A stretch of DNA of 32,000 nt. Origin: Sedimentisphaera cyanobacteriorum. GTDB taxonomy: Bacteria > Planctomycetota > Phycisphaerae > Sedimentisphaerales > Sedimentisphaeraceae. Numbering within the stretch: position 1 is the first letter of the stretch; each line of letters opens with the position of its first letter. The position numbers and the translations under genes were made by a program. A model generated the notes under the pieces. That model saw only the letters and a list, made by a program, of their open reading frames with translations. It searched no databases and was not told the DNA's origin. Below, piece by piece: positions 1 through 32,000 of this stretch. Location: NCBI RefSeq assembly GCF_001997385.1, contig NZ_CP019633.1:150001-182000 (forward strand). The letters run 5' to 3'.

Positions 1-1227
1 GACCTCACAGTTTCAGAGAGCGGCAGAATCTCGATTCCTGAGGTTGGTGTCGTGGAAGCTGAAGGTTACACAGAGCACGAACTTGAATCTGAGCTCAAGC
101 AGATTTTATCCCCTGATATCTTAAAAACTCCAGTAGTCAAAGTTTCACTAATTTCTTCTGATTACAGGTCTTTTTCTGTTCTCGGAACAGGACTTCTCTC
201 AAATGTAGCAGGGGGGCGATATCTTGTTCCGCGAGGCGGAGATTTCAGACTGCTTGATGCCCTCGCAACAGCGGGAGGGTGTAATGAGTTCAATGTTACA
301 AACATCTACATTACACGTCAGCTTTCTGAAGACGAGATCGCGCAGAGAGCGGAAACTCAGTATGCACCGCCGGGAGTAGAGATCCCGGGTGTTTCTTACC
401 GTTCCCGAAGAGAAAAGAAGGTGGAAGAGGAAGAGATAGACTTCAAAAAGGCCGAAGAAGAGCTCTTGAGGCTCATTGCTCCCGCTGAACTGCCTGTGCT
501 TTCATTCGCTGAAGGAGACGGGAATTCGGAAAATATTGAGTGGGTTTTCAAGAACGGACGATGGGTTCCTGTTGAGAAAGATGCCTCCGGCGAGGAGAAA
601 GAAACTGAAGTGGTCGTTGGAGATCAGCAGCAAGCTCAAGAACAGCAGCAGGCCGAACAGCAGCAGACAGAATCGGACGAAAGCGTTCGGGATTCGCTGC
701 CTGAAGGTTATGTTGAGGACCAGGAGAACCCTGTGAGGTATATGGTCAGGGTTATTGAAGTACCGTGGAAGGCTCTTCGAAAGGGAGACCCGCGGTACAA
801 TATAGTGATCAAGCCTGGCGATGTGATTACAGTACCTTCAGACAGAATCGGCGAATGCGTTGTAATGGGCAATGTAAATCAGCCTGGATACGTTACTCTC
901 AGCGGAAGACCTATGACTCTTATGCAGGCTGTAGCTGCCGCAGGCGGCCTTGGCCAGCTCGCTGAGCCTGAAAATGTTGAGGTAAGAAGGCGAATCGGCA
1001 AAGACCATGAAGAAATTGTTATGGTTAATCTCGATAAGATCGCAAGCGGGCAGCAGCCGGATTTCTACATAAAACGTGACGATACGATTAATGTAGGAAC
1101 AAGCGATGTGAGCTACTGGCTCTATGTGCTGAGAAATGCATTCACCGCAAACTACGGCTTCAGCTTCGATTACAGCAGGATTTACCGTACTGGTGAATAC
1201 GATTACGACTACAATTATAACAGGTAA
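1..1227 (+). CDS. Polysaccharide export protein (Wza / Poly_export + SLBB-like), 5' end cut by the window edge
   Basis: The frame is open from nt 1 (DLTVSESGRISIPEVGVVEAEGYTEHELE precedes the GTG at 52), matching the G-x-I-x-x-P-x-x-G-x-V-x-x-x-G-x-T signature of Wza-family exporters. A second SLBB-like segment is PGDVITVP...VMGNVNQPG. It is the first gene of an EPS/exosortase cluster. Confidence 0.7.
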   Translation, partial: DLTVSESGRISIPEVGVVEAEGYTEHELESELKQILSPDILKTPVVKVSLISSDYRSFSVLGTGLLSNVAGGRYLVPRGGDFRLLDALATAGGCNEFNVTNIYITRQLSEDEIAQRAETQYAPPGVEIPGVSYRSRREKKVEEEEIDFKKAEEELLRLIAPAELPVLSFAEGDGNSENIEWVFKNGRWVPVEKDASGEEKETEVVVGDQQQAQEQQQAEQQQTESDESVRDSLPEGYVEDQENPVRYMVRVIEVPWKALRKGDPRYNIVIKPGDVITVPSDRIGECVVMGNVNQPGYVTLSGRPMTLMQAVAAAGGLGQLAEPENVEVRRRIGKDHEEIVMVNLDKIASGQQPDFYIKRDDTINVGTSDVSYWLYVLRNAFTANYGFSFDYSRIYRTGEYDYDYNYNR

Positions 1228-1250
1228 TTCTTTAGGCTGATTTAAAAGCG

Positions 1251-2195
1251 ATGGCAGAAAAAGTTAAATATTCTTGGGCATCCTTAGGGAGCCTCTTTTA
1301 TCTAAAGACGGCAGTCCTGACTGCGCTTTTTGTTCTGCTTTTTTGGAACAACATTGAGGATATGGTTCGGGTATGGATGAAAGACCCGAGCTGGTCTCAC
1401 GGTTTTCTGATTCCGCTTTTCAGTTTGTATCTGATAAATCAGAGAAAAGAAGAACTGCTTTCAAAGAAGGCCTCGCCCTCTTTTTTAGGCGTTTTGGCCT
1501 TGGCTGCTATACTTGCAGTATATATCTTCAATATCGTACAAATAAGATACGCCTACGGCGAGCCTGTGCTTATGATAGCTGCCTTGGGGGCGGTAGTCCT
1601 CGCTGTCTGCGGCTGGAGGATGATTTATCATCTCTGGCTTCCGGTGGCATTTTTGATCTTTGCAGTTCCGATCCCTACAAGGCTCTACAGAGAGCTCACA
1701 ATGCCTATGAGAATGATAGCCTCTCAGGTTACTACTGCTTTCCTCAATGCTATTCCCGCAATAGATGCCACGGTTAGAGGTGTTATTATTGAGGTTACCT
1801 ACAAAGGGGTGCCTCTTGAAACTGCTCTCAACGTGGCAGATGCATGCAGCGGGATGAGGCTTATGATGGCTTTTCTTGCTCTCGGTGTGGCTATGGCTTA
1901 TATACACAGCAGGCCGATATGGCAGAAAGCAACCCTTATAGCTTCTATTATACCGATTGCTATACTGTGCAATATAATTCGTGTTACATTTACAGCTTTT
2001 ATATATATCTATATCGGACAGCAGTACGCCAAAGGCATATATCATAATATGCTCGGTATGCTGATGCTACCGATTGCTCTTTTCTTCTATTGGCTTGTTG
2101 ACTGGTTTATGAATAATCTCTTCGAACAGGAAGGTGAAGAAGAAAAAAAGGAAAAAGAAGATGATTCTCCAAAGGTAGTCAGGAGAAAGCGATGA
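1251..2195 (+). CDS. Exosortase (EpsH/Xrt family transpeptidase)
   Basis: 314-aa polytopic membrane protein. It has a conserved Cys motif (VADACSGMRLMMAF) and an Arg motif (LCNIIRVTF) typical of the exosortase/archaeosortase family. Neighbours are EPS export genes. Confidence 0.8.
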   Translation: MAEKVKYSWASLGSLFYLKTAVLTALFVLLFWNNIEDMVRVWMKDPSWSHGFLIPLFSLYLINQRKEELLSKKASPSFLGVLALAAILAVYIFNIVQIRYAYGEPVLMIAALGAVVLAVCGWRMIYHLWLPVAFLIFAVPIPTRLYRELTMPMRMIASQVTTAFLNAIPAIDATVRGVIIEVTYKGVPLETALNVADACSGMRLMMAFLALGVAMAYIHSRPIWQKATLIASIIPIAILCNIIRVTFTAFIYIYIGQQYAKGIYHNMLGMLMLPIALFFYWLVDWFMNNLFEQEGEEEKKEKEDDSPKVVRRKR

Positions 2196-2929
2196 AGCTG
2201 AGCAAATCAAATATCGTTTTTATTCTACTCGTGCTTATCCTCGGAGGTTTAGCCGCTGGGAAAAGGATTATAATTGATAATCTCGGTATCTACCTTCAGA
2301 AACAGCCGATAGAGCTTAAAAAATCTCTTGACGAGCTGAACATTGATGGTAAAAACGGGTATGTTGTTCGTAAGAAAAGAAAAATTGAAAACAAAGAGAT
2401 TGAAAAAGAACTCGGTACTACAGATTACATTATCTGGGAGGTGGAGAACACTGAGGCACCTTCAGAGTCTCCAACTAAATTTTGCTCGCTTTTTATCACA
2501 TATTACACAGGAATTAACGACCGAATCCCCCATGTGCCTGAGGAATGCTATTTCGGTGCAGGGAATGTGGTGAAAGGTTATCGCGAAGGACAATTGGATT
2601 TACTATCATCAGATCAGAATGATTTCAGCCAGAGATACAGAATGGTTGAGTTTGTCAGCAAGGCAGACAGTATCTGGCGAGGCTCAAAGCCTTTCTACGT
2701 CTGTTATTTGCTGAAAGTCAATGGTGAGTTTGCGTCAAACAGAACTGAGGCAAGAAACATAATGGCCACGAATTTATTTGGTAAATATTCGTACTTTGCT
2801 AAGATAGAGTGGCGGTTCAATGGAAAAAGCTCACATCCGACAAAAAAAGAGATTGAAAAGGCTTCTCAAAGCCTGATGGGCTTTGTTGTTGAAGAGCTCG
2901 AAAAAAACCACTGGCCCGATTTGGATTGA
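2192..2929 (+). CDS. Exosortase-associated EpsI-like protein (N-terminal membrane anchor plus soluble domain)
   Basis: ATGA start/stop overlap with the exosortase gene suggests translational coupling. It has an N-terminal TM helix (IVFILLVLILGGLAA), and its size and position match EpsI partners of exosortases. I recognise no diagnostic motif. Confidence 0.45.
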   Translation: MKLSKSNIVFILLVLILGGLAAGKRIIIDNLGIYLQKQPIELKKSLDELNIDGKNGYVVRKKRKIENKEIEKELGTTDYIIWEVENTEAPSESPTKFCSLFITYYTGINDRIPHVPEECYFGAGNVVKGYREGQLDLLSSDQNDFSQRYRMVEFVSKADSIWRGSKPFYVCYLLKVNGEFASNRTEARNIMATNLFGKYSYFAKIEWRFNGKSSHPTKKEIEKASQSLMGFVVEELEKNHWPDLD

Positions 2930-2950
2930 ATATGTCATTAAGGGATTATT

Positions 2951-5900
2951 ATGGCAAAGAAAAAGAAAAAATCAAGATTAAATATTAAAGTAGCAATTGC
3001 CGGCCTGCTCGTTTTAGGCATCGCAGGGGCGGGAATATTTTATCTTTGGTATAAAAGCGGAAGAGACCCTCAAAAGTTTATCGTAGAGGCTCAGACCGCA
3101 CTGGAAAATAAGCAGTATAAGCAGGCTGAAGAGCTTTACGGGAAGGCATATCATTTCTCAGAAGGCCTTGATAAAGTAGATATCCTCTTCAAGCTCGCAG
3201 AGATTGCTATGATCGAAGACCCCGGCGATCCCGCTGCGGGGATTGAGCCGAAAGAGCCAAAATGGCGAAAGGCTATGGGAATCTTTGATAAAATTTCTGC
3301 TACAGACCCCAAAAATATCGAAGCACGCCTCAAAATGCTCGATTTCAGCTATGAACTCGCCGATATGGGCAGGGCGGATTCTTGGAATGAAGTAAGAGAA
3401 ATCTCAGACGAGCTTTTACTTCTTTATGATGAGCAGAATAAGGAACCTGACCCTTTCGTAGTGCTCGCACGAGGCAGGGCTTCCCTTGAGATCGCAAAAG
3501 CAGGCAGCGCATCAGATACTCAAAAAGAAATCGATGATGCTAAGAAGTTTATGAATATGCTTCTTAAGCTTGAGCCCAACAACTTCGATGCATTCTGGCA
3601 CCTCGCCCACGCAGAACTGCTTCAGGGCGAGATTGACGATAATGCCGGGATTATAGGTGCAAGAGAAGACAGTGTGAAAAGGGCTGAGGCTATAATACAG
3701 GAATCTATCGATAAAAATCCGGAGATGTCCGAGCCGTACGTTAATATGCTCAAGCTCAAGATACTTGAGAGCAGGTCCGGCAAGACATCAGCCGATGTAA
3801 AAGCAACTATTGAAGAGCAGTATCAGAGGGTTAAGGAAAAATTCCCCGAAAATGCCGAAATTGATTACGTTATGGCCGGCTTCTACTATAAAAACCCGCT
3901 TGATATAGACAAGGCCGTAAAGCTTATTAACAATGCGGTTAAGAAAGAGCCGGAAGATTACGATTACGTATTCCGCGCCTCTATGATTAACTATATGAAA
4001 TACTGCCTGTCCGGGGAAAAAATAAAATGGGTAGATGAGGCCATTCGTCTTGCAAAATCTGCTTTGGAGCTTCCGGAAGCACAGAAAACATCAGGTCCTA
4101 AACAGGCAAGAAATAATAACAATATCCTTGTTTTAAATAATCTGCTCGCAAACTACTACTCAGAAAAGGCCAGGCACACCGAAGGCGAAGATAGAGAAAA
4201 ACTCCTCGCTTCTCTGGAAGAGGCAACAAAGAACATCAAAGACATTGTTATGGTTGAAGAGAACCCCATTCTTATTAAATGGAGGGGGATGCTTGAGTAC
4301 CTGAAGGGGGATCAGGAAAAAGGCCTTCGCAAACTTGTTAAGGCTCAGGAAAAATTTGATGGCCAAAACAGCCCTGATGCTCAGCTTTGTTATTTCATTT
4401 CGCGAATTCTCAAGAGCGAGAGTGTTATTGGAGCAAAACAGAAATATCTTGGAAAGGCAATAGAAAACAATATTGTTTTTGAAGGCAGGCCTGAAGCTGT
4501 TCTTGATTATTCAGAAATCCTTCTTGAACTCCGCTCTCCGGACAACGCCATTTCTCTTGTTCAGAGATATGAACAGGTGATGGGTGAAAATGAGAGAAGC
4601 AACGAGATTCTTATCGAGGCATATATTCAGGCAAATCTGTTCGACAAAGCAGAAAAGCAGATTGAGGCGTATGGGCCTGAATCCCTGAAGGCTCTGAATT
4701 ATAAACTGCAAATAGCCGGCCAGCGGGCTTCTCAGCTTCTTCAGCTCAGAGCAAGGCAGCAGCTCTATAACGAGCCGAATGCGCAGAATAAGATTAGCAG
4801 TTTGAGTGAGGATATAAGAGAGCTTCGACTGAAAAGGCTCAAACTCCTGCGTCAGATTTTTAATAAGTATCCCGAATCGCTAAAAGACTACAGCGGTGTT
4901 TCTGAAATACTGGTTGATGTTTTGCAGGAAGGGTATAAGCCCAAAGCAGTTGAGTTTAATGAGGATTTCCTCGAGAAATACCCCGACAATCCTACAGCGC
5001 GTCTTATGAAAAAGAGGCTCAATAAGCCGGACCCGCTGGTTGTAGATAAAGAAGAGCTAAGGGAGTTTCAGGCTGATATCCTTGAAGAAACAGATATGGA
5101 TGAGATCCAGAAGCAGCTGAGCATAGGCAGGGTTTACCTCAAGGGGCAGGACTATGAAAATGCTTACGGTTATTACGAGAAGGCGCTTGAATTAGACCCC
5201 GATAATGAAGCGGCCATCTCTTCGCTTTTCGATATGGCTATAGCAGAGGCGGATTACGAACGGGCTGCGGGCTATATGGAAACGGCGGTCGAAATGGACA
5301 TCGACGGCTGCGGCGGACAGTTCTTCGCAGGCCGGCTGGCGCTCAAACAGGAAAACTACCAAGAGGCTCTCGACTGTTTCAATGAATGCATTGAAATCAA
5401 GCCCATCTTTCCTTCTGCGTATCTGAATCTCAGCATCATATACAATGAAATGGGCAAGATGGGGCAGGCTGTTGAAAACGCCCGCAAAGCGGCTGAGTTT
5501 TCGCCTAAAGACAGCAATATTTCGCTGAACTATGCTATGGTGCTCTACAAGCGTAATGAAAAGCTTGGAAGCGATGTTACAGACCAGCAGAAAAAGCAGG
5601 CTCAGGATGCTATCCTGAGAGCTATAAGGGTTAATCCTGCGAATATTGAGCTTCAGAGCGTTTATGCTGAGTACATTGCTGATACAAAGCCAGGCAGCGC
5701 GCTTGCTATGAGGCAGACTATCTTTAAGTCTAACCCGACTAAGAAAAATGCGCTTCTGCTTGCAAGAATGGCCTTGAAGAATGCAGATGATGCGTTTAAT
5801 TCACCCAAAAAACAGGCTATGTACAGAATAGCAGAGGATGCATACAACAATGCTCTTGCAATCTCCCCGGGAGACCCGGAGGTGCTTGACGCTTATGCAG

Positions 5901-7696
5901 ATTTCTACAGAATTTCCGGTCAGGAAGATAAGATTACACAGCTCCTTGGAGACAGAAAAGAGGTTCTCTGGAAATCTTATTATCGCCGCTCACAGTTTGA
6001 CAAGGCAAAAGAAACTCTTCTTGAACTTAAGGAAAAAGACCCGGACAATAAAGACTATGTTCTTGGATTGCTTGGGGTTTCAATAAAGCTCTTTGATAAA
6101 GAAAATGTGGAAAAATATTCTAAAGAGCTTCTCGAATTGGAAGACACCCTTGCAAACAGAATCCTAAAGGTTAAATCTTTCGTGGAAATAGGGGCTGTTG
6201 AAGACGTTGAGAATGATCTCCAGAAGCTTATAGAGAACAATCCGGACAATGTTGAGCTGCGTCTTCTTTCAGCTACTGTTGCACTTAGAAAGGGTGAATT
6301 CGACAGAGCGGAAGAGATCGCAGGGAAGATTCTCGATAAAAACGCAAAAAACGCTACAGCATGGCGAATTAAAGGCAAGGCAAACTATCTAAGCGCAGAC
6401 TATCAAAAGGCCCTCGATGACTTCAAAGAATGTAAATCAATCAAAGATGACAGCCTAATAAGAATCGATATAGCAAGGGCCTACGACAGGCTCGGCAGGT
6501 ATGAGCCGGCTATTTCAGAGCTCAACAGCGCTGTGGAAGATGAGAGCACCCCGCTGGTGGCCTTGAGGCTGCTCGAAGAGATCTACTGGCGTGCTAAGAA
6601 GTTTGCCCCGCTCAGAGATTATTACAACCTGATGATTAAACGCTTCCCTGAAAAGTCTTACTGGCAGCGACGCCTTGGAGATATGGAAACCCAGCTCGAG
6701 AATTTCGAAGCAGCTGAGGATGCATACAAGGCCGCTTGGGACAAGGCTTTGAATTCAGGCGAAGATGACCCCGCTTCCATACTTGGATACGCAAATACTC
6801 TGCTCGAACAGGGTAAGAACTCTCAGGTGCTTTCAATGCTTTCCAAGTATGTTGATTCTCCATACAAGGTGGCTGTATTTACTCTGATGGCACAGACAAG
6901 ACATAGCATGGGCAATGAAGAAAATGCCATGGAGGATTTCCATGTTGCTATGAAAAGCTCTGGTATAGACTTGCAGAAGATCAAGTTTGTAATTCAGAGA
7001 ATGGTGGACAGCTACGATAAGCAAAGCGCTTACGAGATTGTAACCAGCTATGCTGAAAAGGGCGAGAAAACAGTTAATAAGTATTTGTGCCTGTTCCAAG
7101 TTAATTTTGAGTTTGCCAACTACAATAAAGCTATAAGCTATGTTGATGATGCTCTTTCGCAAATCTCAAAGGAAAACATCCTTTATCGGCAGTTTAATAT
7201 ACTTAAAGCAAATACACTGCTATATGCTTATAAGAAAATCCCGGACAGAGACTATACCGAAAGAGCTGCCCAGATCTATGAAGAGCTGCTCAAGCAGACA
7301 CCTGGCGATACTAACGTGTTGAACAACCTTGCATATCTGCTTGCAGAGAGTGATTATGATCTCGAGAGGGCAGAGCAGGTGGCCGCAAAGGCATATCAGT
7401 CTGCCCCAGATAACGGGCTGGTACTTGATACTTACGGCTATACGCTTATAAAGAACCGTAAATACGAGAAGGCCGAATCCCTGCTTTCGAGAGCTATTCA
7501 GAAAATGGAACTCAGCTCTACAAACGCACCTTCTGAGGTGTATGAGCATTACGGTCTTGCTCTGGAAAGGCTCAACAAGCCCGAGGAAGCTAAGGCAGCA
7601 TACGAAAGAGCATTGAAAACTGATGAAAGGCTTCCGAAAGAAACTCAGGATAAACTCAAAGAAAGAATTTCAAGGCTTTCCAAGAGGATTTTTTAG
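2951..7696 (+). CDS. Giant membrane-anchored TPR-repeat protein (PrsT-like context in an exosortase locus)
   Basis: 1581-aa uninterrupted ORF. N-terminal KKKKK plus a TM helix. There are dozens of TPR-like A-x-x-x-Y/F-x-x-A-L-x-x-x-P-x-N/D units (e.g. YEKALELDPDNEAA, FNECIEIKPIFPSAY, YERALKTDERLP). Confidence 0.75.
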   Translation: MAKKKKKSRLNIKVAIAGLLVLGIAGAGIFYLWYKSGRDPQKFIVEAQTALENKQYKQAEELYGKAYHFSEGLDKVDILFKLAEIAMIEDPGDPAAGIEPKEPKWRKAMGIFDKISATDPKNIEARLKMLDFSYELADMGRADSWNEVREISDELLLLYDEQNKEPDPFVVLARGRASLEIAKAGSASDTQKEIDDAKKFMNMLLKLEPNNFDAFWHLAHAELLQGEIDDNAGIIGAREDSVKRAEAIIQESIDKNPEMSEPYVNMLKLKILESRSGKTSADVKATIEEQYQRVKEKFPENAEIDYVMAGFYYKNPLDIDKAVKLINNAVKKEPEDYDYVFRASMINYMKYCLSGEKIKWVDEAIRLAKSALELPEAQKTSGPKQARNNNNILVLNNLLANYYSEKARHTEGEDREKLLASLEEATKNIKDIVMVEENPILIKWRGMLEYLKGDQEKGLRKLVKAQEKFDGQNSPDAQLCYFISRILKSESVIGAKQKYLGKAIENNIVFEGRPEAVLDYSEILLELRSPDNAISLVQRYEQVMGENERSNEILIEAYIQANLFDKAEKQIEAYGPESLKALNYKLQIAGQRASQLLQLRARQQLYNEPNAQNKISSLSEDIRELRLKRLKLLRQIFNKYPESLKDYSGVSEILVDVLQEGYKPKAVEFNEDFLEKYPDNPTARLMKKRLNKPDPLVVDKEELREFQADILEETDMDEIQKQLSIGRVYLKGQDYENAYGYYEKALELDPDNEAAISSLFDMAIAEADYERAAGYMETAVEMDIDGCGGQFFAGRLALKQENYQEALDCFNECIEIKPIFPSAYLNLSIIYNEMGKMGQAVENARKAAEFSPKDSNISLNYAMVLYKRNEKLGSDVTDQQKKQAQDAILRAIRVNPANIELQSVYAEYIADTKPGSALAMRQTIFKSNPTKKNALLLARMALKNADDAFNSPKKQAMYRIAEDAYNNALAISPGDPEVLDAYADFYRISGQEDKITQLLGDRKEVLWKSYYRRSQFDKAKETLLELKEKDPDNKDYVLGLLGVSIKLFDKENVEKYSKELLELEDTLANRILKVKSFVEIGAVEDVENDLQKLIENNPDNVELRLLSATVALRKGEFDRAEEIAGKILDKNAKNATAWRIKGKANYLSADYQKALDDFKECKSIKDDSLIRIDIARAYDRLGRYEPAISELNSAVEDESTPLVALRLLEEIYWRAKKFAPLRDYYNLMIKRFPEKSYWQRRLGDMETQLENFEAAEDAYKAAWDKALNSGEDDPASILGYANTLLEQGKNSQVLSMLSKYVDSPYKVAVFTLMAQTRHSMGNEENAMEDFHVAMKSSGIDLQKIKFVIQRMVDSYDKQSAYEIVTSYAEKGEKTVNKYLCLFQVNFEFANYNKAISYVDDALSQISKENILYRQFNILKANTLLYAYKKIPDRDYTERAAQIYEELLKQTPGDTNVLNNLAYLLAESDYDLERAEQVAAKAYQSAPDNGLVLDTYGYTLIKNRKYEKAESLLSRAIQKMELSSTNAPSEVYEHYGLALERLNKPEEAKAAYERALKTDERLPKETQDKLKERISRLSKRIF

Positions 7697-7752
7697 TGGT
7701 TTATAGAAGTGAATATTATATTCTTATAATAGGTTCTTAAGAGGATTATTAA

Positions 7753-9984
7753 GTGGTTAACGAATCTGAAATAACATCCAGACTTCCAATGCAGGAGCCT
7801 CAGGCAGAGGGTATTCAGCTTACCCCGAAAGATATACTTACGATTATAAGAAGGCATCTTCTGCTGATCATCCTTCTTCCAATTTTAGGTGCGGCGATAG
7901 GCATAGGTTTATATTTTATGTTAGCAAAGTATTCCCCGAAATTTACATCTGTATCTGCGATAAGGGTTTTGGAGCCTGAAATCAGCGACCCAATGAAGCT
8001 GGCTGCGAGAATGTCTAATACCGACACTTACTACCAGTTCCGTCAAACGAAGGCTCGATTTATCAAACAGCAGGATATGCTTCAAAACCTTCTCGAAACA
8101 GATCAGGTGCGAAACACCCAGTGGTTCCGCCAGTTTGTAGCTGATGACGGAAGGCCTGATATTGCTGAGGCTTTAGCAGCTTTAGAAAGCAGCATTGGGG
8201 TTAGTGTTGCAAGAGACAACTTTATTATCCAGGTCAGTTTTTCCAGTAAAAGCGCTCGTGAATCAAAGCTTATTCTCGACCAGCTCGTAGAGCTGTACAC
8301 CAAATCCCAGCTTGAAAGAGAAACGCAGACCCAGCGTGATAAGCTGGCTCAGGCAAAAGAAGAAGAGCGAAAAGTGCGTGCTGAGATCAGGGCGGCCGAG
8401 GCCTCTCTTAGAGATATCCGTCAGTCTAATCCTACGCTAGCAGAATTCAGCGACACTGGTGATACTGGCAGCCAAAGGCACAGTATCAAGGTAAAGCACG
8501 ACTCTCTCGAGGTTCAGGTTATGGATCTTGAGGGGCAGATCAGTGAGATTGAATCGCGAATCGCTACTCTCGAATCCAGAGCTCAGGGCGAGTTTGACGA
8601 AGTCGTACGTGAGCAGATGGAGAACGACCCGATCGCAATCTCTGCCCGCCAGCGAATACTTTACCTCAGGCCTGAGCTTGCAAGGCTCACCGCAAAGCTG
8701 GGCGAGAACCACCGCTCTGTTCGAAAAATGCGTGAGCAGCTCAGAATGGCTGAGTCCGAGCTAAACAGCAGGCAGAACTTCATAGCGGAGCTTAACAGAC
8801 AGTCGGAGCTCCAGCATGCGGAAGACCAGCGTGCTTTCCTTGTCAGCCAGCTTGAGAATTACAGAGCCCAGCTTCAGGATGCTCTTCTCAAGCAGAAAGA
8901 GCTTGATGAGCTCAGGGCGGAATATGAATCATTTGTAGAGATCCGAGAAAGAGGCCGTGAAAGGCTTGAAAAGCTCATAGACCATATCCAGAGCCTTAAT
9001 ATGCTCGTAAGGGATCCGAAGGTTTCCAAGCTTGAGCCTCTGGGCGAGGCGATTCTGCCTCTTCAGAAGAGCTTCCCGGACTTAAAGCTCTTCATTCCTG
9101 CCGGCATTGTACTTGGCGGTTTCATAGCAGTAGTATTCGCCTTCATACGTGAATTGGCTAATGATAAGCTTAGAACTCCGCAGGATGTATCCAAGGCGGT
9201 AGATATCCCGGTTCTCGGTGTAATATACAACAGCAGTGAAGATGATGATGTTGAGGATATTCAGCCTGAACGTGTCGTAAATGAAGCCCCGAACTCTGTA
9301 ACAGGCGAGGCATATCGTCAGCTTAAATCTAATGTTAAGCTCTCAGGTGCTCTGGGTTACGGTCAGGTGCTGATGATAACAAGCGCAAATCCCCATGAAG
9401 GCAAATCTACAGTAGCCTCGAATCTCTCTGTCAGCCTCGCTGCTGAGCAGAATAAGGTGCTGTTGATTGATGCGAACTTCCGCAGACCTGCCTTCAGCAT
9501 ATACGCCTCTCAATCAGGTGAATCGGAAGACCATCACATGATTTCAGGTCTCAGCGAAGTGTTAGCAGGCAATAAATCCACTGAGGAAGTTATTGTTTCC
9601 GGTCAGGTTGCAAACTTGGACATAATGGCCTGCGGCGAGCTCCCCGAGATGCCTTCCGAGATGCTCTCAGGACGTTCAATGAATCAGTTCCTCGGTGATG
9701 TAAAAGATAAGTATGACTTTGTGGTTATTGATGCTCCTCCTGTGATTATGAGTGAGGCAAAGAGCTTAAGCGCTATGGCTGATTCAACTCTCGTTGTATT
9801 CAACGCACAGATGACTAAGCGAGGCGTTGCCCAAAGAACTGTGCGGGAGCTTGATGTGGTTAATGCTAATGTGATAGGCTGCTCGCTTGTTTCTGCGAAA
9901 GCTCTCAAAGGCGGCTACTTCAACCAGTACCTCAAAACCTACAAGGATTATATAGAATCAATGCCTGAAACTAAGGCTTCTTAA
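7753..9984 (+). CDS. Polysaccharide co-polymerase / BY-type tyrosine autokinase (Wzc/GumC-like)
   Basis: GTG start 7 nt after AGAGGA. The N-terminal Wzz-like region has 2 TM helices flanking a long coiled coil. The C-terminal kinase has Walker A SANPHEGKST, Walker A' LLIDANFRRP, Walker B VVIDAPP and a Tyr-rich tail GGYFNQYLKTYKDYIE. Confidence 0.85.
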   Translation: MVNESEITSRLPMQEPQAEGIQLTPKDILTIIRRHLLLIILLPILGAAIGIGLYFMLAKYSPKFTSVSAIRVLEPEISDPMKLAARMSNTDTYYQFRQTKARFIKQQDMLQNLLETDQVRNTQWFRQFVADDGRPDIAEALAALESSIGVSVARDNFIIQVSFSSKSARESKLILDQLVELYTKSQLERETQTQRDKLAQAKEEERKVRAEIRAAEASLRDIRQSNPTLAEFSDTGDTGSQRHSIKVKHDSLEVQVMDLEGQISEIESRIATLESRAQGEFDEVVREQMENDPIAISARQRILYLRPELARLTAKLGENHRSVRKMREQLRMAESELNSRQNFIAELNRQSELQHAEDQRAFLVSQLENYRAQLQDALLKQKELDELRAEYESFVEIRERGRERLEKLIDHIQSLNMLVRDPKVSKLEPLGEAILPLQKSFPDLKLFIPAGIVLGGFIAVVFAFIRELANDKLRTPQDVSKAVDIPVLGVIYNSSEDDDVEDIQPERVVNEAPNSVTGEAYRQLKSNVKLSGALGYGQVLMITSANPHEGKSTVASNLSVSLAAEQNKVLLIDANFRRPAFSIYASQSGESEDHHMISGLSEVLAGNKSTEEVIVSGQVANLDIMACGELPEMPSEMLSGRSMNQFLGDVKDKYDFVVIDAPPVIMSEAKSLSAMADSTLVVFNAQMTKRGVAQRTVRELDVVNANVIGCSLVSAKALKGGYFNQYLKTYKDYIESMPETKAS

Positions 9985-10004
9985 AAGAGTGTTTAGTTGG
10001 ATAA

Positions 10005-10976
10005 ATGGGAATTAATATGATACGCAGATTTACTAAATTACTTTTGCCGCTTCTGGTTGCCGCATTTTTTATAGCCGGCTGCCAAGACCCTAAGAAAATT
10101 TATGTCGAGGCCGTTGAACTGGATGAGAAAGGCCAGTCCGATCAGGCAATAGAAACTTTGGATGAAGCTATAAAGGCAGACTCTGAATTTTCAGATGCAT
10201 ATTCCCTTAAAGGAGATATCTTTCAGCGTCAGGGAAAGCTTGAGCAAAGCTCTCAGGCCTATGAGCAGGCTGTGAAATATAATCCTGTTTCCTTCAAGGA
10301 TTTGTACAATCTCGGCAAAGTTAATTATGCCTTGGACAGGTACGAAAAAGCTATAGGAGCTTTCGTTCGTGCTTTGGAGCTTCATCCTGAAAGCTACGAT
10401 GCCAACTACTTCACAGCCAAAACCTATTACAAGCTTGAAGACTATGAGAAGGCATTGAATTACGCCACCGAGGCGAGGCTTATCAGCCCTGATAACACCG
10501 AGCTTGAAATCCTTTTCGGCGATATCTACACCGCAACGAGCAATTACGAAACAGCGATCGCTGAATATAGAAGGGCTCTCGAGCGTGAAGGCAATAAGCC
10601 GGAGATTATGATTCCTCTCGGCCTTGCATACATAAGAAGCGGGAGCTTTGATGTTGCAAGGGAGCTGCTGAATGAGACGATAAGGGTAGCCCCAGACGAC
10701 CACAGAATCTATCAGTATCTCGGGTATCTCGATCTTCGCGCAAAAGATTTCGAGGCCTCTATCGAGAACTACAGGGTTGCAAGTTCGCTAAAACCCGGCG
10801 ATCAGCTCTCTCTGAAGGGCTCGGGTGTGGCATACATATTGAAAGGATTCAGGGATAAAGACCCTGTAATCAAAGATAAAGGAATACAGCAGTGGCGTGT
10901 TGCCTTGAGGCTTCAGCCAGACCAGCCCGGGCTTAGAAGACTTATAAGAAAGTATTCTAAGGTCAAGGTGCAGTAG
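10005..10976 (+). CDS. TPR-repeat lipoprotein
   Basis: Signal peptide with lipobox FFIAGC, followed by repeated TPR units (YSLKGDIFQRQGKLEQSSQAYEQAVKYNP etc). An alternative start at ATG 10017 (MIRRFTKLL) is equally plausible. Confidence 0.7.
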   Translation: MGINMIRRFTKLLLPLLVAAFFIAGCQDPKKIYVEAVELDEKGQSDQAIETLDEAIKADSEFSDAYSLKGDIFQRQGKLEQSSQAYEQAVKYNPVSFKDLYNLGKVNYALDRYEKAIGAFVRALELHPESYDANYFTAKTYYKLEDYEKALNYATEARLISPDNTELEILFGDIYTATSNYETAIAEYRRALEREGNKPEIMIPLGLAYIRSGSFDVARELLNETIRVAPDDHRIYQYLGYLDLRAKDFEASIENYRVASSLKPGDQLSLKGSGVAYILKGFRDKDPVIKDKGIQQWRVALRLQPDQPGLRRLIRKYSKVKVQ

Positions 10977-10980
10977 AATA

Positions 10981-11508
10981 TTGTCTGCCCGCTTAAAGAA
11001 TAAGATTCCGGGAGCAAAGCAGCAGGTTGTATTTTTTCTCCTTTTTGCTGTTTTGCTGGCTGCGGATTTGGTGTCGAAATCCGCTATCTTCGAATTCCTT
11101 GCAGATAAAGAAGGATACAGTTGGCCTTTGTTAGGTGATTTTATCGCCCTTACTGCAAGAGTTAATCCTGGGGCGGCTTTCAGCATTGCCAGCGGGAGCA
11201 CTTGGCTGCTTGTGGCTGTTTCGGCAGCAGCTGTTACGGCTGCTTTAGTTATCTTTGAGCTTGGACTGGTGAAAGGAAGGTATGCTGTGCTTCTATCTGT
11301 TTTTACAGCAGGTGCAGCAGGCAATCTTTACGACAGGATATTTAACGACGGATACGTCCGAGATTTTATAGATGTGAATCTTTATGTTAATAATTATCAC
11401 TGGCCGACGTTTAATGTAGCAGATTCCTTGATGTGCATTTCAGTTGGCTTATACTTGATTTTTCATTATGCAGATGAGAGCAAAAAAAATAAGCACAATA
11501 GCAGTTAA
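10981..11508 (+). CDS. lspA: Lipoprotein signal peptidase II
   Basis: Four-TM protein with LspA motifs: NPGAAFS, GAAGNLYDRI, VRDFID, WPTFNVADS. The TTG start from the ORF track is uncertain. Confidence 0.85.
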   Translation: MSARLKNKIPGAKQQVVFFLLFAVLLAADLVSKSAIFEFLADKEGYSWPLLGDFIALTARVNPGAAFSIASGSTWLLVAVSAAAVTAALVIFELGLVKGRYAVLLSVFTAGAAGNLYDRIFNDGYVRDFIDVNLYVNNYHWPTFNVADSLMCISVGLYLIFHYADESKKNKHNSS

Positions 11509-11920
11509 ACTCTTCGCAGCAGTTTTATTGATAACTGTTCTTGCGGGCTGCGTTAACAGGGAATTGAAGGTTATTACTAATCCCGAGAATGCAGATGTTT
11601 ACCTAAACGGCGAACAGATCGGCAAGAGTCCGGCATCTGTAAACTTCAACTGGTACGGCACATACGATGTTAAGATAGCCAAAAAAGGGTTTAAGACCCT
11701 TGAGCAGACAGCAGAAATCAAAAGACCCCTCCACGATTATTTCCCTTTAGATATATTCGCGGGAATTTTCAACAGCGGGAAAACATACACATACCGCTGG
11801 CATTTTGATCTGGAAAAGGCCTCCGAACCTTCCAGAGAAGCCCTCATAGAAAGAGCTGATAATTTCGCTGAAAAGTCAGGAGCAGCCCCCAAGGATTCTC
11901 CCGATGGCTCAAAGCAGTAA
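11468..11920 (+). CDS. PEGA-domain lipoprotein
   Basis: Lipobox VLAGC, followed by a PEGA-like segment (ITNPENADVYLNGEQIGKSPASV). It overlaps the lspA 3' end by 41 nt, or 35 nt if the start is ATG 11474. Confidence 0.6.
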   Translation: MQMRAKKISTIAVKLFAAVLLITVLAGCVNRELKVITNPENADVYLNGEQIGKSPASVNFNWYGTYDVKIAKKGFKTLEQTAEIKRPLHDYFPLDIFAGIFNSGKTYTYRWHFDLEKASEPSREALIERADNFAEKSGAAPKDSPDGSKQ

Positions 11921-13112
11921 ACGCCCCGAGCTTCTCGCTCCGGCAGGCAATCTGGAAAAGCTCAAATGGGCAGTTCAATACGGCGCTGATGCCGTTTATT
12001 TCGGCTCTGAATACAGCCTGAGAAATTTTGCCGGCAATTTTTCACTCGCTCAGGCAGAACAAGGCATAAAATACCTTCACCGTTTCGGAAGAAAGGCCTA
12101 TATAACGCTGAATATTTTTCCATTTTCTGATGAGTATGATAAAATTTTATCCCTTGCCCGCAATTTTGATGAAATGAATGCCGATGCGATTATCGTCGCA
12201 GATCTCGGCGTTCTTATGATGCTCAAGCGTGAAGGGATCAGGGCAGCTGTTCATATCAGCACTCAGGCAAACACCCTCAGCTCACAGACTGCCCTCGAAT
12301 ATGCCGAGCTTGGAGCTTCAAGGGTAAACCTTGCCAGGGAGCTCTCTTTGCAGCAGATAAAAGCAATTCTGCCGGCGGTTTCAGGAAAAATACAAACAGA
12401 AGTCTTTATACACGGAGCGGTTTGTTTTTCGTATTCAGGACGCTGCGCAATCAGCGACTACCTCACAGGCCGGCGGGCAAACAGAGGCGAATGCACTCAT
12501 CCCTGCCGCTGGAAATACCATCTGATGGAGGAAGAGCGGCCAGGGGAGTATCATCCTGTTTTTGAAGACGACAGAGGCCTGTACTTCTTCAATTCCAAAG
12601 ATCTCGCTCTTTTTGAATACGTACCTGCACTGGCTGAGATAGGCGTTGATTCGATGAAAATCGAAGGCAGGATGAAATCTGTACACTACATAGGCTCGGT
12701 TGTCTCGCTATACAGAAGAATAATCGACGGAGATGAGATTAGCAGCGAAGAGGCCTTCAAGCTCCTTGGCAGGGTGAAAAACCGCGGCTACTCACGCGGA
12801 TTTATCGACGGCCCCGCAGAATCTAAGGACTGCCAGCTTGAGGACAACCATTCAACGGGCGGAACTGTTTTTGCTGCAAACGTTACAGACCAGACTTCAG
12901 ATAATGGCTGCTTTATTCGGGTACGTAATAAAATTTTCGCAGGCGAAAAGCTCGAAGTATTGCTCCCAAACGGCCGTTTATCCGAAGCAACCCTCCCAAA
13001 ACCGCTCACAGACCAGAAAGGCGAAACTCACGAATTTGCAAATAATGAACAAATCATTAGACTAACCTCTCCTCTTCCTGAGTTTTCAATCTTGAGAAGA
13101 GTATCGGAATGA
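11904..13112 (+). CDS. Peptidase U32 family protein with an Fe-S Cys motif
   Basis: U32 N-terminal pattern (ELLAPAGNLEKLKWAVQYGADAVYFG), E-x-F-x-H-G-A (TEVFIHGAVC), and a CX6CX15CX3C motif (CFSYSGRC...C THP C) as in Fe-S U32 members such as UbiU/UbiV. Confidence 0.8.
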   Translation: MAQSSKRPELLAPAGNLEKLKWAVQYGADAVYFGSEYSLRNFAGNFSLAQAEQGIKYLHRFGRKAYITLNIFPFSDEYDKILSLARNFDEMNADAIIVADLGVLMMLKREGIRAAVHISTQANTLSSQTALEYAELGASRVNLARELSLQQIKAILPAVSGKIQTEVFIHGAVCFSYSGRCAISDYLTGRRANRGECTHPCRWKYHLMEEERPGEYHPVFEDDRGLYFFNSKDLALFEYVPALAEIGVDSMKIEGRMKSVHYIGSVVSLYRRIIDGDEISSEEAFKLLGRVKNRGYSRGFIDGPAESKDCQLEDNHSTGGTVFAANVTDQTSDNGCFIRVRNKIFAGEKLEVLLPNGRLSEATLPKPLTDQKGETHEFANNEQIIRLTSPLPEFSILRRVSE

Positions 13113-13150
13113 GTATATAATGTTCTTTTGAGTTGGATCGAGAGGTTTGT

Positions 13151-14914
13151 ATGAAATTAGATCCTACGGTTATGAAAGATTGGCAGATTGCGAAAGCTGC
13201 CGAAGAGAAAATGTTAAGCATAGCTCAGCTCGCCGAAAATCTCGGCCTGAGAGAAGATGAGCTTATTTATTACGGCAAAAATCTTGCCAAGGTCGATTAT
13301 CGAAAGGTATTAGACAGAACAGAGGGGCAGAAAAAAGCTCGATACATTGATGTAACAGCTATCACCCCAACACCCCTTGGCGAAGGCAAAACCACCACAA
13401 CCATTGGGCTTGTGGACGGCCTCGGAAGGCTCGGAAAGAGCGTAGCAGGGGCGATTAGGCAGCCTTCAGGCGGCCCAACCTTCAACATCAAAGGCTCAGC
13501 AGCGGGAGGCGGACTCGCACAGTGCATACCGCTCACCCCATTCTCCCTCGGCCTTACAGGCGATATAGATAAAATCACAAACGCCCATAACCTTTGTATG
13601 GTTGCCCTAAATGCGAGAATGCAGCACGAAAACAACTACGACGACGAAAAGCTCGCCCAGAGAAATCTAAAACGCCTCGATATAGACCCCCAAAAAGTTC
13701 AGCTCAAATGGGTAATTGATTTCTGCGCTCAGGGACTGAGGAATATCCGTATGGGCATCGGCGGGAAGATGGACGGCTTCGAGATGGATTCGGGCTTTGC
13801 GATTAGTGTATCAAGTGAGATTATGGCGATTCTCGCTGTAGCAAGAGATCTCAAAGACCTGCGTGAGAGAATCGGCAAAATAGTCGCTGCATACAGCAAA
13901 TCCGGCGAAGAGATTACAACAGAAGATCTCGAGGTAGCCGGAGCTATGACAGCTTGGCTCGTTGAGGCGATAAACCCAACACTGATGCAGACAATGGAGA
14001 AAAATCCTGTTTTCGTGCATGCAGGGCCGTTTGCAAATATTGCCATAGGGCAGAGCTCTGTAATTGCAGACCGCCTCGGCTCTAATCTCGTTGATTTCCA
14101 CGTTACCGAAAGTGGCTTCGGGGCAGACATCGGCTTCGAGAAGTTTTGGAACATAAAGTGCAGATATTCCGGCCTCAAGCCCGATGCTGTTGTGCTTGTA
14201 GCAACGGTTCGCGCCCTCAAGATGCATGGAGGCGGCCCGGAGGTTAAGCCGGGCAAGCCCCTGCCCAAGGAATACACAGAGCAAAATGTGGAGCTCGTAG
14301 AGAAGGGCTGCTCAAATCTGAAAGCACATATCGAAACGGTAATAAAGAGCGGGGTAACACCCGTTGTATGCATCAACAGCTTCCATACCGACACCCCTGC
14401 AGAAATTGAAGCAATTCGCACAGCCGCAGAGGCTGCTGGTGCATACTGCGCTGTTTCAGAGCACTGGCTGAAAGGCGGAGAGGGGGCAGAAGAGCTTGCC
14501 GAAACTGTGATTAGAGCGGCTGATGAGCCCTCAGATTTCAAATTCCTCTACGATTTTGATATGCCGGTAAAGAAAAGGATTGAACTGATTGCAAAAGAGG
14601 TGTACGGTGCTGATGGTGTTGAATTTGCGCCTGAGGCAGAGGAGAGGATTCAGCAGATTGAGCAGGACCCTGACAGCTCAAAGATGGCAACCTGTATGGT
14701 TAAAACGCACCTGAGCCTCTCGCACGATCCTGCAATTAAGGGAAGGCCGGAAGGATTTACTCTCCCTGTAAGGGATATAATGGTTTATAAAGGTGCAGGG
14801 CTTATTGTCCCCATTGCCGGAACAATCAAGCTTATGCCCGGTACAGGCTCTGACCCTGCCTTCAGAAGAATCGATGTTGATACGCAGACAGGCAAAGTGG
14901 AAGGGCTGTTCTGA
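13151..14914 (+). CDS. fhs: Formate--tetrahydrofolate ligase
   Basis: Diagnostic FTHFS motifs [41 protein letters not shown] and [15 protein letters not shown] 13151 (MKLDPTV) is preferred over the TTG at 13133 given in the ORF track. Confidence 0.95.
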
Positions 14915-14947
14915 AAATCCGCTTAGCTTTGCATCCCTTGAATCTTC

Positions 14948-14992
14948 AAAGCCGCTTAATATGGCAAGTCCTGTTGAGCGGCTTTTTGTATT
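14948..14992 (+). terminator. Possible intrinsic terminator after fhs
   Basis: AAAGCCGCT (14948-14956) pairs with AGCGGCTTT (14977-14985) and is followed by TTGTATTTTG. The 20-nt loop is large, so this is only moderate support. Confidence 0.4.
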
Positions 14993-15215
14993 TTGCTGCG
15001 ATTAGATAATCCAGCCGATAACAGTGAGAGAATGGGCTTCTTTACCGCCGGTTTTCATGTGAAAACATCACGAATTGAGAGGTTTTGCGGCCTTTTTCAA
15101 GAAAAAATTTCAAAAAATTCTGATTTTCCGGTAAAAATTCTTGATTACATTTTATCTTTTGCTATTATATATCCGTCCGAATTAGCTGTAACTTAATCAC
15201 GGAGGGTTTATTTAA

Positions 15216-15749
15216 ATGAACGACCGAGTCAGGATGATGAGGGTCAGTTTCCTTCTTGTTGTATCACTCACTATCGGTACGCTTGCGCTTCTTTTTATGG
15301 ATACAAGCAGTGATAAGCCTATCGAATTCTCCGGCTACAGCCTCAAAGCCCACACTTCCGGTGTATCTGCTATGGAAAGCGGTGATGTTTTGAGTTTGGC
15401 CAGAGGAGTAAAGTCGGCAAGATGGTCAGAGGTTGATGTCGAATTCACAGCAACGCGTTCTGGTGATTTGTCGCTGGTTGCAGAAATGAACGGCTGCGTT
15501 TCAGATGAGCAGCTCAATTACCATTTCGTAATCTGCAATAATCTCGGCGATACGCCCGACGGGCTTATCCAGCCTACACACAGGTGGAAAAACCAGAAGC
15601 CCTGTCTCCCGGACCACAGCTGGGCCGGCGAGAAAAGTACCGTAAGGGTATGCCTAATCGGCAAAGACAAAACCTCCCTGACCCCCAAACAGAAAAAGAG
15701 TCTCGAAAACCTGAAAAAAGGATTGTCCGAAGGATTCAGTGTAAGATAA
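15216..15749 (+). CDS. Membrane-anchored protein with a PGRP/Amidase_2-like domain, possibly catalytically degenerate
   Basis: GGAGGG RBS and an N-terminal TM helix. NYHFVICNNLGDTPDGLIQPTHRWKNQ ... VRVCLIGKDKTSLTPKQKKSLENL follows the YHFvI-x-nG-x-x-DG-x-I-x-x-t-x-RW-x-x-Q ... IcLiG...pT-x-x-Q layout of N-acetylmuramoyl-L-alanine amidase (Amidase_2) domains. The usual IHH(S/T) segment, however, reads VEFTAT. Confidence 0.4.
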   Translation: MNDRVRMMRVSFLLVVSLTIGTLALLFMDTSSDKPIEFSGYSLKAHTSGVSAMESGDVLSLARGVKSARWSEVDVEFTATRSGDLSLVAEMNGCVSDEQLNYHFVICNNLGDTPDGLIQPTHRWKNQKPCLPDHSWAGEKSTVRVCLIGKDKTSLTPKQKKSLENLKKGLSEGFSVR

Positions 15750-15758
15750 AGCTCAGCT

Positions 15759-16679
15759 TTAACGTTTCTTACCTGAGATTGCCTCGGCATTTCTCTTTAG
15801 TTTTTCAAGGCCGGTTCTTTCGACAACAGTTCCGCCGAAAGACGCAGAGAATGTGTCGCTGTCCATTTCCAGAATTTCATCAATCAGCAGCCATTTATTA
15901 AGCCTCTGCTTCAGGAAGCTGCTTTGCTGGTTTTCGTTGAAAGGGCATACATCGATGCACCTGTCGCAGCCGAAGAGCTCCTCGCTCAAAGCCTCTTCAG
16001 CTTCCCTGTTCATTTCGGTTTTCTTCTCGATAGTTTGAAACGAAATACACTTCGTGCAGTCAAGTAGTCCGTTTTCACCGAGTGCTCCGGAGGGGCAGGC
16101 CTCAATGCATCGCCGGCAGCTCCCGCAGCGGTTTTCGATAACTCCTTCATCAGGCTCTATTTCAAGATTGCTTATAAGCAGCCCCAGCAAAACTCGGCAT
16201 CCCTTACCCGGGATTATCAGCATCCCGTTTTTCCCGATAAACCCCAGCCCTGCAAGAACTGCTTCTGACCTTTCATTTATAGGCACTGAATCCACGCAGG
16301 CCTTGATTTTCAGATCGGATTTATACTTATTACGGATAAAATCTGCGATATTGAAAATTCTGCTTTTGATTTTGCTGTGGTAATCTTCAAAGCAGGCATA
16401 ATCGCATATTTTCCCTGCCTGCTCTGAATCGGGCTTTTCCCCCTGCGCTTTATTATAGCCTGCCGCAAACACAATCACGCTTTTTGCATCTTTAAAGAGC
16501 TTTGCGGGCGAGAAACGCTTATCTAAATTCCTTTCGAGATAACCTGTGTTCTCGTGCATCTCTGCTTCGAGCCACTTTCCAAAACGCTGGCGGTTTTCTG
16601 CTGGCAGATCTTCGGCGCTGGCAAACCCAGCCCTCAAAAATCCCTGCTCAAGTGCGTATTTTCTGATATCTTCTTTCAT
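15759..16679 (-). CDS. queG: tRNA epoxyqueuosine(34) reductase
   Basis: Two ferredoxin-type clusters (CGSCRRCIEACP, CDRCIDVCPFN) and CTKCISFQTIE, with typical QueG length and N-terminus. Confidence 0.9.
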   Translation of the reverse strand: MKEDIRKYALEQGFLRAGFASAEDLPAENRQRFGKWLEAEMHENTGYLERNLDKRFSPAKLFKDAKSVIVFAAGYNKAQGEKPDSEQAGKICDYACFEDYHSKIKSRIFNIADFIRNKYKSDLKIKACVDSVPINERSEAVLAGLGFIGKNGMLIIPGKGCRVLLGLLISNLEIEPDEGVIENRCGSCRRCIEACPSGALGENGLLDCTKCISFQTIEKKTEMNREAEEALSEELFGCDRCIDVCPFNENQQSSFLKQRLNKWLLIDEILEMDSDTFSASFGGTVVERTGLEKLKRNAEAISGKKR

Positions 16680-16781
16680 ATAAACTCTCGCAGAAAACTA
16701 AAAAATCTTAGTATCCAGAAGATATATTCTTGCGGTTTTAATCTTTTTGGCCAGATTTTTTTATAAAACCGTCTTTCGTTC

Positions 16782-16810
16782 TTGACATGCCCCTATTTTA
16801 ATTCTAAAAT
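16782..16810 (+). promoter_or_regulatory. Sigma70-type promoter candidate (TTGACA-17 nt-TAAAAT) upstream of the Hpt gene
   Basis: Perfect -35 TTGACA at 16782-16787 and TAAAAT at 16805-16810 with 17-nt spacing, in the divergent queG/Hpt intergenic region. Confidence 0.5.
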
Positions 16811-16949
16811 TTAACAAGAAAATTTTCTAATCTAAAACAAAATTAACGCTCTTTTTGTAACGTGTTATTACTTACAGGCGGTTTGCTTTTGTTTTATGAA
16901 ACATTATTCCGTTTTTTGCGGAATTAAAATACTGATAGGAGATTCGGAA

Positions 16950-17315
16950 ATGGGTTATACGGAAAGTTCTCTTGTTTCCCTCGACTCTCTCTCTGAATTC
17001 TGTGCATCTCCGGAAGTAGTAGAAGAGCTGGTGGATGTTTTTGTTGAAGACGGAAAATACTGCCTTGACAAGATCGAAGAGGGGCTTGCCGGCAAAGACT
17101 GCGGACAGGTGTGTCTTTATGCGCACCGAATCAAAGGCTCGGCAAGATACATAGCTGCAGATAAACTTGCCCAAGCCGCCTTAAATCTTGAAAACGCCTC
17201 AAAACAAACACCCTGCACAGATCTTTCGGGCTTTTTCAACGAGCTCAAAAAGGCTTTCTCCAATGTTGTGGATTATTTTGATAATTCAGACTGGAAATCC
17301 CAGATTAAAAACTGA
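16950..17315 (+). CDS. Stand-alone Hpt (histidine phosphotransfer) domain protein
   Basis: The Hpt signature AHRIKGSARYIAADKL contains the phospho-accepting His in a four-helix-sized protein. ATG 16950 lies 7 nt after AGGAGA and is preferred over the ORF-track start at 16896. Confidence 0.7.
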   Translation: MGYTESSLVSLDSLSEFCASPEVVEELVDVFVEDGKYCLDKIEEGLAGKDCGQVCLYAHRIKGSARYIAADKLAQAALNLENASKQTPCTDLSGFFNELKKAFSNVVDYFDNSDWKSQIKN

Positions 17316-17412
17316 CCCCTGATTCGCCAATACATAATCTCATTGAATCGGGAATTTTTCTGGCTTAAAAGCAGAATCTCTTGCGATTTTTGGCTTAATA
17401 TTTTTGTGTTTT

Positions 17413-17421
17413 TGTTATAAT
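17413..17421 (+). promoter_or_regulatory. Extended -10 promoter candidate (TGTTATAAT) upstream of the pgpA-uppP fusion
   Basis: TGnTATAAT match at 17413-17421, 55 nt upstream of ATG 17476. No good -35 element. Confidence 0.35.
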
Positions 17422-17475
17422 CTGCACCGTCGTTTACAGTCTTAATTAATTATTAAACGCAAGAGCAATCTATCT

Positions 17476-18855
17476 ATGAACACAAAAAGGCTTATCACCT
17501 CATGCTTCGGGCTGGGCTTTTCGCCTTTCGCCCCGGGCACTGTCGGCTCGCTTCTACCCTGCGCCGTATTCATTGCAATCGCAGCTTTAACCCCTCAGCT
17601 CTGGCCGAGCCAGCTCGCACTCGCCGGCCTTACAGTCTTCTTCTCCTGGGCTACAGCAGCATTCTCTTCGCACGCTATTCAGCTTGCCGGCAGGGAAGAC
17701 CCGTCCGAGGTGGTATCGGATGAATTCGCCGGCCAGGGGCTTGCTCTGCTCATCGGTTCATTCGTTTCCGCATTTGCCTCATATCCTTTGATAAGCATCG
17801 GAATTTTATTCCTATTGTTCCGCTTTTTCGATATAGCGAAAATCTGGCCGGCAAACCGCCTCGAGAGTCTCTTGGGCGGAATCGGCATCCTCGCAGACGA
17901 CATTATGGCCGGCCTATATGCCGGAATCATTTTCATTATTGTTTCGCTTTTCGGCTGGGTACATTCCGCAGGTGAGCTTTTAAACCCCTGCCTCTTCCAG
18001 ATCTGCGACTACCTCTCCGGCCTAAGCGGCTCTATAGGGCTCGGCTTCGTTCAGGGGCTCACAGAATTCCTCCCCGTATCCTCCTCCGGCCATCTGGTGA
18101 TGTTCGAAACATTCATCCCCAGCTTAGACCCGGAAAGCAAAGAGATGCTCCTTTTCGACCTTGCCGTACACGTAGGCACAGTGTTCTCGATTATCGTTGT
18201 ATTCCGCGAGGGCATCGCACTTTTCGCCCGCAATCTGCTAAGCTTCCATCGCACCGGCCTAAACCCAATCCAGCTGTACAAGAAGAATTTCGCTTGGCAT
18301 TTTGCCTTCTGCGCAGTGATAACAACCATTACAACAGTGGTTATATACAAGCTCTTTGAGGAGCCTCTCCAAGGCTCACGAAAGCTCTGGCTGGTATGCA
18401 TTATGTGGCTGGTAACAGCAGCCCTGCTCTACATTACAGACAAAAAGAAACGCTCTCGAATCAGATTTCACGATTTCGGAATTATAGGCGCTGTGCTGAT
18501 TGGTGTTGCACAGTCAGGAGCGATTATCCCGGGAATTTCACGCAGCGGAGCTACGATATGCGCAGCCATCCTATACGGCCTGCACCGCAAATGGGCGGTG
18601 GAATTCAGCTTTCTCATTGCGATGCCCGCCATCCTCGGCGGCGCACTTCTCACTGCTCTCGAGCATAAGGAGCTTTTCGGTGCGGGCGTGCTGACTCCGG
18701 GCGTGATTGTATCAGGGATGCTCTCGGCCTGCCTTACAGGCATCATCGCACTCAAGCTCCTGATAAAAGCAAGCAGAAAAAGAAAGCTAAAATACTTCAG
18801 CATATACTGCGTTTTTATCTCTGCGGTTTCATTTATATACCTACTGCTGAATTAG
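17476..18855 (+). CDS. Fusion protein: phosphatidylglycerophosphatase A (PgpA) domain plus undecaprenyl-diphosphate phosphatase (UppP/BacA) domain
   Basis: The N-terminal ~165 aa carry PgpA motifs GLGFSPFAPGTVGS, VVSDEFAGQ, RFFDIAKIWP and GILADDIMAGLYAG. The C-terminal ~290 aa carry UppP motifs QGLTEFLPVSSSGHL and IIPGISRSGATI. It is one uninterrupted ORF. Confidence 0.85.
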   Translation: MNTKRLITSCFGLGFSPFAPGTVGSLLPCAVFIAIAALTPQLWPSQLALAGLTVFFSWATAAFSSHAIQLAGREDPSEVVSDEFAGQGLALLIGSFVSAFASYPLISIGILFLLFRFFDIAKIWPANRLESLLGGIGILADDIMAGLYAGIIFIIVSLFGWVHSAGELLNPCLFQICDYLSGLSGSIGLGFVQGLTEFLPVSSSGHLVMFETFIPSLDPESKEMLLFDLAVHVGTVFSIIVVFREGIALFARNLLSFHRTGLNPIQLYKKNFAWHFAFCAVITTITTVVIYKLFEEPLQGSRKLWLVCIMWLVTAALLYITDKKKRSRIRFHDFGIIGAVLIGVAQSGAIIPGISRSGATICAAILYGLHRKWAVEFSFLIAMPAILGGALLTALEHKELFGAGVLTPGVIVSGMLSACLTGIIALKLLIKASRKRKLKYFSIYCVFISAVSFIYLLLN

Positions 18856-18935
18856 CTTTAAACAAGGCTCGTTTAGTGTTATCCTTTTAGCCGCAGGCGA
18901 GATGAAAAATTGAATTCAAAAAAGAAGGGATAATT

Positions 18936-19352
18936 ATGAAATCATACAGAAAACAGCTCTGGTTCGAAATTAAGCAGAGAAGACAGCTCATAAACATCAC
19001 TCCAGATCTCGAGCAGTGCCTCGCTGAGAGCGGCGTGCAGGAAGGCCTTCTCCTATGCAACGCTATGCACATAACTGCGAGCGTATTTATAAACGACGAC
19101 GAACCAGGACTCCATCAAGACTATGAAAAATGGCTCGAAAAGCTTGCTCCGGAAAAGCCCCATTCGCAGTATAAGCATAACGGCATGGAAGACAACGCAG
19201 ACGCGCACCTCAAGAGAACTGTAATGGGAAGAGAAGTGGTAGTAGCGATCACTAAAGGACGCCTCGACTTCGGACCGTGGGAACAGGTTTTCTACGGCGA
19301 ATTCGACGGCAACAGAAAGAAAAGAGTTCTCGTTAAAATTATCGGGGAATGA
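18936..19352 (+). CDS. yjbQ: YjbQ/UPF0047 family protein (secondary thiamine-phosphate synthase-like)
   Basis: Family pattern [18 protein letters not shown]...[39 protein letters not shown], with typical size (138 aa). Confidence 0.85.
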
Positions 19353-19356
19353 AAAA

Positions 19357-19686
19357 CTAAAAAAGTTCCAGCTGTTTTGGGGCAGGGGGTTTTTGACGGC
19401 TCAATTTGCCCCAAAAAACCTTCATTTTTTCGTATTGCTTGTCGGTTACTACAAGAACCCTTACCTCTCCATCAGGCGGAAGGAAATTTTCTACTCTTCT
19501 GGTGTGTACTTCTGCATTTTCTTTGCTGGGGCAGAATCTTTCATAAACAGAATACTGAACCATTGTGAAGCCGTCTTTGATAAGATTTTTCCGAAAGATA
19601 GAATAACTTTTCCTTGCCATTTTTGTATCAGTGGGCAGATCGAACATAACATAAATCCACATCATTCTGTACTCGCTTAAATTCAT
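19357..19686 (-). CDS. cas2: CRISPR-associated endoribonuclease Cas2
   Basis: 109 aa with the type II Cas2 pattern MWIYVMFDLPTDTK..RK.Y..FRK.L.KDGF.MVQYSVYERF. It starts 10 nt downstream of the cas1 stop. Confidence 0.9.
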   Translation of the reverse strand: MNLSEYRMMWIYVMFDLPTDTKMARKSYSIFRKNLIKDGFTMVQYSVYERFCPSKENAEVHTRRVENFLPPDGEVRVLVVTDKQYEKMKVFWGKLSRQKPPAPKQLELF

Positions 19687-19696
19687 AATCTTTTCC

Positions 19697-20596
19697 TTAA
19701 AGCTCTGGAAGGCTCAGTTTCTTTGCTGACCTATCGAAACATTTAGTTAAAGATGCTGCTGTTTTATGAAGACCTGTCATAAGAGGCCCGGAAACCCCTT
19801 CCATTTCGATGGATGAATGCAGCGTTTCCAGCAGGCGGGCTTTATGTAATTGAGATAAATCCTGCAGCTCAGCGGGATTAGGATTTTCATGCCATATATT
19901 CAGAACTTTTTCCTCTATATAGCCTCGGAAAGGCTCCATTATATCATCTGCAAGGCAGAAAGAGTTGTATCTGCTGCAGTGATGTATCCCAAGAGTAGGC
20001 AAAAGGCCCGCACAGCATATAGCTCTCGCTGTAGCAGCCCGAAGAACCATATAGCCGTAATTAAGCAGATTATTTGGCGGTTCGCCACCTCTTTGCCTCT
20101 TGAATTTTCTTCCGCCCAAAAAATATTTCCAGAAAAGCCTGCTTGCCCTTGCTTCAATATTTTCAGGATCACCTGATTTAACTTTAGAGGCAAGCTCAGC
20201 AATCCCTATTCCGACTTCAGGATTATAATTTGATATTATTTTTCCCTGATGAGTTATTTTCGCTTTTATAAGCTGTTTCCAGAGGCGTTTTTTCAATGGC
20301 TGGGAGGCTTGGGTTTGCTGCTTCTGCCTTTCTGTTTGAACAGAATTTGAATCTATGGGAAGCAGCATACCTGCGGGGTTATGTTCTCCATTGCAAAGAA
20401 CAACTGCTGCCCGGCAGTTAAGCAGCTCTGTAAAAACGCTGTGAGTATATAAAACGGCCGAATTGTCTATCAGGAGAATTCCTATATCTTCACATGGGAT
20501 CGATCGTTCAATACCATTTTGGCTTGCGATTACCAATTGGCCATAACGAATGTTCAGTTTGCAGGAATTTTCTGATATTTCAATAATTCGTTTCAT
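19697..20596 (-). CDS. cas1: CRISPR-associated endonuclease Cas1 (type II)
   Basis: 299 aa. The N-terminus MKRIIEISENSCKLNIRYGQLVI and the segments NNLLNYGYMVLRAATARAI...GIHH...FCLADDIMEPFR are typical of type II Cas1. It is adjacent to cas2 and the array. Confidence 0.9.
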   Translation of the reverse strand: MKRIIEISENSCKLNIRYGQLVIASQNGIERSIPCEDIGILLIDNSAVLYTHSVFTELLNCRAAVVLCNGEHNPAGMLLPIDSNSVQTERQKQQTQASQPLKKRLWKQLIKAKITHQGKIISNYNPEVGIGIAELASKVKSGDPENIEARASRLFWKYFLGGRKFKRQRGGEPPNNLLNYGYMVLRAATARAICCAGLLPTLGIHHCSRYNSFCLADDIMEPFRGYIEEKVLNIWHENPNPAELQDLSQLHKARLLETLHSSIEMEGVSGPLMTGLHKTAASLTKCFDRSAKKLSLPEL

Positions 20597-20602
20597 TATC
20601 TA

Positions 20603-20618
20603 CCCCCCCCCCCCCCCC
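20603..20618. repeat. Homopolymer C16 (G16 on the cas-coding strand)
   Basis: Counted directly: 16 consecutive C from 20603 to 20618. It lies 6 nt upstream of the cas1 ATG (minus strand reads G16-TAGATA-ATG) and 4 nt (TAAA) before repeat 1. Confidence 0.95.
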
Positions 20619-20622
20619 TAAA

Positions 20623-21844
20623 GTTGTAACTTGCTTTCATTTTCATATCGCTTACAATTAAAGAGAATGCAGTTAAAGCCATGGAGCGTTGTAACTTGCT
20701 TTCATTTTCATATCGCTTACAATGAGGCAGACACGCAGAATATAACAAGGTTAGTTGTAACTTGCTTTCATTTTCATATCGCTTACAATTTAATCGAAAA
20801 TCGAAATTTGTCAACCCTTGTTGTAACTTGCTTTCATTTTCATATCGCTTACAATATAGAGGGTGTGCTTGACGCTAAGGGCTACGTTGTAACTTGCTTT
20901 CATTTTCATATCGCTTACAATATATATTTGAATCGTCCGAATACAGCGTTGTGTTGTAACTTGCTTTCATTTTCATATCGCTTACAATCAATGGATATGC
21001 ACGTGATGGCGATTTTATGTTGTAACTTGCTTTCATTTTCATATCGCTTACAATTCTCTGAATTGTAGTGCTGCGAAAATGAACGTTGTAACTTGCTTTC
21101 ATTTTCATATCGCTTACAATGTGCGGACGAATATCCTACAATTGCGTCAAGTTGTAACTTGCTTTCATTTTCATATCGCTTACAATTCCAAAAACTATCT
21201 GTAAGATAACCCTTGCGTTGTAACTTGCTTTCATTTTCATATCGCTTACAATGCTTCGGCACAAAAGAAGAAGCTGAAAAATGTTGTAACTTGCTTTCAT
21301 TTTCATATCGCTTACAATAGCGCAGCTCTTGAACAGTTAACCTTATTTGTTGTAACTTGCTTTCATTTTCATATCGCTTACAATCTACTTGGTATATAAG
21401 CGGGTCAGCCGAAGTTGTAACTTGCTTTCATTTTCATATCGCTTACAATCTGTATCGTCAAACCAATATACGCTTGTCGTTGTAACTTGCTTTCATTTTC
21501 ATATCGCTTACAATCTGCGAAGCGAAGCTGAAGCACACGGTGTCGTTGTAACTTGCTTTCATTTTCATATCGCTTACAATGCGCCCATTTCGATTCCCTT
21601 TGCGAGTCTGGTTGTAACTTGCTTTCATTTTCATATCGCTTACAATGCGCCCATTTCGATTCCCTTTGCGAGTCTGGTTGTAACTTGCTTTCATTTTCAT
21701 ATCGCTTACAATGCCGAATCGGAAATTAAAAACGGAGGAAACGTTGTAACTTGCTTTCATTTTCATATCGCTTACAATGGCGTGCAGTTTAGAGGCATGC
21801 GTTACGGAGTTGTAACTTGCTTTCATTTTCATATCGCTTACAAT
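20623..21844 (+). CRISPR. CRISPR array: 19 identical 36-nt repeats (GTTGTAACTTGCTTTCATTTTCATATCGCTTACAAT) and 18 spacers of 29-31 nt
   Basis: I located every repeat by hand. Starts are 20623, 20688, 20754, 20820, 20886, 20953, 21019, 21085, 21151, 21217, 21283, 21349, 21414, 21479, 21545, 21611, 21677, 21743 and 21809, with no degenerate copy. Plus-strand crRNA orientation is inferred from tracrRNA complementarity and from similarity to the Neisseria type II-C repeat. Confidence 0.98.
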
Positions 21845-21847
21845 TCG

Positions 21848-21886
21848 CCGCTTGTAAGCTCCTGATATGAAGGAGTTTACAAGCGG
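21848..21886. other. 15-bp stem-loop at the junction between the array and the cas9 3' end
   Basis: CCGCTTGTAAGCTCC (21848-21862), loop TGATATGAA, GGAGTTTACAAGCGG (21872-21886), with 14 Watson-Crick pairs plus 1 G-T. It is flanked by an A7/T7 run at 21894-21900. It is not a canonical terminator in either direction. Confidence 0.5.
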
Positions 21887-21926
21887 AAATGATTTAAAAA
21901 AACACTCAGAGAAACGCTTCTTAGCA

Positions 21927-24900
21927 TTATTTCCATTCTTTTTCATATGAGTTACCTTCTCTCTCTGGTTTTTTTACGGAATAATATTTTCCCATCATAT
22001 CAACTTCAAATTTTTCTAATTTTGCATTTTTGTAAGAGAATTCTTTAGTGAAACTCTTTCCCTCCTCGTCAAATGAAGATCCATCATATTTTTTTAGCGA
22101 TATCACAGGCCTCCCCCCCCTTATATAATCTATGTAATACATTTGATCTTGGAATTTAACGAGGTCATCTTTAAATAAGGAAAATTTGAATTCAAACTCA
22201 TTTGTTAGTTCCGGCCAGTCTTCATACGGCGTATCTCCTTTTGAAAGATATTTCGAAGGAAGAGGGCTTTTTGCTGCAAAATCAGATGCGTAAAGCGGAA
22301 CAGCATAGTTTTTCCCGTCAGGTCCTTTGTAAAAATCTGCTCTGACGATATGTCCCATTCCGCAAAATCCCTTGTTGAACGGCTGAACCCTTCCCTTGAT
22401 ATTTGCTTTTCTCCAGCTTTTAGGGTTTTGAGAATGGGCTTCTCCGGTAACTTTCCTCCTCGGCATTCTAGAAACAAAGATATCGTCTAACTTCTTGAGC
22501 ACATCTTCTCTGAAACTCTCCCACGGCTCAAAATTGCAGTTTTTAAGCCTGCCGTTTATTGCCTTTCCCTTATTTTCCAAATCTTTGGCTATCATAGAAG
22601 CAAGGTAAACATGCCCCTGTGTTGAACAGGCAACTACAATTGCATCCAGAGCGTGGTGAAGATCGTTTTCTTCTCTGTGTTTCTTAAGCCCCCAGTGATA
22701 CCGCAGAAACGAAGTTACCCTTCCTGATCTGAGCTGAACTCTGCTCTTTTCGTTTATGTCTTCTCTTTGTGATTTTGAAAAATCGAGATGTTTTTTGAGA
22801 AAACCCGCAATCTCTTTGGCTGCGTATCTGGTATCATTAAGATTTCTTGAAATGAAGCGGTCTTTATCTTCCTCGTCAAATTTCTTTGTAAGAAGCTTTC
22901 GTTTTTTGGCAGAAGGCATTGTTCCCATATGCCCCACTCTAACTACAAACTCTTCCCATTTCTTTGGATCCTTGCTTAGATATTCAAAGGGGAGCATGTT
23001 TTTCTTTTCCTGATTGGCCTTTTTTGTGCAGAGAACCTTATTGTTGAGGCTGTCGTCGAATGACCTGCTTATCGGGATAATGTGGTCAATTTCGCAGTCC
23101 AGCAGACTGCCTGAAATATCTTCGCCGCTGTATGGGCAGGCGTGGATATATTGGCCCGTATAAGGGCAGCGGTATTTCTGCTGCATTGCGAGCCTGAATC
23201 TCAGCAGATTCTGGCCTTCTTCCGGATTGAGCCCGAATTCCCTGCAAAGCTCTTTGGCCTGCTCTTTCTGATCTCTGTAGCGTGTTTGTTTCTTGTAAAT
23301 GTCGTTGAGCTTTTTCTGGCTTGAAGCGAGTTCAGTTGCTATTTCTATGTTGATTTGGTCTATTGGGTATTCGCTGGAGTATTTTCTGATTACAGCATTT
23401 ATCAGCTTTCTTGTTTGGCTGAAGGTTCTCATTACAACAGGATTATTTTCAAAATCCCCATGGTAGGGTTGGAGTATGGATTGTTTTTCATGTTCCTTAT
23501 CTTTGAAGCGGGGATCGTTTTCAGCAGCAGCTATTCTGGCATCTTCAAAATATTTACCCTCTTCCATATGCGGAAGCAGCTTTTGAAAAGCCTCTTTTGA
23601 AAAATTGGCAACTTCCTTCATATTGATAAAAAGAGCAGCCTTTGCAATCTCTTCATCAATACCTTTTTCTTTAAAATAGTTTCCTCTTGTTTCATCTGTT
23701 TTATGGTAAACAAGGGCCTCAGAAATTGCCTCTATTGTTTCAGGGCTATCAGCTATCTCACTCCATTTATCATTGCCGAGGGTATTTGTGATGCAGTCTT
23801 TTATCTTGTGGTATCCCTTTAATTCAACGAAATCCTGCTTTGATTCAAATTGTTTGAGATACTCAAGTTTGCTTTTGAATTCTTCCTCTCCCTTAGGGTA
23901 TTTGTTCAGTATCTGGACAAACCTGTATTTTGAAGGAATCTCGAGCTTGGCTCTTAGAATATAATAATAAAAGTCGATTTTTTGAACCTTCGAACTGCCG
24001 TACTTTTCTGCTCTCCTTGCATACACCTTCCTTATAAGCTCTTTATATTCTTGCGAATAATCTTCCACGTGCTCTAATGTTCCGGTCTCTCGGTCTAATG
24101 ATTGAATTGCTGCCGCTTTTATTTGATGTTTATCTTCAAACAAAGGTTCTTTTTCATTAACCTTGCAGGACAGTTTCTGATTATATTCAGGATTTTCCAT
24201 TTGGTAAGAGCAAAGGTTGAATCTAATATTTTCGTTAATATCAAGGAAATTTCGGATTTGGGAAAATTTCAGTTTTTTGTTTTTATAGGCAAGCTTCTTG
24301 ATGCTTTCCCTTTGCTCATCAGTTGGAGGTTTTCCGCCTATCAGAAGACTGTTCAGCCTGTTCAGCAAAACGTAGCGTTCATTGAGATAGCCTTCGCGGG
24401 GAGCGCATATTTCGCCGGTGAATTTGCACCGGTTCATCATCTTGAGGAGTTTATCTTCCTGTATTCCAGCTTCATAAAGCAGCACTTCATCAAGATATCT
24501 CCTAAGCAGTTCATCACTCGCTGATTCGTTGCCAAGTGCTTTCTGTTTTTTAAAAATAATTATAGTTTCATCTTTAAGTAAATTTCGGTGAATGGATTTA
24601 GTGTAATCATTTTCAGAATTGCGAAGCCTGACATTTTCACCTTCTAAAAAATTAACAGCGAACATTTCGCCAATTGTTTGGCATCTGCTCTCTTTGAGCT
24701 GCTCTCTGATATTCTGCAGACCTTTCTTAACCTTTCCTTCTTCGGAAGATCCGGATGGTTTTTCTGATTCTTCTGCTTTTGTGAGAAATGAAACGCCTCT
24801 ATGTCGTGCTATGTGATACAAAGCCCGGAAAAACTCTTCGTTTGTAAGTTTTCTTGAAAGTGCTTCTTTTCTAATATTCCATGGGCTCCATTTGTTTTTG

Positions 24901-25262
24901 TCGGTGCTGGCAGGGGGGATCATTTTCCTGCAGGCCTGTTTGAATCTTATGTTTGGCTCTATAAGCCCAAATTCCTTGGCAAGAGAAACAAATCTTTTCA
25001 TCCTTTTCGTTTTGCGTCTTCCTGTTAATCTTGCCCTTCGTTTTTCGCCTCTTATTTTTGCAAGGCTTTTTTGTTCATTGTGGGGCGGCTGAAAAGTCCT
25101 TACGCCTGAATCTATTATTTCTCCTCCCGATATCTTTAGTTTTTTCTTGTGTTCGCCTTCGTATGTTTGGTAATCATATTCTTCTTCTTCAAGATTAACC
25201 AAAGCCCAGCCTACTGAACCAATTCCTATATCCAGTCCTAAAACAACTCTGTTTTTTGCCAT
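21927..25262 (-). CDS. cas9: Cas9 endonuclease, type II-C, 1111 aa
   Basis: RuvC-I VLGLDIGIGSVGWALV (D11). Arg-rich bridge helix GEKRRARLTGRRKTKRMKRF. RuvC-II IDQINIEIATELA. HNH LDCEIDHIIPISRSFDDSLNNKVLCTKKANQEKKN (His codon at 23082-23084, residue 727). RuvC-III NDLHHALDAIVVAC. It sits next to the array, cas1, cas2 and the tracrRNA. Confidence 0.97.
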   Translation of the reverse strand: MAKNRVVLGLDIGIGSVGWALVNLEEEEYDYQTYEGEHKKKLKISGGEIIDSGVRTFQPPHNEQKSLAKIRGEKRRARLTGRRKTKRMKRFVSLAKEFGLIEPNIRFKQACRKMIPPASTDKNKWSPWNIRKEALSRKLTNEEFFRALYHIARHRGVSFLTKAEESEKPSGSSEEGKVKKGLQNIREQLKESRCQTIGEMFAVNFLEGENVRLRNSENDYTKSIHRNLLKDETIIIFKKQKALGNESASDELLRRYLDEVLLYEAGIQEDKLLKMMNRCKFTGEICAPREGYLNERYVLLNRLNSLLIGGKPPTDEQRESIKKLAYKNKKLKFSQIRNFLDINENIRFNLCSYQMENPEYNQKLSCKVNEKEPLFEDKHQIKAAAIQSLDRETGTLEHVEDYSQEYKELIRKVYARRAEKYGSSKVQKIDFYYYILRAKLEIPSKYRFVQILNKYPKGEEEFKSKLEYLKQFESKQDFVELKGYHKIKDCITNTLGNDKWSEIADSPETIEAISEALVYHKTDETRGNYFKEKGIDEEIAKAALFINMKEVANFSKEAFQKLLPHMEEGKYFEDARIAAAENDPRFKDKEHEKQSILQPYHGDFENNPVVMRTFSQTRKLINAVIRKYSSEYPIDQINIEIATELASSQKKLNDIYKKQTRYRDQKEQAKELCREFGLNPEEGQNLLRFRLAMQQKYRCPYTGQYIHACPYSGEDISGSLLDCEIDHIIPISRSFDDSLNNKVLCTKKANQEKKNMLPFEYLSKDPKKWEEFVVRVGHMGTMPSAKKRKLLTKKFDEEDKDRFISRNLNDTRYAAKEIAGFLKKHLDFSKSQREDINEKSRVQLRSGRVTSFLRYHWGLKKHREENDLHHALDAIVVACSTQGHVYLASMIAKDLENKGKAINGRLKNCNFEPWESFREDVLKKLDDIFVSRMPRRKVTGEAHSQNPKSWRKANIKGRVQPFNKGFCGMGHIVRADFYKGPDGKNYAVPLYASDFAAKSPLPSKYLSKGDTPYEDWPELTNEFEFKFSLFKDDLVKFQDQMYYIDYIRGGRPVISLKKYDGSSFDEEGKSFTKEFSYKNAKLEKFEVDMMGKYYSVKKPEREGNSYEKEWK

Positions 25263-25289
25263 TTGTAAAACCTTTTTCCTTGAAATTAT

Positions 25290-25430
25290 TTTTTAAACGC
25301 TATAATAATATTCGAAAGCAAGTTACAATAAGCCTTTGCTTAGCAAAGGTTGCGGGGTTAGCCATATTCGGTATCCCCTCATTTATTGTTTTCTAAGGGT
25401 AAGAGCATTCCTCTTGCCCTTTCTAGATTT
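25290..25430 (+). ncRNA. tracrRNA (both ends uncertain)
   Basis: 25314-25329 GAAAGCAAGTTACAAT is the reverse complement of repeat nt 1-16 (15/16 matches). It is followed by the nexus-like AAGCC and hairpin CCTTTGC-TTA-GCAAAGG (25333-25349), then a GGGG...CCCC stem (25354-25378) with a T-rich tail, then a 10-bp hairpin (25396-25420). The motif GCAAGTTACAATAAGCC resembles the Spy and Nme tracrRNAs. A possible promoter is TTGAAA (25280-25285) with TATAAT (25301-25306). Confidence 0.8.
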
Positions 25431-25553
25431 AAACCTGCCAATCCCAACATTCCTTTTATAAAATACAAAAAGATTTTAAATTTAATTTTAGCATTTTAAA
25501 AGTTAGAATCAAGTAATAATGATATAATATAATCAAATATTTTCCCGCCGCAT

Positions 25554-25579
25554 AAAAAAAAGCCCCGATTTCTCGGGGC
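25554..25579 (-). terminator. Rho-independent terminator of hsp20
   Basis: The minus strand reads GCCCCGA-GAAA-TCGGGGC followed by T8, starting 15 nt after the hsp20 stop codon. Confidence 0.8.
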
Positions 25580-25593
25580 TTTGGGTTGTTTAA

Positions 25594-26058
25594 TTATTTG
25601 ATCTCGATTTTCTTCCTGCCGGCTCCTTCTTCGGTTTTCGGAACAGTAATCTTTAGCAGTCCGTCGCTGAAGCTCGCATCGATTTTGTTCTCATCAACGT
25701 TGTGAGCAAACGGAACCACTCTCCTGAACGAACCGAACGTCCGTTCTACGTGGTAATAGTTTGAATCTTTCTCTTCGTTTGTGTCCTTCTTTTCGCCTTC
25801 GAGGATCAGCGTATTGTCGTTCAGCGTAACATTAATATCATCCTTGTTCATGCCCGCCAGCTCAGCGGTAACCAAGTAGTTCTTCTCGTCCTCGGAAACA
25901 TCCACGCTCGGGACAAATTTGCTCATCAATCCTTCCGCAGGCCCGAAAGCGGGGAAGCCGCTGAACATATCATCGAACATCCTGTCGATCTTATCTGCCA
26001 TACTCATAGGTGCGTTTGGAGTCTGATTATTGTTCCTTCTTGAAAGTACGTTCCTCAT
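25594..26058 (-). CDS. Small heat-shock protein, Hsp20/alpha-crystallin family
   Basis: Alpha-crystallin domain pattern: PSVDVSEDEKNYLVTAELAGMNKDDINVTL..NTLILEGEKK...ERTFGSFRRVVPF...VDENKIDASFSDGLLKITVPK. GGAGAA RBS. Confidence 0.9.
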   Translation of the reverse strand: MRNVLSRRNNNQTPNAPMSMADKIDRMFDDMFSGFPAFGPAEGLMSKFVPSVDVSEDEKNYLVTAELAGMNKDDINVTLNDNTLILEGEKKDTNEEKDSNYYHVERTFGSFRRVVPFAHNVDENKIDASFSDGLLKITVPKTEEGAGRKKIEIK

Positions 26059-26144
26059 GGTAATTCTCCTTTCGATTTACCTCGTTAACATTTTCATTTT
26101 TCCTAACACCTTAAAGCCGGCCGGCTTCATTTCGCTTTTATATA

Positions 26145-26160
26145 TGCAAGCGCCGTGCCA
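26145..26160 (-). promoter_or_regulatory. Sigma54 (-24/-12) promoter upstream of hsp20
   Basis: The minus strand reads TGGCACGGCGCTTGCA, a perfect match to TGGCAC-N5-TTGCA. It lies 86 nt upstream of the hsp20 ATG, with the predicted TSS near 26134. Confidence 0.65.
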
Positions 26161-26224
26161 AACTCAGCCCCTCGCAGAGAGCCCGGCAGAGCCGTTTCCA
26201 CACGCTTAATTCGGGGCAGCAGGT

Positions 26225-26256
26225 GCCAATTTGACAGAATAAGGGCAAATTTGACA
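26225..26256. promoter_or_regulatory. Two direct repeats GC(C/A)AATTTGACA spaced 20 bp apart, a candidate enhancer-binding-protein site
   Basis: GCCAATTTGACA (26225-26236) and GCAAATTTGACA (26245-26256) match at 11/12 positions. They lie about 90-120 nt upstream of the predicted sigma54 TSS. Confidence 0.3.
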
Positions 26257-26360
26257 ACCTCTCGCCGGCTTTTGCCCGCTCCTGCGGGTTTGTTTTGAAT
26301 TTTGAATGATTGAATTTTTAATTTCCCGCACATATATGACGTTTTGAATGTAAACTTTAC

Positions 26361-26389
26361 TTGCAGGCAGGGGGTGGATGTTATAGAAT
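26361..26389 (+). promoter_or_regulatory. Sigma70-type promoter candidate for clpX (TTGCAG-17 nt-TAGAAT)
   Basis: Hexamers at 26361-26366 and 26384-26389 with 17-nt spacing, 44 nt upstream of the clpX ATG. Three TTGAAT motifs lie further upstream (26295-26316). Confidence 0.35.
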
Positions 26390-26432
26390 AACCCTGCCGG
26401 AAAATTCGAAAAGAAAATTTTTAGAGGAATAT

Positions 26433-27722
26433 ATGGCTAAAACAGGAAAGAATAAGCCAGCTCAAATGTGCAGTTTCTGCGGGCGTTATGCAACCGATGA
26501 AAGGCCTATCGTTCAAGGGCCTGAAGACGTATGCATCTGCGGAGAGTGTATTGAAATATGCAGTAAAATCGTTGCCGAGCAAATTGAAGTGCCGAAAAGC
26601 AGCTTTGAACCGGAAAAGCTCCCCACTCCGCGAGAGATAAAGGAATATTTGGATCAGTATGTAATCGGGCAGAACGACGCAAAGCGGTTCCTTGCTGTTG
26701 CGGTGCACAACCACTATAAACGCCTGATTCACTTCCAGAACGATTCGCCGGATGTGGAGCTGGATAAGTCTAATGTGCTTCTGATAGGCCCTACCGGCTC
26801 GGGCAAAACCCTGCTGGCAAAAACGCTCGCAAGAGAGCTCGAAGTTCCGTTTGCGATATGCGATGCTACAACGGTAACAGAGGCGGGGTATGTAGGCGAG
26901 GATGTAGAGAATTTCGTCCTCAAGCTGCTCCAGAGCGCGGATTATGATGTTGAGAAGGCTCAGCGTGGCATAGTTTATATAGACGAAATAGACAAGGTTG
27001 GCAAAACCTCCGCAAACGTTTCTATCACAAGAGACGTTTCCGGCGAGGGCGTGCAGCAGTCGCTCTTGAAGATGCTTGAGGGAACTGTTGTGAATGTCCC
27101 GCCGCAGGGAGGACGCAAACACCCCGAGCAGTCTTACATACAGGTGGACACCAGCCAGATCCTGTTTATCTGCGGGGGAACTTTCGTTGGCCTTGAAGAT
27201 ATCGTTAGAAGAAGGCTCGGGAAGAAGGCTATAGGCTTCGGCGCGGAAGACTCCGGCCAAACCCGAGACAGGAACCTCGAACGGGCGGAGATAATGAAGA
27301 AGGCAGCCCCGGAGGATATTATCCATTACGGAATTATCCCTGAGCTGGTGGGAAGGCTTCCGCTGATTGCCTCGCTCGAAAATCTCGACAAGAAAACGCT
27401 TGTAAATATTATGACAGAGCCGAAGAACGCTATTGTGCGGCAGTATGTTAAGCTGTTCGAGATGGAGTATACCAAGCTTGAATTCACCGACGGCGCTCTC
27501 GAGGTGCTTGCAGAAAAAGCCCTCAAACGTGATACGGGCGCAAGGGCGCTTCGAGGCGTAGTGGAAGAGCTGATGATTGATATAATGTATCGCCTGCCGG
27601 ACGAGAAAAAGGAAGGCAGCGTACTGAAGATTGATAAAAACGTGGTTGACGGGAAAAAAGATCTGTTTGGCAGCAGGAAGAAGAAAACGCCTGTCAGCGG
27701 GAAAAATAAGAAAGTGAGCTAG
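26433..27722 (+). CDS. clpX: ATP-dependent Clp protease ATP-binding subunit ClpX
   Basis: N-terminal zinc-binding CSFCG...[10 protein letters not shown], Walker [16 protein letters not shown], Walker B VYIDEIDK, pore loop GYVGEDVE, and IGFGA and GARALR motifs. ATG 26433 after AGAGGA is preferred over the ORF-track TTG at 26361. Confidence 0.95.
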
Positions 27723-27739
27723 AAGGAGAGCTTAATTAC

Positions 27740-28342
27740 ATGAAAAAACTCAAAGACATTTTCAAGCCGAAGAAAAAGAACTCTCAGCAGGCAGATGCCG
27801 GCGAGCAGCAGAGCAAGACGGACTTTTTCGAGAAGTTTACAAAAAAAGCCGAGCTCATGGAAGAGAAGGAGCTCCAGCTTAGAAAAACCCAGCAGGAGAA
27901 TATCGATAAGCTAAATTCCTCTTTTGATGGTATGGTTGACAAGCTCGAAAATATTAACGGCCATCTCGAGAAGCACGTTTCACAGCAGAGCGAGCTGCTG
28001 AGGCGTTTTGAGGTGATCCCCGAGCTTACCGAAAAACAAACCGACCTTATGGAAAAAACTCATAAGCACCTCGAAGAGCAGGCCGAAGTTACTGAGCAGT
28101 TCTCTGAGGTGGCAAAGGAAATTCCAGAGCAGGCAAGGCTTCAGCAGGAGAAAATCGCCGAGGTGAAAAGCTCGGTTGATAAGAGCTGCGGGTTTGAAGA
28201 GTCTATGTGTGCTGAGTTTGCAAAGCTCAATGTGCAGATTGCAAAGCAGGGCAAATATATTTCAATGCTGTGGATTGCCATTTTGGTTATTTCAGTAATC
28301 GCTGCAGCTGGTTTTATAACATACATCGTAAACGTTACTTGA
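27740..28342 (+). CDS. Hypothetical tail-anchored coiled-coil protein
   Basis: 200-aa ORF 17 nt after clpX. It is K/E/Q-rich with heptad-like sequence throughout and a single C-terminal TM helix (ISMLWIAILVISVIAAAGFITYIV). I recognise no family. Confidence 0.5.
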   Translation: MKKLKDIFKPKKKNSQQADAGEQQSKTDFFEKFTKKAELMEEKELQLRKTQQENIDKLNSSFDGMVDKLENINGHLEKHVSQQSELLRRFEVIPELTEKQTDLMEKTHKHLEEQAEVTEQFSEVAKEIPEQARLQQEKIAEVKSSVDKSCGFEESMCAEFAKLNVQIAKQGKYISMLWIAILVISVIAAAGFITYIVNVT

Positions 28343-28370
28343 AAGATTTCTTTACAGGACAACTGAATAA

Positions 28371-29579
28371 ATGACGCAGGATATTGAGCAGTCTTTTGAG
28401 ATTCTCAAAAGAGGTACGGTTGAGATATACTCCGAAAAGGAGCTTAAGGAAAAGTTAATCGATGCCCGAAAAAAGGGCAGGCAGCTCAGAATAAAGCTTG
28501 GTATGGATCCTACAGCCCCAGATCTGCATCTCGGGCATACTGTCGTGATGCGCAAGCTCAGGCAGTTTCAGGATCTCGGGCACAAGGCTGTTTTGATTAT
28601 CGGCGATTACACCGCAAGGATAGGCGACCCCACAGGGCAGAACACCACTCGCCCCGTCCTCAGCGGGGAAGATATAGATAAAAACGCCCAGACATATTTC
28701 AAGCAGGCAGAGAAGATCCTCGATACCTCAGAGGATAAGCTTGAGATTCGTCCGAACGGCGAATGGCTCAGGGATTTAGACTTGGCAGCGATAATCAAGC
28801 TGTGCAGCTCAATGACTGTCGCTCGTATGCTCGAGCGGGACACCTTCGAGCAGAGATACAAGAAGTGCGAACCAATAAGCATACACGAATTCCTGTATCC
28901 GCTGATGCAGGGGTATGATTCTGTGATGACTGAAAGCGATGTAGAGCTGGGCGGTACAGACCAGACATTCAACAACCTTGCTGGCAGAGACCTCCAGAGA
29001 ATCAACGGGCAGGCACCCCAGATAGTGATGACCCTGCCTATCCTCGCAGGGCTCGACGGCGTTGAGAAGATGAGCAAGAGCAAGAACAACTATATCGGCG
29101 TTACCGATGAGCCCTCAGATATGTACGGCAAGATTATGAGCATCAGCGATGAGATGATGGAGAATTATTTCACACTGCTTACAGATGTGCCTTTTGGGAA
29201 AATTGCCGAGCTGATCAACTCCGAAAAAACGCATCCGAAGAAGGCTAAGGCTGCCCTTGCGAAAGATATCATAAGCCAGTTTTACGACAGTGAGGCCGCA
29301 GAAAAGGCGGAGGAAGATTTCGAGCAGGTGTTTGCCCGCCGAGAGCTTCCTGATGATATGCCGGAGGCGGTTTTGGATTCTCAGCCGATCGCTTTGAGCA
29401 AAATGGTAGCAGAAGCGGGGCTCGCAGCCTCCGGCGGCGAGGCCAAGCGGCTCGTGAAGCAGGGCGGCGTGAGCGTGAACGGCGAGAAAATGAGCGACCC
29501 GTCAGCCCAAGTGCAGCCCGAAGACGGGATGGTGCTTAAAGTGGGCAAACGGAGATTCGCGAAGGTAGTGGTGAAGTAA
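28371..29579 (+). CDS. tyrS: Tyrosine--tRNA ligase
   Basis: Class I motifs HLGH (DLHLGHTV) and KMSKS (EKMSKSKNNYIG), plus a C-terminal S4-like domain (GEAKRLVKQGGVSVNGEK). Confidence 0.95.
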   Translation: MTQDIEQSFEILKRGTVEIYSEKELKEKLIDARKKGRQLRIKLGMDPTAPDLHLGHTVVMRKLRQFQDLGHKAVLIIGDYTARIGDPTGQNTTRPVLSGEDIDKNAQTYFKQAEKILDTSEDKLEIRPNGEWLRDLDLAAIIKLCSSMTVARMLERDTFEQRYKKCEPISIHEFLYPLMQGYDSVMTESDVELGGTDQTFNNLAGRDLQRINGQAPQIVMTLPILAGLDGVEKMSKSKNNYIGVTDEPSDMYGKIMSISDEMMENYFTLLTDVPFGKIAELINSEKTHPKKAKAALAKDIISQFYDSEAAEKAEEDFEQVFARRELPDDMPEAVLDSQPIALSKMVAEAGLAASGGEAKRLVKQGGVSVNGEKMSDPSAQVQPEDGMVLKVGKRRFAKVVVK

Positions 29580-29590
29580 AGGAGCTTGAG

Positions 29591-30859
29591 ATGAACGTAC
29601 TTATTATCGGCAGCGGCGGACGCGAACACGCAATCGCTTGGAAATTATCACAGAGCAAAAAGCTCACAAAGCTCTATTCCGCTCCGGGCAATCCGGGAAT
29701 GGCAAAGCTCGGCCCTACAGCAGCAATTGATATAAGCGACCATGATGCCGTGGTGAAATTTGCTGTGGACAAAAATATAGGGCTTGTGGTTGTAGGCCCT
29801 GAAGACCCGCTCGCTGCAGGGCTCGTGGATTCCTTAGAGGCTGCGGGGATTAAGGCCTTCGGGCCTTCTAAAGATGCCGCCAGGCTCGAGGCGGATAAGG
29901 ATTTTTCTAAAAAGATGATGCGGGCTAATTCCATCCCCACCGCTGAGTTTCATACGTTCGAGAATTTCGAGGATGCCAAGGATTATATCGCTACAAGAGA
30001 TGCTGGACTTGTAGTGAAGGCCAGCGGCCTTGCAAAGGGCAAGGGAGTTTACGTTTGCGATGAGCCCTCTGAGGCTATAAACGCTGCTGAAGAGATTATG
30101 GAGAATAAGATTTTCGGCGATGCGGGCAGCAAGATTGTAGTAGAGGAAAAGCTCTCCGGCCCCGAGGTTTCTATTCTTGCGCTCGTTGACGGAAGGAATA
30201 TCTACGTTTTGGAAACCAGCCAAGACCATAAGCCGATAGGCGAAGGCGATACCGGCCCGAATACCGGAGGTATGGGGGCATACAGCCCGGCGGATATCGT
30301 TGATGAAAAGCTTATGGACAGAATCATAGGCGAGATCCTTGTGCCTACGGTGAACGGAATGAATATGGCAGGCGCTCCTTTCAGGGGCGTTTTATATGCA
30401 GGGCTTATGCTCACGAAGGTTGGGCCGAAAGTGCTGGAGTATAACGTGCGTATGGGAGACCCCGAAACCCAGCCGATCCTAATGAGGCTCAAAACTGATC
30501 TTCTCGAGGTGATGCTTGCTGTTTGCGAGGGAAGGCTGGAAGATGTGAATCTCCAATGGGATAAGAGGCCGGCTGTGTGCGTGGTGATATCTTCAGGTGG
30601 ATACCCGGGAGAATACGAAAAGGGAAAAAAGATTACTGGCATCAGCAGGGCAGAGGCGATGGAGGATGTGAAAGTTTTCCAGGCGGGAACGAAAATTCAG
30701 GACGGAGAGCTCCTTACTGCGGGCGGAAGAGTGCTCGGTGTTACAGCTCTTGGCGAGAATATCGAAGCCGCAAGAGAAAAGGCATACGCCGCCGCTGGAC
30801 AGATCGATTTTGAAGGCGCTTATTTCCGCACCGACATCGCAATGAAAGCCTTGAAATAG
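29591..30859 (+). CDS. purD: Phosphoribosylamine--glycine ligase
   Basis: MNVLIIGSGGREHAIAWKL, ATP-grasp core, GPNTGGMGAYSP, EYNVRMGDPETQ, GRVLGVTA. Typical PurD over its full length. Confidence 0.95.
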   Translation: MNVLIIGSGGREHAIAWKLSQSKKLTKLYSAPGNPGMAKLGPTAAIDISDHDAVVKFAVDKNIGLVVVGPEDPLAAGLVDSLEAAGIKAFGPSKDAARLEADKDFSKKMMRANSIPTAEFHTFENFEDAKDYIATRDAGLVVKASGLAKGKGVYVCDEPSEAINAAEEIMENKIFGDAGSKIVVEEKLSGPEVSILALVDGRNIYVLETSQDHKPIGEGDTGPNTGGMGAYSPADIVDEKLMDRIIGEILVPTVNGMNMAGAPFRGVLYAGLMLTKVGPKVLEYNVRMGDPETQPILMRLKTDLLEVMLAVCEGRLEDVNLQWDKRPAVCVVISSGGYPGEYEKGKKITGISRAEAMEDVKVFQAGTKIQDGELLTAGGRVLGVTALGENIEAAREKAYAAAGQIDFEGAYFRTDIAMKALK

Positions 30860-30891
30860 CTGCGGAGTTTACTTTACTTCTGGAATTTTTT

Positions 30892-31665
30892 GTGAATTTG
30901 TATTTTGATCAAACTAAGGCAGAAGGCTATAGAAGCAAATCTCAGGTTGCTCGAGTTTTAACGGAACATTGGGCAAAGAAAAACTGCTACTGCCCAAGCT
31001 GCGGAAATTTGGCTCTTAATTCATTCCCTAACAACCAACCTGTGGCTGATTTGTACTGCAAGCGTTGCAGTGAACAATTTGAACTCAAAAGCAGGAGCGG
31101 GGAAAGAGTTGGCAAAAAAGCACCAGACAGCGCATATAAAAAAATGATCGAAAGGATTGTGTCTAGCGAAAACCCTAACTTCTTTTTTCTAACCTATGAT
31201 AAAACTGAGTGGATGGTCAGCAATTTTCTTGTTATACCAAATTTCTATTTCACTCCAGATATTATAGAAAAGAGAAAGCCATTGGCGAAAAACGCGAAGA
31301 GAAGTGGATGGGTCGGCTGCGATATACTGCTTAACAAAATTCCAGAAAGCGGCAAGGTTTATATTGTTAGAAATAAAGAAATACAGCCAAAAGCAGAGGT
31401 GCTTAGAGAATGGAACAAGACCAGCTTTTTGGAAAACAGCAAATTAGATCAGCGTGAATGGCTGATAGATGTACTCAAAATCGTTGAACAGATTCAAAGC
31501 GAGTATTTCACTTTGGCTCAGATTTACAGTTTTGAAAGATCCTTGAGCAGTAAGTATCCGAATAACAATAACGTTAGGGCAAAAATACGGCAGAAGCTTC
31601 AGGTGCTGCGGGATAAAGGCGTTATAGAATTTGTAAGACGCGGGGTTTATCGTAAGCTGAGTTAA
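30892..31665 (+). CDS. DpnI-family (Dam-replacing family) methyl-directed type IIM restriction endonuclease
   Basis: Collinear with my recollection of S. pneumoniae R.DpnI: YRSKSQVARVLTEHW, YCPSCGN, NNQPVADLYCKRCSEQFELKS (the D...E-x-K catalytic core), NPNFFFLTY, RKPLAKNAKRSGWVGC, and a C-terminal winged-helix tail IRQKLQVLRDKGVIEFVRRGVYRKL. Similar length (257 aa). GTG start. Confidence 0.85.
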   Translation: MNLYFDQTKAEGYRSKSQVARVLTEHWAKKNCYCPSCGNLALNSFPNNQPVADLYCKRCSEQFELKSRSGERVGKKAPDSAYKKMIERIVSSENPNFFFLTYDKTEWMVSNFLVIPNFYFTPDIIEKRKPLAKNAKRSGWVGCDILLNKIPESGKVYIVRNKEIQPKAEVLREWNKTSFLENSKLDQREWLIDVLKIVEQIQSEYFTLAQIYSFERSLSSKYPNNNNVRAKIRQKLQVLRDKGVIEFVRRGVYRKLS

Positions 31666-31683
31666 TTCCTTGGGAGAATATGG

Positions 31684-32000
31684 ATGTCGGAAAATATTGA
31701 TATATCTGTAATAGTGCCTGTGTTTAATGAGCGGGATAACATACAGCCCCTTCATGAACAGATAGCTTCAGCCATGAAAACCGGCGGCGTTGACTACAGC
31801 TATGAGATAATATTCGTCAACGACGGCAGCTGGGACGGGACAGCGGAAGTTCTTGGAGGAATATTCAGCAATGATTCAAATGTAACGGTGGTCAATTTTC
31901 GGCGTAATTTCGGCCAGACAGCTGCGATGCAGGCAGGCTTTGAACGTGCCCGGGGGGAAGTGATAATCCCCATGGACGGCGACCTCCAGAACGACCCTGC
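31684..32000 (+). CDS. Family 2 glycosyltransferase (dolichyl-phosphate / polyprenyl-phosphate sugar transferase-like), 3' end beyond the window
   Basis: My own translation from ATG 31684 (GGGAGA RBS): MSENIDISVIVPVFNERDNI...YEIIFVNDGSWDGTAEVL...NFGQTAAMQAGFERARGEVIIPMDGDLQNDP. These are classic GT2 motifs. It is absent from the ORF track because there is no stop before the window end. Confidence 0.8.
   Translation, partial: MSENIDISVIVPVFNERDNIQPLHEQIASAMKTGGVDYSYEIIFVNDGSWDGTAEVLGGIFSNDSNVTVVNFRRNFGQTAAMQAGFERARGEVIIPMDGDLQNDP

Follow-up and report, generated by a model that had tools for sequence, protein, structure and literature searches.

Positions 25311-25430 on the plus strand of the 32-kb stretch of Sedimentisphaera cyanobacteriorum DNA that we analysed (hereafter the window, meaning that whole stretch) are, with a probability that we put at about 0.85, the tracrRNA gene of a type II-C CRISPR-Cas9 locus. 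The segment carries a complement of the CRISPR repeat that is unique in the window outside the array, lies immediately upstream of cas9, follows a conserved promoter sequence, and has a conserved and covarying structure. A first-pass annotation of this DNA had proposed a tracrRNA on the plus strand, divergent from cas9, and its identification is strongly supported by the complementarity to the repeat as well as by the conserved, covarying structure of 36 distinct relatives.

The locus comprises cas2 (19357-19686), cas1 (19697-20596; NMENI-type model, 249 bits), a CRISPR array and cas9 (21927-25262), with every cas gene on the minus strand. The type II-C Cas9 protein has 1111 amino acids (TIGR01865, 536 bits), starts at an ATG at position 25262 of the minus strand, carries the RuvC motif GLDIGIGSVGW from residue 8 and is 100% identical to the Cas9 of S. 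cyanobacteriorum (Phycisphaerae). When compared with solved structures, it gave a best E-value of 2e-104 at only moderate identity; the best-scoring entries we take to be NmeCas9. Among the open reading frames of the window, no csn2 or cas4 was present in the locus, and it is on this absence, together with the best solved relatives, that the assignment to type II-C is based. A literature search for the Sedimentisphaera Cas9 returned no paper. On its other side, the intergenic region upstream of cas9 (25263-25593) is bounded by the minus-strand gene hsp20 (25594-26058), and is further limited by the strong terminator of that gene (25559-25582, minus strand), which consists of a 10-bp stem followed by T8. 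The tracrRNA element lies within these 331 nt between cas9 and hsp20, and an anti-repeat upstream of cas9 is the commonest layout in types II-A and II-C (PMC3737331).

In the array (20623-21844, crRNA sense on the plus strand), 19 identical copies of a 36-nt repeat alternate with 18 spacers of 29-31 nt. All 19 repeat copies read GTTGTAACTTGCTTTCATTTTCATATCGCTTACAAT and include TTGCTT and TACAAT at a distance of 16 nt. Of 25 relatives, 24 conserve the TAYAAT at the end of the repeat; the middle of the repeat, where there is no pairing with the tracrRNA, is variable. Promoters inside repeats are known from type II-C systems (PMC5965381); by analogy, the repeat-terminal TACAAT suggests repeat-internal crRNA promoters, and plus-strand crRNAs probably have their 5' ends within the spacers, as in N. 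meningitidis and C. jejuni (PMC5965381, PMC3737331). We also considered self-regulation by a crRNA whose spacer matches the region upstream of cas9, and discarded it: none of the array spacers matched the intergenic region over at least 12 nt, and elsewhere in the window only chance 12-mers were found. Neither the array, compared with phages by BLAST, nor the intergenic region, compared with plasmids, gave a match, so that no PAM can be inferred.

The central feature of the element is a 16-nt anti-repeat, GAAAGCAAGTTACAAT, which the first-pass annotation had located at 25314-25329 of the plus strand and which is present at exactly these positions. Its duplex with repeat nt 1-16 comprises 15 Watson-Crick pairs and one G:U pair. 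Allowing up to three mismatches, this site is the only match in the window outside the 19 array repeats (0.59 expected by chance), so no second anti-repeat was found in these 32 kb. The second half of an anti-repeat was likewise not found in the window outside the array within three mismatches. The energy of the duplex is not diagnostic on its own, given that RNAduplex, run over the whole window, assigned -23.4 kcal/mol to the real site versus -29.3 kcal/mol to a site at 5541. The sites with better energies form a continuous chance tail within coding sequence and are rich in G:U pairs and bulges, the one at 5541 lying in an ORF of 1581 amino acids. It is the contiguous perfect complement combined with the context that singles out the anti-repeat site. 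In the 25 relatives for which the repeat is known, the anti-repeat mostly shows 15/16 Watson-Crick pairs, or 16/16 pairs when G:U is included. The resulting 16-bp repeat:anti-repeat duplex is shorter than that of the best-studied systems.

To assess conservation we used about 45 metagenomic or MAG loci whose Cas9 proteins are 43-54% identical to that of the window. In nearly all of these related loci the array directly follows cas9 in the opposite sense, and the opposite strand carries a tracrRNA-like element 45-81 nt before the ATG of cas9. A covariance model (R1), built from 37 distinct sequences, produced exactly one strong match per locus in 44 related loci, with scores of 79-130 bits, whereas all other matches reached at most 31 bits; every strong match lay upstream of cas9 in divergent orientation. 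The match in the window spans 25311-25434 (85.3 bits, E about 1e-15). In the model alignment, 97.9% of the pair cells held standard pairs and 16 of the 28 pairs had changed on both sides; none of 500 shuffles reached the observed values, and slid controls were at most 65% paired. Even though this alignment had been fitted to the model, RNAalifold recovered the same helices from a plain MAFFT alignment. All three hairpins downstream of the anti-repeat covary. A search of Rfam with positions 25200-25620 gave no match, whether at the gathering threshold or at the permissive cutoff of E<=10, and the sub-threshold matches only reflected the hsp20 terminator. Since tracrRNAs lack sequence or structure conserved across families (PMC3737331), this negative result is no argument against function. 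We also looked for a tracrRNA in a remoter group of Cas9 proteins (37-40% identity), where the search pattern matched array repeats only and R1 gave no match.

Covariation of G-C and A-U pairs is neutral with respect to the strand, and a cas9 leader may cross the same DNA; in principle, the structure could thus belong to a structured 5' leader of cas9 on the minus strand, or be an inert degenerate repeat, instead of a small RNA from the plus strand. We consider this most improbable. When the alignment is read on the plus strand, the pair cells include 32 G:U versus 9 A:C, and both the promoter and the T-run 3' of hairpin 3, which exists on the plus strand only, are oriented for plus-strand transcription. 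The same direction is indicated by loci L009/L092, with the repeat GTTGTGGCTTGCTCTC and the anti-repeat GAGATCAAGTTATAAT, where 15/16 positions pair when G:U is included versus 11/16 by Watson-Crick pairing; the pairing depends on G:U wobbles that are possible only in a plus-sense RNA. The G:U excess, the T-run, the direction of the promoter and this wobble pairing together fix the plus strand. Moreover, folding gave the canonical order of anti-repeat, nexus-like hairpin and 3' hairpins on the plus strand alone, in agreement with what the first-pass annotation had read from the sequence, and an inert relic would be expected to lose its 15/16 complementarity and covarying stems across loci whose Cas9 proteins are only 43-54% identical.

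The predicted RNA would open with the 16-nt anti-repeat, followed by hairpin 1, hairpin 2, a conserved linker and, at 25395-25421, a terminator hairpin. The AAGCC and the three hairpins that had been noted after the anti-repeat were all recovered. Hairpin 1 (25331-25351), which occupies a nexus-like position after AA in the minimum-free-energy fold, shows compensatory changes at four of its six pairs. Hairpin 2 (25352-25380; GCGGGG...CCCCTC with a distal stem) has a proximal stem with compensatory changes from A:U to G:C, and its distal stem is variable in sequence, yet present in every per-sequence fold. It is followed by a conserved single-stranded linker (25381-25394), of which positions 25386-25393 (UUGUUUUC) are complementary to anti-repeat nt 1-8. 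Hairpin 3, with 11 bp at 25395-25421 and compensatory changes at 10 of 10 counted pairs, is followed by a weak U-rich tail up to 25430, and the two together form a probable intrinsic terminator and the 3' end of the tracrRNA. The U-tract after this hairpin is weak in the window (TTTCTAGATTT) in comparison with T5-T8 in the relatives, which explains why a terminator scan did not flag hairpin 3; the same weakness makes the 3' end (about 25421-25430) less certain, as it may lie further downstream, and some read-through is possible.

Co-folding of the repeat with the tracrRNA, suggested earlier as a further check, gave the canonical duplex followed by AA and the hairpins, but left the 5' half of a full-length anti-repeat unused. 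The single-guide RNA outlined in the first-pass annotation ends at 25393 and hence is devoid of the conserved hairpin 3. Versions with or without this hairpin are both predicted to fold as designed, and the longer one, which includes hairpin 3, is the safer design.

We also observed that the tracrRNA, when folded on its own, is predicted in all 37 sequences to engage 5-12 nt of its anti-repeat in pairing with the linker that separates hairpin 2 from the terminator; RNAalifold predicts the same helix. The nucleotides engaged differ: they are anti-repeat nt 8-16 in relatives, nt 12-16 in L089 and nt 1-8 in the window (25314-25321 with 25386-25393). That the paired part varies by lineage may point to selection for masking of the anti-repeat in the unbound RNA, not for a fixed geometry. 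In the aligned register, variation in this helix is one-sided and compatible with G:U pairing only, which makes the helix suggestive but not proven.

Upstream of the anti-repeat, the first-pass annotation had marked a TTGAAA-15-TATAAT promoter and a short form of the RNA starting near 25313, and both are strongly supported by conserved sequence and spacing and by the covariation in the 36 distinct relatives. The -35 box TTGAAA (25280-25285, plus strand) has a T-run just 5' of it (25273-25277), and the -10 box TATAAT (25301-25306) ends 7 nt before G25314. The spacer between the two boxes is short in the window, with 15 nt versus 17 nt in most relatives; a scan also listed TTGAAA-18-AATAAT (25280-25309). 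When we anchored 37 sequences on the TTG upstream of the anti-repeat, the TTG-containing -35 hexamer was a perfect TTGACA in 17 of them, and the T-run just 5' of it consisted of 92-95% T. A TAnnnT motif followed at +23, +24 and +28 from the -35 box (T 89%, A 92% and final T 70%, respectively). The distance from the end of the -35 box to the anti-repeat was exactly 30 nt in 25/37 sequences and 29-31 nt in 32/37; the distance between promoter and anti-repeat is thus fixed, whereas that to the cas9 ATG ranges from 10 to 45 nt. From the position of these boxes, the start of the tracrRNA is predicted at G25314 or 1-3 nt before it. With a start at about G25314, the functional RNA would be a short form of about 110-117 nt with the 16-nt anti-repeat at its very 5' end. 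Taken as a whole, we infer that a sigma-70-type promoter (T-run, TTGAAA, TATAAT) drives expression away from cas9, and that an RNA with approximately these ends would pair through its 5' end with repeat nt 1-16 of crRNAs made from the candidate repeat promoters, whereupon the dual RNA would load Cas9 and function with it.

The segment 25290-25309 of the plus strand, located in the promoter spacer and -10 region, matches the reverse complement of repeat nt 17-36 at 14/20 positions if a 4-nt bulge is allowed. This match, which the first-pass annotation had pointed out, is real (shuffle p about 0.0025), and 13-14/20 positions are retained in 7 of 25 relatives. A rival reading is that a long tracrRNA starting at or before 25290 pairs with the entire 36-nt repeat, or acts, in the manner of tracr-L, as a single guide that represses the cas9 promoter. 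A precedent exists in S. pyogenes, which makes two forms of tracrRNA, the long one repressing Pcas (PMC11417352, PMC10120712). For the locus studied here, we nevertheless judge such a long form improbable. The upstream half is at chance level in 17/25 relatives and coincides with the conserved -10 box and the promoter spacer, and both facts argue for a relic over a selected pairing. There is, in addition, no sign of a second promoter, as nothing is conserved 5' of the -35 box other than the cas9 ribosome binding site and coding sequence. Repression of the tracr-L type requires repeat-like and spacer-like segments 5' of the anti-repeat (PMC10120712), and no such module, nor any repeat-like match, was found at 25100-25313. 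In every 5'-extended fold, furthermore, the anti-repeat pairs with the downstream linker and never with upstream sequence. Neither version of the proposal is supported by these results: the upstream match is the decaying relic of a once full-length anti-repeat that was turned into a promoter and lies outside the main RNA. Autoregulation of cas9 by the tracrRNA would be pure inference, and we give it a low probability.

The short distance between the two divergent genes constrains where cas9 can be transcribed from. The cas9 ATG is separated from the -35 box of the tracrRNA by 17 nt in the window; across the clade the gap measures 10-45 nt (median 26), and it includes the ribosome binding site. 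Since this gap is too small for an independent cas9 promoter, the latter must overlap either the promoter or the gene of the tracrRNA. The earlier claim that both the promoter and the 5' UTR of cas9 have to overlap the tracrRNA in antisense therefore stands for the promoter, for reasons of geometry; an antisense leader is not forced, because a promoter that overlaps the tracrRNA promoter alone is equally possible. No conserved sigma-70 promoter in the sense of cas9 emerged, the matches being scattered over three zones without a common position. One class is a repeat-derived TTGCTC-16-TATAAT within the relic, which occurs in 9-10 loci and whose copy in the window is broken by a 4-nt insertion; another is the antisense of the conserved linker (GTTATAAT); and the third consists of sites beyond the terminator, including TTGATT-16-TGcTAAAAT in the window.

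It is possible, though we lean against it, that the cas9 promoter lies past the 3' end of the tracrRNA (25431-25558), which would give a leader of about 215 nt fully antisense to the tracrRNA gene. Under such an arrangement, expression of one gene would work against that of the other, both by convergent transcription and because RNase III would cleave the duplex of leader and tracrRNA. The candidate named in the first-pass annotation, TTGATT (25512-25507) and TAAAAT (25490-25485) on the minus strand with 16 nt between them, is indeed present (9/12 match, with a TG before the -10 box; 25485-25512), and another match lies at 25500-25473. However, in this AT-rich region promoter-like sites occur at chance level (20 found versus 14.8 +/- 3.5 expected), and the zone is not conserved: candidate positions are scattered among relatives, and when the DNA past the tracrRNA terminator was compared all against all by BLAST, no common block emerged but only sub-clade blocks, one of them being a partial repeat in L087/L027. 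In L087, this partial repeat directs its TACAAT at cas9, which would suit a distal promoter, as would the minus-strand version of hairpin 3, which is not followed by a T-run and so would not terminate, and the hsp20 terminator, which excludes read-through from further upstream. The non-coding DNA beyond the terminator covers 55-1100 nt in relatives; most have 130-1100 nt, but two have only 55-83 nt.

A shared bidirectional promoter, which we regard as rather doubtful, would place the start of cas9 much closer. The -10 element TATAATA (25301-25307) is symmetric, reading TATAAT toward the tracrRNA and TATTAT toward cas9, and on the minus strand TTGTAA (25328-25323) and TATTAT (25307-25302) form a candidate promoter (25302-25328) with a spacer of 15 nt, a 5/6 match for the -10 hexamer and a 4/6 match for the -35-like one. 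Transcription of cas9 would then start at about 25294-25295, that is, 18-19 bp from the tracrRNA start for a start at 25294, giving a 32-nt leader of typical length that includes the ribosome binding site AAGG. The two RNAs would not overlap, but RNA polymerase could occupy the promoter in only a single orientation at any moment. The 18-bp distance between the starts and the -7T/-11A reciprocity of TATAATA fit published bidirectional promoters with symmetric -10 elements (PMC10268837), and the repeat-derived TTGCTC-16-TATAAT occupies the same zone on the cas9 strand in the relatives that carry it. The symmetry, however, is not conserved in the clade, given that the full TAnnnTA is found in 5/37 members and the bottom-strand hexamers mostly match at 2-3/6 positions. 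The 15-nt spacers on both strands are also suboptimal, and the rules derived elsewhere may not hold in Planctomycetota.

The RNAs of N. meningitidis resemble those predicted here in the termini of the repeat (GTTGTA...TACAAT) and in an anti-repeat ending in ACAAU that is followed by AAGxC and stem-loops, and the anti-repeat of that species pairs with nearly the whole repeat. The anti-repeat of the window, by comparison, has 16 nt and sits at the 5' end of the transcript, and the RNA has three 3' hairpins and a linker complementary to the anti-repeat. The array of the window lies between cas9 and cas1, which is another difference from N. meningitidis. What the window shares with the type II-C system of N. 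meningitidis is a locus with only cas9, cas1 and cas2. Further common features are an array that runs against the direction of the cas genes and a -10-like TACAAT that ends the repeat (PMC3737331, PMC5965381). The type II-C system of C. jejuni also transcribes its array opposite to the cas operon from promoters carried by the repeats (PMC3737331, PMC5965381). Its Cas9 is smaller and remoter from that of the window (E=9e-43), and the scaffold sequence is different. The structure entry 5x2g is presumably this C. jejuni Cas9, and we know of no report that the C. jejuni tracrRNA abuts the start of cas9. In S. pyogenes, a type II-A system as opposed to the type II-C system of the window, the tracrRNA is encoded on the strand opposite to the cas genes and upstream of them, as here (PMC5965381), and its short form begins near the anti-repeat, like the short form predicted for the window. 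The tracr-L form of S. pyogenes comes from a second promoter, and its 5' extension is complementary to Pcas beside an NGG PAM (PMC11417352, PMC10120712); no such module or second promoter is detectable in the window. A natural guide of this type would match the cas9 promoter in the manner of a spacer, over about 11 nt beside a PAM.

The element is an ordinary tracrRNA with modest peculiarities, namely a minimal anti-repeat, a promoter made from a relic, a forced overlap with cas9 signals and a possible masking of the anti-repeat, and it leaves the current understanding of type II systems unaltered. What it does provide, for an uncharacterised Cas9 clade of Phycisphaerae and related Planctomycetota represented by about 45 loci, is a well-supported tracrRNA together with its predicted ends, its strand and its scaffold; the element is absent from Rfam and from the literature searched. 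From these features, a single-guide RNA can be designed at once, and hairpin 3 should be kept in it. The minimal 16-nt anti-repeat, which would begin with the first nucleotide of the transcript while the other ancestral half now serves as promoter, bears on how tracrRNAs evolve from a copy of the repeat. We propose only tentatively, and think it rather unlikely to hold in full, that expression of tracrRNA and cas9 is hard-wired throughout the clade and combined with self-masking of the anti-repeat in the free tracrRNA. If the hard-wiring were true, the occupancy by RNA polymerase or an antisense leader would set the ratio of Cas9 to tracrRNA. The conserved, tight divergent layout offers a simple system in which to ask whether overlapping promoters or antisense transcription keep Cas9 and its cofactor in balance.

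Gene order around cas9 and the CRISPR array differs among the related loci (designated by L-numbers). In the window the array is placed between cas9 and cas1 (19357-25262) and is read in the direction opposite to the cas genes, a layout that was also found in L024/L088 and L026. The order is cas9-cas1-cas2-array in L087 and cas9-cas1-cas2 in L027, with the array absent within the fetched stretch of the latter; cas1-cas2 is flanked by arrays on both sides in L009/L092, the cas1-cas2 pair is inverted in L091, and both genes are absent within 5 kb in L006, L015 and L089. For L036, whose Cas9 is 47% identical to the query, neither an array nor a match to the tracrRNA model was detected in the 13.6 kb examined; the locus is possibly an orphan or has been rearranged.

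Between the cas1 ATG (20596) and the first repeat (20623) we observed a run of 16 C residues (20603-20618; G16 when read on the cas1 strand), which occupies the expected position of the cas1 ribosome-binding site and is the only homopolymer of at least 10 bases in the window. Relatives of the same layout do not carry a run of this length, with C7 in L088 and C5 in L026. One possibility is that the run is a phase-variable tract through which cas1-cas2 is controlled; another is that it is an assembly artefact.

At the other end of the array, directly after the last repeat, lies an inverted copy of repeat nucleotides 20-35 (21852-21871, TTGTAAGC-TCCT-GATATGAA), which matches at 16/16 positions when a 4-nt insert is allowed for (p ~0.015). 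This copy and 21871-21886 make up a hairpin of 16 bp, located between the array and the stop codon of cas9 (region 21848-21886). Neither strand carries a T-run after it, and a hairpin is present at the same place in L089. Within the array, the adjacent spacers at 21581-21610 and 21647-21676 are identical (GCGCCCATTTCGATTCCCTTTGCGAGTCTG), which is a duplication of a spacer-repeat unit.

Elsewhere in the window, the repeat is predicted to form a more stable duplex (-29.3 kcal/mol) with plus-strand positions 5541-5585, inside an ORF of 1581 aa, than with the true anti-repeat. G:U pairs and bulges are numerous in this pairing, which depends on them, and no scaffold follows downstream; we judged it a chance match. 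In the predicted fold of the free tracrRNA, part of the anti-repeat pairs with the linker that separates hairpin 2 from the terminator, and this holds for all 37 clade sequences (25314-25321 with 25386-25393 in the window). Which portion of the anti-repeat is paired varies from lineage to lineage. In the aligned register, the only sequence variation observed is compatible with wobble pairing. The predicted helix may be self-masking.

The tracrRNA -10 region of the window (TATAATA, 25301-25307) has a symmetric sequence: on the cas9 strand it becomes TATTAT, and TTGTAA (25328-25323) lies 15 nt upstream of it there. Such a geometry, found in only 5/37 clade members, would give divergent starts 18 bp apart. 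L087 carries a partial repeat consisting of the 3' half (ACGGATCAGTTACAAT), 198-177 nt upstream of the cas9 ATG and just past the tracrRNA terminator; similar blocks occur in L020 and L027, and the window lacks this element. Oriented such that its -10-like TACAAT points across the tracrRNA gene toward cas9, this partial repeat is a candidate repeat-derived cas9 promoter in its sub-clade.
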